Source of the DNA: Myxococcota bacterium
GTDB taxonomy: Bacteria > Myxococcota_A > UBA796 > CAJQPC01
Length of the DNA: 64,000 nt
NCBI GenBank assembly: GCA_036229005.1
Contig: JAZAMN010000043.1
Location: 32,001-96,000 of the forward strand
Direction of reading: 5' to 3'
Shown piece by piece: positions 1 to 64,000 of the stretch. The translations under genes and the position numbers were made by a program. The notes under the pieces were generated by a model. The model saw only the letters and a program-made list of their open reading frames with translations. It was not told the origin of the DNA and ran no database searches. Numbering within the stretch: the stretch's first letter is position 1; each line of letters starts with the position of its first letter.

Positions 1-242
1 AGCTCCGCCGCGGTGTAGAGCCGGCCCAGCCCAGCCGGTGCCGAGAGCAGCTCGTCGATGCGCACCTGCAGGGCCCCCGCCAGTGCACCGAGCACCACCA
101 GCGTGGGGTTCCCCGAGCCGGTCTCCAGGTTGGCCAGAGTGGACCGGGGCAGTCCCGCGCGCTGGGCAAGGCGGGCCTGGGTGAGCCCCGCGCGCTTGCG
201 CAGAGTCTGCAGGTTCGCGGCCAGGTTCGAGGACAGCTCCAT
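1..242 (-). CDS. XRE-family HTH transcriptional regulator (3' end outside window)
   Basis: Manual translation MELSSNLAANLQTLRKRAGLTQARLAQRAGLPRSTLANLETGSGNPTL is a typical HTH_3 pattern; divergent from the VOC gene; absent from the ORF track because it is truncated. Confidence 0.85.
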   Translation of the reverse strand, partial: MELSSNLAANLQTLRKRAGLTQARLAQRAGLPRSTLANLETGSGNPTLVVLGALAGALQVRIDELLSAPAGLGRLYTAAE

Positions 243-260
243 GTCCCCACAATAGCCGGA

Positions 261-298
261 TGTCCAATCAAAGGACAGAAGTGTCGGCGATAGCAACA
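261..298. promoter_or_regulatory. Candidate XRE operator pair
   Basis: Perfect TGTCC-N7-GGACA palindrome at 261-277 and degenerate TGTCG-N7-CAACA at 282-298, 21 bp apart, between the divergent regulator and VOC gene. Confidence 0.55.
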
Positions 299-338
299 CT
301 CCGCGCAAGATTCAGAGGGCACCCAACAGGAGCCAACC

Positions 339-764
339 ATGATCTCCCAGCTCGACCACCTGAACCTCAGCATCTCCAACTTTGACGAGACGGTCTCGTG
401 GTACCGCCGCATCCTGGGGTTCACCCCCGTGGAATCCGGGGTCCAGTCGGGACAGCGCTGGTGCATCCTGCGCGCCGGCGAGGCCATGCTCTGCCTCTAC
501 GACGCCCCCGACACCGTGGGCCGCAGCGGCGGCTTCAACCACCTTGCCCTGCGCATCCGGGACCGCGCCGCGCTCGAGCGCTCCCTGCGCGAGCACCAGG
601 TCCCCATCAACCACGGGGGCCTCTGGCGCCATCCCCACAGCGACGCGTACTACCTGGTCGACCCCGCCGGGAACCACCTGGAGCTGGTGCTCTGGGACCA
701 GGACCAGGTGAGCTTCGCGGACCGGCCGGACGGGCTGGCGCTCAGCTCGGGTTCGCGTCGATGA
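339..764 (+). CDS. VOC/glyoxalase family protein
   Basis: LDHLNL..., FNHLAL..., DPAGNHLEL motifs; AGGAG RBS. Confidence 0.9.
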   Translation: MISQLDHLNLSISNFDETVSWYRRILGFTPVESGVQSGQRWCILRAGEAMLCLYDAPDTVGRSGGFNHLALRIRDRAALERSLREHQVPINHGGLWRHPHSDAYYLVDPAGNHLELVLWDQDQVSFADRPDGLALSSGSRR

Positions 765-1068
765 ACTGCGCGCAGTCGCCGGTGATGGCGGCGTCGCAGA
801 TGCCGTCTCCCGTTTCGCCTGTGGGGTAGTCGCAGGTGTCGAAGTCCAGGCTGCCCTGGCTCACCCGGCACTGGGGGGTGTCGAACCCGGTGCTGCAGAT
901 GAGCGCGACTTCGCCCTGGCAGTTGCCCTCGCAGGTGGTCTCGTTGGAGCCGTAGGACCAGTTGTCTGGGTTCTTGCACCCCAGGAGCTCCTGGGGGGCG
1001 GTGTCGTCCCCAGAGGGCTCGGTCTGGTCCTTGTCGCAGGCCCCCAGAGTCAACAACAGCAGCAACAT
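742..1068 (-). CDS. Small Cys-rich lipoprotein
   Basis: LGAC lipobox, 8 further Cys, GGAGGAGG RBS upstream. Confidence 0.65.
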   Translation of the reverse strand: MLLLLLTLGACDKDQTEPSGDDTAPQELLGCKNPDNWSYGSNETTCEGNCQGEVALICSTGFDTPQCRVSQGSLDFDTCDYPTGETGDGICDAAITGDCAQFIDANPS

Positions 1069-1133
1069 CCGCCCTCCTCCTGTGCGTCAGCGCGCTGAGT
1101 CTATGGGAGGCAAAGCCCAGGGGCAACCTGCGC

Positions 1134-3464
1134 TCAGTCCAGGTAGCCCGCCGCCCGCAGCATCTCCTCCAGCTCCTCGGGCACCTCGCCGAGCGCGCTC
1201 CCGGGGGGCAGCAGGGTCCAGGCGGGCTCCACCCAGAGCTTGCTGCCCGGCTGCCCCAATCCCCGCAGCGGCGCGTCCTCCGAGAAGGTCCCGCTGCGCG
1301 TGTCGCTGCCCTTGCGCAGGCTCAGCTCCCCGGGCGCGAGCGCCGGGAGGGTCTGCACGTACCACTCGCGGGGGTAGCGCGCGCCCGAGGTGGCCAGGTG
1401 GATCTCCGCGCCCTGCACCTCGGGGGCGCCGCTGCGTCCGCCGATGGGGTCGTAGGCCGACCAGGCCTGCAGCTCCGTGCCCTCCCCGAACACCAGGCGG
1501 CTGTCCAGCGGGGCGCCCATGCGCTTGTTGTCGCTGGGCTTGCCGTGCACCCACCAGACCTGGGCGAGCTCGCGGTCAAAAGCAGCCGCAAAATCCGACT
1601 TCCAGGCATCGTTCACCTGGGCGTGCAGGACCTGGTCAGGGTCGCCAGGGAGGGGGTAGTGCCAGGCGGAGCCGTCGTGCAGCACCCGCTTGCTCTCGGC
1701 GTCCAGCACCCCCCAGGCGTCGCGGCCGTAGAGCGTGTAGCCGACGCCCACCACCCGCTCGCTGGGGGGCGCCAGCAGGTCTTGGCCCAGCATGTCCTCG
1801 CTGGTGGGGAGGTTCAGCAGGGTGCTCAGGGTGGGCGCCAGGTCCAAGAGGTTGGCCGCGCGGTGGTCCACGCCAGGGTCCACGCCGGGCCCCTTCAGGA
1901 TCAGCGGGACCCGCAGCAGCTCGTCGTGGAGGCTGTGGCCGTGCTCGACGCCGCCGTGCTCCCAGAACTCCTCGCCGTGGTCGGAGAAGACGGCCACCCA
2001 GCTCCGCTCGGGATCCAGCGCGTCCAGCACCTGGCCCAGCTCCTTGTCCACCCAGCGGATGTTCTGGTCGTAGCGGGCCTTGAGGTAGGCCTGGACCTCC
2101 GGGTCGGCGGCGGCGCGGGGCGAGAGCTTGCGCAGAGGGTCGCGGCCCAGGGGCACACCGTCCAGCTCGGGGGGCAGCTCGGGCTCCCAGAGGCCGCGCA
2201 CCTGGGGGGGCTCCTGGTAGGGCAGATGCGGGTCCATGAAGTGCACCAGCACGGCCAGATCGCGGTCGGGCCAGCGGCGGATGAGCTCGCGGGCGCGGTC
2301 GGACTGGGGGTCGGCGCCCGGCAGGAAGTCCAGCTCGTAGCCGGAGAAGCCCTCGCCGATCCCGAACGCGGGGGAGAGGAATGCGTTGCCCACCGCGGCG
2401 TGGGTGACGAACCCGGCCTGCCGCAGCCAGGGGCCCAGGTGCTGGGTGTTGTCCCAGTGCTCCGGCATGCGGCCGGAGAGCGCGGCACGGGCGGAGGGCA
2501 GCGTCCAGGGCGCCACCGAGCGGGCCTGGGTGTAGACGCGGGCGTCCTGGGACCACGCGCTCAGGTAGGGCGTGGTGTCGCGCGCGTAGCCGTAGACGCC
2601 CATGTGGTCGGGGCGCAGGGTGTCGATGAACGCCAGCACCACCCGGCGCGGCTTGCGGGAGGGCGTGTAGACCGCGGGCTCGCGGATCAGCAGCAGGTCG
2701 GCTTCTGGGTCGCCCTGGGGGTCGGAGAGGAAGTGGAGGGTGACGGACTCCCCGGCCCACCGCCTGAGCTTGATGCGCTCCACCCGCAACGGCTCTCCAG
2801 GGACGACCGCCAGCGAGGTGACCCGGGTGCGATCCCCGCCCGCCTCGACCTCGATGTGCAGGGTCGCGCCGTCGGAGCGCGCGTCGCCCCGGGGGGGCGC
2901 CAGCAGGCCCAGCTCCAGGCCCAGGATGCCCCGCTTGGGGACGCGCACCTGTACCGAGGCGCTGGCGGGGGCGGGCAGCAGCAGGCCGCGGTGCTGGAGG
3001 TCGCCGTCGGGCACCGCGTCGGTCATGTACGCGAAGGGGGAGAGCCCGGAGCTCTCCAGGTTCAGGCGCTGCTCGGAGGCGCTGCCCAGGCGGTCCAGCA
3101 GGGTGGTGCGCTCCGGGGTGACCTCGTCGGCGAGGCAGAGGATGAGCTGGCCCTTGTGCACCCGCCAGGTGTCGGGTTGGGGTTGGGCACTCCAGGTCAC
3201 CAACCGGCCTGCTCGCTTGAGCTTGATCCCCTTGGGCGCCCGACCGGAGGAGAAGTCCACGTGCAGCCGCGCGGGGTGGGGGCGGATCCACTCCTGGCAG
3301 TCGGCGTGGCGGGTGCCGGTCTGCCAATCGGCGATCGGCAGCTCGCCGGGCAGAGCGGCCATGCTGCGGGCGGGGAGATCCACCGTCCAGGCGGCCTCGG
3401 GGAGGGTCGCCAGGTTCACCGCGGGCTCGGTGGGGACGGCGCAGGCGAGCAGCAGGGGGAGCAT
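1134..3464 (-). CDS. Sulfatase-like (alkaline phosphatase superfamily) lipoprotein
   Basis: IDTLRPDH, APWTLPS (Thr at nucleophile position), MDPHLPY, SDHGEEF..H..GH, C-terminal LRAAGYLD; LLAC lipobox. Confidence 0.9.
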   Translation of the reverse strand: MLPLLLACAVPTEPAVNLATLPEAAWTVDLPARSMAALPGELPIADWQTGTRHADCQEWIRPHPARLHVDFSSGRAPKGIKLKRAGRLVTWSAQPQPDTWRVHKGQLILCLADEVTPERTTLLDRLGSASEQRLNLESSGLSPFAYMTDAVPDGDLQHRGLLLPAPASASVQVRVPKRGILGLELGLLAPPRGDARSDGATLHIEVEAGGDRTRVTSLAVVPGEPLRVERIKLRRWAGESVTLHFLSDPQGDPEADLLLIREPAVYTPSRKPRRVVLAFIDTLRPDHMGVYGYARDTTPYLSAWSQDARVYTQARSVAPWTLPSARAALSGRMPEHWDNTQHLGPWLRQAGFVTHAAVGNAFLSPAFGIGEGFSGYELDFLPGADPQSDRARELIRRWPDRDLAVLVHFMDPHLPYQEPPQVRGLWEPELPPELDGVPLGRDPLRKLSPRAAADPEVQAYLKARYDQNIRWVDKELGQVLDALDPERSWVAVFSDHGEEFWEHGGVEHGHSLHDELLRVPLILKGPGVDPGVDHRAANLLDLAPTLSTLLNLPTSEDMLGQDLLAPPSERVVGVGYTLYGRDAWGVLDAESKRVLHDGSAWHYPLPGDPDQVLHAQVNDAWKSDFAAAFDRELAQVWWVHGKPSDNKRMGAPLDSRLVFGEGTELQAWSAYDPIGGRSGAPEVQGAEIHLATSGARYPREWYVQTLPALAPGELSLRKGSDTRSGTFSEDAPLRGLGQPGSKLWVEPAWTLLPPGSALGEVPEELEEMLRAAGYLD

Positions 3465-3514
3465 TGGGCGGCTTTAGCGGCCCTGAGGGGCGGGCAGCAA
3501 GTTAGGACGGCGGC

Positions 3515-4513
3515 ATGAAGGGCTTGTTGCTGTTGAATCTGGGCACCCCCGATGCCCCCGAGACCCCCGCCGTCCGGCGCTACCTGCGCGAGTTCCTGAT
3601 GGACGGGCGGGTGCTGGACATCAACCCCGTGGGGCGCTGGCTGCTGGTCAACGGCATCATCGCGCCCTTCCGCTCCCCCAAGAGCGCGGCCGCCTACAAG
3701 ACGGTGTGGATGCCCGAGGGCAGCCCGCTGCTGGTGTATGGCGAGGCCCTCAAGGAGGGCGTGCAGGCGGCGCTGGGCCAGGGCTGGAAGGTCGCGCTGG
3801 GCATGCGCTACGGCCGCCCCGGGACCCTCGCGGCGCTGCAGGAGCTGGCCGGGTGCGAGGAGATCGTGGTCCTGCCGCTCTACCCGCAGTTCGCGAGCTC
3901 CAGCAGCTCGTCGAGCCTGGAGCACGTCATGAAGCTGGCGGCCGAGATGCCGGTGCCGCCGCCGCTGCGGGTGGTGCAGGACTTCTACGCGCAGCCCTTC
4001 TTCATCCAGGCCCAGGCCGAGCTGGCGCGGGAGGCCGTCCAGGGCGCCGATCACGTGCTGTTCAGCTACCACGGCGTGCCTGAGCGCCAGGTGCAGTACA
4101 CCGACCCCACCGGCAGCCACTGCAAGTTCAATGGCTGCTGCGACGCCATCGGCCCGAACAATCGGCACTGCTACCGGGCCCAGTGCTTTGCCACCACGCG
4201 TGCGCTGATCGCGGCGTTGGACCTGGATCCTGAGCGCTGCTCCACCTCCTTCCAGTCGCGCCTGGGCCGCATCCCCTGGATCCGCCCCTACACCGACGAG
4301 GTGCTGGTCGAGCTGGGCCAGCAGGGCATCGGGACCCTGGCCGTGCTCACGCCCAGCTTCGTCTCCGACTGCCTTGAGACCATCGAGGAGATCGGCGATC
4401 GCGGCGTCGAGGAGTTCACCGGCGCCGGCGGGACCGAGCTGCGGCGGGTGCCCTGCGTGAACGCCACGGAGCCCTTTGTGCAGGGGCTGTCGGAGTTCGT
4501 GCGCGGGCTCTGA
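3515..4513 (+). CDS. hemH: Ferrochelatase
   Basis: LLNLGTP, YLREFL, GMRYG, LPLYPQ, SYHGVP, FQSRLG, DCLETIEEI. Confidence 0.97.
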   Translation: MKGLLLLNLGTPDAPETPAVRRYLREFLMDGRVLDINPVGRWLLVNGIIAPFRSPKSAAAYKTVWMPEGSPLLVYGEALKEGVQAALGQGWKVALGMRYGRPGTLAALQELAGCEEIVVLPLYPQFASSSSSSSLEHVMKLAAEMPVPPPLRVVQDFYAQPFFIQAQAELAREAVQGADHVLFSYHGVPERQVQYTDPTGSHCKFNGCCDAIGPNNRHCYRAQCFATTRALIAALDLDPERCSTSFQSRLGRIPWIRPYTDEVLVELGQQGIGTLAVLTPSFVSDCLETIEEIGDRGVEEFTGAGGTELRRVPCVNATEPFVQGLSEFVRGL

Positions 4514-4609
4514 GGGCTCGGGGGGCACGCAAAGAGCGCGTCAAGCGGGGATTGCGCGGAACCGGGGGGCCCCGGGGTGGTCCCAACCGAGCACCCACAG
4601 GAGTGCCCG

Positions 4610-5125
4610 ATGCCGCGCCGAGCTGCCGTTGAAGAGCGGAACCTGGACCTGGTCCCCATCATGAACCTGGTCTCCATCCTGATCCCCTTCCTGCTCCTGG
4701 GGGTCAGCTACGTGGAGTACGCGGTCGTGGAGACGGAGCTGCCGGCGATCTGTGGGGTGGGGTGCGGGGACACGCAGGTGCCCGAGAAACCCGACCTCAA
4801 CATCTTCCTCCATGTGCAGTCGGACGGGGTGCTGATCAAGGGCGCCGACGAGGTGCTCGGGACCGAGCGCGAAGGCGGTGGCGTCTTTGTGCCCTGCACG
4901 ACGGAGCGCTGCGTGGTCGACGACAGCTACGACTACCAGGAGATCACGCGCCTGCTCACCCTGGTCAAGGAGGACTACCCGCACATCGAGGACCTGGTGC
5001 TGGTCCCGGAGAACCGGGTGCCCTACAAGAGCATGATCGGCGTGATGGACGCCGCCCGCGACAACCCCGAGAACGGCGGCATGCGGCTCTTCCCCTACCA
5101 GACCGTGGCCGGCGGCTCCAAGTAG
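4610..5125 (+). CDS. ExbD/TolR family protein
   Basis: NLDLVPIMNLVSILIPFLL transmembrane segment; C-terminal VPYKSMIGVMDAAR; ATG after AGGAG. Confidence 0.8.
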   Translation: MPRRAAVEERNLDLVPIMNLVSILIPFLLLGVSYVEYAVVETELPAICGVGCGDTQVPEKPDLNIFLHVQSDGVLIKGADEVLGTEREGGGVFVPCTTERCVVDDSYDYQEITRLLTLVKEDYPHIEDLVLVPENRVPYKSMIGVMDAARDNPENGGMRLFPYQTVAGGSK

Positions 5126-5211
5126 CGGGGATCCGGGGGACGCGCCCGCTGGGATGCTGTGTGCCACCGAGCGCGCCTTGTGCGCCGGGAGGCCGTGGCT
5201 AAGGCCTGCAG

Positions 5212-6582
5212 ATGAACAAGCAGGACCTCACCCGCGGTCCGATCCCCGCTCACCTGCTGCGGCTGGTGGGGCCCATGGGCTTCGGCATCTTCGCCATCAT
5301 GGCCTTCAACCTGGTGGACACCTGGTTCGTCTCCAAGCTGGGCACCCAGGGGCTGGCGGCGATGACGCTCACCTTCCCGGTGGTCATGGTGGTGGGCTCG
5401 GTGTCCATGGGCCTGGGCGTCGGGGCCACCAGCGTGTTGAGTCGGGCGATTGGAGCGGGCCTGCGGGAGGAGGTACAGCGGCTCACAACACACACCCTGC
5501 TCCTGGGGGTGGCCCTGGTCACGGCCGTCAGCATCGCAGGGTGGATCCTGGTGGAGCCCATGCTCGCGGCGCTCGGTGGCGAAGGCGAGGTGCTGTCGCT
5601 CGCGGCTGGCTACCTGCGCATCTGGTTCGCCGGCGCGGGGGCCATCGTCGTCCCGATGCTGGGCATGTCGGCGATCCGCGCCGCCGGGGACACGCGCACC
5701 CCGGCCGTGGTGATGACGGCGGCCGGGGTGGCCAACGGGGTGCTGGACCCGCTGTTCATCTTTGGCTGGGGACCCATCCCCGCCATGGGGCTGGAGGGCG
5801 CGGCCATCGCGACCCTGGCCTCCCGGGCGATCACTCTGGTGGTGGCCCTCTGGGTGCTGCACTACCGCGAGCACCTGCTGCGCTTCTCCTGGCAGGAGCT
5901 GCGCTTGATCCCGGACTCCTGGGGCCGCGTCCTCAAGATCGGCGGCCCGGCGGCCTTCACCAACCTGGCCCAGCCGCTGACCATCGGCTTCCTGACGGGG
6001 CTCGCAGCGGGCTTCGGGGAGCCCGCCGTCGCGGCCTTCGGCGCGGGCGGCCGCGTGGAGATGTTCGCGCTGATCCCCGCCATGGCGGTGGGCATCGGGC
6101 TGGCGCCCTTCGTGGGGCAGAACCACGGCGCCGGCCACCACGGGCGCGTGGCCCAGGCGATGACCCTGAGCGTGGGGGCCACGGTGGGCCTGGGCCTGCT
6201 CTCCTTCGCGACGCTGGCGCTGTTCCGACACCCACTCGCGGCCGGCTTCTCGGACGACCCGCAGGTGCTGCCGCTGTTGGTTCGCTACCTGTGGATCCTG
6301 CCCATCTCGCACGTGCTGGTGGGCGCCTTCTTTGTGGCCAGCAACACCCTGAACGCCATGGGCAGGCCGCTGCCAGCGACCGCGCTCACGCTGCTGCGCA
6401 CCCCCGTGCTGCTGGGCGGCGGTGCGTGGCTGGGGGCGACCTTTGGCGGGGGACTGACCGGCTTCTTCTGGGGGACCTGCCTGGGCCTGCTGGCCAGCGG
6501 TCTGCTTGGGCTCGGGGCCGCGCTGATCCTGCGCCGGGAGCTGGGGGCGGAGCACGCCGCACCGCGCCCTGAGACCGCCTGA
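5212..6582 (+). CDS. MATE family efflux transporter
   Basis: DLTRGPI start, NLVDTWFV, RAAGDTRTP, LDPLFIFG, GQNHGAG; about 12 TM segments. Confidence 0.95.
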   Translation: MNKQDLTRGPIPAHLLRLVGPMGFGIFAIMAFNLVDTWFVSKLGTQGLAAMTLTFPVVMVVGSVSMGLGVGATSVLSRAIGAGLREEVQRLTTHTLLLGVALVTAVSIAGWILVEPMLAALGGEGEVLSLAAGYLRIWFAGAGAIVVPMLGMSAIRAAGDTRTPAVVMTAAGVANGVLDPLFIFGWGPIPAMGLEGAAIATLASRAITLVVALWVLHYREHLLRFSWQELRLIPDSWGRVLKIGGPAAFTNLAQPLTIGFLTGLAAGFGEPAVAAFGAGGRVEMFALIPAMAVGIGLAPFVGQNHGAGHHGRVAQAMTLSVGATVGLGLLSFATLALFRHPLAAGFSDDPQVLPLLVRYLWILPISHVLVGAFFVASNTLNAMGRPLPATALTLLRTPVLLGGGAWLGATFGGGLTGFFWGTCLGLLASGLLGLGAALILRRELGAEHAAPRPETA

Positions 6583-6622
6583 GCCGCCGGCTCCGGAGCG
6601 GAGCTGGGGACGCGCCCTGGGC

Positions 6623-7540
6623 TCAGACCCAGTCGCGCGGCTCGCGCAGCGTCTGCATCAGCCTGTCCTCGTCGGAGCCAGGGGTGGGCGAGAAGTCCGT
6701 ACGGAAGCGGGCGTTGAGCGGTAGGGACATCAGCACCGACTCCACCCGGGCCCCTGTCCTCAACCCGAAGGTGGTGCCGCGATCCCACACCAGGTTGAAC
6801 TCGACGTAGCGCCCGCGCCGCTGGAGCTGCCAGTCGCGCTGGTCGTCGGTGAAGGGGGTGTCCTTGCGGCGCTCCAGGATGGGAAGGTAGCTCGGGTTGA
6901 ACGCCGACATGCAGCGATCCGCCAGAGAGAAGAGCTGCTGGGCTTCGCGGTCCCGGAGGTCGTCGTAGAAGATGCCGCCGATGCCGCGCGACTCGCCCCG
7001 GTGACGCAGGAAGAAGTAGTCGTCGCAGCGCTTCTTGAAGTCCGGGTAGAACGCCGGGTCCACGCCGTCGCAGGCCTCCTTGAGGTGGCCGTGGAAGTGC
7101 CGCGCGTCGTCCTCGTACAGGTAGCTGGGGGTCAGGTCCGCGCCGCCGCCGAACCACCAGGCCACGGGGGCGCCCTCCGGCCCGAGCTCGAAGTAGCGGT
7201 AGTTGGCGTGGACCGTGGGCGCGTGGGGGTTCCAGGGGTGGAGCACCAGGGAGACGCCGGTGGCGAAGAAGCGCCGCTCGTCGGAGTCGATGCCCTTGCC
7301 GCGCATGCTGGCGACCGCGGCCTCGGGGAGCACGCCGTGCACGGCGGAGGTGTTGACGCCGGCCTTCTCCAGGACCCGGCCGCCCTCCATGACCCGGGTG
7401 CGCCCGCCGCCGCCGCCCGGACGCTCCCAGTGGGTCTCCACGAAGCGGGTGCCGTCGAGGGCCTCCAGGGCCCCGGTGATCTCGTCCTGGGCCGCCTTGA
7501 CCCGCTCGTGCATCTGCGTGCGCATGATCCCGCTCACCAT
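6623..7540 (-). CDS. hemF: Oxygen-dependent coproporphyrinogen III oxidase
   Basis: GGGGRTRV, EKAGVN, HPWNPHAPTVHANYRYF, WWFGGGADLTP, RRGRYVEFNL. Confidence 0.97.
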   Translation of the reverse strand: MVSGIMRTQMHERVKAAQDEITGALEALDGTRFVETHWERPGGGGGRTRVMEGGRVLEKAGVNTSAVHGVLPEAAVASMRGKGIDSDERRFFATGVSLVLHPWNPHAPTVHANYRYFELGPEGAPVAWWFGGGADLTPSYLYEDDARHFHGHLKEACDGVDPAFYPDFKKRCDDYFFLRHRGESRGIGGIFYDDLRDREAQQLFSLADRCMSAFNPSYLPILERRKDTPFTDDQRDWQLQRRGRYVEFNLVWDRGTTFGLRTGARVESVLMSLPLNARFRTDFSPTPGSDEDRLMQTLREPRDWV

Positions 7541-7620
7541 CCTTTGCCTGATTGTCCCTTAAGCCGCTTCGCGGGGGGGCGCGCAGTGGGCTATCAGGCG
7601 CGCGCACCCGGAGGCTCCCG

Positions 7621-8547
7621 ATGTCCGAGTTCAGCATCCCCGTCATTGACATGGCCCTGTTCGCCGATCCCGCCACCCGCCAGGGCTTCGTGGAGGACCT
7701 GGGCGCGGCCCTGTCCGAGGTCGGCTTCGTGGCCGTCTTGAACCACGGCATCGACAAGGACCTGCTGGCCAACAGCTACGAGAGCGCGGCCGAGGTGTTC
7801 GCGCTCCCCGACAGCGTCAAGCGCCAGTACGAGACCCCCGAGAACGGCCGCCAGCGCGGCTACACCAGCTTTGGCGTGGAGCACGCCAAGGACGTCGCGG
7901 CGCCCGACCTCAAGGAGTTCTGGCACGTGGGGCGCACCCTCGCCGCCGACCACCCCCTCCACGTGGCCGGCGATGTGCCCGCGAACCTCTTCCCCGCCGA
8001 GGTCCCCGCCTTCGGGGCCAACCTCACCGAGCTGTTCTCCCAGATGGAGGACTTCGCCAACCGGCTCCTGGTCGCGTTCGGTGACTACCTGGGGCTGCCC
8101 GCGGACTACTTCACCAAGCTGATCACCGACGGGAACTCCCTGGTCCGCATCATCAACTACCCCCCCGTCCCCGAGGGCTCCCTCCAGGGGATGGTGCGGG
8201 CGGCCGCGCACGAGGACATCAACCTCATCACCGTGCTGCCCTACGCCTCCAACCCCGGGCTGCAGATCCTCACCCGCGACGGCCAGTGGCTGGACGTGAC
8301 CACGCCCCCCGACGTGATGATCTGCGACACCGGCGACATGATGGCGCTGCTCACCAACGGCCAGGTCCCCTCCTGCACCCACCGCGTGGTGAACCCCGAC
8401 GGCGACGACGGCGGCCGCATGTCCATGCCCTTCTTCCTGCACCCCCACCCGGACAAGGTGCTGACCCCCTTCCGCGAGGGAGACGCAAAGCCGGTCAAGG
8501 CCCGCGACTTCCTGCACAAGCGGCTCAAGGAGATCGGCGTCGCGTGA
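7621..8547 (+). CDS. 2OG-Fe(II) oxygenase, isopenicillin N synthase family
   Basis: GFVAVLNHG, RAAAHEDINLIT (HxD), HRVVNP, RMSMPFF (RxS); ATG after GGAGG. Confidence 0.93.
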   Translation: MSEFSIPVIDMALFADPATRQGFVEDLGAALSEVGFVAVLNHGIDKDLLANSYESAAEVFALPDSVKRQYETPENGRQRGYTSFGVEHAKDVAAPDLKEFWHVGRTLAADHPLHVAGDVPANLFPAEVPAFGANLTELFSQMEDFANRLLVAFGDYLGLPADYFTKLITDGNSLVRIINYPPVPEGSLQGMVRAAAHEDINLITVLPYASNPGLQILTRDGQWLDVTTPPDVMICDTGDMMALLTNGQVPSCTHRVVNPDGDDGGRMSMPFFLHPHPDKVLTPFREGDAKPVKARDFLHKRLKEIGVA

Positions 8548-8556
8548 GGGGGGTCT

Positions 8557-8861
8557 GGGGGGCATCCACCCCTGAACGCCGCTTATCGGGGGGCATCCGC
8601 CCCTGAACGCCGCTTGGCGGGGGGCATCCGCCCCTGAACGCCGCTTGTCGGGGGGCATCCCGCTCTGAACGCCCGTTTTGGCGGCGGATCCGGCCGGATT
8701 GGGGGAGCCTTGGACCTGTACCCATCCTGGGCTGACAGGATTCCAGGCACTTGGCGCGCAGGCCTCCGAAGGGCGCGGGCATTCACCCCCGGATGCCCCC
8801 GCCCGGCGTGCGTTCGCCCCCGGATGCCCCCGCCCGGCGTGCGTTCACCCCCGGATGCCCC
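8557..8861. repeat. Inverted 31-bp-period repeat element, family A (4 units + ~105-bp core + 3 inverted units)
   Basis: GGCATCC at 8561, 8592, 8623, 8654, each followed by TGAACGC; reverse-complement GGATGCC at 8791, 8822, 8853, preceded by GCRTTCR. Confidence 0.9.
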
Positions 8862-8864
8862 GGT

Positions 8865-9623
8865 TCAGAGCCCCTGAACCTGCTCGACCAACTCATCTTC
8901 GGACCACTCGTTGTCCGAGGCCGCCCAGATCACCTTGCCGTCCGCGTCGATCAGCAGGGTGCGCAGGTTGTGCAGGATGTCCTTCTCCTGCTGCTCGCGG
9001 GTCACGCCGGCGTAGACCAGCAGCTCCTGCAGCTCGGCCAGCTCCACCCGCCCAAATGTCCAGACTGCGGGGTCGGCGCCCTTGTCTTGGCCGTAGGCCT
9101 GGAGCACCTCCAGGCTGTCGTTCTCCGGGTCCAGGGTCACCGCCAGGATGGTGGCCTTGCCCTGGATTCCCTCCTGGACCTTTGCGAGCTTGAACGCCAG
9201 CAATGGGCAGTAGGCGGGGAGGGGGCAGCTCGTGAACAGGAAGGTCAGGATCACCGGGCCGTCCTGGCCCACGCCCACGACCTTCTCGCCCTGCAGGGTG
9301 GGCACCGTGTGCTTGGGGAAGGGCTCGCCGAGCTGCACCGGGCGGGCCTTGCCGACGGGCGCGTGCCCCGTGACCTTGAACCCGATGGCGCGCATGCCCT
9401 GCTCGGTGTTCATCAGGTTCGCGTTCACCACGTCCCCGGGCTGCACCTTGCGGGCCAGGTTCGGGTCGACGATGAAGCTGTCCCGACCAGGCTCCATCAC
9501 GCCTTCGACCCCCTGGTGCTCCAGGACCACGGCCGTGCCGCCGGCCTCCAGGACGGTGCCTTGGGTGGCGTGCACGTCGCCGCCGTAGAAGTTGCAGGCC
9601 ATCAGCAAGGACATGAGCATCAT
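8865..9623 (-). CDS. SCO family lipoprotein with N-terminal CusF-like domain
   Basis: FLFTSCPLPAYCP, VTLDPENDS, ILHNLRTLLIDADG; LMAC lipobox. Confidence 0.9.
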   Translation of the reverse strand: MMLMSLLMACNFYGGDVHATQGTVLEAGGTAVVLEHQGVEGVMEPGRDSFIVDPNLARKVQPGDVVNANLMNTEQGMRAIGFKVTGHAPVGKARPVQLGEPFPKHTVPTLQGEKVVGVGQDGPVILTFLFTSCPLPAYCPLLAFKLAKVQEGIQGKATILAVTLDPENDSLEVLQAYGQDKGADPAVWTFGRVELAELQELLVYAGVTREQQEKDILHNLRTLLIDADGKVIWAASDNEWSEDELVEQVQGL

Positions 9624-9656
9624 GGGGCCCGTCTAACACCGGGTTAGGGCGGGGGC

Positions 9657-10484
9657 ATGAGGCCTTGGCTGCTCGCACTGCTGACCCTCGCGCCGGCGCT
9701 GGCTGCCCGGGTCCCCGCGGGCTTCATGCCCGGGCGCATGGCGTCCCTGGAGCTGGAGCTTGAGCGGGGGCCCTGGCAGCCGCAGCTCGCGGCGGAGTAC
9801 GGCGTGGGGCTGGCGCTCCGAGGCCAGTGCCACCTGGCGGTCGCCTATCTGGAGCCCAGCACCGCGCCCCAGGCCCAGAACGCTCTGGCCGGGTGTCTGG
9901 CGCGCACCGGGTCCCCCGAGCAGGCGTTCTCTCTGCGGGAGGAGGGGCTGCGTAGCCGCTCTCAGGGTCAGGGGCTCACCCTCCTGGAGCTTGCGGAAGA
10001 CCAACTCCTGCTCGGCGATCTCCCCGCCGTCGAGGACACGCTGGCGTGGACCGACGCCTGGATTCCGGACTCCCGCCGGGCCATGGCCCTGCACGCCGAG
10101 CTGGCCATCGCGCAGGGGGATCTGGACGCCGCCCAGGGGTGGCTGCAGCTCGCCAGCGACCAGGGGGGGCTGCTGCCGGTGGAGTGCCTGCAGGCCCAGG
10201 CGCGGCTTGGTCTGCGCCAGGGTGACCTCGCCGAGGCCGGGGTGCTGCTGGATGTGGCGCGGGACCGGCGCCGGAGGGTGAGCCAGACCGCTGCGCTCAC
10301 CGCGGAGCTCCTCGTCCTCCAGGGAGACCCTGCGGGGGCGGTCGCGCTGCTTGAGCGGCCGCGTTGGGACCACGACTACAGCCCGGAGCTGGTGGCGGCG
10401 CGGGTCCAGGCGTGGGAGGCGCTGGGGGAGCCAGCCGAGGCTGCGGCCTGGAGGGCGCTCTTGGATACGCAGTTGGGGCTGTAA
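9657..10484 (+). CDS. Secreted TPR-like helical repeat protein
   Basis: Signal peptide; repeated A/L-rich helices with QGDL..A motifs. Confidence 0.7.
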   Translation: MRPWLLALLTLAPALAARVPAGFMPGRMASLELELERGPWQPQLAAEYGVGLALRGQCHLAVAYLEPSTAPQAQNALAGCLARTGSPEQAFSLREEGLRSRSQGQGLTLLELAEDQLLLGDLPAVEDTLAWTDAWIPDSRRAMALHAELAIAQGDLDAAQGWLQLASDQGGLLPVECLQAQARLGLRQGDLAEAGVLLDVARDRRRRVSQTAALTAELLVLQGDPAGAVALLERPRWDHDYSPELVAARVQAWEALGEPAEAAAWRALLDTQLGL

Positions 10485-10538
10485 GGGTGGTCAGCGCAAA
10501 CCCGTTGGAATATCCACCGAGACCCTACGGAGAGCCAA

Positions 10539-11225
10539 ATGCGTCGTCTGCTGCTTCCTTCCTTCCTCACCGCCTTCGCTGGCCTGGCCCTGGCCTGTGG
10601 GATGGGCGATCGCGAGGAGCCCCAGGACACCTGGCTCGTGGCCGGGGACGCCGACACGGACGCTGACAGCGACTCCGACACGGACTCCGACTCCGACGCC
10701 GACTCGGACAGCGACGCGGACTCCGACTCGGACTCCGACTCGGACGCTGACTCCGACGCCGACAGCGACGCGGATTCGGACGCGGACAGCGACGCGGACA
10801 CGGATCCGGCGCCGACGACCTACATCGGGACGGAGCGGTTCCTCTACGCGCTGGCCCCGGAACCCGGCAAGTACGAATGCGACATGCGCTGGAAGACCGC
10901 CGGTGTGCCCGTGTCGCCTTGCTCGGGGTGCGAGTTCGCGTTCGAGATCGAGGGGGTGTTCCAGAAGGGCGTCAGCGTCGTCGACGACGCCTGCAGCGGC
11001 TTGGCCACCGACATGTCCTTCTACTACGGCTACCACCCCAGCTACGGCAGCTACGGGGAGGCGCTGCTCTACAGCACGGACGGGACCACCTGGGGGGTCA
11101 TCGCGACGGACGTGAGCCTGTCGGGCACCAAGTTCGACTACAGCTGGGGCTACGAGGACAGCCCCTACGGCGAGTACTACTACTACTACACCAACAAGTG
11201 GTCGGGCACCGCGACGGTCAAGTAG
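10539..11225 (+). CDS. Lipoprotein with Asp-Ser/Asp-Ala repeat linker
   Basis: LALAC lipobox; (DADSD)n tract; C-terminal domain with C..C..C and Tyr-rich end. Confidence 0.85.
10647..10806 (+). repeat. Coding DADSD/DSDTD low-complexity repeat
   Basis: Tandem GAC-NCN hexamers encoding about 25 Asp-X dipeptides. Confidence 0.9.
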
Positions 11226-11228
11226 CGC

Positions 11229-12317
11229 TCAGAACTCAAAGCCCGGCCCCCAGCCCACGCTGTATTCGGCCGCATCCTCGGCGCTGTACCCACCCTTGAG
11301 GTGCACCGACTCCGTGGACTCCACGTCGACCTGCACGGTCCTGCCGTCCTCCAGCGCCAGCTCCACCCGCTCGCCGGCCTGGACCCGCAGCAGCCTGGCG
11401 GGCGGCACGCCGACAACTTCCTGGCCCTGTGCCTGGACGATCAGGTCGCCCTCCTTGAGGCCGGCCTGGTCCGCTGGGGAGCCGGGGGTCACGTAGTCGA
11501 TGCGCCAGCCGCCGAGCTCTGCGTCCAGGCCCGGATTGGCGAGGGTGCGCATCAGGTTGATGCCCATCGCGACGTTCTGTTCGGGCAGCACCAGCTCCCC
11601 CAGGTCCCGGTCTCCGGGGCCGGCAGGGATGGGGACCTGCAGCGCGGAGTCGGGGCCCTGGATGTCCAGGATGCAGGCGCTCATGCTGCTGCGCTCGATG
11701 AAGAAGCCCTCGTCGTCGCTGTCCACCCGGCGTCCCCCGCAGCCGCTGATGCGCGCGGCCTCGACCACCTGGCCCTGGGTGTCGACCACCAGACCGTAGA
11801 GTCCGTAGGGGCCTTCGGCGGGCTCCAGCGGGGGGATGTGGCAGGCGCTGCTGCCGTCCTCGAAGACCTCCCAGGTGATCTCGACGGGCTTGTAGCCTTC
11901 GAGCTCCAGGGTGCCTTTGCTGTAGGGCTCTCGCGTGGCTCCAATGACGCGGAATCGGCCCTCGTCTCGAACGGTGAAGGTCAACTCCGAGAGCGGGACA
12001 CGCACCAGCCCCGAGGTCCCCCGCTGGACCCCAGGGGCGACGCACTGCAGCTCCCGGGCGAGCAGGGCGTCTACGGTGTTGAAGAGCTGCTCCTGTTCGG
12101 TGGGGGGCCGGTCAGGAGCTGTCGCGATGGCGTTCACGATCGTGGTTGCGACTTCGGTGCCGGAGCCAAGGGCTTGCCGACGCTCACTCTGGGGCAGTCG
12201 GTTGGTCGGATCTGCAGGCTCCTCTCTGGGCCGGATGGCGGCAACAGTGAGGAGCACTGCCACCATGCCCAACAGAAGTGCGGCCGCAGACCACAGCTTC
12301 TTGGATCGCGTTGCCAT
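11229..12317 (-). CDS. Membrane-anchored PDZ-domain protein
   Basis: N-terminal TM; carboxypeptidase-regulatory-like beta domain (GLVVDTQGQVV); PDZ motif VTPGSPADQAGLKEGDLIV. Confidence 0.8.
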   Translation of the reverse strand: MATRSKKLWSAAALLLGMVAVLLTVAAIRPREEPADPTNRLPQSERRQALGSGTEVATTIVNAIATAPDRPPTEQEQLFNTVDALLARELQCVAPGVQRGTSGLVRVPLSELTFTVRDEGRFRVIGATREPYSKGTLELEGYKPVEITWEVFEDGSSACHIPPLEPAEGPYGLYGLVVDTQGQVVEAARISGCGGRRVDSDDEGFFIERSSMSACILDIQGPDSALQVPIPAGPGDRDLGELVLPEQNVAMGINLMRTLANPGLDAELGGWRIDYVTPGSPADQAGLKEGDLIVQAQGQEVVGVPPARLLRVQAGERVELALEDGRTVQVDVESTESVHLKGGYSAEDAAEYSVGWGPGFEF

Positions 12318-12326
12318 CGCTTCCTC

Positions 12327-12737
12327 CTAGTGGCCCAGGGTCAGCGACAACAGCTCTCTGCAGATGTTGTAGAGGCCCTGCATGTCCTCCAACTCCTCCA
12401 GTGCTGCGACGAGCGTGCGTGCTGCCGCTTCAGCTGCGGCCGGGTCCCTTTCTTCGAGGGCGTCTTCATAGGCTGCAAGGGCGTCTTGGGCCTTCTGGCG
12501 AGTGGTCTCGTACGCACGAATCGTCTCCGAGCAGAGCTTCCCGATGCTGAGGCCTCCCACCACGCCGGCTGTCTTCGACGCCGACAGCTCACAGTGCCCC
12601 TCAACTCCCACCAACTCCACCAGCTCTCCGAACTCCGCGTCCATCTCCCCACTGCTCACAGGCTCGGCCGCCTGCACAGTCCCGGTGAACACCACGCCAG
12701 CCAGCAGTACGCCGGCGACAGACAACATCTTCTTCAT
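12327..12737 (-). CDS. Small secreted hypothetical protein
   Basis: MKKMLSVAGVLLAGVVFTGTVQA signal peptide; helical C-terminus; GAGAGGGGG RBS. Confidence 0.65.
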   Translation of the reverse strand: MKKMLSVAGVLLAGVVFTGTVQAAEPVSSGEMDAEFGELVELVGVEGHCELSASKTAGVVGGLSIGKLCSETIRAYETTRQKAQDALAAYEDALEERDPAAAEAAARTLVAALEELEDMQGLYNICRELLSLTLGH

Positions 12738-12981
12738 CAGAATCCCCCCTCTCTCGAGGTGTTGCTGAGAGCCCTCCATTGGGCCCCGCTCAAGCAGTTT
12801 ACGCAGCATCCTGCCCTCCCATGTTCATGCTGCGAGGGGCAAGTGGAATCCTGTTGCTTGGTTTTATTGGAAAAACAAGGGTTATCGGAAAGTAATAGAT
12901 GCCTTGCCACAAGGATCTGCTCCACCAAGCCCCCGCAACCCAAGCCCCAGACCGTCCCGCCGCCGCGTTATCCACACCCCC

Positions 12982-13563
12982 GTGAACGCCACCGCCCCCG
13001 CGCCACGCCTGCACTTCACCGACCTCTTCAACGCGGCCGGTGCCCTCACCCTGGCGCGCATCCCGCTGGCCTTCGTGACCGCCTTCGTGATGCACGACCA
13101 CTTCTGGTTCGTCGCGGTGTTCGTGCTCGCCATGGGCAGCGACGTGCTGGACGGCCCGGTGGCCCGGTGGACGGGCAAGGGCTCGCGGGCGGGGGCCATC
13201 GCGGACGGCTGGGCCGACAAGATCTTCCTCATCAACTACGCCTGGTCCATGGAGATGATGGGCTACGCCGAGGGTTGGCACCTCTGGCTGTGGTTCCTCC
13301 GCGAGATCATCCAGGCCGCCACCATCCCCCTGGTCGCCCTGGACTACGCCTACCAGCGCAAGCCCTTCCCGCAGCCCCTCCCCGAGGGCCGCCTGGCCAC
13401 CCTCTGCATCGCCGTCGGGATGATGGCGGGGCTGGCCGGACTGGAGCCCGCCCGGGACCTGCTCACCCTCATCGGCGGGGGCATGGGGGCGGTCGCGGGG
13501 CTGCGCTATGTGGCGCGGGACCAGCCTTGGACACGCATTCGTCGCTGGCTTGCAAGGGGTTGA
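12982..13563 (+). CDS. CDP-alcohol phosphatidyltransferase family protein
   Basis: LTLARI; SDVLDGPVAR..SRAGAIADGWADK signature. Confidence 0.88.
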   Translation: MNATAPAPRLHFTDLFNAAGALTLARIPLAFVTAFVMHDHFWFVAVFVLAMGSDVLDGPVARWTGKGSRAGAIADGWADKIFLINYAWSMEMMGYAEGWHLWLWFLREIIQAATIPLVALDYAYQRKPFPQPLPEGRLATLCIAVGMMAGLAGLEPARDLLTLIGGGMGAVAGLRYVARDQPWTRIRRWLARG

Positions 13564-13629
13564 AACAGACCCGCCCTTGCCATCGGACCCGGGCGCAATA
13601 AGGGCCTGGGCTGCACTCGAGGGCCCCAC

Positions 13630-15699
13630 GTGTCTGCATCCCAGCACCCCATCGTCAAGGAGGAGATCAGCCTCCTGGACAAGATCCGCACCCAGCTCCT
13701 GGAGCGCCCCCCCAAGGAGGGCCCCTCGGAGAAGGACATCGTGGAGGAGCTGACCCGGCTCCGGGATGAGCTGCCCAACGCCAAGCAGGAGGACCTGGGC
13801 TCCCTCTTCCAGCAGTTCGACCAGCTCCACGCCCTGCTGCAGCAGCTCCGCGCCGCCCGCCGCACCGACGACGTCGACCCGGACAACCCCTACTTTGCCC
13901 ACATGCGCCTGCGGGAGGACGGCCGCGAGCGCAACCTCTACCTGGGCAAGGTCACCCGCATCGACCACGGCCTGCGCATCATCGACTGGCGCAACGCCCC
14001 CATCGCCCAGCTCTTCTACCGCTACCGCGAGGGCGATGAGTACGCGGAGGAGGTCGGCGACCGCATCCTGGAGGGCGAGATCGTCGCCCGCCGCAGCGTC
14101 TCCATCAACGGCGGCCAGCTCGAGCGCATCGACGCCCCCCAGGGCATCTTCTCCCGCCGCAACGGCGAGTGGGACCACCGCGACCCCTCCAAGGCGCGCC
14201 TGGCCGGCGGGCAGGGCTCCAGCCTGCTCAAGCACAACAACGCCACCGGCCGCACCATGGGCGGGACCGGCGCCAAGCACCGCCGCGACAAGCACCTGCC
14301 CGACATCGCCGCCCTGATCGACCAGGAGCAGTTCGAGCTCATCACCCGCCCCGACTCCGGGCTGGTCGTCATCCGCGGCATCGCCGGCTCCGGCAAGACC
14401 ACCGTGGCGCTGCACCGCGTGGCCTACCTGGCCTTCCAGGACCCCAAGCACTTCCACCCCAAGCGCATGATCATCGTCGTCTGGGGCCGGGCCCTGCGCG
14501 ACTACATCTCCAAGGTCCTGCCCTCCCTTGGCGTCGAAGGCGTCGAGGTCCACACCTGGGGCCGCTGGTCCCGCAAGCTGCGCGAGAAGCACTTCCCCTT
14601 CCTGCCCAAGAAGGTGGCCGAGGACACCCCCGAGATCGTCTCGCGCCTCAAGCTGCACCCCGCCTTCCTGGCGGTCATGGAGCACCAGATCGAGAGCGTG
14701 TCCAACCCGAGCAACGCCGATGGCGTGTTCGAGGACTTCCTGGGCATGTTCATGGATCTCGACAAGCTGGTGGAGATCATCGAGCGCAACAGCCCCGGCG
14801 CCTTCACCCGCAAGGAGCTGGAGCGCGCCTGGGACTGGGCCCGCCGCCAGCGCGCCCGCCTCACCGACTGGGTCTCCGGCGAGCGCGAGCAGCCCGCGTT
14901 CATGGACGAAGAGGACGACGCCCTGCTCCTGCGCCTCTGGCAGATGCGCGTGGGCCCTCTGCGCGGCCAGGGCAAGGCGCCGCTGCGCTACGCCCACATG
15001 GTCGTCGACGAGGTGCAGGACCTCTCCCCGCTGGAGGTCGCCGTCCTCATCGACACCCTGGACAAGCGCCACAGCATCACCCTCTCCGGCGACACCCAGC
15101 AGCACATCATCGAGCAGGCCGGGTTCACCGACTGGGAGAGCTTCCTGGGCCGCCTGGGCGTGCGCGGCAGCAGCGCCGTCAACACCCTGCGCGTGAGCTA
15201 CCGCTCCACCCACGAGATCACCAGCTTCGCCCGCAAGGTCCTGGGCCCCCTGGCCGAAGACGACGTCCCCCCCACCACCACCCGCCCCGGTGCCCCGGTC
15301 GAGCTCTTCCGCTTCACCGACCACGGCGCCTGCGTGGCCTTCCTGGCGGACGCCCTCTTCGAGCTCACCGTGCGCGAGCCCCTGGCCAGCATCGCGGTCA
15401 TCACCCCCTCCAAGGCCCTCTCGCACGTCTACGCGGACGGCCTGCGGCGCTCCGATCTGCCCCGCCTGCGGCAGGTCCAGGATCAGAAGTTCGCGTTCGC
15501 CCCCGGCATCGAGGTCGTCGAGATCTCCGAGGTCAAGGGCCTGGAGTTCGACTACGTCGTCCTGGTCGAGGTCAGCGCCAACCACTACCCCGACAACTCC
15601 CACGCCCGGCGCCTGCTCCACGTCGGCGCCACCCGCGCCGCCCACCAGCTCTGGCTCACCTGCGTCGGCTCCCCCAGCCCCATCGTCCGGGAGGACTGA
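13630..15699 (+). CDS. helD: HelD-like SF1 ATPase (RNA polymerase recycling factor)
   Basis: PYFAHMRL, IIDWRNAPIAQLFY, GIAGSGKTTVALHRVAYL, VVDEVQD, SYRST, KGLEFD, GATRA. Confidence 0.85.
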   Translation: MSASQHPIVKEEISLLDKIRTQLLERPPKEGPSEKDIVEELTRLRDELPNAKQEDLGSLFQQFDQLHALLQQLRAARRTDDVDPDNPYFAHMRLREDGRERNLYLGKVTRIDHGLRIIDWRNAPIAQLFYRYREGDEYAEEVGDRILEGEIVARRSVSINGGQLERIDAPQGIFSRRNGEWDHRDPSKARLAGGQGSSLLKHNNATGRTMGGTGAKHRRDKHLPDIAALIDQEQFELITRPDSGLVVIRGIAGSGKTTVALHRVAYLAFQDPKHFHPKRMIIVVWGRALRDYISKVLPSLGVEGVEVHTWGRWSRKLREKHFPFLPKKVAEDTPEIVSRLKLHPAFLAVMEHQIESVSNPSNADGVFEDFLGMFMDLDKLVEIIERNSPGAFTRKELERAWDWARRQRARLTDWVSGEREQPAFMDEEDDALLLRLWQMRVGPLRGQGKAPLRYAHMVVDEVQDLSPLEVAVLIDTLDKRHSITLSGDTQQHIIEQAGFTDWESFLGRLGVRGSSAVNTLRVSYRSTHEITSFARKVLGPLAEDDVPPTTTRPGAPVELFRFTDHGACVAFLADALFELTVREPLASIAVITPSKALSHVYADGLRRSDLPRLRQVQDQKFAFAPGIEVVEISEVKGLEFDYVVLVEVSANHYPDNSHARRLLHVGATRAAHQLWLTCVGSPSPIVRED

Positions 15700-15794
15700 G
15701 CTCCCTTCTCCAGGGAAGTGCGGCGGGGGGGTTTACAACCTGCCTCGTCCCCACCACTCTGGGGTCAGGTCTGGGCAGGACCTGGAGGGGAGAA

Positions 15795-16610
15795 ATGGAT
15801 GCAGTCGAGGACACCCTGGCGCGGACCCGCTTTCGCGGGCCGGTGCTGTTGGGGTTGGGAGTGGGGCTCTGCACGGTGGGGGTGCTCAGTGCGTGTGGGG
15901 GGCCGACGGTGATTCCGTACCGGCCGCCGACGACACCCATCGTGGCGCTCGAGCCGCTGGACGACGGAGAGCTGGTGGTCGCCGCTGGCGTGACCAACAC
16001 GGTGATCGTGGACAGCGACGATGGCGAGTCCTTCGTGATGCTGGTCCCGGGCACCAGCTACGACCTCTTCTCGCCCGCCGGCGCCTACGCGGGGACGGCC
16101 GCTCTGGGCGTCCAGCGCTTCGAGCTGCGCGGCGCCTTCGAGCGCAACGCGCAGGACTGGATGTTCGAGGCCGGGCTGGGCTTGCGCCTGCCCAGCTTCG
16201 CCCGCTGGACCCCCGTGGTCGACGTGGCCACCGGCTACGAGGAGATCCGGGACGAGTACACCCAGCAGGCCGACACCGCGGAGGGCCTGGAGGAGGAGGA
16301 CATCGACTACGCCTACCGCGTGGTCGCGCCCAGCGCGCGCGTGCGCATGGTCTGGCAGCCCAGCGACGCCCTCAGCGTCCCCCTGAGCCTGCGGGTCTCC
16401 CACTCGCGCACCGTCGCGCTGGAGGGCCTGGAAGACCGCAAGATGCCCACCCAGACCTACGTGGATCTGGGGGCTGGCGTGGTCTACAAGCCGGGGCGGG
16501 GTTGCCTGCGCCTGGGCGCCGGCGTGGCCGTGGATCCGCGCAGCCCCACGTCCGCGCAGCTCCACGCCGCGCTCGGCTGCAACACCCAGCTCTGGGGAGG
16601 TGCCCAGTGA
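15795..16610 (+). CDS. Putative beta-barrel-like lipoprotein, paralog 1 of 4
   Basis: LSAC lipobox; alternating beta strands; C-terminal C-LRLGAG...LGC; GGAGGG RBS. Confidence 0.7.
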   Translation: MDAVEDTLARTRFRGPVLLGLGVGLCTVGVLSACGGPTVIPYRPPTTPIVALEPLDDGELVVAAGVTNTVIVDSDDGESFVMLVPGTSYDLFSPAGAYAGTAALGVQRFELRGAFERNAQDWMFEAGLGLRLPSFARWTPVVDVATGYEEIRDEYTQQADTAEGLEEEDIDYAYRVVAPSARVRMVWQPSDALSVPLSLRVSHSRTVALEGLEDRKMPTQTYVDLGAGVVYKPGRGCLRLGAGVAVDPRSPTSAQLHAALGCNTQLWGGAQ

Positions 16611-17236
16611 TCATCTTCGGACTCCTGAGCTTCGCCTCCGACCTGCCCACCCCGGGCCCAGCGCCCAGCCCCGTGTTCGTGCAGCCGCTGCACGAGGGCG
16701 TGCGCTTGGGCGCGAGCGCGGAGACCCTGCTGCTGCGGGGGGACCCGGCCTTCGCCCTCAGCGGACAGATGGGCGCCCCCCAGCTCAGCCTGCAGGCGGG
16801 CTGGGCGCACGCCGACGCCCGCCTCCAGGTCTCGCGCCTGCCCTTCGGCCCCGCGCTGGATGCCGCTGTCGCCTGGCACCGCGCCCAGCAGGGCGTCGGC
16901 GGCACGGACGTGGCGCTGGGGCTGGGTGTCGCGGCGCTGCGCAGCAGCGAGACGGCGATCAATCCCGGTGACGGGGTCGCGCCCTACGCGGAGCTCCGCG
17001 CCGCGCACCACTTCGAGGGCGGCTTCTCGCTCCCGGTCTCCGCGCGCGTCGGGACGGTCTGGGAGCCGGAGGACTCCCAGTCGGGCGCCTTCGCAGAGGT
17101 CAGCGTGGGCGCCGCCTGGCAGACCGAGAGCTGCTGGGAGGTGGGCGTCGGTGTTGTGGGCAGTACAACCCTGGAGACCGGCGATCTGCGGGCCCAGGCG
17201 GGTCTTAGCTGCCGCCTGGATCAGCTCGGGGGCTGA
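16607..17236 (+). CDS. Putative beta-barrel-like protein, paralog 2 of 4
   Basis: GTGA overlap with the preceding gene; C-terminal C-WEVGVG...LSC. Confidence 0.6.
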   Translation: MIIFGLLSFASDLPTPGPAPSPVFVQPLHEGVRLGASAETLLLRGDPAFALSGQMGAPQLSLQAGWAHADARLQVSRLPFGPALDAAVAWHRAQQGVGGTDVALGLGVAALRSSETAINPGDGVAPYAELRAAHHFEGGFSLPVSARVGTVWEPEDSQSGAFAEVSVGAAWQTESCWEVGVGVVGSTTLETGDLRAQAGLSCRLDQLGG

Positions 17237-17305
17237 GTCTGCGCGCGCAGGGTCCCGCCCCAGGCGGGGCCCTGTCTGTGCGATCCTGCTCCCCAGGAGA
17301 CGACC

Positions 17306-18103
17306 GTGCACGCGAGATCCACCCTGCCTCTGGGCCTGCCCAGCGGCCTGCACCTGGGCCTGTCGTTGGCCTTGCCGCTGGCCTTGGGCGCCTGCGTCCC
17401 AGGGCCGCTGGTCGTGGCCACCCCGCCGGGCCGTGAACCCATCACCAACCTGGACGCGATGGAGGACGGGCAGACCGAACTCAGCGGCGCGCTGGGCGCC
17501 AGCGTGCTCCTGGACGACGACGGGCCCAGCGCACTCTTCCTGGACGCGGCCACCCTGGGCCCTCCGTGGACCTTGGCCGCTGCGCACAGCATCGACCGCT
17601 TCGAGCTGCGGGCGGCGTGGAACAAGACCATCCTGTGGAACCAGGGGAACCTGGGCGTGGGGGTGCGCCTTCCCTCCTTGGGCGCCTGGGATTTCGCGAT
17701 CGACGGCGGCTACGCCTTCGGCGGCTACGCCGACACCTTCACCATCGAAGAGGGCGACGAGAGCGAAGCCGCCGAGCTCCGCGAGCCAGGCACCTACAGC
17801 TACGCCTACCGCATGCACGCCCCCTACGGCCGGGCGCGGGCGGTCTACCGCGTGCGCGACGGCGTCTCCATCCCGCTGGCCCTGCGCATGTCCCACGCGT
17901 GGACCCAGAACCAGGGCGGCGTGCTCCCCCAGGAGCTCCAGCAGCAGAGCTTCCCGGAGCTCAGCGTGGGCGTGATCCTCACGCCGCCGCGCACCTGCCT
18001 GCAGGCCGGGGTCGGCATCCACTACACCGTCCTCCCCGACGTCTACGCGCCGATGGTGCAGGGCGCGCTGTCCTGCGTGTTCGCGGTCAAGGAGCGCACC
18101 TGA
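17306..18103 (+). CDS. Putative beta-barrel-like lipoprotein, paralog 3 of 4
   Basis: LGAC lipobox; YAYRMHAPYGRAR; C-LQAGVG...LSC. Confidence 0.75.
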   Translation: MHARSTLPLGLPSGLHLGLSLALPLALGACVPGPLVVATPPGREPITNLDAMEDGQTELSGALGASVLLDDDGPSALFLDAATLGPPWTLAAAHSIDRFELRAAWNKTILWNQGNLGVGVRLPSLGAWDFAIDGGYAFGGYADTFTIEEGDESEAAELREPGTYSYAYRMHAPYGRARAVYRVRDGVSIPLALRMSHAWTQNQGGVLPQELQQQSFPELSVGVILTPPRTCLQAGVGIHYTVLPDVYAPMVQGALSCVFAVKERT

Positions 18104-18165
18104 GCGCTTGTGGTCCACCTGGGTTTGTGGCAGGTTCCAGGGGTCAGGGCCCCTTGGGGGCGAAC

Positions 18166-18903
18166 ATGGTCAAATCACTGCCCGCCGCGCTGGCTCTGCT
18201 GGGGCTGGGCGCCTGCGTCTCGGGGCCCACCGTGCTGGTGACCGCCCCCGCGCGGGAGCCCGTCTCGAACCTGGATGCGATGGCGCCGGGTCAGACGGAG
18301 CTGAGCGGCTCGCTGGGGGTCTCGCTCTACGCAGACGACAAGACGGTGGCGGTCTATCCGCTGGATCTCCCCACCCTGGGCAGCCCCTGGACCCTGGCGG
18401 CTGCGCACTCCGTGGGGCCCGTCGAGCTGCGGGGCGCCTACAACCGCAGCCTGCTCTGGGACCAGGGCAATGTTGGGGTGGGGCTGCGGCTCCCCTCGCC
18501 AGGACCCTGGGACTTTGTGGTGGACGGGGGCTACGCCTTCGGCGGCTACGCCGGCAGCTACAGCGTCGGCGAGGAGGACGACGCTCGAGAGGTCCCCTAC
18601 GCCTATCGCATGCACGCTCCCTACGGCCGGGCGCGCGTCGTCCGCTCGGTGGGGGACATCCTCTCGGTGGTCGGCGCCCTGCGGGTGGCCCACGCCTGGA
18701 CCCAGCCCGTTGAGGGCGTCAGCGCGCAGAACATGGAGCAGCAGACCTTCCCCGAGCTCAGCCTGGGGCTGGTCCACAGCGCCCCAAAGACCTGCCTGCA
18801 GGTGGGTGTGGGTGGGCACTATGTGCCCGTCGAACAGGTGCACAGCGTGCAGCTGCAGGGGGCCCTGTCGTGTGCGTTCGACGTGGGGAGCTGGAGGCGC
18901 TGA
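18166..18903 (+). CDS. Putative beta-barrel-like lipoprotein, paralog 4 of 4
   Basis: LGAC lipobox; closely similar to paralog 3 (NLDAM..GQTELSG, DGGYAFGGYA, YAYRMHAPYGRAR). Confidence 0.75.
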   Translation: MVKSLPAALALLGLGACVSGPTVLVTAPAREPVSNLDAMAPGQTELSGSLGVSLYADDKTVAVYPLDLPTLGSPWTLAAAHSVGPVELRGAYNRSLLWDQGNVGVGLRLPSPGPWDFVVDGGYAFGGYAGSYSVGEEDDAREVPYAYRMHAPYGRARVVRSVGDILSVVGALRVAHAWTQPVEGVSAQNMEQQTFPELSLGLVHSAPKTCLQVGVGGHYVPVEQVHSVQLQGALSCAFDVGSWRR

Positions 18904-18931
18904 ACCGGTGGATTCAGGCCTCCAGCAGAGC

Positions 18932-19099
18932 TCACAGCTCGGGCCGGCGGAGGGCGGCAGGTGGTTGGAGTTCCCGAGCGAGGGTGATGCCCGCCGCGCT
19001 CAGGAATGCGTAGATGCCCATGCTCGCGAAGAGCAGCGCCATTCCGCGCATCACCCAGAGCTCCTTGGCCTTGAGGGTGCGGAGCTTCGCTCGGACCAT
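18932..19099 (-). CDS. 55-aa single-pass membrane protein
   Basis: Manual translation MVRAKLRTLKAKELWVMRGMALLFASMGIYAFLSAAGITLARELQPPAALRRPEL; basic N-terminus followed by TM; fills the intergenic gap. Confidence 0.5.
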   Translation of the reverse strand: MVRAKLRTLKAKELWVMRGMALLFASMGIYAFLSAAGITLARELQPPAALRRPEL

Positions 19100-19158
19100 C
19101 CAGGCCCCGCCGCCAAAGCAGAGGGGGGCCCGAATCGACGCAGCCGCTACGATTCCCC

Positions 19159-20637
19159 ATGCGCCCGGATCTCCTCCTGCTGGACGTCGGCGGTGTGCTC
19201 CTGCAGCCCGCCGAGCCCGTCGACGCCACCTACCTCCGCATGGGCCGCCCCCACGGGGTGGAGCAGGTCGACTTCCGCCGCGCCTTCGCCCAGGTCTCCG
19301 GCCGCCAGCTCATGGACGGCCGCCCCTACTGGCGCGCGGTGGTGCGCGAGGCCACCGGCTGCGCGGACCCCACTTACTTCGAGGCCCTCTACCAGCACTA
19401 CGCCCAGCCCCAGGCCTGGCGCGTCGCGCCGGGCGCTCTGCCCCTCATCGACACCCTCCGCGCGCAGGGCACCCCCGTCGCCCTGGTCTCCAACTGGGAC
19501 ACCCGCCTGCGCGGCACCCTCCGCGCCATGGGTCTGCTCGACCGCGTCGACGCGCTCTTCGTCTCCGGCGAGCTGGGCGTCGAGAAGCCCGATCCCCGCA
19601 TCTTCCACCTGGCCTGCCGCCGCTTCGGTGTGCCCCCCAGCCGCGCCCTGATGGTCGGCGACTCCTGGTCCAAGGACGTCCACGGCGCCATCTTCGCGGG
19701 CGTGCCCGGGCTCCACTTTGGCGCACAGGTCAGCGACTTCCGCGACCTGGCGCGTTGGCTGGAGCGCCCTCCTTGGCACGCAGACGCGGTGCTCACGCTG
19801 CCCCAGGCCCGAGCCGTCGCCGCCGGCATCCCCGAGCTCGCGGACCAGCCCGTCGCGCCGCTCGGCCAGGGCTGGGACAGCACGGTCTACTCCGTGGGGG
19901 CCCAAGCAGTTCTGCGCGCGCCCCGCCGCCCCTTGGGGGCCGTCAGCCTGCACACCGAGCTGCAGGTCCTGCGCGCCCTGGATCTCCCCGGGGTCCCGAA
20001 GCTGCTCAGGGTGACCTCGCCGGTGGAGGGGTTTCCCTACGCGGTGGCGTGCTTTGAGCGGGTCGGAGGGGTGAGTCTCGAGCGCTGGGAGGGCCCCGAT
20101 CGCCGCCTCCTGGCCCACAGCCTCGGAGAGTTCTTGAGGGCGCTGCATGGGCAGGTGGACGCGCGGGCCGGGCCCGACACTCTGGGTCGCTTGGAGCCCC
20201 AGAGACTCCAGCGATCCATCCACCAGCGAGGACAGGCTGCCGTGGACGACGGCTGGCTCTCACAGCCCCCCGTCGCGCCCCCGGTCGAGTCCGTGGAGCA
20301 CGCTACCGCTCTGGTCCACGGGGACCTCTACGCCCGGCACATCCACGTGGACGCAGCGGGCGCGCTGGTCGGGCTGGTGGACTGGGGCGATGTGCACCTG
20401 GGCCACCCCGCGGTGGACCTGGCCGGTGTGCTGGGCGTGCTCCCGCCGACCCTGCGCTCGGTGTTCCTGGACGCCTACGGCTCCGTGTCACCCGGGACCC
20501 TGGCGCTGGCGCGCCTGCGGGGCATGCACCACCAGTTGGGGGTGCTCGCCTACGCGATGGACATCGGGGATCGGCCTCTGGCGCACACAGCGCGGCTGGC
20601 GCTGGGGTGGCTGGGGGAGGCTACGACCTCTGAGTGA
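19159..20637 (+). CDS. HAD-family hydrolase fused to APH/Mph-like phosphotransferase
   Basis: HAD: LDVGGVL, VSNWD, KPDPRIF, VGDSW..D; kinase: LGQGWDS, HGDLYARH, VDWGD. Confidence 0.88.
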   Translation: MRPDLLLLDVGGVLLQPAEPVDATYLRMGRPHGVEQVDFRRAFAQVSGRQLMDGRPYWRAVVREATGCADPTYFEALYQHYAQPQAWRVAPGALPLIDTLRAQGTPVALVSNWDTRLRGTLRAMGLLDRVDALFVSGELGVEKPDPRIFHLACRRFGVPPSRALMVGDSWSKDVHGAIFAGVPGLHFGAQVSDFRDLARWLERPPWHADAVLTLPQARAVAAGIPELADQPVAPLGQGWDSTVYSVGAQAVLRAPRRPLGAVSLHTELQVLRALDLPGVPKLLRVTSPVEGFPYAVACFERVGGVSLERWEGPDRRLLAHSLGEFLRALHGQVDARAGPDTLGRLEPQRLQRSIHQRGQAAVDDGWLSQPPVAPPVESVEHATALVHGDLYARHIHVDAAGALVGLVDWGDVHLGHPAVDLAGVLGVLPPTLRSVFLDAYGSVSPGTLALARLRGMHHQLGVLAYAMDIGDRPLAHTARLALGWLGEATTSE

Positions 20638-20885
20638 GCGGGGAGGGGAGGCTACGCCCCCTGGATGAGCGATGTTCTGAGGCTACGCCCCACCAGTGAG
20701 CGCTCGGGCCACCGATCAGGCCCTGAAGCGGCCAATTTCCGGCCGATTTCCACTGTTCTGGGCCCAGATTGCCCCCAAAGCAGCCGATTCGGTCACCCGA
20801 TCGCTCACTGAGCACCCGTAGCCGCGACAGACCGCTCACTCGGACCCGGTAGCCACCCCCCTGCGCTCACTTAGCCCCGGTAGCC
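20619..20885. repeat. Inverted 31-bp-period repeat element, family B copy 1 (3 units + 99-bp core + 3 inverted units)
   Basis: GGCTAC-N9-RTGAGCG at 20619, 20650, 20681; CGCTCAC-N9-GTAGCC at 20802, 20833, 20864. Confidence 0.92.
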
Positions 20886-20903
20886 ACCCCAGAAACGCCA
20901 GAG

Positions 20904-22280
20904 TCAGCGCACAAAGCGCGCCACCACCTCGATGTGCCCGGTCTGAGGGAAGAGGTCGACGGCCTGCAGCCACTCCAGGGTCCAGCCGGCCGCCTCGAAC
21001 ACGGCGCGGTCCCGGGCCAGGGACTCGGGCTTGCAGGCCACGTAGACCAGGGTGCTCAGGCCGGAGTTCGCCAGGTACTCCGCGACCTTGGGGTGGAGGC
21101 CCGCCCGCGGCGGGTCCACGATGGCGATGTCGTCGTCGCGGAGCGCGGGCAGGTTGTCCTCGACCTTGCCGGCCTTGTACTGGATGTTGGAGCGCTCGTT
21201 GCGCTGGGCGTTGAGCCGGGCGTCTGCGACCGCCGCCTCGTTCATCTCGATCCCCAGGACCTCCTGGAAGCGGTCGCCCAGGTAGAGGCCGATCGCGCCG
21301 GTCCCGCAGTAGAGATCCAGCACGCGCCGTCCGCTGCCGGCGGCCTCGGCGACCACGTCGTAGAGCACCTCGGCGCCGGCGGTGTTGGTCTGGAAGAAGG
21401 CGGTCGCGGAGAGCTGGTAGCGGACGGGACCCAGGGCCTCGTCGATGGTGGTCTGGCCGGCCAGGACCTCGCGCAGAGGGCCGATGGCGGCGTCGGCCAC
21501 GCGCTCGTTGACGAACCAGAGCACGCCGTCGGCGGGGAGGGTGGCGGCGAGGGCGCGGAGCTCGTCTTCGATCTGCTCCACGGGCGCGTCTTGGGCTTCT
21601 GGGGGGGCTGTGTAGAGGGCGACCAGGACCTGCCCCACGCTGGAGGCCCGCACCACCAGGTGCTTGAGGAAGCCCACGTGCTCCCGTACATCCCAGGGCG
21701 CCAGCGAGGTCTGACTGTACCAGCCCTTCACCGCGGAGATCACGGCGTTCATCCGCGGGTCGGCGATCTCGCAGCGCTCCACGTCGACCACCCGGTCAAA
21801 GCGCCCGGGGGCGTGGAAGCCCAGGAAGCGCCCGTGGATGGACTTGCCGGCGGCGTTGTCGGCCTCGGTCAGGAAGCAGCGGGTGCCGAAGCTCAGCTCC
21901 ACCTTGTTGCGGTAGCCGAACGCGGCGGGGGCGCCGGCGATGGGGCGGGGGACCACGCCGGGGAACAGGCCGATGATGCGGCGCTGCTTCTCGCGGCGCT
22001 GGGCCTGCAGGTTGAGCTCCTGGAGGCTGCAGCCGCCGCAGAGGCCGAAGGCGGTGCAGGGAGGCTCCTGGTAGTCGGCGGGGCGCTCGACCATGTGGAC
22101 GCGGCGCGCGTGGATCACGCCCTGCTTGCGCTTGAAGGGGACCACGTGGACCACGGCGCCCGGGGGGGCGCTGCGGACCATGACCTCCTGGCCGTCGTGG
22201 GTGCCCACGGCGCAGCTCTTGGGACCCAGGCGGTCCAGGGTCAGGTCAAAGGGCGGGGTGTGTCGACGTCGGCGAGCCAT
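20904..22280 (-). CDS. rlmD: 23S rRNA m5U methyltransferase (RlmD/TrmA family)
   Basis: C...FGLCGGC Fe-S motif, YRNKVELSF, AFFQTN, DLYCGTG, VDPPRAG, YVAC, DLFPQTGHIE. Confidence 0.93.
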   Translation of the reverse strand: MARRRRHTPPFDLTLDRLGPKSCAVGTHDGQEVMVRSAPPGAVVHVVPFKRKQGVIHARRVHMVERPADYQEPPCTAFGLCGGCSLQELNLQAQRREKQRRIIGLFPGVVPRPIAGAPAAFGYRNKVELSFGTRCFLTEADNAAGKSIHGRFLGFHAPGRFDRVVDVERCEIADPRMNAVISAVKGWYSQTSLAPWDVREHVGFLKHLVVRASSVGQVLVALYTAPPEAQDAPVEQIEDELRALAATLPADGVLWFVNERVADAAIGPLREVLAGQTTIDEALGPVRYQLSATAFFQTNTAGAEVLYDVVAEAAGSGRRVLDLYCGTGAIGLYLGDRFQEVLGIEMNEAAVADARLNAQRNERSNIQYKAGKVEDNLPALRDDDIAIVDPPRAGLHPKVAEYLANSGLSTLVYVACKPESLARDRAVFEAAGWTLEWLQAVDLFPQTGHIEVVARFVR

Positions 22281-22304
22281 GGCCCCCGGCTAACCCAGGG
22301 GGGA

Positions 22305-22958
22305 TCACTCGGCGCTGAAACGGAGCCACATGCGGTATACCCGGCCGTCTCCGGCCTCCGCGCCAATGGGCGTCAGGCCGTAGCGCTCCATGCGCTTGAA
22401 GGTCTCCGTCGCGAAGGGCTCCGGGCAGTCGACCCACTGGACGTTCTCGGGCGTTCCGCGCTTGGCGACCTGCAGGTCGGCCACGCAGGTCAGCTCCGTG
22501 AGCCAGTGCTCGGCCATATACTGCTTCATCTCGCGGGTCACCCGCGGCGGCGAGGGCCAGTCCAGCCGGGCCATGGGCTCCAAGCGCACCAGGCGGGTCT
22601 TCTGGGGCAGCGGAACGGTCGTCTTCACCAGGCTGGCCACGTAGACGAAGGTGACCTCGTACTGGCCGGGGACGGCCAGATCCTGGTGCACCGCCGGGTG
22701 GAACTTCCAGCCGCGCACCGCGGCGCTGCTGGTGGCGGCGAGGTCATCGGGGCACTCACCCACGACCACGTCCGTCAGGACACCGAAGCGGTCCACCAGG
22801 GCGGTCACGCTGCAGGCGTGCAGCTCGCGGGGGCGCGACTCCACAAAGACCTGCGCCCGCAGGTCGGGGCTGGGGATGGGGTTGTGGTAGGGGCGCGTGC
22901 GGGGGCGCTCCGTGGTGCTGGTATCGGCCAGCAGCAACATGGCCAGCAGCGGGGTCAA
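22305..22958 (-). CDS. TonB C-terminal-like domain protein
   Basis: VDRFGVLTDV...AAVRGWKFHPA pattern and a second degenerate copy; hydrophobic N-terminus. Confidence 0.65.
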   Translation of the reverse strand: MTPLLAMLLLADTSTTERPRTRPYHNPIPSPDLRAQVFVESRPRELHACSVTALVDRFGVLTDVVVGECPDDLAATSSAAVRGWKFHPAVHQDLAVPGQYEVTFVYVASLVKTTVPLPQKTRLVRLEPMARLDWPSPPRVTREMKQYMAEHWLTELTCVADLQVAKRGTPENVQWVDCPEPFATETFKRMERYGLTPIGAEAGDGRVYRMWLRFSAE

Positions 22959-23476
22959 CGCTGCCCCCAGGCCATGCCTCCCTGCTGGGCGATGGAGGCG
23001 AGCTGGATGAGCCCCTCGCTGGCGCCGCGGCGGTAGGAGACACCCAGGCGCATGGGCAACATGCCCAGGGCCACCAAGCCCGGATCCCGGCCTTCTTCGT
23101 TGATCTTGTTCGCCACCCGCAGGACCTCGCTGGGGCCGTCATCGTAGCGATCGCGGTGTCCAAAGGCGATGTATTCGCGGAGCACCTGGTTCAGCGGCTG
23201 CCAGCGATCCTCCTCTCCCTGAGCCAGCAGCACCCCCACACCCGCGTGCAGGTACAGCTCGGTCGCCAGCTCGGCGTCAGGGCAACCCAGGGCCGCCCGA
23301 AAGTCTTGGGAGATCGCGAACATATCCTGCTCCACCAGGCCGCGAAGCGCGCGGACCGCACCCTCTGCATCGGATGCCTGCGCGATCTCCTGGACCCTGG
23401 ACGCGAGCTTTTCTTCCGCCGCGGCGTCGATGGACACCGGGGGCAGGGGCCTGCGGAGCCGGTCGATCCAGCGCAC
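22955..23476 (-). CDS. Hypothetical protein
   Basis: Abuts and overlaps co-oriented neighbours in an operon. Confidence 0.6.
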   Translation of the reverse strand: MRWIDRLRRPLPPVSIDAAAEEKLASRVQEIAQASDAEGAVRALRGLVEQDMFAISQDFRAALGCPDAELATELYLHAGVGVLLAQGEEDRWQPLNQVLREYIAFGHRDRYDDGPSEVLRVANKINEEGRDPGLVALGMLPMRLGVSYRRGASEGLIQLASIAQQGGMAWGQR

Positions 23477-24436
23477 TCAGCCGGCCACCAGGGCGGAGAG
23501 CCAGGCGGCGAAAGCGGGGCTCTCCACGACCTGACGGCTCTGCTTGAGCAGCAGCTCCTGCAGGGGGGGGCGCCAGGACTGCTCCAGACCGGAGCCGGCC
23601 AGGAAGCTGCGGGCGCTCTGGCTGCCCTGCTCGTCCACGAGCTGCTGCAGGCCGTCGCGGAGCATGGACTCGAGCTCAGAGGAGTGCACCGCGACCTTGA
23701 GCAGGGCGTGGACGTCGTCGATCAGGGCGTCCGGGTCCAGCTTGTCCAGCTCAGCGACCCACATCTTGACCGGGAAGGCCAGGGCGACGTCCACCATGTC
23801 CGAGCGCATCTGCCCGTATTCCTTGGCGTTCTCGGGCTTGGCCATGTGGTTGACCGCGTTCCCGATGGCGTGGCTGATGGCCCCGTCCACGAAGGTCTGG
23901 ATGCGGCCCTCAAGCTGGCGCTCGACCTCGGAGCCCACCATCTTGGCGGCCACGGTCGCGGCCCCGGCCCACTGCGCCAGCCGGCCCTTGCCCAGGTTGG
24001 CCGTGGGCGGCTTGATCATGGACGCAAAGTCCGTCAGCGAGGCCGTCAGCACCACCCGCATCAGGTTGCGCATGGCCTTGTGGTCCACCAGCGCCCGCAG
24101 CATGTGCGGGTCGGGCGAGTAGGGGCGCGAGAGCAGATCCTTGACCGGGGGGAGGGCGTCCATGGGGACCCGGTGCATCAGCGTGCCGGGCTCCTGGCGA
24201 ACCCGCTCCAGGGCCGCGCGCACCTGGTCGCGGAGCCACTCGCGGGTCTCGTCCTGGTCCACGCTGGCGCGCATGCCGGCCACCAGCGCGTCGGCCATGG
24301 GCTCGGGGTCCACCAGCTCCGCCAGGGGGCGCTCCAGCAGGTCTTCCAGCACCAGGTCGACCAGGGCCTCCATGTGCTGGGGCTCCTGTCGCAGGCGGTT
24401 GATGAGGACCTCGGCGTCGACCACGGGTTTCTCCAA
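23477..24436 (-). CDS. Hypothetical alpha-helical protein
   Basis: 319-aa ORF with high-GC3 codon pattern at the head of an operon. Confidence 0.75.
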   Translation of the reverse strand: MEKPVVDAEVLINRLRQEPQHMEALVDLVLEDLLERPLAELVDPEPMADALVAGMRASVDQDETREWLRDQVRAALERVRQEPGTLMHRVPMDALPPVKDLLSRPYSPDPHMLRALVDHKAMRNLMRVVLTASLTDFASMIKPPTANLGKGRLAQWAGAATVAAKMVGSEVERQLEGRIQTFVDGAISHAIGNAVNHMAKPENAKEYGQMRSDMVDVALAFPVKMWVAELDKLDPDALIDDVHALLKVAVHSSELESMLRDGLQQLVDEQGSQSARSFLAGSGLEQSWRPPLQELLLKQSRQVVESPAFAAWLSALVAG

Positions 24437-24474
24437 GCTCCCAGACCGAATAACCCCAGAGGGTGTTGGAGCAC

Positions 24475-24801
24475 ATGCAGCCGGGCGGCAGAGGTCGCCT
24501 CGTCATCGATCGCAGGGCCCTGCTCGGGGCCATCGCCGGCATGTTGGCGGTCTTCCTGGTGCTGGCCGCGGGCGTGTCCTGGGTGCTGCACAGTGTCGGC
24601 CTTGTGCCCTCCGAGCCCGAGCCCGTCAGCGTCAGCTACGACCCCTACGACGACGGCGTCCCCTTGGAGGCGCGCCTGCCCGAGGGCGTCCCCGAGCGCC
24701 TGACCCCGCTGGAGCGCTGGGAGGCGCTGGTCTTTGGGGAGGAGGAGGACCCGGAGCCCCCTACACCTGCGCCCGCACCGCCGGAGCCCGCAGGGCCCTG
24801 A
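24475..24801 (+). CDS. Small membrane protein
   Basis: One TM helix followed by an acidic, Pro-rich tail; GGAG RBS. Confidence 0.55.
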   Translation: MQPGGRGRLVIDRRALLGAIAGMLAVFLVLAAGVSWVLHSVGLVPSEPEPVSVSYDPYDDGVPLEARLPEGVPERLTPLERWEALVFGEEEDPEPPTPAPAPPEPAGP

Positions 24802-25912
24802 GACACGCCAAGGCAGCGACAATCGCCAGCGAGGACATGCTGGCGCTGAACGCAAAGAGCCAGTGGGTGTCCGCGCCACTGTCCACGATCAGCGAGCCAC
24901 CCAGGTTGCCCAGGCCCGACCCCACGCCACCCACCGCGGCCGAGAGCAGGCCCAGGCCGCTGGTGCGCAGGTCCTTGGGAGCGCGCTCCTGGACCAGCGA
25001 CACGCCCGCCACCCAGAAGGCCCCGAAGGTGATGCCGTGGACCGCCTGCAGCGCGATGGTCAGGGGCAGGCTGTCCGTCCACGCGCTGAGCACCCACCGG
25101 GGCAGCGCCAGCAACATGGCGCCCAGCAGCAGGCGATGGGAGCCGAAGCGGGCCAGCAGGCGGGGGCCCAGGGCCAGCACGCCGACCTCCACGCCAACAC
25201 CCAGGATCACCGCCACCCCCACCCACAGGCTGTCATGGCCCTGCGCGTCGATGTGCACCGAGAAGAAGGAGTCGTAGACCGCGTGCCCCGCGAAGTGCAG
25301 GCCCGAGGCCAGCAGCAGCAGCAGGAAACCGGGATCCCGGCCCAGGGAGAGCAGCGCCGGCAGCAGGCGGCGGCGGGGACCTGTGGGGGCGGCTGCCTTG
25401 GGCATGCTCGCGGCGACCACCAGCATGCCGAGGCCGGCCGCGCTGCCCAGCCACAGGGGGGAGAGGCCCTTGTCGCGGCCCCAGCCGGCCCCGAAGGCGG
25501 CGATCAGGAAGCCCACCGAGCCCCAGAGGCGCACCCGGCCGTAGTCGTCGGCGCGATCCTTGAGGGCGGTCAGCGTGAGGCCGTCCACCAGCGGGCCGGA
25601 GCCCGTGCGGCCGATGCCCAGGGCGAGCACCCCCAGCAGGGCGAGCGCCGGCGGCAGGCCCAGCAGCGCCAGGCAGCCCCCCAGCGCCATCCCGGCGGCC
25701 AACATCACCACCCAGGTGGCGCCGTTGACCCGGTCCGAGAGCAGCCCCCAGGCCGGGCCCAGCAGCAGCCGCAGCGCCGGGGTGGCCGTCATCGCGACGG
25801 TCAGCGCCAGCCCCGAGACCTGGCGGTCCTGGAGCTCCAGGGCCAGATAGGGGAAGACCGCCCCCAGCATCGCCAGGGAGAGGCCTTGCAGTATCGCGAG
25901 GCGGGTGAGCAT
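24761..25912 (-). CDS. MFS transporter (MFS_1-like)
   Basis: WGLLSDR, YGRVRLWGSVGF, QAVHGITFG; about 12 TM segments. Confidence 0.9.
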   Translation of the reverse strand: MLTRLAILQGLSLAMLGAVFPYLALELQDRQVSGLALTVAMTATPALRLLLGPAWGLLSDRVNGATWVVMLAAGMALGGCLALLGLPPALALLGVLALGIGRTGSGPLVDGLTLTALKDRADDYGRVRLWGSVGFLIAAFGAGWGRDKGLSPLWLGSAAGLGMLVVAASMPKAAAPTGPRRRLLPALLSLGRDPGFLLLLLASGLHFAGHAVYDSFFSVHIDAQGHDSLWVGVAVILGVGVEVGVLALGPRLLARFGSHRLLLGAMLLALPRWVLSAWTDSLPLTIALQAVHGITFGAFWVAGVSLVQERAPKDLRTSGLGLLSAAVGGVGSGLGNLGGSLIVDSGADTHWLFAFSASMSSLAIVAALACLRALRAPAVRAQV

Positions 25913-26028
25913 TGGCGGCGGCGTCTAACGCAGCCGCGCGGCAGAGCCCGTGTCAGCTCTGCGCCGCATCGGAGCCCAGCGGGGATCGCAGCGGGGTTCC
26001 AGCGGCGCCGCTGGCCCTTTGTGGGGCG

Positions 26029-27564
26029 TCAGTCCTGGGGGGGGCGCAGCGCCACGACAGAGGTGCCGGTCACCACAAAGTCACCCTGCTGCACCGGCGC
26101 GATGGGGTCCACGCGGCGCAGGGGCGTGCCTTCGCTGTAGATGTAGGTCGGGCAGCGCTCGTGGAGGCTGCGCAGGGTGGCGTTGCCCTGGGGGCCCACC
26201 TCGACCGCGGCCTGGCGGCGTCCGGCCAGAGCGCGGTCCAGGGTGAAGCCGCCCTGGCGGGCGCGGGCTGCGCGGGAGCCGGAGCACCAGCGGATGTTGT
26301 CCTGGCCGCGGCGGTCGGGGAGCGCCAGGCCGGGGTGGTTGGGCTCGCGGCCCAGCTCGGTGACCTGGCCGATGCCCACGCCCATGCGCAGGGGAGAGTC
26401 GGAGACCATCAGGCCGGCGTAGGGGCCGTTCTCCAGGCGGTAGAAGGTCACCCGCCCCGAGGGGGTCATGATGGTCGCGCCGTGCTGCAGGGCCACCGAG
26501 GCGCCCGGGGGCAGGGAGCGGCCGTCCACCGCGATGCCGTGCTGCAGCGGGCCCATGCGCACGCCGTCGCGGGACACGTCCACGCGCAGGACAGCCCGGT
26601 CGGAGCGGTTCACCCAGCGGCCGTCAGGCAGCAGGTCGTAGGTGTAGCCGGCGACCACCTCGGCCATGGGGACCGCGGGGAGCGCCAGCCCGGACATGAC
26701 CAGGTCGAGCTCGGAGCTCTGGCCCATGTCCAGGATGATCGTGTTGCTGCCGCTGGGCTTGGTGACCGCGGCGCGGACCTCCGCGATGGCGCTGGCCAGC
26801 GCGTCGGGGGTGCCCATCACCAGCCCGTGTCCGGCCTCTTGCCAGGCGAAGCGGTCGGCCGGCGCGATGTGGTAGGCGCTGAGGAAGAGGCGGTTGGGAT
26901 CCAGCACAGGCAGGGAGTCCACCGCCCGGGACAGGGCCTCGCTTCCGGGCCGGAAGCCCTCCAGCAGCACGATGGGATCGGGGGGCAGCGAGGGTTGTGG
27001 ATCGCCCTTCTGGATGCGCACCAGGGTGTTGCCCTTGACCGCGCTGATGACCTGCTGGGGGAGCCAGCAGCGGGTGCGGCCCACGGCGCGGTAGCAGGCG
27101 GTGGAGCCCACCAGGCCCTTGAGCGTGAACACGCCCACGGACTCGAAGGGCAGCTCCGACTGGTTCATGCAGATCCGGGTGGACTCGCTGAACCAGAACT
27201 CCCCGGCGGGGGTCTTGGAGTTGATCCGCGCGGCCAGGTTCACCGCGTCGCCGAAGGCGTCGCCGTCGATCTCCTCGACGTCACCGGTGGCGCAGGAGAC
27301 GCGGATGATCAGGGTGCCGGTGCTGGCGACCTTCTCCACCACGTCCAGGCCGGCGCGGGCAGCGTCCGTCGCCGAGTCGAACAGCGCCATGTAGGCGTCG
27401 CCCAGGCTCTTGACGATGCGGCCGCCGCGGCGGGTCAGGATGGGATGAACGAACTTCTCGTGCGCCGCCAGCAGGTTTCGGAGCTCCTGCCGGTCCGCGC
27501 GCGAGACGGTCGCCGTGTAGTTCGCCATGTCCGTGAACAGGACGGTCCGGGTCCGGGTCGCCAC
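26029..27564 (-). CDS. Class III adenylate cyclase domain protein with C-terminal FHA-like region
   Basis: FTDMANYT, VKSLGDAYM, DAFGDAVNLAARI; C-terminal ELGREP..., DFVVTG; GTG start after GGAGG. Confidence 0.85.
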   Translation of the reverse strand: MATRTRTVLFTDMANYTATVSRADRQELRNLLAAHEKFVHPILTRRGGRIVKSLGDAYMALFDSATDAARAGLDVVEKVASTGTLIIRVSCATGDVEEIDGDAFGDAVNLAARINSKTPAGEFWFSESTRICMNQSELPFESVGVFTLKGLVGSTACYRAVGRTRCWLPQQVISAVKGNTLVRIQKGDPQPSLPPDPIVLLEGFRPGSEALSRAVDSLPVLDPNRLFLSAYHIAPADRFAWQEAGHGLVMGTPDALASAIAEVRAAVTKPSGSNTIILDMGQSSELDLVMSGLALPAVPMAEVVAGYTYDLLPDGRWVNRSDRAVLRVDVSRDGVRMGPLQHGIAVDGRSLPPGASVALQHGATIMTPSGRVTFYRLENGPYAGLMVSDSPLRMGVGIGQVTELGREPNHPGLALPDRRGQDNIRWCSGSRAARARQGGFTLDRALAGRRQAAVEVGPQGNATLRSLHERCPTYIYSEGTPLRRVDPIAPVQQGDFVVTGTSVVALRPPQD

Positions 27565-27654
27565 CTGGCGCCTCCACGCTGCGGGCAACTCTACCAGAGG
27601 TGGACCCTGCGCGTCCCGGTTGCCGGGTTAAGGGCGGCCGCCTCCGGAGGCCCC

Positions 27655-29289
27655 ATGACCACCCGCTGTCGCTTCGCTCCCTCGCCCACTGGCCGGCTCC
27701 ACGTGGGCGGCGCCCGCACCGCGCTGTTCAACTACCTGTTCGCCCGCGCGACGGACGGAAAGTTCGTCCTGCGCATCGAGGACACCGACCGCGCGCGCTC
27801 CAGCCTGGAGTCCGAGCGCGGCATCCAGGACGACCTGCGCTGGCTGGGCATCGACTGGGACGAGGGCCCCGAGATCGGCGGCCCCGGCGCCCCCTACCGC
27901 CAGAGCGAGCGCCTGGAGATCTACGAGCAGCACCTCCAGCGGCTGGTCGATGAGGGCAAGGCCTACTGGGCCTACGAGACCCCCGATGAGCTGGGGGTGC
28001 TCCGCAAGGCCGCGGAGGCCGCGAAGACCTCCTTCCGCTACCGCAAGCCCGACTACAGCGCCGAGCAGCTCGCCCGCTTCGAGGCCGAGGGCCGCGAGCC
28101 CGTGCTGCGCTTCCACACCCCCCCGGGCCGCGAGGTCGCCATCCACGACCAGATCCTGGGCGAGGTCATCGTGGGCCCCGGCGACCTGGACGACTTCGTG
28201 ATCCGGAAGGCCGACGGCTTCCCCACCTACCACTTCGCCGTGGTGGTGGACGACCACTACATGCAGGTCACCCACGTGCTCCGCGCCCAGGAGCACCTGA
28301 TGAACACCGCGCGCCACATCCTGCTCTACGAGGCCTTTGGCTGGGAGCTGCCCGAGCACGCGCACATGCCCCTGATCTTCTCCCTCAGCGGCGGCAAGAT
28401 GTCCAAGCGGGACAAGGCCAAGGCGGCGCGCGAGTCCGCTCGCACGGCAGGCTGGAAGGCCGAGACCCTGGCCAGCGAGCTGGGCCTGGACGCCGCCACC
28501 GCGACCGCGTTCATGAAGAAGAAGAACTCGGACGTGGAGATCGCCATCGCCATCGCCGAGAAGCTGGGCACCGAGCTCCCCGAGATCGACGTCGAGGACT
28601 TCCGCGTCAGCGGCTACCTGCCGGAGGCCTTGCGCAACTACCTGGCCCTTCTGGGCTGGAGCAACGGCGATGACCGCGAGATCTGGAGCCTGCCCGAGCT
28701 CGAGGCCGCCTTCGACGTCAAGCGCATCGGCACCGCCGCCGCCCGCTTCGACCGGGAGAAGCTGCGCTGGATGAACGGCCAGTACGTGCGCGCCTCCAGC
28801 GTCGAGCGCCTGGTCGAGGCCTGCGCCGACTACCTGGCCCGCAACCCCGACGGCGTCCTGGCAGCCCTGGGCGACAAGCTCCCCGCCGTGCTGGGGCTCT
28901 ACCACGAGCGCTTCTCCACCTTCGCCGAGTTGGAGGACAGCGTGCGCTGGATCCTGGAGGCGCCCACCACCTACGGGCCCGCCAAGGCCATCAAGAAGCA
29001 CGTGGTCAAGGGCGACGGTCAGGAGCGCCTGGCCGCCTGTGTCGACATCGTCGCGGGCATCACGGACTGGACCCCCGCGGGGATCGAGGCCGGCCTCCAG
29101 GCCGCCGCGGACGCTCACTATGAGGGTCGGGTAGGGAAGCTGGCTCAGCCCCTGCGCGTGGCCATGACGGGCACCCCCGTCAGCCCTGGTATCGGAGACA
29201 CCCTCGCGATCCTGGACCCCAGCGAGGTCACCCGCCGCGTGCAGGCGGCCGTGGCCTGGTTCGCTGAGAACCACCCCGCCCAGGGCTGA
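27655..29289 (+). CDS. gltX: Glutamate--tRNA ligase
   Basis: RFAPSPTG, HVGG, LRIEDTD, KADGFPTYHFA, KMSKR, PLRVAMTG. Confidence 0.97.
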   Translation: MTTRCRFAPSPTGRLHVGGARTALFNYLFARATDGKFVLRIEDTDRARSSLESERGIQDDLRWLGIDWDEGPEIGGPGAPYRQSERLEIYEQHLQRLVDEGKAYWAYETPDELGVLRKAAEAAKTSFRYRKPDYSAEQLARFEAEGREPVLRFHTPPGREVAIHDQILGEVIVGPGDLDDFVIRKADGFPTYHFAVVVDDHYMQVTHVLRAQEHLMNTARHILLYEAFGWELPEHAHMPLIFSLSGGKMSKRDKAKAARESARTAGWKAETLASELGLDAATATAFMKKKNSDVEIAIAIAEKLGTELPEIDVEDFRVSGYLPEALRNYLALLGWSNGDDREIWSLPELEAAFDVKRIGTAAARFDREKLRWMNGQYVRASSVERLVEACADYLARNPDGVLAALGDKLPAVLGLYHERFSTFAELEDSVRWILEAPTTYGPAKAIKKHVVKGDGQERLAACVDIVAGITDWTPAGIEAGLQAAADAHYEGRVGKLAQPLRVAMTGTPVSPGIGDTLAILDPSEVTRRVQAAVAWFAENHPAQG

Positions 29290-29292
29290 GCG

Positions 29293-30027
29293 GTGTCCAG
29301 ACCCCTGCGCGTCCACTTTGTCCACGGCCTGGAGTCCGGCCCCACCAGCGGGAAGGTCTCCGGCATGAAGGACCTGGGCCTGGAGGTCAGCGCGCCGGAC
29401 ATGCACATGTCCATCTGGCGCATGGACAAGCGCAACTCCATGGTCCGGAACCTGCTGCGCATGTGGCAGCCCTGGACCGCTGCGCTGATGCTGCTGGGCG
29501 CCCTGCCCATGGCCATCTGGGGCAACCCCTGGTCCGCCGGGGCGATGTTCCTGGGGGCCATCCTGTGGGGCCGCCTGCGCAACAAGGCCTGGGTCGCCCA
29601 GGCTCTGGACCGCAGCAGGAGCGCCTGCGTGGAGATCCAGAAGTCGGTGTTGAAGCAGGCGTCTCCCGACGTGGTGGTCGGCAGCTCATGGGGCGGCGCG
29701 GTGCTCATCGAGCTGGTGCTCCAGGGCGCCTGGGAGGGCCCCGTGCTGCTCATGGCGCCCGCGCTGGAGCGCGTCGAGGGCCGCATCAACCCCGCCGCCG
29801 CCGCCAAGAAGCGCGCGCGCCTGCACCAGCACCCGCACCCCATCCGCATCCTCCACGCCCCCGAGGACGAGGTCGTGCCCTACGCCGACTCCGAGCTGCT
29901 GGCCCACGGCGACATCGTGCTCACGCCGGTGCCCGGGGATGACCACCGGCTGCTGGGGACCCTGCAGTCCGGGGTGCTGATCCGGGAGCTGGAGGCGCTT
30001 GCCGGGCGGGAGCACGGGGCGGGCTGA
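29293..30027 (+). CDS. Alpha/beta hydrolase with internal TM hairpin
   Basis: HGLESGP, GSSWGG nucleophile elbow, DEVVP, DDHRL. Confidence 0.85.
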   Translation: MSRPLRVHFVHGLESGPTSGKVSGMKDLGLEVSAPDMHMSIWRMDKRNSMVRNLLRMWQPWTAALMLLGALPMAIWGNPWSAGAMFLGAILWGRLRNKAWVAQALDRSRSACVEIQKSVLKQASPDVVVGSSWGGAVLIELVLQGAWEGPVLLMAPALERVEGRINPAAAAKKRARLHQHPHPIRILHAPEDEVVPYADSELLAHGDIVLTPVPGDDHRLLGTLQSGVLIRELEALAGREHGAG

Positions 30028-30066
30028 ACAGGCCCAGCCGCACCTCGCTGATGGGAGGGGTGTAGA

Positions 30067-31074
30067 TCAGGTGTTACGGGCCACGTGTGTGTCGAGGTGT
30101 ACCGGCCGACCGGAGGGCGCCATCCAGTCCACTTGGGGCCCCGTAGGCACGATGCGGTGGGGGTTGATGGTGTTGTGGCTGTAGTGGTAGTGCCGCGAGA
30201 TGTGCCAGAAGTCGGTGGTCTCGGCGACGCCGGGGATCTGGTAGAGGGCGCGGGTGTAGGCCCACAGGCGGGGCAGGTCGACGATGCGCTTGCGGTTGCA
30301 CTTGAAGTGGCCGTGGTAGACCAGATCGAAGCGCGCCAGGGTGGTGAACAGGCGCCAGTCGGCCTCGGTGAGCAGCTCGCCGGCCACGAAGGGGTGCCGC
30401 TCCAGGCGGGCCTCCAGCCACTCCAGGGTGTCGAAGAGGGGGCCGACGTTCTCGTCGTAGGCCTGCTGGGTGGTGGCGAAGCCGCACTTGTAGACGCCGT
30501 TGTTGAGGGTGTCGTAGACGCGCTCGTTGACGGCGTCGATCTCGCTGCGCAGGGACGCGGGGTTGAAGTCCAGGGGGCTGTCCACGATGCCCTGGAAGGC
30601 GCCGTTGAACATGCGGATGATCTCGCTGGACTCGTTGGAGACGATGCGGCCCTGCTGCTTGTCCCAGAGCACGGGGACGGTCACGCGGCTGCTTATCCCC
30701 GGATCCTGGCGGGTGTAGAGCTGGTGCATGAAGTCCAGGCCAAAGAGGGGGTCGCCCACCTCGGCGCGGCCCTGGGGATCGAAGGTCCAGCCCTGGTCCA
30801 GCATGTCGGGGTGCACGATCGAGACGTCGATGTGCGGCTCCAGGCCCTTGAGCTTGCGGAAGATCAAGGTGCGGTGGGCCCAGGGGCAGGCCAGGCTGAC
30901 GTACAGGTGGTAGCGGCCGCTCTCGGCCTTGAAGCCGCCCTCGCCGCTGGGGCCGGGGCTGCCGTCGGCGGTCACCCAGCTCCGGAACTGGGCCATCTGC
31001 CGCTGAAAGTGGCCACCGGTGCTCTTGGTGTCGTACCAGCGGTCGCGCCACTTGCCGTCAACGAGCAGTCCCAT
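30067..31074 (-). CDS. yqjG: Glutathionyl-hydroquinone reductase (GST omega/Xi class)
   Basis: MGLLVDGKW, ACPWAHRT, TVPVLWDK, NESSEII, NNGVYKCGF, FKCN. Confidence 0.93.
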   Translation of the reverse strand: MGLLVDGKWRDRWYDTKSTGGHFQRQMAQFRSWVTADGSPGPSGEGGFKAESGRYHLYVSLACPWAHRTLIFRKLKGLEPHIDVSIVHPDMLDQGWTFDPQGRAEVGDPLFGLDFMHQLYTRQDPGISSRVTVPVLWDKQQGRIVSNESSEIIRMFNGAFQGIVDSPLDFNPASLRSEIDAVNERVYDTLNNGVYKCGFATTQQAYDENVGPLFDTLEWLEARLERHPFVAGELLTEADWRLFTTLARFDLVYHGHFKCNRKRIVDLPRLWAYTRALYQIPGVAETTDFWHISRHYHYSHNTINPHRIVPTGPQVDWMAPSGRPVHLDTHVARNT

Positions 31075-31171
31075 CGTGTTCTCCTGGTCTGGGCCCCAGG
31101 GGTAGCCGAGCGACCAGGGGTGGGACAACCATTCGCGGGGGAAGAGACTGTCCCAGAATCTGGACTCTTGC

Positions 31172-32056
31172 TCAGTGGCGCACCTGGAAGAGCACCTGGG
31201 GCTCGAAGCCGCGCATCTCCAGGCCGGTCTGGCGCTCCAGCTTCCCAGGGTCCGCCAGGTCGTCCTGGTCGGCGGTGGCCAAGAGGTCGGCGTCCATGTC
31301 GGGCATGAAGCGGGCGGCCTGGGTGAGCAGCGGGACGGGAACGGGCACGCGCAGGCGGTGGGTGCCCAGGTGGTGGCCGATGCGCTGGACGATGCGGTGG
31401 AAGGGCAGGGCCTCGGCGCCGCCGGCGTCAAAGGCGCGGTCGGGCAGGCCTTGGTCCAGCAGGGCCAGGATGGCGCCGCCGAAGTCGTCCACGTGGATGG
31501 GCTGTCGCATGGCCCGACCCCAGCCCACCAGGGGCACGACGGGCGAGCGCTTCACGAGATCGGCCAGGGTGTGGAAGGACTCGCGGTGTCCGGGCTGGTG
31601 GTCGCCCAGGCGGGGCCCGTAGGGCGCGGAGGGCCGCAGAGTGGCCCAGGGGAGGCCGGAGGCTGCCAGCCTGTCCTCGTCTTCACGGCGCTGCGCTGCG
31701 TAGCCCGAGAGGCCCTGCCAGTGGACGCAGGTGGAGGACGCATAGACCGTGGGGACCGCCACCTCCAGGACCCGATCCATCATGGCCCGGTCCAGGTCCA
31801 TCGCTGGGGTTCGGCCGCGACCGTCGCCGGTGCCCATGACCTTGCAGGCCAGGTGGATGATCGCGTCGGGCTCGGGCAGGGAGGCGAGGTGCTTGGCGGC
31901 CTGCGGGCTGCCCAGGTCCACCGCCTGGGATCGCACCCCAGTCACATTCAGCGGGGTCTTGTGGTGCAAGGCGAGGACATCGTGGCCCGCGTCCCGCGCC
32001 AGCAGGCAGAAGTTGGCGCCCACGTAGCTGGAGGCGCCGGTGACCAGCAGCCTCAC
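31172..32056 (-). CDS. NAD-dependent epimerase/dehydratase (SDR) family
   Basis: LLVTGASSYVG, IIHLA, LRPSAPYGP, QPIHVDD. Confidence 0.85.
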   Translation of the reverse strand: MRLLVTGASSYVGANFCLLARDAGHDVLALHHKTPLNVTGVRSQAVDLGSPQAAKHLASLPEPDAIIHLACKVMGTGDGRGRTPAMDLDRAMMDRVLEVAVPTVYASSTCVHWQGLSGYAAQRREDEDRLAASGLPWATLRPSAPYGPRLGDHQPGHRESFHTLADLVKRSPVVPLVGWGRAMRQPIHVDDFGGAILALLDQGLPDRAFDAGGAEALPFHRIVQRIGHHLGTHRLRVPVPVPLLTQAARFMPDMDADLLATADQDDLADPGKLERQTGLEMRGFEPQVLFQVRH

Positions 32057-32538
32057 TTGACCCGGTCCAGGCGGATCAGGGGGTCGCCCACCCGCACCAG
32101 GCCGGGCTGCTCGATGGCCGCGCAGATGCCGCCGTGACCGACCATGGCGTGGATCGCGCCGGGGCCCAGGGCGGCCTCCATCTGCTCGCAGGGGTCGGCC
32201 TCGACGGTGCCGCGGAGGATGGCGTCGCCGAGCTGGAAGCGCCAGCCGTCGAGCAGGGCGCGCAGGTTGAACCCGGAGACCAGGATGTTGCGGCGCAGGT
32301 CCAGCAGGTCGGGGGGGCTGTCCTGGCCCATGAGTTGGGCGATCAGGGGCAGGTGCTCGGCCTGGATCAGGGTGACCGCGCGGCGCTTGGAGCGGCCGTA
32401 GTCGTAGCCGGGCTCGCCGATGGGCCAGGCGTCGATCTCCCGGGGGCGCTTGCCCTTGCCGGGGCGCACCGTGATGCGCTCCACCCGGCCCTGCTGGGGG
32501 GCCTTGGCCAGGATGGAGTTGATGAGGGGGGTGGTCAT
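32053..32538 (-). CDS. MOSC domain protein
   Basis: RAVTLIQAEH, RRNILVSG, DPCEQM, GHGGICA, VRVGD. Confidence 0.9.
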   Translation of the reverse strand: MTTPLINSILAKAPQQGRVERITVRPGKGKRPREIDAWPIGEPGYDYGRSKRRAVTLIQAEHLPLIAQLMGQDSPPDLLDLRRNILVSGFNLRALLDGWRFQLGDAILRGTVEADPCEQMEAALGPGAIHAMVGHGGICAAIEQPGLVRVGDPLIRLDRVK

Positions 32539-33311
32539 GGTGGCGCGCTCCCTGCGGAGTTTCGGGCTGCAACAGACTGCTCCACCAGGGAGAGGAAGGT
32601 GCGCCCAAAGAGGTAGGCGTCCCCCGGCCAGCGGGCGGAGACGTAGCGCCCATCCTGCACGACGAAGGCGCCGCGATCGCTGTCTGCGGTGCCGCGGGTG
32701 CCCAGGGTCAGCGGGCCGCGGCGGAAGTCGGAGGGGTCGGTGAGGGCGCAGACCTCCGCCTGCACGGACTCGGGGTAGGTCCGGTAGTAGCGGCCCAGTT
32801 TCCAGGCGGTCAGGCCCCAGGCCAGGTATTCCATGTAGGCCGGCAGGCAGGTGGTCTGGGTGCCCCGGAGCACCGAGCGGCCCTGGGTGTCCTTGGAGCG
32901 GGCCAGGAGCAGGACGCCGTGACAGATGGCGGCCACGGGGCGACCGGTCGCCCAGAAGCGCGCGACGAAGGCCTGCAGCAGCTCGCTGCCCAGGTACTGG
33001 CGCATGCCGGGGGCGTGACCGCCTGGGAGCAGCAGGCCGTCGTAGTCCTCGGCCTGGAGCTCGGACCAGCGCAGGGGGGCCAGGAACGCGGGGTCCTGGG
33101 ACATGGCCTGGTAGTCCTGGATGGGGCCGGGGTCGGCGCCGAGCTGGCCGAAGATCACTCCGGTGAGCAGCAGCGGATCACAGGCCGCCACCGCTCCCTG
33201 CTCCGTGGCGAAGACCACCTGGTGTCCTGCATCCCGGAGCATCGCCCAGGGGACCGCGGCCTCTGTCGTGTCGAAGTCGCGGTCTGGGAGGGGGACGAGG
33301 ACGCGGGCCAA
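32535..33311 (-). CDS. DJ-1/PfpI (GATase1-like) family protein
   Basis: FDTTEAAVP, LLLPGGH, AAICHG, SARWPGD. Confidence 0.9.
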   Translation of the reverse strand: MARVLVPLPDRDFDTTEAAVPWAMLRDAGHQVVFATEQGAVAACDPLLLTGVIFGQLGADPGPIQDYQAMSQDPAFLAPLRWSELQAEDYDGLLLPGGHAPGMRQYLGSELLQAFVARFWATGRPVAAICHGVLLLARSKDTQGRSVLRGTQTTCLPAYMEYLAWGLTAWKLGRYYRTYPESVQAEVCALTDPSDFRRGPLTLGTRGTADSDRGAFVVQDGRYVSARWPGDAYLFGRTFLSLVEQSVAARNSAGSAPP

Positions 33312-33313
33312 GC

Positions 33314-34744
33314 CTAGGGCTCCACCACGGTCCAGGTCACGTCGGGCAGGACCTCGGCGAGCTGGGGCTGGATGACGGAGAGGTCACCCACGACCACGAC
33401 GATGGCGGCGCTGGGGTCGATGCCGGCCAGGGCGGCGTTGACGGACTCGACGCTGGCGGACTGGGAGGCGGAGAGCTCCTGGGCCAGGGTGTCGGGGGAC
33501 TGCTGCATCGCGGCCAGGTCGGCGAAGGCGGAGGCCATGCCGGAGCGGGTCTCGAAGACCGAGACGGTGTCGCTGCGCTTGGCGCCCTGGGCCTTCTTGA
33601 GCTCGGCGGCGTCGATGCCCGCGGAGATGCGCTCCAGCTCGCCCATCATGTCCACCAGGGCCAGGCCGGTGACGTCGCCCCGGACCGCCGAGTAGGTGAT
33701 CATGCGGCCGTAGCCGGGGCCATCTCCCAGGCCGGCGCGCGCGCCGTAGGTGTAGCCCTTCTCTTCGCGCAGCAGGCGGTTGAGGCGGGAGGTGAAGGTG
33801 CCGCCAAGCACGATGCTACCGAGCTCGGCGGGCACATAGGCGGGGTCGTCCGACTGCCAGCCGGGCAGGGTGACCCGCAGGATGGACTGGGAGCTGCCGG
33901 GGTTGTCGACCAGGTAGTACCCGGCGGCGCCGGTGGGGGCGGGGTGCTCGGGGAGCGGGGCCAGCTCGCTGGGCGTCCAGTCGCCAAAGTGGGCGTTCAG
34001 GCTGGACTTGAGGAGGTCCGCGTCTCCATCGCCATTGACCAGGTCGCCGCAGATCACGAAGGTGGTGCGCTCGGGGGCCATGCGCTGCTGCCAGCTTGCC
34101 TTGAGCTGCGCTGCGTCCAGGGACTCGAGGGAGGCGGCCGTTCCGGAGGTGTTGTGGGCCAGGGGGTGCTCGGCGCCGAAGTAGACCCGGTCGCCCACCC
34201 AGGAGGCGACGGTGGCGGGGGTGTCCAGGCTCTGGGCGATGTCACCCAGCCGCTGATCGCGCACCCGCTCGACCTCATCCGCGTCGAAGGTGGGCTGGGT
34301 CACGGCCATGAACAGCAGGTCCAGGCCGCTGCCGAGCGTCTCCGTCGTGGCCTCCAGGCTCAGCCAGGTGGTGGCCTGCCCGGTGGAGGCGTGCAGGGAC
34401 AGGGCCTGCTGCTCCACCTCGGCGGCGAACGCGCTGGCGTCCAGGTCCCCGGCGCCGTGGGTGAGCATGGCGTTGGAGAAAGCGGTCAGCCCGGGTTGGT
34501 CGGCGGGGTCCATGTCTCGCCCGCCGCGCACGACCATGCGCACGCTGACCAAGGGGAGCCCAGGGGTCTCCATGAACCAGACGGTCGCGCCATTGTCCAG
34601 GGTGAACACCTGGGGCTGCGGCGGCGTGAAGTCGGCGGCCGGGCCCACGGTGGGGCGTGCGTCCAGCAAGCTGGGGGAGGGGAGCGGGACAGGCTCGACG
34701 GAGGCTTGCTTGGGGCAGGCCAAGAGCAGCAGCAGAGCGTGCAT
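33314..34744 (-). CDS. M16 peptidase family, non-catalytic subunit (lipoprotein)
   Basis: LDNGATV, SRLNRLLREEKGYTYG (R/Y pair); lacks HxxEH; LLAC lipobox. Confidence 0.9.
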   Translation of the reverse strand: MHALLLLLACPKQASVEPVPLPSPSLLDARPTVGPAADFTPPQPQVFTLDNGATVWFMETPGLPLVSVRMVVRGGRDMDPADQPGLTAFSNAMLTHGAGDLDASAFAAEVEQQALSLHASTGQATTWLSLEATTETLGSGLDLLFMAVTQPTFDADEVERVRDQRLGDIAQSLDTPATVASWVGDRVYFGAEHPLAHNTSGTAASLESLDAAQLKASWQQRMAPERTTFVICGDLVNGDGDADLLKSSLNAHFGDWTPSELAPLPEHPAPTGAAGYYLVDNPGSSQSILRVTLPGWQSDDPAYVPAELGSIVLGGTFTSRLNRLLREEKGYTYGARAGLGDGPGYGRMITYSAVRGDVTGLALVDMMGELERISAGIDAAELKKAQGAKRSDTVSVFETRSGMASAFADLAAMQQSPDTLAQELSASQSASVESVNAALAGIDPSAAIVVVVGDLSVIQPQLAEVLPDVTWTVVEP

Positions 34745-36129
34745 CAGTGGGTCTCCTCGGCGGCGGTCTCTTCGGTCTTCTCGGGACGGACGCGGGCGGT
34801 CAGCGCGCGCTCACGGGTCAGAGCGGCGGCGGCGGCCTGCACGTCTGCCGGGGTGGCCGTCGTGTAGCGGGCCAGGTCCTGCTCCAGGTAGTCGGTGGTG
34901 CCGACCAGGTAGTGGTAGCGGTTCAGGGTGCTCGCGCGGCTGTCCAGGCTCTCGAGTCCCGAGAGGAAGCCCACCTGGTATTCGCGGACCACGCGGTCCA
35001 GCTCGGCTTGGGTGGGGCCCTCTTCGGCCAGCTTCTGCAGCTCCTCGAACACCACGTCCTCCATCTGCTCGATGGTGTGGGTCTCGGTGGGCAGGCCCTG
35101 GATCATGAAGATGCTGGAGTGCATCTGGGAGAACTGGTAGGCGTTGATCTCCAGCGCCATCTGCTCGGAGTGCACCATGCGCTGGTAGAGCCGGCTGGAG
35201 CGCCCGCCCGCCAGGATGGAGGCCAGCAGGTCGTAGGCCGCGTCGCCCTCCTGCAGGGCCGCCGGGGAGTGCCACATCAGGGTGGTCATGGGGATCTGGA
35301 CCTGGTCCTCCAGCTCCAGCAGGGGCACCACGGGGGTGTCCGGGGTCTCCGGGGTCGCCCGCTCGGGCAGCTCACCGGGCGCGATCTGCCCGAAGGTCCC
35401 GGCGATGAAGGGCTTGATCTGCGCGGGGTCGAAGTCCCCGGCCACCACCAGGCTGGCGTTGTTGGGCACATACCAGGTGTCGAAGAAGTCCACGACGTCC
35501 TGCACGGTCGCCGCCTGCAGGTCCTCGTGGGAGCCGATGACCGAGTGCGCGTAGGGGTGCCCCTCGGGGTAGAGCGCGGCGTTCATCTCCAGCCAGAGCA
35601 CGCCGTAGGGGGCGTCCTCGCCGGTCTGCCGCCGCTCGTTGCGCACGACCTCGCGCTGCAGGTCCAGCTTCTCCTGGGTCATCGCGCTGGACAGCCCGTC
35701 CATGCGGTCGGCGTCCATCCACAGCAGGGTCTCCAGGAGCTGGCTGGGCCCCACGGAGTAGTAGTCGGTGGCGTCTTCCGAGGTCCAGGCGTTGTTCCAG
35801 CCGCCCTCGGCCTCCATCAGGTCATCAAAGCCGCTGCCGGGCAGGCGGGTGGTCCCCATGAACATCAGGTGCTCGAAGAGGTGGGCAAAGCCCGTACGAC
35901 CCACGAGCTCGTCCTTGGACCCCACGCCGTACCAGACGTTGATGGTGACGGTGGGGAGGGCGTGGTCCTCGATGAGGATCACGTTCATACCGTTCTCGAG
36001 CTGGTACTCCTCGTGGGGGATCTGAAGACGGGTGCTTGCCGGCGAGGACACGCTGCCTGCGTCGGTGACCGGCGCGGGGGGCGGCTCCTGGGCGAACAGG
36101 CCGCCGGCGAGGAGGGCGATGGTGAACAT
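34744..36129 (-). CDS. M16 zinc peptidase, catalytic subunit
   Basis: LENGM, GFAHLFEHLMF (HxxEH), NAWT, NERR, SSRLY. Confidence 0.95.
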   Translation of the reverse strand: MFTIALLAGGLFAQEPPPAPVTDAGSVSSPASTRLQIPHEEYQLENGMNVILIEDHALPTVTINVWYGVGSKDELVGRTGFAHLFEHLMFMGTTRLPGSGFDDLMEAEGGWNNAWTSEDATDYYSVGPSQLLETLLWMDADRMDGLSSAMTQEKLDLQREVVRNERRQTGEDAPYGVLWLEMNAALYPEGHPYAHSVIGSHEDLQAATVQDVVDFFDTWYVPNNASLVVAGDFDPAQIKPFIAGTFGQIAPGELPERATPETPDTPVVPLLELEDQVQIPMTTLMWHSPAALQEGDAAYDLLASILAGGRSSRLYQRMVHSEQMALEINAYQFSQMHSSIFMIQGLPTETHTIEQMEDVVFEELQKLAEEGPTQAELDRVVREYQVGFLSGLESLDSRASTLNRYHYLVGTTDYLEQDLARYTTATPADVQAAAAALTRERALTARVRPEKTEETAAEETH

Positions 36130-36197
36130 GGGACCTCTTGCGGTGATTGCGGCAGGGTAGCGCAGGTGAGCGCCGCGGGGGTCCGCTTGTGCGACTG

Positions 36198-36372
36198 GTT
36201 CTGCCGGGCAGGAGTTCCAAGCAGGCCCGTCCGGCAGAACACGGGCCCGAGTGGGCCCGCGGGGGCTGCGCCGCAAGGCGCTTCCGGGGGTGTCCCCCGG
36301 AGAAGACAGTAGTTCTCTGGAGCATGGGTTCCGGCACGCGGAGAGTGTCGGAACCCATGCTTCGGAGAACTA
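36198..36372 (+). ncRNA. Candidate structured RNA or composite palindromic element (five hairpins)
   Basis: Hairpins at 36198-36240, 36242-36259, 36268-36281 (GCAA loop), 36283-36301, and a 28-bp stem at 36310-36372 with G-U wobbles on the + strand. Confidence 0.4.
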
Positions 36373-37425
36373 GGCGGTGTGCAAGACCAGGTTGGCGTAG
36401 GCTTGGCGCTCGCGCTCGGAGATCTGCGGGTCTTGGGCCAGGGCCTGGATCAGCTCGGCCATGTGCAGGTTGGCGTTGACGAGCTGCCGGGCCAGCGCGT
36501 CGTAGACCACCTGGCGGAAGGCGCTCGCGGCGGGGTGCTCGGGGTCCTCGAAGGCCTCCAGCAGCTCGCCCGGCAGGCGCAGCACCCAGGTGGGCTGGGC
36601 GGCGTAGCAGCTCGCCGAGCGGATGGCGCCATGCACCAGGGAGACCAGCCCGAAGAGCCGGCCGGGGCCCAGCTCCGCCAGCTTCTCATTCGTGGCGTTG
36701 CGCGTGGCCCGGTACACGTCGATGCGGCCCTGCCCCACGATGAACGCGTCGTTCCCGCGCTGCCCCTCGCGGAGCAGCAGCGCGCCTTGGGGCACCGCCT
36801 CGACGACGGTGTGGTCGGCGATGGCCTGGAGCAGGTGGGGCTCGACCACCTGGAATACCGGGGAGTTCTGCAGCACCTGCAGGCTGGTGGGCGCAGGGTG
36901 TTGAGGGTGGGGGTCGTCCGGCACCAGCCAGGAGCGCAGGCGGGCCCAGAGGCCCTCGGGCTCGTAGGTGGCCAGCTCGGTGCCCTGGGCGAACTCGGAG
37001 ATGCGCTCGCTCATCTCGCGCAGGCGCTTGCCCAGGGTGCGCAGGACCTGCTGCTCCAGCAGGGGAACCAGCAGATTGCCGTGGGCACGCAGCAGGTTCA
37101 GGCCGCCTTCGTCCAGCACCAGCAGGGAGCAGGCTTCGGCGGTGCGAACGGTGGCGTGGCGCTTGCCCTCCACGCCGAACAGCGCCATGTCGCCGATGAT
37201 GGCGCCCTGGCCCACCGTGGCCACGACCGTGGCCGGCTCCCCGCAGAGGATCTCCAGGTGGCCGTCCACCACGATCATCAGGCTGGAGTCGGACTCGCCC
37301 TCCACCGTGAGGATCTCGCCCGCGCCCACCTCGAAGGGGGTCAGGGCCTGCTCCAGCGCCTGGTCCAGGTGGTGCTTGGGCACCATGCGGAACAGGGGGA
37401 GGCTCTTGGGGTCGGTCAGGCTCAT
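36370..37425 (-). CDS. Tandem cyclic-nucleotide-binding domain protein
   Basis: Two cNMP domains: IIGDMALF..RHATV and LFGLVSLV..RSASC. Confidence 0.9.
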   Translation of the reverse strand: MSLTDPKSLPLFRMVPKHHLDQALEQALTPFEVGAGEILTVEGESDSSLMIVVDGHLEILCGEPATVVATVGQGAIIGDMALFGVEGKRHATVRTAEACSLLVLDEGGLNLLRAHGNLLVPLLEQQVLRTLGKRLREMSERISEFAQGTELATYEPEGLWARLRSWLVPDDPHPQHPAPTSLQVLQNSPVFQVVEPHLLQAIADHTVVEAVPQGALLLREGQRGNDAFIVGQGRIDVYRATRNATNEKLAELGPGRLFGLVSLVHGAIRSASCYAAQPTWVLRLPGELLEAFEDPEHPAASAFRQVVYDALARQLVNANLHMAELIQALAQDPQISERERQAYANLVLHTA

Positions 37426-37536
37426 TGGGGCATCCTCGCAGCGACTCCCTAACTGGAAGCTCGCTTTCCTTCCGCTGGGATTCACCGGTCCGCGACCACG
37501 CGCCGCGCCGCGCGCTCCAAAGGGGTAGGGGAGGGG

Positions 37537-38121
37537 ATGCCCTGGCTCAGCTCCCTGCTCGCCGGCGCCCTCCTGGGCCTCGCTGGCGGTCTCTCTCCCG
37601 GCCCTCTGACCGCCCTGGTCCTGGGGGAGACCCTGCGGGGCGGTTTGCGCAGCGGCCTGCGGGTGAGCCTCGCCCCGCTGGTCACCGACGGCCCGCTGAT
37701 CGGCCTCGCCCTGCTCATCGGAGCGCTTCCCCCGCTGGCCACCCAGGTGATCAGCGTCGGGGGCGCCCTCTTCCTGCTCCACCTGGCCTGGGGGATGTGG
37801 CGCGCCGAGCCCCCAGAGCCCTCCGAGCCGCCCCCCGAGGGCCTGCTGCGCCGGGCCATCGCCACCAACCTGCTCAACCCGCACCCCTACCTGTTCTGGC
37901 TCGCCGTGGGCGGCCCCATGCTGCTGGAGACCGCGGCCCCGGTGGCCTTCCTGGTGGGCTTCTTTGGCCTGCTGGTGGGCAGCAAGGCGGCGCTGGCCGT
38001 GCTGGCGGAGCGCGCCCGCCCCTGGCTGGGCTCGAGCGGCTACCGCTGGACCCTGCGCGCCTTGGGCGTGGGCCTTGTTGTCCTCGCTGGTGAGCTGATC
38101 TGGTCCCTACTGGCGGGTTGA
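37537..38121 (+). CDS. LysE family transporter
   Basis: SPGPL, TDGP, TNLLNPHPYLFW. Confidence 0.9.
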   Translation: MPWLSSLLAGALLGLAGGLSPGPLTALVLGETLRGGLRSGLRVSLAPLVTDGPLIGLALLIGALPPLATQVISVGGALFLLHLAWGMWRAEPPEPSEPPPEGLLRRAIATNLLNPHPYLFWLAVGGPMLLETAAPVAFLVGFFGLLVGSKAALAVLAERARPWLGSSGYRWTLRALGVGLVVLAGELIWSLLAG

Positions 38122-38157
38122 GCTTGCCGCCGGGCTCGGGGGGTGTACCGTCCCGGC

Positions 38158-38805
38158 ATGAGCCTCCCAGATCTCCTCCCTGTCTTCCCGCTGCCCAACA
38201 TCGTCTTCTACCCGGGGTCGGTGCTGCCGCTGCATGTGTTCGAGCCCCGCTACCGCGCCCTGGTCCAGCACTGTCTGGCGCACGAGCTGCCTATCGGCGT
38301 GCCGCGCATCCGGGCCGCCCACGAGGAGCAGCACCTGGGCGAGCCGCCGCTGCACGAGGTCTGCGGGGTGGGGCGCATCGAGCGTCACCTGGAGCTCCCG
38401 GATGGTCGCTTCAACCTGGTCCTTCGGGCCTTCACGCGGGTGAGGTTGGAGGAGGAGGCGGCGCTCGATGCGGGAGGTTTTCGCCTCTTCCGGGTCTCGG
38501 AGCAGCCGGACCTGGAGATCGCCCCCGCGGTGCAGGCGAGGCACATGGGGGCCATCGCGGCCTTGGCGCGTGGCCTGGCGACGACCGTGCCCGCGCTGGG
38601 ACACCTGCTCGATGAGCTCATGAAGCGGGAGATGCCGCCGGGGCAGATCGCCGACCAGATCGTGGACTTCACGACACTGTCGGTGGACGAGAAACAGGCA
38701 TTCCTGGAGCTGCGGGATCCGGCGCAGCGGCTGGAGAAGGCGGAGGCGCTGCTGGCGGATCTGTTGGCGACGTCAGTCCATGACCATGGGCACCATGGGC
38801 ACTGA
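38158..38805 (+). CDS. LON peptidase substrate-binding domain protein
   Basis: LPVFPLPNIVFYPG..LPLHVFEPRYR, LPDGRFN, EKQAFLE; His-rich tail. Confidence 0.9.
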   Translation: MSLPDLLPVFPLPNIVFYPGSVLPLHVFEPRYRALVQHCLAHELPIGVPRIRAAHEEQHLGEPPLHEVCGVGRIERHLELPDGRFNLVLRAFTRVRLEEEAALDAGGFRLFRVSEQPDLEIAPAVQARHMGAIAALARGLATTVPALGHLLDELMKREMPPGQIADQIVDFTTLSVDEKQAFLELRDPAQRLEKAEALLADLLATSVHDHGHHGH

Positions 38806-38810
38806 ACTCG

Positions 38811-39600
38811 GAGAGTTCAGTGATTCTTTGTGGGGGCGCCGGCCCCCACACCCCCTGAGCGGGCTTCTGAGAAAGCCCGGGGAGACCGAGGGGCCGGTCT
38901 CCCGGGAGTCCGCGCCGCCGAGACGGACTTGGGGGTCCGGCTGGGCTCGGCGGCGGCGGCCTCCGAGGTGGGGGGGCCGGATTCGCCTACACATGCCGGC
39001 TGCACCTACGCTGCTCGGAGTCCGCGCCGGCGAGACGGACTTGGGGTCCGGTTGGGCTCGGCGGCGGCGGCCTTCGAGGTGGGATTCAGACCGTTGCGGC
39101 CCAGGGAGACCGAGCGGCCGGTCTGGAGGGAGTCCGCGCTGCCGAGACGGACTTGGGGGTCCGGCTGGGCTCGGGGGCGGCGGCCTCCGAGGTGGGGGCA
39201 GGGATGGCTCTGACGTGGGAGTTCAGTGTTGTTTTCTGGGGGCGCTGGCCCCCACACCCCCTGGGCGGGCCTCGTTGAGGCCCAGGGAGACCGAGCGGCC
39301 GGTCTGGTGGGAGTCGGCGCCGCCGAGACGGACGTGGGGTCCGATTGGGCTTGGCGGCGGCGGCCTCCGAGGTGGCGAGCTTGACTGGCCTCCCCAAGTC
39401 AGCTGCGCAGACGCCGCTGCTCGGAGTCCGCGCCGCCGAGACGGACGTGGTGTCCGATTGGGCTCGGGGGCGGCGGCCTCCGAGGTGGGATTCAGACCGT
39501 TGAGGCCCAGGGAGACCGAGCGGCCGGTCTGGTGGGAGTCGGCGCCGCCGAGACGGACGTGGGGGCCGGTTGGGCTCGGCGGCGGCGGCCTCCGAGGTGG
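38811..39600. repeat. Array of six ~66-bp hairpin repeats in two ~405-bp super-units
   Basis: Core GGAGTCCGCGCCGCCGAGACGGAC...GTCCG...CTCGGCGGCGGCGGCCTCCGAGGTGG at 38905, 39017, 39129, 39310, 39423, 39535. Confidence 0.9.
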
Positions 39601-39612
39601 CGAGCCTGACTA

Positions 39613-39965
39613 GCCTCCCCAAGTCGGCTGCCACCGCGGCCGCTCCCCGGAACTCCCGTCATCGGCGGTCGCCAGTCCCCGGTCCCCGGTCGCCGCCTGC
39701 GCGCGGCCGCTCCTCGGAACTCCCGTCATCGGCGGTCGCCAGTCCCCGGTCCCCGGTCGCCGCTTGTGCCCAACCGCCCCCGGCGGCCTCAAGCAGCCCC
39801 CCGACGCCTCCCCAAGTCGGCTGCCACCGCGGCCGCTCCCCGGAACTCCCGTCATCGGCGGTCGCCAGTCGCCAGTCCCCGGTCGCCGCCTGCGCGCGGC
39901 CGCTCCCCGGAACTCCCGTCATCGGCGTTCGCCTCGCCGGTCCCCGGTCGCCGCCTGCGCGCGGT
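39613..39965. repeat. Four ~66-bp repeats (second family)
   Basis: GCGGCCGCTCCCCGGAACTCCCGTCATCGGCGGTCGCC...CCCCGGTCGCCGC repeated four times as two pairs. Confidence 0.88.
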
Positions 39966-39990
39966 CGCTGCCCGAGCCCCCCAGCGACGC

Positions 39991-40278
39991 GGCTACACAG
40001 GTCGAATGAGCGGCCCCCTGTGGCTACGGGGGGCGAATGAGCGGTGCGCTGAGGCTACGCAGGCTCAGTGAGCGAATCGGTCACCGAATCAGGGCGGGAA
40101 GGGGTGATTCAGGACGAATTTCGGGCTGAACAAGCCCTTTCGGGGCCAGATCGGTGGATGGACCGCTCACCGGTGGGCCGTAGCCTCAGAACACCGCTCG
40201 CTCACACCCCGTAGCCACCCCCGGGCGCTCACTCAGACCTGGTAGCCAGCCCCAAGCGCTCATCCACGCCGGGTAGCC
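39991..40278. repeat. Inverted 31-bp-period repeat element, family B copy 2 (3 units + 89-bp core + 4 inverted units)
   Basis: GGCTAC at 39991, 40022, 40053; GTAGCC at 40180, 40211, 40242, 40273; core ends are homologous to copy 1 in opposite orientation. Confidence 0.92.
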
Positions 40279-40532
40279 GCAGAGGCCCGCCCTGGGGACC
40301 CGCGCGGAGGGCGCCGAGGACCGCCCCGACCCGCGCCAGGGGGCCCGGAGGGGCGCCGCAGGCGAGTTCCCGGCGCGCGCAGCGGGGCGGAACCAAGCGC
40401 GGATGCGCGCGCCCGCAGCGGCACCCGGCCGAAGCGGAGAACGCCGGTCAGGCGGGCTCCGGTCGGCGGCGCCCAGAGCCAAGAGGGCGCCCCCGGAACC
40501 CCGAGGACGCCCTCATCTACCCAAAGGACAGC

Positions 40533-41450
40533 TCAGCCCTTGGCCTCCTTCTGGGCGGCCTCCAGCGCGCTGTGCTCGTGCTCGGCGCGGATGGTGAGGG
40601 TGTTGATGGTCGACTGGATGTCGGCCAGCTTGCGGTGCAGCTCGTGCAGGTCCTGGGCCAGGGACTGGCGGCCTTCGTTCTGGGCCTTGAGCAGCTCCTC
40701 GGCCTCGGCGGCGGCCTCGTCCATGCCGTTCATGATGACGCCGATGAACAGGTTCAGGATGACCATGGTGCCGGCGAGCACGAAGCTGCAGAAGAACGCG
40801 GCGCTCAGCAGGGGCTGGGCCTGGGGGGCGGTGCACAGGGCTTCGTTGCCGTCGTAGCCGTAGTTGTCGCAGCCGTACATGTTGATGTACATGATGTCGG
40901 TCCAGTCCTCCAGGGTGACGACCCGGAAGAGGCTGAGCATGGACATCTGCAGGTTCTCGAAGTGGATGGGGTCGTTCTCCGAGAACATGAAGGTCGCGGT
41001 GACCGCGTACAGGTAGAACAGCAGACCCAGCAGCATGCTCACGTAGACCATCGACGGGATGGACTTGAGCAGCGCGCCGACCAGGATCTGCAGCTTGGGC
41101 AGGGCGGTGACTAGCTTGAGCACACGCAGCACGCGCAGCAGGCGGAGCACGGTGACGAAGGAGCCGCCGAAGGGCAGCAGGCAGAGCGCGACGATCAGGA
41201 AGTCGAACACGTTCCAGGGGTCCAGGAAGTAGCGCCAGGGCTTGGAGCCCTCCGCGCCCATCTTCACGACGATCTCGATGATGAAGATGCCCAGGATGAT
41301 CTGGTTCATCCAGTGGAGCTGGGTCTCCCAGGCGGTGGCCAGGGAGTGGTAGGTCTCCACGCCGACCACCACGCCAGCCAGCAGGATGACGGCGGTGATG
41401 AAGTTCTGGAACGCGGAGCTGTCCGCCAGCTTCTTGAATTTCTCGGTCAC
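40533..41450 (-). CDS. Voltage-gated cation channel (BacNav/AnclNav-like)
   Basis: DPWNVFDF, S4 LRLLRVLRVLK, filter TLEDWTD, LNLFIGVIM, C-terminal coiled coil. Confidence 0.95.
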   Translation of the reverse strand: MTEKFKKLADSSAFQNFITAVILLAGVVVGVETYHSLATAWETQLHWMNQIILGIFIIEIVVKMGAEGSKPWRYFLDPWNVFDFLIVALCLLPFGGSFVTVLRLLRVLRVLKLVTALPKLQILVGALLKSIPSMVYVSMLLGLLFYLYAVTATFMFSENDPIHFENLQMSMLSLFRVVTLEDWTDIMYINMYGCDNYGYDGNEALCTAPQAQPLLSAAFFCSFVLAGTMVILNLFIGVIMNGMDEAAAEAEELLKAQNEGRQSLAQDLHELHRKLADIQSTINTLTIRAEHEHSALEAAQKEAKG

Positions 41451-41597
41451 GGCTCTCTCTCGGAGTTGGGGTGGGCGCCCAAAGGCGGTCTCGGCGCCCT
41501 GAACGGGGCTGTGGCGGCCGCACTTACACCCACCGCGGCGCCCCCCGCAAGCGAAAGAGCAAGGTGGCCCCGGACTGTTTCAGGATCCGAGGGCCGC

Positions 41598-42395
41598 TCA
41601 GTCGGGCGTATGCACCGGCCTGCTCTGGTCCCGCGCGCTCGGACCCGGGCCGAAGGCGCAGCGCACGCCCATCCCGGAGTAGTAGAACCCCGGAGCGTGG
41701 AAGGCCCGGTTGTAGACGGTCAGAGGCTCGTCGCTGCCGACTCCGCCCCCGCGCAGGGCCTTGAACTCCGAGTCCACAAAGGTGGCCCCGCCGTGGGTGG
41801 GGTGGTCCCGGTAGTTGTCGCGGTAGCTGTCCAGAGTCCATTCGTAGGCGTTGCCCGCCATGTCGCAGAGCCCCTGCTCCGTGTTCCCCGCTGGCCTGGA
41901 GCACACCGGCAGCGTGCGCTCGGGCTCACAGCCCTTGTAGTGGGCGCGCTCACAGCTCGGCTCGGCGTCCCCCCAGGGGTAGGGGCCCCGCTGTCCCCGG
42001 GAGCGCGCCGCGTACTCCCACTCGGACTCGGTCGGCAGCCGCCCCCCCAGCCAGCGGCAGTAGTCCTGCGCCATGGGCCAGCTCAGGCAGTTCATGGGGT
42101 GGTCGCCGCGCTCTTCGCGGGCCAGCCAGTTGCAGCGGCTGGGGACCTTGTCCGGGGGGAGGGGCTCGCAGGCGCCGTCCTGGACGCAGGCCGCGTACTC
42201 GTCCACCGTCGTCTCGGTGCGCCGCATCCAGAAGGTGGGCAGCGCGATCTCGTGCGGAGGGGAGGCGCGGTCATCGTCCGCATCGCCGATCCGGTATTCA
42301 CCGCCTCGCAGCTTGACCCACCCATCACGCAGACGGGTCTCGGCCGCAGGCGAGGAACTGCAAGCGATAACCAGAGCCAGGAGTTGGATTCCCAC
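41598..42395 (-). CDS. FGE-sulfatase (SUMF1/EgtB-like) domain lipoprotein
   Basis: HPMNCLSW, RLPTESEWEYAAR, YPWG, GLCDMAGNAYEW, GVRCA. Confidence 0.92.
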   Translation of the reverse strand: MGIQLLALVIACSSSPAAETRLRDGWVKLRGGEYRIGDADDDRASPPHEIALPTFWMRRTETTVDEYAACVQDGACEPLPPDKVPSRCNWLAREERGDHPMNCLSWPMAQDYCRWLGGRLPTESEWEYAARSRGQRGPYPWGDAEPSCERAHYKGCEPERTLPVCSRPAGNTEQGLCDMAGNAYEWTLDSYRDNYRDHPTHGGATFVDSEFKALRGGGVGSDEPLTVYNRAFHAPGFYYSGMGVRCAFGPGPSARDQSRPVHTPD

Positions 42396-42516
42396 ACCCC
42401 TTTGGTGTCGCGCTGCCCAAGTCCTGCCAAGCTCTTGACATGCACCTGACAATCAGCCCTTAACCTTCGCTGCCGTGGCCTCCCCCGATCCACAAAGCGG
42501 AGCCCCGCCCGGAGTG

Positions 42517-43128
42517 ATGACCGTGTCCTACCAGAACATCCTGGAGCGCATCTTCGATGCCGTCGATCAGGAGGCCTACCTGACCCCGATGCACCGCATC
42601 CAGGGGCCGGAGGCGCAGGCGCTGGCCGTCTTCAAGGCCGCCATCGGCGAGCCCGACTGGGAGCCCGAGCAGCTCCGCGCCCTGGTCGGCCGCCTGCACG
42701 AGGAGGGCCGCCTGCGCAGCACCACCCGCTTCTCGCTGCTGCACATCATCGCCGCCCACCCCAGGGTGGGGAACTTCGCCGAGGCCGCCCGCATGGTGGG
42801 GGAGCAGGAGCTGGCCGCCCTGGACGAGGGCGGGCCCCTGATGGACGCGGACCTGGCGAGCGTGGATCGCCACCGGGGTGTCCTCGCCTTCCTCAAGGGC
42901 CACTACGAGGTGGCGCTGGACTACTTTTCCCGGGCGTTGGACCGAGAGCGCTCCGCAGAGAACCTCAGCAACATCCTCTGCACCCTGATCCGGCTCCGCG
43001 AGCTCCCCGAAGCCGAGAACCTGCTGGCCCAGATCCGCGCCAGCTACCCCGAGACCCTGGTGGATGAGCTGGACGGCATCATCCGCCGCGACCCCGACCT
43101 TGCCCTCCTGCGCACGGAGACCCCATGA
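42517..43128 (+). CDS. TPR-containing cytoplasmic protein
   Basis: HRGVLAFLKGHYEVALDYFSRAL and NILCTLIRLRELPEAENLL TPR-like motifs; no signal peptide. Confidence 0.8.
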   Translation: MTVSYQNILERIFDAVDQEAYLTPMHRIQGPEAQALAVFKAAIGEPDWEPEQLRALVGRLHEEGRLRSTTRFSLLHIIAAHPRVGNFAEAARMVGEQELAALDEGGPLMDADLASVDRHRGVLAFLKGHYEVALDYFSRALDRERSAENLSNILCTLIRLRELPEAENLLAQIRASYPETLVDELDGIIRRDPDLALLRTETP

Positions 43129-43325
43129 CCCTGCAAGCCTTCTTCTTCTGGATCGCGTCGATCTTCCCTGGCGGCCCCACCTCGGAGCGCTGCGAGCAGC
43201 CTCAGGTGGAGCTGTGCCCGGTCTCGGCGCCCGTCGAGGTGGAGCAGCAGAAGGAGAAGGAGGCCGGCGGCTTCTGGAGTTGGGTGCTGGGGAACACCCG
43301 GCAGGGCATCAGCAACGGAGTCTGA
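43125..43325 (+). CDS. 66-aa small putative secreted peptide precursor
   Basis: ATGA overlap with the TPR gene and GGAG RBS; hydrophobic N-terminus, Cys pair, ends ...RQGISNGV. Confidence 0.7.
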   Translation: MTLQAFFFWIASIFPGGPTSERCEQPQVELCPVSAPVEVEQQKEKEAGGFWSWVLGNTRQGISNGV

Positions 43326-43326
43326 G

Positions 43327-43938
43327 ATGACGGGACTGCAAGACCAGCTCCGGGCTCTCCTCTCCGACAGGAACACCCCCGAGACCCGGGCTTTCTTCGA
43401 GAAGCTGCTTGGCTACATCGACCGGCGCGCACGCACCCTCTGGCGCACCCGCTACCCCGACCTGCTGCAGGAGTCGCAGGTCGAGGAGGTCGTCGGCGAG
43501 GTCCTCAAGCGCCTGGTCACCGGCGCGCTGGCCTCCTTCCGTGGCGAGAGCCTGGGCGAGCTGATGGCCTTCGTGCGCACCGTCACCGACCGGGCCGTCT
43601 GGCGCTGCGCGCAGCGCGTGATCCGTGAGCGGGACCTGCTGGAGGGGCCCGCCCTGGAGGAGGCCGAGAGCTGGTTCTCCCACAGCGGACCGGACCTGGA
43701 GAGCTTCGAGCACGTGCCCGAGGTGCCCCTGAACGACCAGGACCAGGGCTTCCTGGTGGCGCTGCTGGAGGCCGAATCCAAGGTCGAGTACAGCCGGCGG
43801 CACGGGGTCTCCCGGGCGGCGGTCACCCAGCGCGTGCAGCGCATCCGCAAGCGGATCTCGGCCATGCCCCAGGACGACCAGAGCGCGGTGGACGCGTGGC
43901 TGCACATCCAGGCGCGCAGGCACCTGGCCCAGAGCTGA
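43327..43938 (+). CDS. ECF-like sigma-70 factor
   Basis: Region-2-like EEVVGEVLKRL...FRGESLGELMAFVRTV; region-4 HTH EYSRRHGVSRAAVTQRVQRIRKR. Confidence 0.75.
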   Translation: MTGLQDQLRALLSDRNTPETRAFFEKLLGYIDRRARTLWRTRYPDLLQESQVEEVVGEVLKRLVTGALASFRGESLGELMAFVRTVTDRAVWRCAQRVIRERDLLEGPALEEAESWFSHSGPDLESFEHVPEVPLNDQDQGFLVALLEAESKVEYSRRHGVSRAAVTQRVQRIRKRISAMPQDDQSAVDAWLHIQARRHLAQS

Positions 43939-44039
43939 GCTCGGTCCCACCGTGGGGGGGGGACCGCGACATCCCTGCCCCTCTTTGCTCCCGCTCCGCG
44001 CCCGATTAGCCTGCGGGCAGGGCAGATATGGGAGTCGAG

Positions 44040-45083
44040 ATGCTTGGATTCGCTTTGATGCTGGGGGCCGCTCCGGCCTACCCCTGCGCCAACCTGGTCA
44101 CCACGGAAGGCGAGCTCGCCACCTCCGACACCCAGGAGGTCCTCTTCGAGAAGGAGGGGGAGGCCTCGGTGGTCGAATACCGGGTGGCCTACCAAGGGGA
44201 CGCCGCGGACTTTGGCTGGATCATCGCGCTGGATGGCGAGTTCGAGGCGCTGGTGGACGGCGACGTCGCCCGCTTCGACACCCTGCGCGAGGCCAGCGAT
44301 CCCCAGGTCACCTACTGGGAGGACGACACCAGCGACTCCGGTCCCTCCTTGGGGTGCCGTTCCAAGGCCGGCGGCACCGACCGGGTCAACAGCCTCTCGG
44401 ACACGGGCAGCGGGAGCTGGGAGGTGGTCGCCGAGGGCTTCTCCGGCACCTACGCCTACACCGTCATCCAGGCCGACGACCCCGCGGGCCTCTCCGAGTG
44501 GCTGACCGAGGCCGGCTTCGACGCCAGCGCCTCCCAGGACACCCTGGACACCTACCTCCAGGAGGGCGCCCAGATGGTCCTGGTGCGCGTGAACCCCGAC
44601 TCCGCCGAGACCCCCAGCGAGGGCGCCGAGCTGCCCCCCGTGCGCATCACCTACGCCGGTGAGTTCAGCTTCCCCGCGCGCATGGCCCGCGAGTCCTCCG
44701 CGACCGAGATGGCCACCACCGTCTACGTGCTCGGCGAGCAGCGCGCTCAGGTCAGCGGCTGGGCCCAGACCGACGTGGACTACCTGGACGGGAGCGACGT
44801 CAGCGCCGAGCAGCTCTGGTACACCAGCCTGCTCGCCCTGGGCCTGAACAAGGGCTACGGCCGCGTCTACGCCGGCGAGTACGAGGGCGCCTTCCTCACC
44901 CGCTTCGAGACCCGCGCTCCTACCGACGTGCACGACGTGGACCCCGTGTTCACCGTGGACGACGGCGACCAGGCCTTCCGCGCCAGCATCGACATCTGGG
45001 GCGCCGCGCCCAGCTCCGAGGGCTGGATGCTCCTGCCGCTGCTGGGCCTGGGCCTGGGCCTGATGCGTCGTCGCCGCGCCTGA
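44040..45083 (+). CDS. DUF2330-like protein with C-terminal membrane anchor
   Basis: Signal ending AYPC; YQGDAADFGWII; LSEWLTEAGF; FLTRF; C-terminal hydrophobic segment + RRRRA. Confidence 0.8.
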   Translation: MLGFALMLGAAPAYPCANLVTTEGELATSDTQEVLFEKEGEASVVEYRVAYQGDAADFGWIIALDGEFEALVDGDVARFDTLREASDPQVTYWEDDTSDSGPSLGCRSKAGGTDRVNSLSDTGSGSWEVVAEGFSGTYAYTVIQADDPAGLSEWLTEAGFDASASQDTLDTYLQEGAQMVLVRVNPDSAETPSEGAELPPVRITYAGEFSFPARMARESSATEMATTVYVLGEQRAQVSGWAQTDVDYLDGSDVSAEQLWYTSLLALGLNKGYGRVYAGEYEGAFLTRFETRAPTDVHDVDPVFTVDDGDQAFRASIDIWGAAPSSEGWMLLPLLGLGLGLMRRRRA

Positions 45084-45095
45084 TAGCTTCGGGGC

Positions 45096-46520
45096 GTGCG
45101 CGCCCCCCCGCCCCCCGGTCTGTGCTTGCCCGCCCTGGGCCTCTTCGCCCTGGGCCTGCTGATCCACGGCCTCTGGGCCCTGTCCATCCCCGTCCCGGTG
45201 GACTGGGATCCCGCCTACTACCGGGAAATCGCCGGCAACATCGCCGCCGGGGAGGGCGCCGTCACCCACGCCGGCGTGCTCTGGGGCCTGGCCGAGCTGG
45301 GCCTCCCGCAGCCCGCCGACCTTCACTGGAGCCCGCTGCCCTCCCGCGTGCTCGTCCCTGGCCTCTGGCTCTGGCCGGCCCACGGCGATCAGCTCGTCAG
45401 CGTGGTCCTGGGCGCGCTCTGGGCCCCCCTGGCCTGGGTCATCGCCCGCAGCCTGAAGGCCTCCCCCCGATCCGCCCTCCTGGCCGGCCTCATCGGCGCC
45501 ACGGGTCTGGGCTACGCCCGCTTCCTGAGCACCCCCGACTCCATCGCCCTGGCCGGCGTCTGCGGGGGCCTGCTCACCTGGGGCCTGGCCTCCCGGCGCT
45601 GGTGGCTCGCCGCGATGGGGGCTGCGTTGCTGGCGCTCACCCGAGGCGAGGGCTTCCTGGTCGCTGGCCTCGCCGGGGTGGCGCTCTTGAGCCGGCGTGA
45701 GCTGCGCGGCGCCCTGATGGTCGGCGGCGCCGGGATCCTGAGCTGGGGGGCCTGGCAGGCTCGGTGTGTCCTCGTTGGCGGGGAGATCTGGCTCAGCCAG
45801 CGCGCGCAGGTCGCAGTCCAGGTGGACTACCTGGCGTTCGTGCGGGCCGAGTCCTCTTCCTCCTCCCTCCTTGAGCGGCTGGGTTTCGTGGTGGGGGAGC
45901 TGCCCGAGGCTGCCCTGATCATCCTCCTGGCCTCTGCGGTGCTCGGACTCCCCCTGGCCGGGGGGGCCTCCCGCCAACGAGGACAGGCTGCCTGGATCCG
46001 CGCCTTCTGGCTGACGCTGTTCGCGCTGCCGGTGCTGGTGTTGGGCCTCGCGCCCGCGGTGGCGGCCTCCGGCTCGGTGTTCCGCAGCCTGGCCTGCCTG
46101 GCCCCCGCGATGGCGGCGCTGATGGGCGTGGGCCTGGAGCGGGCGGCAGAGTGGGGGAGCGCCCGGCGCGGCTACCCGCCGGCCTTCGTGTTCACGCTGG
46201 GGCTGCTCGGGGTGGGGGGCCTCTCGCTGGGGGTGGGGTGGAGCACCCTCAAAGCGCGGCCCTCCAGGGCTCTGTCTTGCCCCGAGCTGAAGGGCCCGGT
46301 GCTGGCCTCCGATCCGCTGTCCCTGGCGGACCGCTGCGGCGTGGACGCCTGGCTGCTCCCGGGGGGCGCGCAGCCCGATGCCGTGCGGGATCTCGTCCGG
46401 TCCCAGGGCATCTCCGAGGCGGTGATCCGGGAAGGGGATGGCCTGGCCATGGACCCCGAGCAGGCCGCGGCGCTGTTGGGCTGGACGCTGGATCCCCAGG
46501 GGGTCCTCCGCTCTGATTGA
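45096..46520 (+). CDS. Polytopic membrane protein, GT-C glycosyltransferase-like
   Basis: DWDPAYYREIAGNIAAGEG, HWSPL, LTRGEG; many TM segments. Confidence 0.7.
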   Translation: MRAPPPPGLCLPALGLFALGLLIHGLWALSIPVPVDWDPAYYREIAGNIAAGEGAVTHAGVLWGLAELGLPQPADLHWSPLPSRVLVPGLWLWPAHGDQLVSVVLGALWAPLAWVIARSLKASPRSALLAGLIGATGLGYARFLSTPDSIALAGVCGGLLTWGLASRRWWLAAMGAALLALTRGEGFLVAGLAGVALLSRRELRGALMVGGAGILSWGAWQARCVLVGGEIWLSQRAQVAVQVDYLAFVRAESSSSSLLERLGFVVGELPEAALIILLASAVLGLPLAGGASRQRGQAAWIRAFWLTLFALPVLVLGLAPAVAASGSVFRSLACLAPAMAALMGVGLERAAEWGSARRGYPPAFVFTLGLLGVGGLSLGVGWSTLKARPSRALSCPELKGPVLASDPLSLADRCGVDAWLLPGGAQPDAVRDLVRSQGISEAVIREGDGLAMDPEQAAALLGWTLDPQGVLRSD

Positions 46521-46627
46521 CACAATGTCAGGCCCCCAGGGGGCGCTGATTTGAAGGCTGACACCCTGTCCCCTTTGGCCGAATCGCCCCAGCCTGTGGG
46601 CCTTGTTGGGGTGGCCCGATGCTTGCA
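46518..46627 (+). promoter_or_regulatory. Sigma54 promoter with two candidate enhancer palindromes
   Basis: TGGCCC-N5-TTGCA at 46612-46627 (correct GG/GC spacing); TGACA-N3-TGTCA at 46518 and TGACA-N3-TGTCC at 46559. Confidence 0.7.
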
Positions 46628-46675
46628 GGACGGGGGCTGAGAGCCCCCCTGTGGGCATGGAGACTGGCAAAAGCC

Positions 46676-47632
46676 ATGCGAGAGCATCTTTCCGACAAGC
46701 GGGTCTGGATCGGAGCCGGGGTCATCGCCCTCGCGTCCTTTGCAGCCGCCGCTGGCCTGAACCTGGTGGTGATCAAGCCCAAGCTTGCCCTCCCGGACGA
46801 CGCCGAGCTCCCCAGCGTGGGGGAGTTCGTCGCGGACGCGGGGTCGGATGGGCCGGACATCGAGGACGGCGGGCGCGCCCCCGCGCCGCGGCCCCGAGCC
46901 ACCAGCGAGAGCCGCTTTCTGGACATCATCGTCAAGGGCAACATCTTCGACAGCTCCAAGGTCGGGCAGGAGCCCGAGGCCGAGCTGATCGACGATGGCA
47001 GCGGTCGCAAGACCAAGCTGGACCTGGTCCTCATCGCCACCATGGTGGCCGAGCCCGCGCAGTTCTCCTCTGCCCTGATCTCAGGAAAGGGCAAGGACGA
47101 CCGGGCCTTTGGTTATGGCGTCGAAGACGAGATCATGGGCGCCACCATCCTGGAGATCCAGCAGAAGGCGGTCAAGCTCGAGGTCAACGGCGAGGTCGAG
47201 TGGCTCTACATGGACCCGGGTGCCGTCAAGGAGCCCAAGGCGGCCACGGCCTCCAATGACCGCAGCCTGCTCCGGGACGACGACGCCGAGGACGGCATCA
47301 CCGAGTCCGGCGGCAAGATCATCGTCGAGCGCCGGGTCGTGGACGAGGCCCTGGCCAACGTCGAGACCCTGGCCACCAAGATGCGGGTCGTGCCCCACAA
47401 GGGCGCCGACGGCCAGATCGACGGCTACCGCCTGAGCGCAATCCGCCGCGGCAGCCTCTTCGACAAGCTGGGCATCAAGAACGGGGACGTCGTGCACGGC
47501 GTCAACGGCATGCCCCTCACCAGCACCGACGGTGCCTTCCAAGCCTTCCAGACGCTGCAGAGCGAGAGCGCCTTCACCTTCGAGGTGACCCGCCGCAACC
47601 AGCGCCAGACCTTTGAGTACGAGGTCCGCTGA
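46676..47632 (+). CDS. gspC: T2SS protein C (HR + PDZ)
   Basis: N-terminal TM; NIFDS; LVLIATMVA; PDZ GSLFDKLGIKNGDVV; first gene of the operon. Confidence 0.92.
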   Translation: MREHLSDKRVWIGAGVIALASFAAAAGLNLVVIKPKLALPDDAELPSVGEFVADAGSDGPDIEDGGRAPAPRPRATSESRFLDIIVKGNIFDSSKVGQEPEAELIDDGSGRKTKLDLVLIATMVAEPAQFSSALISGKGKDDRAFGYGVEDEIMGATILEIQQKAVKLEVNGEVEWLYMDPGAVKEPKAATASNDRSLLRDDDAEDGITESGGKIIVERRVVDEALANVETLATKMRVVPHKGADGQIDGYRLSAIRRGSLFDKLGIKNGDVVHGVNGMPLTSTDGAFQAFQTLQSESAFTFEVTRRNQRQTFEYEVR

Positions 47633-47666
47633 GCCCCTGGCTCAGGACCCCCGCAGGAGCAGAACC

Positions 47667-50033
47667 TTGCAGAACCTCTCGCAGATTTCCCGTCGCTTGG
47701 GCCTGGGTGCCTTCCTGGCGCTCACCGGTCTGGCCCTCCCCGGGGCCGCCTTCGCCCAGGACAAGGACCTGGACGACTCCCGGAACAAGCCCCCGTGCGC
47801 GACGCCGGCCACGGTGACCCTGGACTACGTCGAGTACGACGTCCAGGAGCTGGTCAAGTACATGGCCGAGACCTCCTGCCGGAACCTGATCCTGGGCGGT
47901 GACGAGCTCAAGGGCAAGGTCACCATCATCAGCCACAAGCCGGTGCCCTACTGGAGCGCCTTCGCGGCCATGGAGTCCGCGCTGGCCACCGCCGGCTACA
48001 CCATGGTCGAGGTCGGCGGGACCTACAAGGTGCTCCCCACCAGCGAGGCCGCGCAGGCCCCCGTGGCCGTGTACGAGGGCACCACCATCCCGGCCACGGA
48101 CCGGGTGGTCACCCAGATCTTCCAGCTCGACAACGTGCAGGTCTCGGACATCTCCTCCATCGCCAAGGAGATGGCCGGCCCCAAGGCCAAGATCATCGCC
48201 TACGTGCCCACCAACACGCTGATCGTGACCGACTCGGCCTACAACATCCGCCGCATGTGGAAGGTGGTCGGCCAGCTCGACGTCGAGGCGCCCAAGTCCG
48301 AGATCCACGTCGTCCAGATCAAGAACGCCACCGCGAGCGAGATCAAGACGCTGATCGAGACCATCTACGGCACCTCCGAGAACGAGAGCAGCAGCAGCAC
48401 CACCACCAGCAGCAGCACCAGCAACTCGGCCGCTGCTCGCCGTCGCCGCCGCCGGAACCGGGACGCCGCCGCCGCCGCCTCCACCGAGGCCTCCGCCTCC
48501 AACGTGGGCAAGCAGGGCAGCTACATCGAGAAGATCGTCGCGGACGACCGCACCAACCGCCTGATCATCCTGGCCAACGACGCGGCCATGGAGAAGGTGC
48601 AGGAGCTGATCGACGAGCTCGACGCCGACGTGGACCCCGCCAACCGGGCCAAGATCCACGTGGTCTACCTGGAGCACGCCAAGGCCGAGGACGTCGCCTC
48701 CACCCTGGCCGCCCTCTCCCAGGGCAGCAGCAACAACGCCACCACCCGGCGCACCACCCAGACCGCCCGGAACGGCCGCACCATCCCGCAGCCCGACGCC
48801 GCGGCCGAGGGCAGCCCCAGCGTCACCGCCCTGCTGGACGACGACGTCCGCATCACCGCGGATGAGAACACCAACAGCCTGGTGATCGTGGCCTCCCCCG
48901 AGGCCTTCCGCATCCTCAAGAACGTCATCGACCAGCTCGACATCCGCCGCAAGCAGGTGTTCGTCGAGGTCGTCATCATGGAGATGGCCACCGACGACAG
49001 CACCGACCTGGGCCTGAGCTACCACACCGGCATCCCCGGGGACTCCGCGACCACCGTCCTGTCCTCGCAGATGGGGCCCAGCTCGCTGGGTGTGAGCACG
49101 GACCTGCTGTCCGGCGTTGCGATGGGCGTGTTCGGCGACACCATCCCCGTCACCGTCGACGGAACCAGCGTGGATCTGCCCGCCTTCGGTGTGGTCGTGA
49201 ACGCCCTGCAGGCCAACTCGCAGGTCAACATCCTCTCCACGCCCAACATCATGACCCTGGACAACGAGGAGGCGGAGATCGTCGTCGGTCGCAACGTGCC
49301 CTTCCCCACCTCCCAGGGCCGCGACTCGAACAACAACCCCATCATCTCGTTCACCCGCGAGGACGTGGCCATCACGCTGCGCGTGACCCCCCAGATCAAC
49401 GAGTCCGACTACGTCACCCTCGAGGTCTACCAGGAGGTCACCGAGATCGAGGACAGCGCGTCTTCGTCCAGCTCCGACGTCACCCTGTCGGGCGGCCCCA
49501 CGACCTCCAAGCGCACGGCCGAGACCACCGTGCTGGTCCGGGACAACCAGACCGTGGTGATCGGCGGACTGATGTCCTCGACGGACTCCGAGATCGAGAC
49601 CAAGGTGCCGCTGCTGGGCGACCTGCCCCTGATCGGTGTGCTCTTCCGTTCGACCTCCAAGAGCTCCCGCAAGACCAACCTGCTGATCTTCCTGACCCCC
49701 CACGTGATCGACGATCCCGGGGATCTGGAGGAGGTCTACCGGGTCAAGGTGGCCCAGCGCGAGGAGTTCCTGCGCCGCTTCTACGGCAAGTCCGAGCTGG
49801 AGCAGGCCCAGGCCCTGGACGAGCTGCTCTCCTACTCGATGAACATCATCGATGACCCCAGCGGGCCCCGCTACTCGGCCACCTTCACCGACGAGGACGG
49901 CACCGAGACCTACGTGAACGGCGGCGCGGAGGGCGAGGAGGCCGATGCGGCCCAGGACACCGAGATGCGCACCGCCGGGGACCCCATCCCCCCCGCTGAT
50001 GTCGACCCTGACGCCCAGCCCGAGGACCTCTGA
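47667..50033 (+). CDS. gspD: T2SS secretin
   Basis: N-domains; DIRRKQVFVE, ILSTPNIMTLDNEEA, VIGGLM, KVPLLGDLP, LLIFLTP; start chosen from AGGAG RBS. Confidence 0.96.
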   Translation: MQNLSQISRRLGLGAFLALTGLALPGAAFAQDKDLDDSRNKPPCATPATVTLDYVEYDVQELVKYMAETSCRNLILGGDELKGKVTIISHKPVPYWSAFAAMESALATAGYTMVEVGGTYKVLPTSEAAQAPVAVYEGTTIPATDRVVTQIFQLDNVQVSDISSIAKEMAGPKAKIIAYVPTNTLIVTDSAYNIRRMWKVVGQLDVEAPKSEIHVVQIKNATASEIKTLIETIYGTSENESSSSTTTSSSTSNSAAARRRRRRNRDAAAAASTEASASNVGKQGSYIEKIVADDRTNRLIILANDAAMEKVQELIDELDADVDPANRAKIHVVYLEHAKAEDVASTLAALSQGSSNNATTRRTTQTARNGRTIPQPDAAAEGSPSVTALLDDDVRITADENTNSLVIVASPEAFRILKNVIDQLDIRRKQVFVEVVIMEMATDDSTDLGLSYHTGIPGDSATTVLSSQMGPSSLGVSTDLLSGVAMGVFGDTIPVTVDGTSVDLPAFGVVVNALQANSQVNILSTPNIMTLDNEEAEIVVGRNVPFPTSQGRDSNNNPIISFTREDVAITLRVTPQINESDYVTLEVYQEVTEIEDSASSSSSDVTLSGGPTTSKRTAETTVLVRDNQTVVIGGLMSSTDSEIETKVPLLGDLPLIGVLFRSTSKSSRKTNLLIFLTPHVIDDPGDLEEVYRVKVAQREEFLRRFYGKSELEQAQALDELLSYSMNIIDDPSGPRYSATFTDEDGTETYVNGGAEGEEADAAQDTEMRTAGDPIPPADVDPDAQPEDL

Positions 50034-51736
50034 TGGCCATCCGCCGCCGCTCCCTGGACGAAGTCCTGCAGGACCGGGGCCTGGCCCCCGAGCTGCTCGC
50101 CGACGCCCGCAAGACCGCTGAGAAGACCGGCTCCAGCCTGCTCGAGACCGTGCAGCGGGGCGAGGCCTCCCAGCTCGCCGTGACCCGGGGCCTCGCGGAC
50201 CTGACCGGCCTGCGCGTGCTGGAGACCATCGACCTGGAGCGCATCGACATCGAGCTGGTGCGGCGCATCCCCCTGGGCCTGGCCCGCGAGCAGCAGATCC
50301 TGCCCCTGTGGATCGAGGACGACGGCCGCGTGCTGGCTGGCATCGCGTCCCCGAGCTGCCTGCCCTCCGCCGACGACATGCGCGTGGTGCTCAAGCGCCC
50401 CATCGACCCGGTGCTGGTGCCGGCGGATGTCCTCAAGGACGCCATCAACAAGAGCTTCGACCGCGCGGCCCGCTCGGCCTCCGCCGTCATGTCCGAGATC
50501 GAGGAGGAGCAGGAGGACGACCTGGCCGGGGACCTGTCCCTGGAAGAGGACATCCTGGATGACCCCAACCAGGCCCCCATCATCCGCTTCGTGAACACGC
50601 TGCTCACGCAGGCGATCAAGGACCGGGCCTCGGACATCCACATCGAGCCCTTCGAGAAGGAGCTGCTGGTCCGCTTCCGGATCGACGGCGTGCTCTACGA
50701 GATCGTGAAGCCGCCGCCCCGGCTGCAGGCCTCCATCGTCAGCCGCATCAAGATCATGGCCGGCCTGAACATCGCCGAGAAGCGCATCCCCCAGGACGGC
50801 CGCATCCGCATCCGCATGGCCGGCCGCGAGGTCGATCTGCGCGTGAGCACGCTCCCCGTGCGCTACGGCGAGCGCGTCGTCATGCGTATCCTGGAGAAGG
50901 GTCAGGTCTTCTCCCTGGAGCGCGTGGGCATGTCCCAGGAGAACCTGGAGGTCTTCCGCGAGTACATCCGGCGGCCCCACGGCATCATCCTGGTCACCGG
51001 CCCCACGGGCTCTGGTAAGACCACCACGCTCTACTCGGCGCTGGCGGAGATCAACCGCCCGGACCTGAACATCCTCACCATCGAGGACCCCATCGAGTAC
51101 GAGCTGCGCGGCATCGGCCAGACGCAGGTCAACCCCAAGATCGACCTGACCTTCGCCAGCGTGTTGCGCGCCCACCTGCGTCAGGACCCGGACGTCATCC
51201 TGGTCGGTGAGACCCGTGACAAGGAGACCGCGGACAACGCCGTCCAGGCCTCGCTCACCGGTCACCTGGTGTTCTCCACCCTGCACACCAACGACTCCCC
51301 CGGCGCCTTCCCCCGCCTCACCGATATGGGCGTCGAGCCCTTCCTGGTCGCCAGCTCCCTGCTGATGATCCTGGCCCAGCGCCTGGTCCGCCGGCTCTGC
51401 CCCGAGTGCAAGACCCCCTACGAGCCCCTGGACGGGGAGCTCGCCGATCTGGGCCTGACCCGCGCGGACGTCGCCGGACGCACGGTCTACAAGGCCTGCG
51501 GCTGCGATGTGTGCCTCAAGACCGGGTACAAGGGCCGTACCGGCATCTACGAGCTGCTGGAGGTGACCGACGCCATCCGCAACGCCGTGATGCAGGAGGC
51601 CGACGGCTCGGCCATCAAGCGCGTGGCGACCGAGGGGGGCATGAAGACCCTCCGCGACGACGGCATCCGCAAGGTCTTCGAGGGTGAGACCACCTTCGAG
51701 GAGGTCATGCGCGTCACCAGCGAGGACTCCCGCTAG
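50033..51736 (+). CDS. gspE: T2SS ATPase
   Basis: ASDIHIEP, GPTGSGKTTT, LRQDPDVILVGE, STLHTN, tetra-Cys Zn motif. Confidence 0.97.
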   Translation: MAIRRRSLDEVLQDRGLAPELLADARKTAEKTGSSLLETVQRGEASQLAVTRGLADLTGLRVLETIDLERIDIELVRRIPLGLAREQQILPLWIEDDGRVLAGIASPSCLPSADDMRVVLKRPIDPVLVPADVLKDAINKSFDRAARSASAVMSEIEEEQEDDLAGDLSLEEDILDDPNQAPIIRFVNTLLTQAIKDRASDIHIEPFEKELLVRFRIDGVLYEIVKPPPRLQASIVSRIKIMAGLNIAEKRIPQDGRIRIRMAGREVDLRVSTLPVRYGERVVMRILEKGQVFSLERVGMSQENLEVFREYIRRPHGIILVTGPTGSGKTTTLYSALAEINRPDLNILTIEDPIEYELRGIGQTQVNPKIDLTFASVLRAHLRQDPDVILVGETRDKETADNAVQASLTGHLVFSTLHTNDSPGAFPRLTDMGVEPFLVASSLLMILAQRLVRRLCPECKTPYEPLDGELADLGLTRADVAGRTVYKACGCDVCLKTGYKGRTGIYELLEVTDAIRNAVMQEADGSAIKRVATEGGMKTLRDDGIRKVFEGETTFEEVMRVTSEDSR

Positions 51737-52974
51737 TGGCTGTGTTCGAGTACAAGGGCTTCGACGCCGCCGGCAAGTCCGTCTCGGGCATCATCGATGC
51801 CGAGGGGGCCAAGACCGCCCGCTCCAAGCTGCGCAAGCAGGGCCTGTTCCCCACCGACCTGCGCGAGCAGAAGGCGGGGGCCAAGGCGGCCTCGGGCAGC
51901 GGCCTGAACGTCGAGATCGACTTCTCCAAGTACCTGGAGCGCATCTCGGTCCAGGACGTGGCCACCCTGACGTCCCAGCTCTCCACGCTGGTGGGCGCGG
52001 GCATCCCCATGGTCGAGGCGCTCTCCGCGCTGCTGGACCAGGTCGAGAACGACAAGCTGCGCGTCATCCTGGCCGAGGTCCGGGACAAGGTGAACGAGGG
52101 CGCGACCCTGGGCGATGCCATGAAGGGCCACCCCGAGGTCTTCTCGCAGCTCTACGTGAACATGGTGCGCGCGGGCGAGGCCTCCGGCGCGCTGGAGACC
52201 GTGCTCCTGCGACTGACGGAGTACACCGAGGCCGCCGTGCGCCTGCGCGGCAAGCTGGTCTCCGCGATGATCTACCCGGTGCTCATGACCCTGGTGGGCT
52301 TCGGCATCGTGGTCGGCCTCTTTGTGTTCGTCATCCCCAAGATGCGCCGCATCTTCGACTCCTTCGACGCAGAGCTCCCCTGGATCACCTCGGCCCTGCT
52401 GAGCATCTCGGACTTCGCCACCCAGTGGTGGTGGCTGATCGGCATCCTGATGGGCGGCGCGGGCTTTGGCTTCTACCGCTGGAAGCAGACCCCCGAGGGC
52501 ACCGAGAAGTGGGACCGCTTCATGCTCAAGGTGCCCATCTTCGGCCGCATGAACCGGCTGGTGGCGGTCGCGCGCTTCTGCCGCACGCTCTCCACCCTGC
52601 TGGACGCCGGTGTGCCCATCCTGCAGGCCATGGCCATCGTGTCCACCGTCGTGGAGAACAAGGTCATCGAGGAGGCCATCAACGCCTCCGCCCGCAACGT
52701 GACCGAGGGCCAGTCGCTGGCCGTGCCGCTCAAGCAGTCCGGGCAGTTCCCCCCCATCGTGACCCACATGATCAACATCGGGGAGCGCACCGGTGAGCTC
52801 GAGAAGATGCTCGCCAAGGTGGCCGACGCCTACGAGACCGAGGTCGACAACATGGTCACGGGCCTCACCTCGCTGCTGGAGCCCCTGCTCATCCTGATGA
52901 TGGGCGGCATCGTGGCCTTCGTGGCGCTGGCCATCCTGCTGCCCATGCTGAACATGTCCTCGATGGCAGGCTGA
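51736..52974 (+). CDS. gspF: T2SS inner membrane platform protein
   Basis: AGEASGALE, AMIYP, GERTGELE, LEP. Confidence 0.97.
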   Translation: MAVFEYKGFDAAGKSVSGIIDAEGAKTARSKLRKQGLFPTDLREQKAGAKAASGSGLNVEIDFSKYLERISVQDVATLTSQLSTLVGAGIPMVEALSALLDQVENDKLRVILAEVRDKVNEGATLGDAMKGHPEVFSQLYVNMVRAGEASGALETVLLRLTEYTEAAVRLRGKLVSAMIYPVLMTLVGFGIVVGLFVFVIPKMRRIFDSFDAELPWITSALLSISDFATQWWWLIGILMGGAGFGFYRWKQTPEGTEKWDRFMLKVPIFGRMNRLVAVARFCRTLSTLLDAGVPILQAMAIVSTVVENKVIEEAINASARNVTEGQSLAVPLKQSGQFPPIVTHMINIGERTGELEKMLAKVADAYETEVDNMVTGLTSLLEPLLILMMGGIVAFVALAILLPMLNMSSMAG

Positions 52975-53045
52975 AGTCAGAGAGCGGTCCGAATAATCCG
53001 AATTGTCAAACGTTATAGGTTCAAACTCTCTTTTGGAGAAAAGCA

Positions 53046-53486
53046 ATGGCATCCCCCACCGCCTTCCGTAGCGCACTCAAGAGCCAGCAGGGCATGACCC
53101 TGGTGGAGATCATGGTCGTCATCGCCATCCTGGGCACCATCATGTCCGTGGTGGCCTTCTCCGTGGTCGGCAAGCTGGACGAGGCCAACTGCGAGGCCAC
53201 CAAGCTGACCATGAAGAACGCCGACCAGGCGCTGCAGCTCTACTCCGCCAAGAAGAAGGGCAAGTTCCCCTCCACCAGCGATGGCCTGGCCGCCGCCAAG
53301 AAGTACTTCAACGACGGCGACGTGCCGGTCGACGCCTGGGGCAACGAGCTCCAGTACTTCTCCCCCGGCAGCCACTCGGACGCGCCCTACGAGCTGGTCT
53401 CCCTGGGCAAGGACGGTGTCGAGGGTGGCGATGAGGCCAACGCCGACATCCAGAGCTGGAACATGGACGAGGCCTGCGACTGGTAA
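53046..53486 (+). CDS. gspG: T2SS major pseudopilin
   Basis: G|MTLVEIMVV; FPSTSDGL; DAWGN; SLGKDGVEGG. Confidence 0.95.
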   Translation: MASPTAFRSALKSQQGMTLVEIMVVIAILGTIMSVVAFSVVGKLDEANCEATKLTMKNADQALQLYSAKKKGKFPSTSDGLAAAKKYFNDGDVPVDAWGNELQYFSPGSHSDAPYELVSLGKDGVEGGDEANADIQSWNMDEACDW

Positions 53487-53578
53487 TGCAGCGGCGCGAG
53501 CTGGTGCAGTTCTCCTTGGTGGGCGCCGCCCTGGCGGCCCTGCCGGTGGTGTGGATCGTGATGGGCATTGGAGCCTGA
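53486..53578 (+). CDS. 30-aa single-TM microprotein in the T2SS operon
   Basis: TAATG coupling to the gspG stop; MQRRELVQFSLVGAALAALPVVWIVMGIGA; stop overlaps the gspH start region. Confidence 0.55.
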   Translation: MQRRELVQFSLVGAALAALPVVWIVMGIGA

Positions 53579-54350
53579 GCACTTGAAGACCCGGAAGGCA
53601 CGCGAGGGCATGACCCTCATCGAGATCATGGTCGTCATCGCCATCCTGGCGGTGGTGCTCAGCGTCTCGATCATCTCCATGAGCGGAGTGCTCGGGGTGC
53701 GCCAGACCGGAGCCGCCAAGGAGCTGGCCCAGACCTACCGCTTCCTCCAGAACGAGGCCGCCCTGCGGAACGTGACCTTCCGGATCGCCTTCAACCTGGA
53801 CACGCGCAGCTACAAGATCGAGGTCGGCGCCCCCGACGCCGTGGTGTTCACCAACCCCGAAGACCGCGAGGCCTACGAAGAGCTGCTGGCCGAGAAGCTC
53901 ACGGACGTCTCCCTGGACAACCTGGACGAGGCCAACCTGGACGACGACGAGCTGGAGCTGCTGGAGGGCAGCCGCCGCTTCGAGGGCATGAACGACCCCG
54001 CCCTGAACACGGAGGTCAAGATGCCCCGGGGGACCTACATCGCTTGGGTCTACACCCCCCAGTACGGGGAGGAGCCCGTCGAGCCCGGTATCGACTTCGC
54101 GGTCGAAGGCGAGGACATCGACCCCGAGTCCCTGGATGAGCAGCCCACCATCGTCTACAGCTACATCTTCTCCAACGGCCAGGTGGAGCACACCCTGGTG
54201 CGCATCGCCAGCATCGACGACCCCGAAGACGGCCTGACCATCGAGGTCGAGCCCCTGTCCGGCCGGGTGGAGCTGCACGACGCCCCCTCCTTCGGGCCCT
54301 CCGACTCCATGACCTGGCTGCCCGACGAAGGGCCGGAGCTGGACCTGTGA
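53568..54350 (+). CDS. gspH: T2SS minor pseudopilin H
   Basis: G|MTLIEIMVV; position in operon; C-terminal VEPLSGRV. Confidence 0.8.
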   Translation: MEPEHLKTRKAREGMTLIEIMVVIAILAVVLSVSIISMSGVLGVRQTGAAKELAQTYRFLQNEAALRNVTFRIAFNLDTRSYKIEVGAPDAVVFTNPEDREAYEELLAEKLTDVSLDNLDEANLDDDELELLEGSRRFEGMNDPALNTEVKMPRGTYIAWVYTPQYGEEPVEPGIDFAVEGEDIDPESLDEQPTIVYSYIFSNGQVEHTLVRIASIDDPEDGLTIEVEPLSGRVELHDAPSFGPSDSMTWLPDEGPELDL

Positions 54351-54994
54351 TGCGCCGGCTCGCCCGCTCCGCCTTCTCGCTGCTCGAGGTCATGGTCGCC
54401 CTGGGCATCCTGTCCGTGGCGCTGTTCGTGCTCATCGAGGGGCAGGCCTCCGCGGTGCTCATGACCCAGGAGGCCTCCAAGATCTCCGTGGCCACCGCCC
54501 TGGCCCAGGAGAAGATGAGCGAGTGCGTGCTGCTCCTTGAGTCCGAGGGCTTCCAGGAGCAGGACATCAACGAGGAGGGCGACTTTGAGGACGGCATCTT
54601 CTCGGAGTTCCAGGCCGGCGGGCTGGACGGCACCTTTGACGAGGTGAACGAGGAGACCTACGCCGACTACCACTGGGCCTACACCATTCGGGAGGTCCAG
54701 ATCGGCCTGTCGGGTGACATCGCGTCCATGGCGAGCAGCTTCGCTGGCAGCGGGATGGCGGGGGAGGAGGTCCAAGAGGCCAGCCAGACCCAGGACGCGC
54801 AGATGGACCTGGGGGACCTGGGTGTCTCCGATGACATGCTCACCGAGCAGCTCTCCCCCTTTGTGCGCGAGATCCGCGTGCTGGTGTGGTGGGGGAGCGA
54901 GGACATCGACGTCGAAGAGGACGACGACTGGGTCGAGCTGGTCACCCACGTGGTGAACCCCTCCGGCAATGTCGTGAGCGGGACGCAGCAATGA
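54347..54994 (+). CDS. gspI: T2SS minor pseudopilin I
   Basis: A|FSLLEVMVALGIL; position in operon. Confidence 0.8.
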   Translation: MMRRLARSAFSLLEVMVALGILSVALFVLIEGQASAVLMTQEASKISVATALAQEKMSECVLLLESEGFQEQDINEEGDFEDGIFSEFQAGGLDGTFDEVNEETYADYHWAYTIREVQIGLSGDIASMASSFAGSGMAGEEVQEASQTQDAQMDLGDLGVSDDMLTEQLSPFVREIRVLVWWGSEDIDVEEDDDWVELVTHVVNPSGNVVSGTQQ

Positions 54995-55776
54995 GCGCCC
55001 ACAGGTCCACACCAGCCGCACCTCGCTTGCGCCGATCCCTTCTCAGATCTGTGGGGGGCATGACGCTGATCGAGGTGATCATCGCGCTTGGGATCCTGGC
55101 CACGATCGGCGTCCTCACCCTCTCGACCGTGAGCTCCACCCTCAAGGCGCGGGACGTGCTGGCGGAAGAGGACGAGGTCCAGCAGTCCGCCCGGGTGGCC
55201 CTGGACACGCTCACCCACGAGCTGCGCCTGGCCTACCTGAGCTGGAACAAGAACTCGCCGAACACCTACCGCACGGTGTTCGTGGGCAAGGACACGGGCG
55301 ACATCGACACCCTGTGGTTCGCCAGCCTCAGCCACCAGCGGCTCTACCAGGGGGCCCGCGAGGGCGACCAGACCGAGATCACCATCTGGGGGGACGACGA
55401 CCCCTACCACGACGGCCGCTACGTGCTGCTGCACCGAGAGGCCCCCCGCATCGACCACGAGCCGGATGAGGGCGGGGTGATCCAGCCCATGTCCTACAAC
55501 GTGCGCAGCCTGTCCATCCGCTACCTGGACCCCCAGACCTGCGAGTGGGCGGATGAGTGGGACTCGACGGCGGTGGAGCAGCTCAACCGGCTGCCCCGGG
55601 CGGTGCAGTTCAGCCTGACCCTGATGGGCCCGGACCCGGACGAAGACGGCAAGGAGAAGCCCTACACCTTCGCGTCCACCACCGTGCTCCAGTACGGCAA
55701 GCGCGCCCGCTGCGCTGTGTTCGCCAACGACGAGAACGACGAGGGCGAGATCTCCGCCTCGGGGGATGACTCTTGA
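54991..55776 (+). CDS. gspJ: T2SS minor pseudopilin J
   Basis: G|MTLIEVIIALGIL; W.DEWDS...LPRAV. Confidence 0.85.
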   Translation: MSAHRSTPAAPRLRRSLLRSVGGMTLIEVIIALGILATIGVLTLSTVSSTLKARDVLAEEDEVQQSARVALDTLTHELRLAYLSWNKNSPNTYRTVFVGKDTGDIDTLWFASLSHQRLYQGAREGDQTEITIWGDDDPYHDGRYVLLHREAPRIDHEPDEGGVIQPMSYNVRSLSIRYLDPQTCEWADEWDSTAVEQLNRLPRAVQFSLTLMGPDPDEDGKEKPYTFASTTVLQYGKRARCAVFANDENDEGEISASGDDS

Positions 55777-57050
55777 GCGCCGCCCTGGCCAGGCTCTGGC
55801 ACGAGCTGGTGCGCCCTCGGGGGCGCCGGGCCATGCCCTTTGCGGGGGTGGCGCGGCGGCGTCAGGGGGAGCGCGGGATCGCCCTGTTGATGGTCATGGC
55901 CTCGCTGGCGATCATCACCGTGATCACGGTGGAGCTCAGCTACGACTCGCGGGTGCGGCTGCTCAAGAGCGCCCACCAGCGGGACCAGATCGCCGCGCGC
56001 TACCTGGCCGAGTCCGGGGCGAACATCTACCGGCTCATCCTGGTGGCCGACCGGCAGATCAACAGCCAGCTCTCCGGGCTGATGCCCGAGGGGATGAACG
56101 TGCAGGGGCTCTGGCAGATGCTGCCGGGGCTGAACACGGGCCTGATGCGCATGCTGTTCACCGCGGGCGGCAGCGTGGACGACCAGGAGATGCAGGAGTT
56201 CGCCGAAGAGGGCGTCACCGACGAGATGCGGGACGAGTCGCGGGAGCAGGCCAGTCGCTTCGACTCCAAGAGCTTCCTGGACTTCGAGGGCGACTTCGAG
56301 GCGGAGATCAAGGACATCGACGGGCGGATCAACATCAACCGCCTGGGCCGGAGCTGCACCGCGCGGGTGTGCACGTCCATGGCCGAGCTCCAGCAGGACC
56401 CCATCGCCCAGCAGCTCTTTGGGCTGATGAGCGGCGAGGAGAACGACCAGTGGTTCTATGACCGCAACATCGACCGCTGGGAGCTGATCGGCAACCTGGC
56501 GGACTGGATCGACGTGGACGCCAACCGCGTCTACCAGGGCGGCTACGAGGACACCCTCTACCAGTCCCTGGACGACCCCTACCTGGCCAAGAACGCCCAG
56601 TTCGACACCCTGGCAGAGATCCAGCAGGTGGACGGCTGGCAGGGTGAGGTCTACGACCGCTTCGTGGACCGGCTGACCGTGTACGGCAGCGGCAAGATCA
56701 ACGTGAACAGCGCCGACAACGAGGCCCTCTGCGGGCTGCTGAGGGCCTACACCACCACCCCCGGTGTGCTCTCCGACTGCGACGGCTTCATCGAGCGCTG
56801 GCAGAACAACGAGCTCATCCTGTTCCAGTCCTGGGGCACCGCGGATGAGTTCATCACCAGCGCGACGGACAAGGGCGGCCTGCCCCTGGACGACGCCAGC
56901 AAGCTCAAGGAAGCCATCGGCTTCGAGTCCCAGACCTTCATCGTCGAGTCGACGGGGCTGGTCGGAGATTCCGTGGCCCACCTCACCGTGGTCTACGACT
57001 TCTCCACCGCGCAGAAGGTGGGACGCATCAAGTACTGGAGGATGGACTGA
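55773..57050 (+). CDS. gspK: T2SS minor pseudopilin K
   Basis: RG|IALLMV without E5; GRININ; DWID; KINVNSA. Confidence 0.92.
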   Translation: MSAALARLWHELVRPRGRRAMPFAGVARRRQGERGIALLMVMASLAIITVITVELSYDSRVRLLKSAHQRDQIAARYLAESGANIYRLILVADRQINSQLSGLMPEGMNVQGLWQMLPGLNTGLMRMLFTAGGSVDDQEMQEFAEEGVTDEMRDESREQASRFDSKSFLDFEGDFEAEIKDIDGRININRLGRSCTARVCTSMAELQQDPIAQQLFGLMSGEENDQWFYDRNIDRWELIGNLADWIDVDANRVYQGGYEDTLYQSLDDPYLAKNAQFDTLAEIQQVDGWQGEVYDRFVDRLTVYGSGKINVNSADNEALCGLLRAYTTTPGVLSDCDGFIERWQNNELILFQSWGTADEFITSATDKGGLPLDDASKLKEAIGFESQTFIVESTGLVGDSVAHLTVVYDFSTAQKVGRIKYWRMD

Positions 57051-58804
57051 TGGCCAAAGTCATCGGCATCGATCTCGGCGCCCACACGGTCAAGGTGGCT
57101 GTGATGGAGGGGCGTCTGGGCAACATGGAGCTCACGGAGCTGCGGCTGCGCAATGTGCCGCCGCCGGAGCCCGCGTTGGTCCCGGACCCCGTGCCTGTCG
57201 CGGAAGGAGAGGAGGGGGAGGAGCTGCCCGCGCCGCCGCCCCCACCTCCTGCGAGTCCCAGCCTGGGCGCACGCCTTGCGACGCTCGCGGCCCTGCTCGA
57301 GGACATCGAGCGGGACGAGAACACCACCTACGCGGCGGCGCTGCCGGCCAACCGGGTGTCCGTGCGCCTGGTGCCCATGCCCTTCGCGGACCGGGACCGG
57401 ATCGCGCAGACCCTGCCCTTCGAGCTGGAGGGCTACGTGCCCTTCGACCTGGAGGACTTCATCCTGGACTGGCGGGTGCAGCCCACCGACACCGGGGCCC
57501 GGGTGCTGGCCGCGATGGCCCACCGCCAGAGCGTGCAGGAGCTGCTGACCGGCCTGCAGGCCATGGACGTGGACCCCAAGCATCTGGTGCTGGACGCCGA
57601 GGTGCTGGGTGCCTTCGCCCCCGACACGGGGACCCAAGCCGTCGTGGACCTGGGGCATGACCGCAGCACCGTGGCGCTGGTGCGTGACGGCGAGGTCCTG
57701 GCGGTGCGCGCGCTCTCCCGCGCTGGCCGCGACCTGACCGAGGGGCTCTCCTTCGCGCTGGGCATGTCGCCGCAGGACGCGGAGGCCGCCAAGCTGGTGG
57801 CCGAGATCGCCTCCGAGGGTGGCATCGCGGGGCCCGCGGCCACCGAGGTCGACGCCGAGTGGGAGGGGGACGAGCACACCGACCCCCTGCTGGGGGAGTC
57901 CACCGCCTCGCCGAACCTGGCGCTCAAGCAGAAGGAGGACCTGCCCAGCGCGCTGATGCGCGCCCTGGATCCGCTGCTGGCCGAGCTCCGCGCCAGCCTG
58001 ATCGCCCTCGAGGACGAGCTGGGGCTGGGCATCGACGAGGTGCTGATCACCGGCGGTACCGCCGGCCTCCGGGGCCTGCCGGCGCAGCTCAGCCACGACC
58101 TGGGCGTGCCCGTCCGGCGGGTGGACCTGGGCCCGGTCGCCGAGGCCGCCGGGGACCCCGAGCGCTTTGGCCTGTCCGTGATGCTGGCGCGGCGCGCGGG
58201 CGGCATCGCCGCGGCCCAGGCCATGAACTTCCGCAAGGGGGAGTTCGCGTTCAAGGGCGACGTCGCCCTCGCTCGCACCGTGGTCGGCGTCGGGTTGATC
58301 GCGCTGCTGATGTTCGGGTTGGTGGGGACGGGCATCTTCCTGTTCCAGGCAGCCGGCTACCGCAGCGAGCTGGCGGAGATCCGCGCGGAGAACCGCGAGA
58401 TGGTGGCCGACGCCTTCCCGGACGCGGTGGAGTCCGAGCTGTCGGACCCGCGCAACACGGCCTTCGCCCGCAACCTGGAGGCGACCACCCGCCGGGACAA
58501 CCTGGGCAGCACTGTGGGTGGCGAGCCGCCCGTGCTGACCACCCTGATGACCCTGACCGAGCTGTCCCCCAAGAGCGCCGAGGCGCCCCTGGACATCTCG
58601 GACCTGAGCATCACCGAGAGCACCATCACCTTCAAGGCGGAGACCGTGAGCTTTGACGCCGCGTCTCAGATCGAGAAGGCCCTGCAGGCGGAGCCCCGCT
58701 TCTCGGAGGCCAAGAAGGCCAACGAGACCAAGGCCGGCCAGGGGATCCGCTTTGACATGAGCATCCCCCTGCCCGTCGACGAGGACGAAGAGGAGGACAT
58801 CTGA
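57050..58804 (+). CDS. gspL: T2SS protein L (PilM-like actin fold + TM + PilN-like domain)
   Basis: IGIDLGAHTVK, LPFELE, VDLG, ITGG, NFRKGEF, TM, ferredoxin-like C-terminus. Confidence 0.88.
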   Translation: MAKVIGIDLGAHTVKVAVMEGRLGNMELTELRLRNVPPPEPALVPDPVPVAEGEEGEELPAPPPPPPASPSLGARLATLAALLEDIERDENTTYAAALPANRVSVRLVPMPFADRDRIAQTLPFELEGYVPFDLEDFILDWRVQPTDTGARVLAAMAHRQSVQELLTGLQAMDVDPKHLVLDAEVLGAFAPDTGTQAVVDLGHDRSTVALVRDGEVLAVRALSRAGRDLTEGLSFALGMSPQDAEAAKLVAEIASEGGIAGPAATEVDAEWEGDEHTDPLLGESTASPNLALKQKEDLPSALMRALDPLLAELRASLIALEDELGLGIDEVLITGGTAGLRGLPAQLSHDLGVPVRRVDLGPVAEAAGDPERFGLSVMLARRAGGIAAAQAMNFRKGEFAFKGDVALARTVVGVGLIALLMFGLVGTGIFLFQAAGYRSELAEIRAENREMVADAFPDAVESELSDPRNTAFARNLEATTRRDNLGSTVGGEPPVLTTLMTLTELSPKSAEAPLDISDLSITESTITFKAETVSFDAASQIEKALQAEPRFSEAKKANETKAGQGIRFDMSIPLPVDEDEEEDI

Positions 58805-59388
58805 TGAGCGCATTCAAGGCCAGGATCGCGGGCCTGCAGGCCCGGGTCGAGGGCATGCTCGATGGCATGTCCAGTCGCGACCGCACCCTGCTGATGGGGC
58901 TGGTCGTGTTCGCCGCGTTGGCCGCCGTCGGTGGCGGTGCGTGGAGCATGATGGGCCGCCTGGACACGCTGGAGAAGCAGGTCAAGGAGGCCCGCGGCGA
59001 CCAGCAGTTCATCCAGAGCGAGATCGCCGAGTACAAGGCCGCCTCCACCGAGCTGGAGCGGATCCAGAAGGAGATGGCCAAGTACGAGGGGCAGGACATG
59101 TCCTCCTTCATGGAGAAGGCCGCCGAGGCCGCGGAGATCCGCGACCGGCTGGACAGCGTCCGGGAGAACTCCGTGGTCGAGATGGGCGACCTGGAGCAGA
59201 AGAACTACAGCGTGCGCCTGACCCGGGTGAGCCTGGACCAGATGGTCAAGTTCCTCTACCAGGTCGAGGCCACCGGCTACCCCCTGCAGATCACCACCGC
59301 CAAGTTCAAGCGGGTGAAGGTCTCCGGGGAGTGGATGCTGAACGTGACCCTTGAGATCGCGGCCTACCGGCTGCTGCAGGAGGCCTGA
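58804..59388 (+). CDS. gspM: T2SS protein M
   Basis: SSRDR + TM + coiled coil + VSLDQMVKFLYQVE. Confidence 0.85.
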   Translation: MSAFKARIAGLQARVEGMLDGMSSRDRTLLMGLVVFAALAAVGGGAWSMMGRLDTLEKQVKEARGDQQFIQSEIAEYKAASTELERIQKEMAKYEGQDMSSFMEKAAEAAEIRDRLDSVRENSVVEMGDLEQKNYSVRLTRVSLDQMVKFLYQVEATGYPLQITTAKFKRVKVSGEWMLNVTLEIAAYRLLQEA

Positions 59389-60731
59389 TGCAGCGCCTGA
59401 TCTTTGCGCTCGGTGGCCTGGCCATCGGCATCGTCACCTTCGGCGCGGGCTTCGTGCTGACCTTCCCGTCGGGCCTCGCGGCCGAGCGGGCGGGCTACGA
59501 GCTGAACCAGGCCACGGACGGCGGGTTGATCCTGGAGGCCGAGAGCCTGCGCCCCTGGCGGCTCTCCGGCGCCAAGGCCCAGGACCTGCACCTCTACACC
59601 GTGCCCCAGAAGCGCGGCCGCAACGCGCCCGAGCCGGTGCCCAACCGGGTGCTCTCGATGGACAGCGCCGCGGCGCGCATCAAGCCCTTCGCCGCGCTGG
59701 GGGGCACCTACGACGTGACCCTGGACGGAGAGCTCTACGAGGGCGATCTGGACGGCCGCGTCGTCGTGATCGGGGAGCGCCTGGAGGTGCCGGAGCTGCT
59801 GCTGGATGGCGCCGATCTCTCCCGCTACCCCTTGGACTTCGGCGAGGTCTCCGTGGACGCCCAGGGCATCGTGCGCCTGCGCGTCACCAGCATGATCTAC
59901 GACCCCTCCGAGCTGGACGACGCCAAGGGCAAGCTGCGCCTGGAGGTCGACGGGCTGGTGCTCGACGGTCTGTCCTTCTCGGGCATCGACCTGCCCACCA
60001 GCACCTTCTCCGAGTCCATCCTGTCCTTCACGCTGGACAACGGCCGGGCGCGGGTGAAGAAGGGCAGCTTCATGGCCGACACCCTGGAGCTCGAGGTGGA
60101 CGGCGATATCGAGCTCAACAAGAAGCTCAGCCGCAGCCGCCTGAACCTGGAGCTGCGCCTCAAGCTGCTGGACGAGGCCCTGGACGGCCTGGCCAAGATC
60201 GCGCTGGGCTCCAGCCGTGATGACGCCGGCGTCTACCACTTCGAGGTGGGCGGCACCCTGGAGCGCCCGGCCCCCCGCCCCAAGCGCTTCGGGGCCAGCA
60301 CCAGCGGACGCCGGAACCGCGCGCCCGGCCCCAGCGTGGGCAACCTCCCTGGCGCGGATCTGCCCGGCATGAAGCCGCCCCCCGACAACCCCGACGAGAA
60401 CTTCCGGCCCCTGGACCGGGAGGACCCCGAGGCCCGCCGTCAGGCGCGTGAGGAGCGGATCCGTCAGCGCCGCGAGGCCATGGATGCGCGCCCCGCTGAG
60501 CCTTCGCCCAACGAGCTGGACGACGAGTACGAGGACGACGAGGACTACCTCGACGACGAGGAGGACGACTTCGAGGACGACGAGGAGTACCTGGACGACG
60601 AGGACTTCGGCGACGAGGCCATCGAGCCCATCCGGGATCTGCCCGGCATCCCCGACGCCCTGCCGGTGCCGGCGCCCCGCCCGATGGCGGACCGCGACTG
60701 GCCCGAGGCGATCCCCCCCGACCAGGACTGA
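59388..60731 (+). CDS. gspN: T2SS protein N with disordered acidic C-terminus
   Basis: TM + TFP; beta-rich body; VGGTLERP; last gene of the operon. Confidence 0.8.
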   Translation: MQRLIFALGGLAIGIVTFGAGFVLTFPSGLAAERAGYELNQATDGGLILEAESLRPWRLSGAKAQDLHLYTVPQKRGRNAPEPVPNRVLSMDSAAARIKPFAALGGTYDVTLDGELYEGDLDGRVVVIGERLEVPELLLDGADLSRYPLDFGEVSVDAQGIVRLRVTSMIYDPSELDDAKGKLRLEVDGLVLDGLSFSGIDLPTSTFSESILSFTLDNGRARVKKGSFMADTLELEVDGDIELNKKLSRSRLNLELRLKLLDEALDGLAKIALGSSRDDAGVYHFEVGGTLERPAPRPKRFGASTSGRRNRAPGPSVGNLPGADLPGMKPPPDNPDENFRPLDREDPEARRQAREERIRQRREAMDARPAEPSPNELDDEYEDDEDYLDDEEDDFEDDEEYLDDEDFGDEAIEPIRDLPGIPDALPVPAPRPMADRDWPEAIPPDQD

Positions 60732-60740
60732 GCGGGGGGC

Positions 60741-62399
60741 TCAGCCCTCGGGGTCTTCGATGACGACCTGAGGGCCCTGCAGCTCGGCGTCCAGGGAGCG
60801 TCGGAGCGCCTGCAGGCCCTCAAGCTCGGGGTGCTTGGCCTCCAGCAGCCTGATCACGCGGCTGGCCTTGTCCCAGTCCTGGTCGTCCACAAGGGCCTCG
60901 GCCAGCCACAGGGTCCACTCCGGCTCGTCGGAGAGCTGGTGGGCCAACTGGAGCATCTCGCTGGCCTCCTTGCGCACCGCCGCCCGCGCGGTCTCGGGCA
61001 GCACCCTGGCTTCGAGGGTGAGCACGCGGCCCAGCCACGCCTGGTACTTGGGGTCGTAGACCTGCATGCGGTGCGCGGCCCGGAGCAGGCGGTTGGCCAC
61101 GGCGTAGTCCCGGCGCTCCAGGTGGCGCATGGCCTCCTTGAACAGCCGCTGGTCGCGGGGGAGCGTGGGATCCTCCGCCTCCTGCAGGTCCGCCTGGGCG
61201 GCGGCCGCCTCCACCTTGCGCACAAGCTCGCGGGCCAGGCGGTGGATCTCGTCGGAGAGCTGGGGGTTCTCGGCGACCTCGCTGTAGCGCCGGACCATGC
61301 GGTCGGCGGCCTGCTGGATGCGCTCGGCGTCCTGGGTCGCTGGGATGCCCAGCACGGTCCAGGGGTCGGCGTCCTGCAGCCGCTCCAGCTCTCGGCGCAG
61401 GCGCTTGAGGACCATCAGCGCGTCGATGTTGGAGGTCGGGGCGCTGGCGCGCGGTGCGTGGCCGCGGGTGTCGGTAGCGCGGCGGCGCGGAGCGCGCGGC
61501 GCGGGGGGCATCCGGCGGGGTGGGGGGGCCTCCGGCTTGTTGGCGCGCGCCCTGCGGTGGCCCAGGCCCAGCAGCCCGAGCCTCAGGAGCGCGTCGAGCT
61601 CCGGGCCCACGGAGTCCGGGTCCAGGCGGAAGTTGGCGACGGTGGGGCCCAGCGGCTTCTCCAGGCCGTCGCGCAGCAGGCGGCGGGTGTCCCGGTGCAG
61701 GCTGAGGGCCTGGATCCGGGGCGTACCCGGCATGGCCTGGAGCACCCGGTTGCGCTGGTGGTCCACGAAGCGCTTGTCCGCGCCGGCCTTGGCAGCCTGG
61801 AAGAGAAGCTGTCCGAAGCGGTCGGGGTCGGGGTGGGGGCGCGCCCGGCCCGGGGTGAAGTCCAGCTCCGAGGTGTCGAAGAGCAGCCTGGAGACGAGCT
61901 GCTGAGAGGACTCGTCCAGGGGAGCGCCCTGGGCCATAAGCGCGGTGCCGTGGGGAGAGGTCAGGGTGCCGCTGCGCTCTCCAAGCCAGATGGCCACCAG
62001 CCGCGTGAGGGCGTGGAGGTTGGGGCGGCGCTCCCGCGCGCTGTTGTTGTGCGCGTGCACGCGGGCGACCGTCTCGGCGATCTCCAGCAGGGGCGCGCCG
62101 CGATCCATGCCCGCGTCCGCCTGGAACTCCTGGCTGAGGCCGTCGATGCGGCGGCGGCCAAGCACCACCACGGCCAGGTTGGGCGAGGCCCGCTTGCAGA
62201 CCCGGATGGCGTCCGCGGCAGGCAGGCCGAGCTCCACGTTGGTGACCAGGACGTTTGGCGGGCGCGCGCGGCTGGACTGGCGGGCGGACTCCAGGTCGGG
62301 GCTCGCAGCGACGGAGAACCCCTGGGCCAGCAGAGCGGTCCGCATGCCTCGGCACCAGGAGGGGTCGTCGTCAAAGAGCAGGACGTGGGCTTTGGGCAA
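60741..62399 (-). CDS. Pseudo-receiver / degenerate J-domain / TPR protein
   Basis: HVLLFDDD receiver start; DPWTVLGI J-like helix; C-terminal TPR-like helices; start uncertain. Confidence 0.7.
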   Translation of the reverse strand: MPKAHVLLFDDDPSWCRGMRTALLAQGFSVAASPDLESARQSSRARPPNVLVTNVELGLPAADAIRVCKRASPNLAVVVLGRRRIDGLSQEFQADAGMDRGAPLLEIAETVARVHAHNNSARERRPNLHALTRLVAIWLGERSGTLTSPHGTALMAQGAPLDESSQQLVSRLLFDTSELDFTPGRARPHPDPDRFGQLLFQAAKAGADKRFVDHQRNRVLQAMPGTPRIQALSLHRDTRRLLRDGLEKPLGPTVANFRLDPDSVGPELDALLRLGLLGLGHRRARANKPEAPPPRRMPPAPRAPRRRATDTRGHAPRASAPTSNIDALMVLKRLRRELERLQDADPWTVLGIPATQDAERIQQAADRMVRRYSEVAENPQLSDEIHRLARELVRKVEAAAAQADLQEAEDPTLPRDQRLFKEAMRHLERRDYAVANRLLRAAHRMQVYDPKYQAWLGRVLTLEARVLPETARAAVRKEASEMLQLAHQLSDEPEWTLWLAEALVDDQDWDKASRVIRLLEAKHPELEGLQALRRSLDAELQGPQVVIEDPEG

Positions 62400-62442
62400 C
62401 TCGGCAGCTCCAGAGTGTGCGCGCCAATGATAGTCCAGCCGC

Positions 62443-63681
62443 GTGATCGCCTCCCGACAACTGGACCTCGCCGCGAGCCCCGGCGCGCTGATCTCCGCTT
62501 TGGCTGGGCAGGTCTCGGACCTGTGCGCCCTTCGGCTGGGGGGGCGCGTTGTGCTCTGCTTCGGGGCCACCGCAGAGGTCCAGGTCGCGCCCGGTTGGCA
62601 GGACGCCGTGCGCGCGCTCCTCCGCCCGGATCCGGCGCCCCAGGGTGTGGCCTTCGCGGGGGGCTGCGTGGGCTTCCTGGGCTACGAGGCGGGCCGCTTC
62701 TGCGAGCGCATGCCCGATCCCAGAGAGGGGGCCTCGCTGGGGGATGGGGTGTTCCGGCGCTACCCGGGCGGACTCCAGCGCCTCGCCGATGGGTGGGTGC
62801 TGGTGGGCGAGCCCGGGTGGGTCTCCCAGGCCCAGGCGGTGATCCAGGCATTGGACCTGCAGACCCCCACCGCACCTCTCCCCCCCGAGCTGGTCCACGC
62901 GCCGCCAGACGCCGAGTACGCGGCCGGGGTGCGGGAGATCCTGGAGCGCATCGCCGCCGGGGACCACTACCAGGTCAACCTGTCCCGGCGACTGGAGCTG
63001 GCCCCCACCGAGCGTCCGGAGCGCCTGCTGGCCGCCCTGCTCGCTGCCCACCCGCTGGCCCCCCACGGCGCGTTCCTCCAGGTTCCGGGGGGCGCGCTGA
63101 TCTCCGACTCGCCCGAGCTCTTCTGGCGGCTGGAGTCGGGGCGGGTGCACACACGACCGATCAAGGGCACGGCCCCTCTGGGCTGCGAGGCCGCGCTGGA
63201 GTCCGACCCCAAGGAGCGCGCCGAGCTCACCATGATCGTCGACCTGATGCGCAACGACCTGGGCCGCGTCTGCACGCCGGGCAGCGTCCAGGTGTCCCCC
63301 CGGCGGATCTTCGCGCTGCCGACCCTGCTCCACGCCGAGCAGCAGGTGGAGGGGCGGCTGGCCCCCGGGCGCGACGCGCTGGATCTGATGGACGCGAGCT
63401 TCCCGCCGGCCTCGATCACCGGGGCGCCCAAGGTCCAGGCCATGGCCACCATTCACGCCCTGGAGTCCACGCCGCGCGGGGCCTATACGGGGGCCATCGG
63501 GGCCTTCCTGGACGGCGGGGACGCTGAGTTCTCGGTCGCGATCCGGGTGCTCCAGGCGCTCGACCACACCACCTTGCTCCACGTGGGCTGCGGCATCGTC
63601 GCGGACTCGGATCCCGCGAGCGAGGTGCGGGAGACCTGGCTCAAGGCCCGGTCATGGCTGGGCGAGCGCCCGGGCGGCTGA
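62443..63681 (+). CDS. pabB: Aminodeoxychorismate synthase component I (chorismate-binding family)
   Basis: GDHYQVNLS, SPELF, PIKGT, MIVDLMRNDLG, SITGAPK, RGAYTG, GCGIVADS; start uncertain. Confidence 0.85.
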   Translation: MIASRQLDLAASPGALISALAGQVSDLCALRLGGRVVLCFGATAEVQVAPGWQDAVRALLRPDPAPQGVAFAGGCVGFLGYEAGRFCERMPDPREGASLGDGVFRRYPGGLQRLADGWVLVGEPGWVSQAQAVIQALDLQTPTAPLPPELVHAPPDAEYAAGVREILERIAAGDHYQVNLSRRLELAPTERPERLLAALLAAHPLAPHGAFLQVPGGALISDSPELFWRLESGRVHTRPIKGTAPLGCEAALESDPKERAELTMIVDLMRNDLGRVCTPGSVQVSPRRIFALPTLLHAEQQVEGRLAPGRDALDLMDASFPPASITGAPKVQAMATIHALESTPRGAYTGAIGAFLDGGDAEFSVAIRVLQALDHTTLLHVGCGIVADSDPASEVRETWLKARSWLGERPGG

Positions 63682-64000
63682 GAGGGGGTCGGCGGCGGCC
63701 AGGATGTCGGAGATCACGGCCCAGGCGTCCACCCCGGTCGCGCGCAGCTCTGGCAGGCGGGCCCGGGTGATGCCCCCGATGGCGACCACCGGCACGGTCG
63801 CGGCCAGGGTGACCTCGGCGACGCGATCCAGTCCCTTTCCGTGGCCCGCGCTGCGCTTTGTGGCGGTGGAGAACACGGGCCCAAAGCCCACGTAGTCCAC
63901 CCCCTCCTCCTGGGCCCTCTGGAGCTGAAGCAGGTCGTGGGTGCTGCGCCCGCGCAGGCCGCAGTCGGGGGGGAAGGGGCCGTCGTCCTGGCCCAGGTGC
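63652..64000 (-). CDS. thiE: Thiamine-phosphate synthase (5' end outside window)
   Basis: HLGQDD, GRSTH, DYVGFGPVFSTATK, VVAIGGI. Confidence 0.92.
   Translation of the reverse strand, partial: HLGQDDGPFPPDCGLRGRSTHDLLQLQRAQEEGVDYVGFGPVFSTATKRSAGHGKGLDRVAEVTLAATVPVVAIGGITRARLPELRATGVDAWAVISDILAAADPLSAARALAQP

Follow-up and report, generated by a model that had tools for sequence, protein, structure and literature searches.

The 64,000-nucleotide stretch of DNA analysed here (the window) carries two copies of a repeat element, F1, which recurs throughout its genome and is one of five repeat families, each built from inverted arrays of 31-bp units and each paired with a gene for a different HUH/Y1 protein. 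We consider it probable that F1 is a REP/BIME-like non-autonomous element and that a dedicated RAYT-like HUH/Y1 transposase copies it to the ends of genes. The helix-turn-helix (HTH) tail of this enzyme is predicted to bind the boxes of the array as duplex DNA.

An earlier analysis based on the letters of the window (the sequence-only reading) had described two copies of this element, the first consisting of three units with a 31-bp period, a core and three inverted units, and had placed that copy between convergent genes, the left-hand one of which encodes a HAD-APH fusion. The unit positions of both copies were recovered (Table 1), and ORF positions confirm the convergent arrangement and show that the last codons and the stop codon of the fusion gene (TGA, 20635-20637) come from the left arm. 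The motif GGCTAC-N9-RTGAGCG has 12 exact matches in the window, compared with 0.01 expected. In copy 1 the innermost unit of the left arm is of the CCCCACCR type and that of the right arm is of the CTCR type, and the core has an A/T periodicity of 10.25-10.5 bp. A sibling element belonging to family F4, absent from the earlier description, also sits between convergent genes.

Table 1. Coordinates of the elements and neighbouring genes in the window, the five repeat families of the genome (G000) with their partner genes on contigs (C), and the contig ends that carry IS110 ends.
Feature	Location	Strand	Details
F1 element copy 1, whole	20619..20885	.	3 units + 99-bp core + 3 inverted units
Copy 1 left arm	20619..20702	+	units at 20619, 20650, 20681 (GGCTAC-N9-RTGAGCG, period 31)
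Copy 1 core	20703..20801	.	99 bp; CCACCGAT at 20709-20716, inverted partner near right end
Copy 1 right arm	20802..20885	-	units at 20802, 20833, 20864
F1 element copy 2	39991..40278	.	3 + units at 39991, 40022, 40053; 89-bp core 40075-40163; 4 - units at 40164, 40195 (one mismatch), 40226, 40257
Sibling F4 element	8560..8860	.	GGGCAT-N9-AACGCCC; 4 + 3 units of 31 bp, 102-bp centre
HAD hydrolase-APH phosphotransferase fusion gene	19159..20637	+	host neighbour of copy 1
RlmD/TrmA-type RNA (uracil-5) methyltransferase gene	20904..22280	-	ends 18 bp from copy 1
Ion-transport (Ion_trans) gene	40533..41450	-	neighbour of copy 2
Family F1, GGCTAC/RTGAGCG	45 loci		partner on C27 (G000:C27:37209-37985)
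Family F2, AGCTAC/RTGCGCG	14 loci		partner on C52
Family F3, CGCAAC/RTGCACC	13 loci		partner on C21
Family F4, GGGCAT/AACGCCC	20 loci		partner on C24
Family F5, CGCAAC/CGYAAGT	31 loci		partner on C32
IS110 left ends	contig ends C22, C29, C58, C71 of G000		
IS110 right ends	contig ends C15, C27, C29, C48, C50 of G000		

Some features of the surroundings are recorded in their own right. The HAD-APH fusion is rare, with only three other full-length fusions among 120 matches listed; in one other genome (G005) the gene convergent with that for the methyltransferase is a lone HAD gene, with no array. Directly to the left of copy 2 (window positions 38813-39974) there are units of 112-113 bp within a 406-bp duplication, followed by a 67-bp unit in five copies, which is also present elsewhere in the genome. 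At 20891-20897, immediately beyond the right arm of copy 1, three metagenome runs have five substitutions in 7 bp. The genome also contains several further short repeat families, and clusters of ~120-bp repeats at ~236-bp spacing on contigs C73, C57, C45, C49 and C4 (for example C73:91578-93700).

Going by the nearest atlas cluster, by named homologues and by marine metagenome runs, the host probably belongs to the Myxococcota and lives in the sea; its genome, of 6.4 Mb and 70% GC, is 94% complete. A scan of this genome for the F1 motif found 219 exact units with the 9-nt spacer, whereas each of the other spacer lengths (5-13 nt) gave 0-6. When units with up to two mismatches were grouped, 44 two-armed elements were obtained (45 in a weight-matrix census). 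The earlier suggestions of a dispersed family, and of selection acting on motif and spacing, are thus borne out. The view in the sequence-only reading that the motifs are almost invariant while the 9-mers diverge needs correction in the second part: the motifs are conserved, but the 9-mers follow a biased consensus (for example G-S-S-S-T-C-T-G-A preceding box B) and are not free spacers, and the core is constrained as well. Each arm contains one to five units at the 31-bp period, and conservation peaks at the innermost unit and decays outwards. The core is 88, 89 or 99 bp long in 41 of the 44 elements (n = 14, 14 and 13). Its ends are constrained, reading CCACCGAT...ATCGGTGG with CCACCGAT at both ends in inverted orientation, and identity between the cores of different copies is 44-46%. 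A significant A/T period of 10.25-10.5 bp was found in 41/41 cores, compared with 2/100 random windows. The elements also have a polarity, since 32 of 41 pair one ACC-type with one CTC-type innermost unit. Leading-strand bias was considered as the source of this asymmetry and rejected, the skew of the elements being unrelated to that of their flanks (rho 0.06). The proteins flanking F1 have no common function (79 scanned of 104 neighbours listed), and a shared regulon was ruled out because the flanking genes are unrelated in function.

A motif-free scan identified 188 period-31 arrays in the genome, every one of them intergenic, and none at periods 29, 32, 34 or 35. The 188 arrays fall into five families at 123 loci, 121 of which are two-armed. 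There are exactly five HUH/Y1 paralogues in the genome, 49-69% identical to each other, and the family profile yields no sixth. Each paralogue is within ~230 bp of an array from a different family; all five genes are outside the window, and a RAYT-like partner of this kind was not among the possibilities considered in the sequence-only reading. Four of the five genes have an array on one side only. The evidence that pairs F1 with the C27 protein is a one-armed remnant of two units at a contig end, where an IS110 element has cut it. At 69% identity the F1 and F2 proteins form a sister pair, and the motif RGCTAC-N9-RTGMGCG is common to both families; the F3 and F5 proteins are likewise sisters, and have CGCAAC in common.

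The partner proteins are 258 residues long. The C27 protein contains the motifs LMPNHVHLQ and RYIHLNPCR, and residues H43, H45, Y99, N103 and P104 are invariant across 107 homologues. The Pfam Y1_Tnp model (PF01797) had zero matches among the proteins of the genome, and the NCBIfam RAYT model NF047646 had five, at 31-37 bits, under its cut-off of 80. The closest solved relative is TnpA-REP of E. coli (4ER8), with a profile E of 1.2e-7 and a fold E of 3.9e-5. The predicted structure (pLDDT 96.9) has a helical C-terminal tail, the helices of which align weakly to DnaA domain IV (3pvp; rmsd 1.9 over 63 columns, E 0.48); Pfam HTH matches in the tail are all under cut-off, and the putative recognition helix is at about residues 218-226. 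The proteins match TnpA-Y1 subclass 2.1 ('TIRYT') with a predicted C-terminal HTH, and the arrays, which are putatively mobile, were likely spread by the adjoining transposase-like gene.

No exact F1 array was found in 40 relatives, in assembled genome contigs or in viral contigs. Plasmid records gave only partial matches, in three records, and 21 genomes of the family had only 0-5 scattered single motif matches each. Across these collections the F1 motif is species-specific. The same layout with other motifs is dispersed in each of four other genomes tested. Of 151 genomes of the order, 57 encode a homologous protein, as do 28 of 301 genomes of a phylum sample. Within the order we analysed 69 loci that encode a homologue (29 came from the search directly and 40 from the top of its ~150 listed matches), using a detector that requires two matching units per arm. 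Inverted arrays of period 31 were found at 23 of these loci and of period 32 at three, with none at other periods between 18 and 44; the other 46 have no period-31 array. Control loci had inverted period-31 arrays in 0 of 47 cases, and distant homologues from the same class or phylum had inverted arrays, at any period of 18-44, in 0 of 13. Motifs taken from three homologue loci had 12, 19 and 28 copies in their own genomes and none in four others each. Array motifs turn over even between species of one genus: in G002, a sister of the F1 and F2 proteins adjoins GGCTAC-N9-RTGCAGC arrays, which occur at five loci there. In DNA sampled at a distance from the partner genes, 400 kb from G008 and G021, which have 9 and 12 paralogues, contained 8 arrays, and 400 kb from G001 and G002, which have the gene, contained zero. 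Array-bearing genes are not significantly clustered on a quick tree (154 of 500 shuffles as low). G005, which has no detected partner gene, contains at L247:18113-18343 an AT-rich array in which the palindromic AAACGATCGTT is repeated ~8 times, every 31-32 bp; the ORF downstream of it resembles Fic genes by eye.

The preferred reading, of an element copied by its own transposase, can be laid out as a series of steps. The proteins would align along one helical face of each arm, their HTH tails binding the boxes as duplex DNA, and the bendable periodic core would let the two arms meet. The HUH/Tyr site would nick one strand near the outer ends, at a predicted distance of up to ~7 bp outside the outermost GGCTAC, and join it to a new site, much as E. 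coli TnpA-REP does with single-stranded BIMEs. Unit numbers may shift through slippage or rolling-circle-like addition, insertions would persist mainly downstream of genes, and F1 units have become an IS110 target. Expression of the partner genes is likely to be under host control through a sigma54-type promoter. A more specific version is offered tentatively: a sigma54-regulated HUH branch may have switched to duplex reading, its HTH polymerising on three-turn boxes, looping the core into a synapse and thereby both spreading and maintaining its own families of phased sites, with protein and motif co-diversified into dozens of orthogonal pairs across one Myxococcota order. If true, this would be a new mode of Y1 transposition, and the arrays would possibly be chromosome-bending sites between convergent genes.

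The argument for duplex recognition comes from the spacing of the arms. Each 31-bp unit spans three helical turns, and the arms are spaced in whole turns, in line with the helical phasing suggested from the window. Among 34 distinct classes of centre length the best period is 10.4 bp, and 0 of 2000 random sets were as strong. The F1, F2, F3 and most F5 classes are at 4-6 modulo 10.4. Five classes are half a turn off (52, 62, 104 and 115 in F5, 52 in F3), and in the F5 cases inspected the arms end on a half unit. Since the classes differ by ~10 and ~21 modulo 31, addition of whole units is no explanation. Arrays in G046 have arm distances of 111 or 121, with steps as in F1, and centre lengths in G002 are 26 and 57 bp when put on the F1 scale. 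The spacing tracks the helical pitch of DNA, a sign that enzymes of this class may read double-stranded DNA and not hairpins.

It is nevertheless conceivable, if unlikely, that the same enzyme reads a single-stranded foldback hairpin, as RAYTs read REPs, with the 10.4-bp steps a by-product of slippage in a degenerate core repeat. The F1 cores do contain a degenerate repeating pattern of 10-11 bp, and an F1 strand is predicted to fold as a long imperfect hairpin (z -5.4), so that a foldback substrate is possible. All characterised Y1 transposases work on single strands, according to the sections of PMC8266576 and PMC3333891 used here, and GTAG is present in F1, F2 and several relatives. However, complementarity of the variable arm positions is lower within an element (0.428) than between elements (0.499), and all 2000 of 2000 permutations gave a higher value. 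This speaks against selection for a perfect hairpin. The loop of a hairpin needs no whole turns, and G002 and other families have short centres, of 16, 26-27, 36-37 and 47-48 bp, whose phase is unchanged. Among 31 arrays from other genomes only 5 have GTAG/CTAC in their consensus, and GTAG was rejected on this count as a universal guide.

A further alternative, touched on in the sequence-only reading as a chromosome-organising site, concerns the present role of the arrays more than their origin, and is compatible with the preferred reading. They may now be mainly chromosome-architecture sites, at which the partner protein, gyrase or a nucleoid protein bends or relaxes DNA between convergent genes, like BIME-1 or RIB elements with an IHF site, their spread being ancient or incidental. 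We think it rather improbable as the main explanation. In its favour, motif and phase have been retained while the cores have diverged to ~45%. With a purpose-made gene caller, 21 of 39 F1 elements with two neighbours are between convergent, 17 between co-directional and one between divergent genes, whereas 384 background gaps of 250-800 bp comprise 77, 198 and 109 respectively. IHF and gyrase bind REPs (PMC3333891, in part).

The regulation of the partner genes can also be counted in favour of an architectural role. A -24/-12 motif, which we take to be sigma54-like, is found upstream of 40 of 72 partner and homologue genes compared with 57 of 1938 controls, mostly 27-29 nt before the start. 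Further upstream, TGTC-N8-GACA occurs at 20 of the 72 genes compared with 19 of the 1938 controls, arranged as for a putative enhancer-binding protein site. Both are present at all five paralogues (for example L077:6986-7100), and the genome contains a sigma54 gene. On the other side, the motifs turn over among species of one genus, the catalytic residues are invariant, and four genomes without a detected gene gave 1 array-like match in 635 kb, an AT-rich single palindrome of other build. In addition, in two metagenome runs from a single study the contigs lack 36 bp of copy 1 (20684-20719), a loss that would throw its arms out of phase, so that phase is not indispensable at every site. This deletion also counts against the preferred reading, as does the result that four metagenome runs showed no empty allele of copy 1; together with the high divergence of the F1 cores, the latter suggests that the spread may be old. 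Three genomes of the same genus have another gene directly after the methyltransferase, and they and G005 are too diverged at this locus for the ends of the element to be read at base level.

F1 elements often lie within 0-30 bp downstream of a gene, and seven copies, copy 1 among them, supply a stop codon, at unit positions 17-19. This location, along with the stable foldback prediction, would suit an RNA-level role, as bidirectional terminators or as stabilisers of mRNA formed by foldback in 3' untranslated regions. Such a role is very unlikely to be the explanation, because it does not account for the 31-bp period, the helical centre lengths, the non-complementarity of the arms or the pairing with nuclease genes, and Rfam models gave zero matches in the window.

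In DDE transposons with multi-site ends, repeated binding sites are present in inverted arms, and the repeated sites of F1 resemble them. The sequence-only reading had proposed a non-autonomous element with ends of the IS21 or Tn7 type, and of this proposal the non-autonomous element stands and the ends do not. Derivation of F1 as a MITE from a DDE transposon of the IS21, Tn7 or Mu type is largely refuted and has a very low probability: conservation is highest at the inner units, there is no terminal TG..CA-type end and no terminal repeat outside the arrays, and a DDE integrase is only one of 79 flanking proteins, 402 bp away. There is no target-site duplication in the 121 elements of all families (mean shared flank 3.80, compared with 3.73 for shuffled). 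Similarity between related copies mostly stops 0-7 bp beyond the outermost unit, with exceptions at ~60 and ~525 bp.

A TIGR-like dual-spacer guide-RNA array, also raised in the sequence-only reading on the resemblance of two short repeats alternating with 9-nt segments, has a negligible probability: the genome (94% complete) has no Nop domain and its sole match to a Tas model is an IS110 transposase under cut-off, the unit is 31 and not 36 nt, the repeats are 6-7 and not 8-12 nt (TIGR dimensions from part of PMC12045711), and the 9-mers are biased and alike within an arm, in arrays that are inverted and scattered.

F1 units are also the target of a multi-copy IS110 element (for example L076:16540-16673), which inserts between CGCT and CAC. 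Four of four left and three of five right contig-end junctions are in F1 units. The element itself is unassembled; a C-terminal fragment matches NF033542 and an assembled IS110. Its left end is predicted to fold (z -2.9) with an internal loop, the strands of which match the sequence of the left target and the complementary sequence of the right one; such an arrangement of loops is that of bridge RNAs (described in part of PMC11208160). Two other assembled IS110-family transposases (L064:640-1887 and L065) have ends that recur at other contig ends.

For subclass 2.1 we know of no described substrate or biochemistry. Here there are five enzymes and five defined substrates in one genome, with many more pairs in relatives, so that direct tests of specificity, of what the HTH does and of whether helical phase is needed are possible. 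If duplex recognition proves true, it would widen the known repertoire of Y1 transposases and offer a naturally occurring code between recognition helices and DNA boxes.

Subclass 2.1 of PMC6006769, which is equated there with the TIRYTs of PMC3733652 and with RAYT Group 1 (PMC5581495), is the second-largest group of Y1 HUH proteins, present in 14.9% of species; this and the following statements on the subclass come from parts of these sources. TIRtrons consist of single long terminal inverted repeats around the gene, often GGGGWSAS (PMC3733652; PMC6006769), and those parts of PMC3733652, PMC6006769 and PMC5581495 that bear on the question report no REP-like sequence near subclass 2.1 genes. 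The partner proteins resemble TIRYTs in their NHVH and YIHLNP motifs and perhaps in the C-terminal DnaA-like HTH, a tentative prediction here; their length is ~258 residues compared with a median of 238. Genomes also have several divergent paralogues, each with a repeat of its own, and some TIR families are dispersed. The difference from TIRtrons is that the repeat is here a self-contained, two-armed array of 31-bp direct repeats with helical spacing, on one side of four of the five genes. None of the genes is bracketed by long terminal inverted repeats; that on C24 has a complete array on each side.

The likeness to REPs, BIMEs or REPINs and RAYTs is one of genomic organisation. In those parts of PMC3333891 and PMC8266576 that treat the subject, TnpA-REP uses its HUH/Tyr site to nick and rejoin BIMEs in single-stranded form, and a role in their spread and amplification is proposed for it; BIME-1 has a long linker with a site for a bending protein. 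As in these systems (same sources), F1 comprises many dispersed copies that lie outside genes and downstream of them, as inverted pairs about a linker and with an adjoining Y1 gene; there is also one enzyme per repeat family, no target duplication, and targeting by IS110. F1 differs in that its units are direct repeats of two non-complementary boxes and not palindromic hairpins with a 5' GTAG foot, as REPs are described there, and in having a period and a linker tied to the helical pitch. The protein differs from RAYTs in having a predicted HTH tail and lacking the WQ motif of the REP-binding subclasses (4ER8 alignment). The IS110 element resembles the IS621/ISPpu10 type in its insertion at a CT core in a repeat and its left-end target-binding loop (PMC11208160, in part). 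It differs in its relation to the repeat, being a parasite of F1 and not its origin, with two of the five right junctions at CTCACTC outside F1.

We found no description of 31-bp phased arrays with Y1 proteins in the literature covered; the TIR lists in the figures and supplements of PMC3733652 and PMC6006769 are outside that scope and may bear on novelty. On this comparison the system works like REP/BIMEs with their RAYTs and its enzyme is of subclass 2.1, yet its repeats are neither the hairpins of REPs nor the terminal repeats of TIRtrons.
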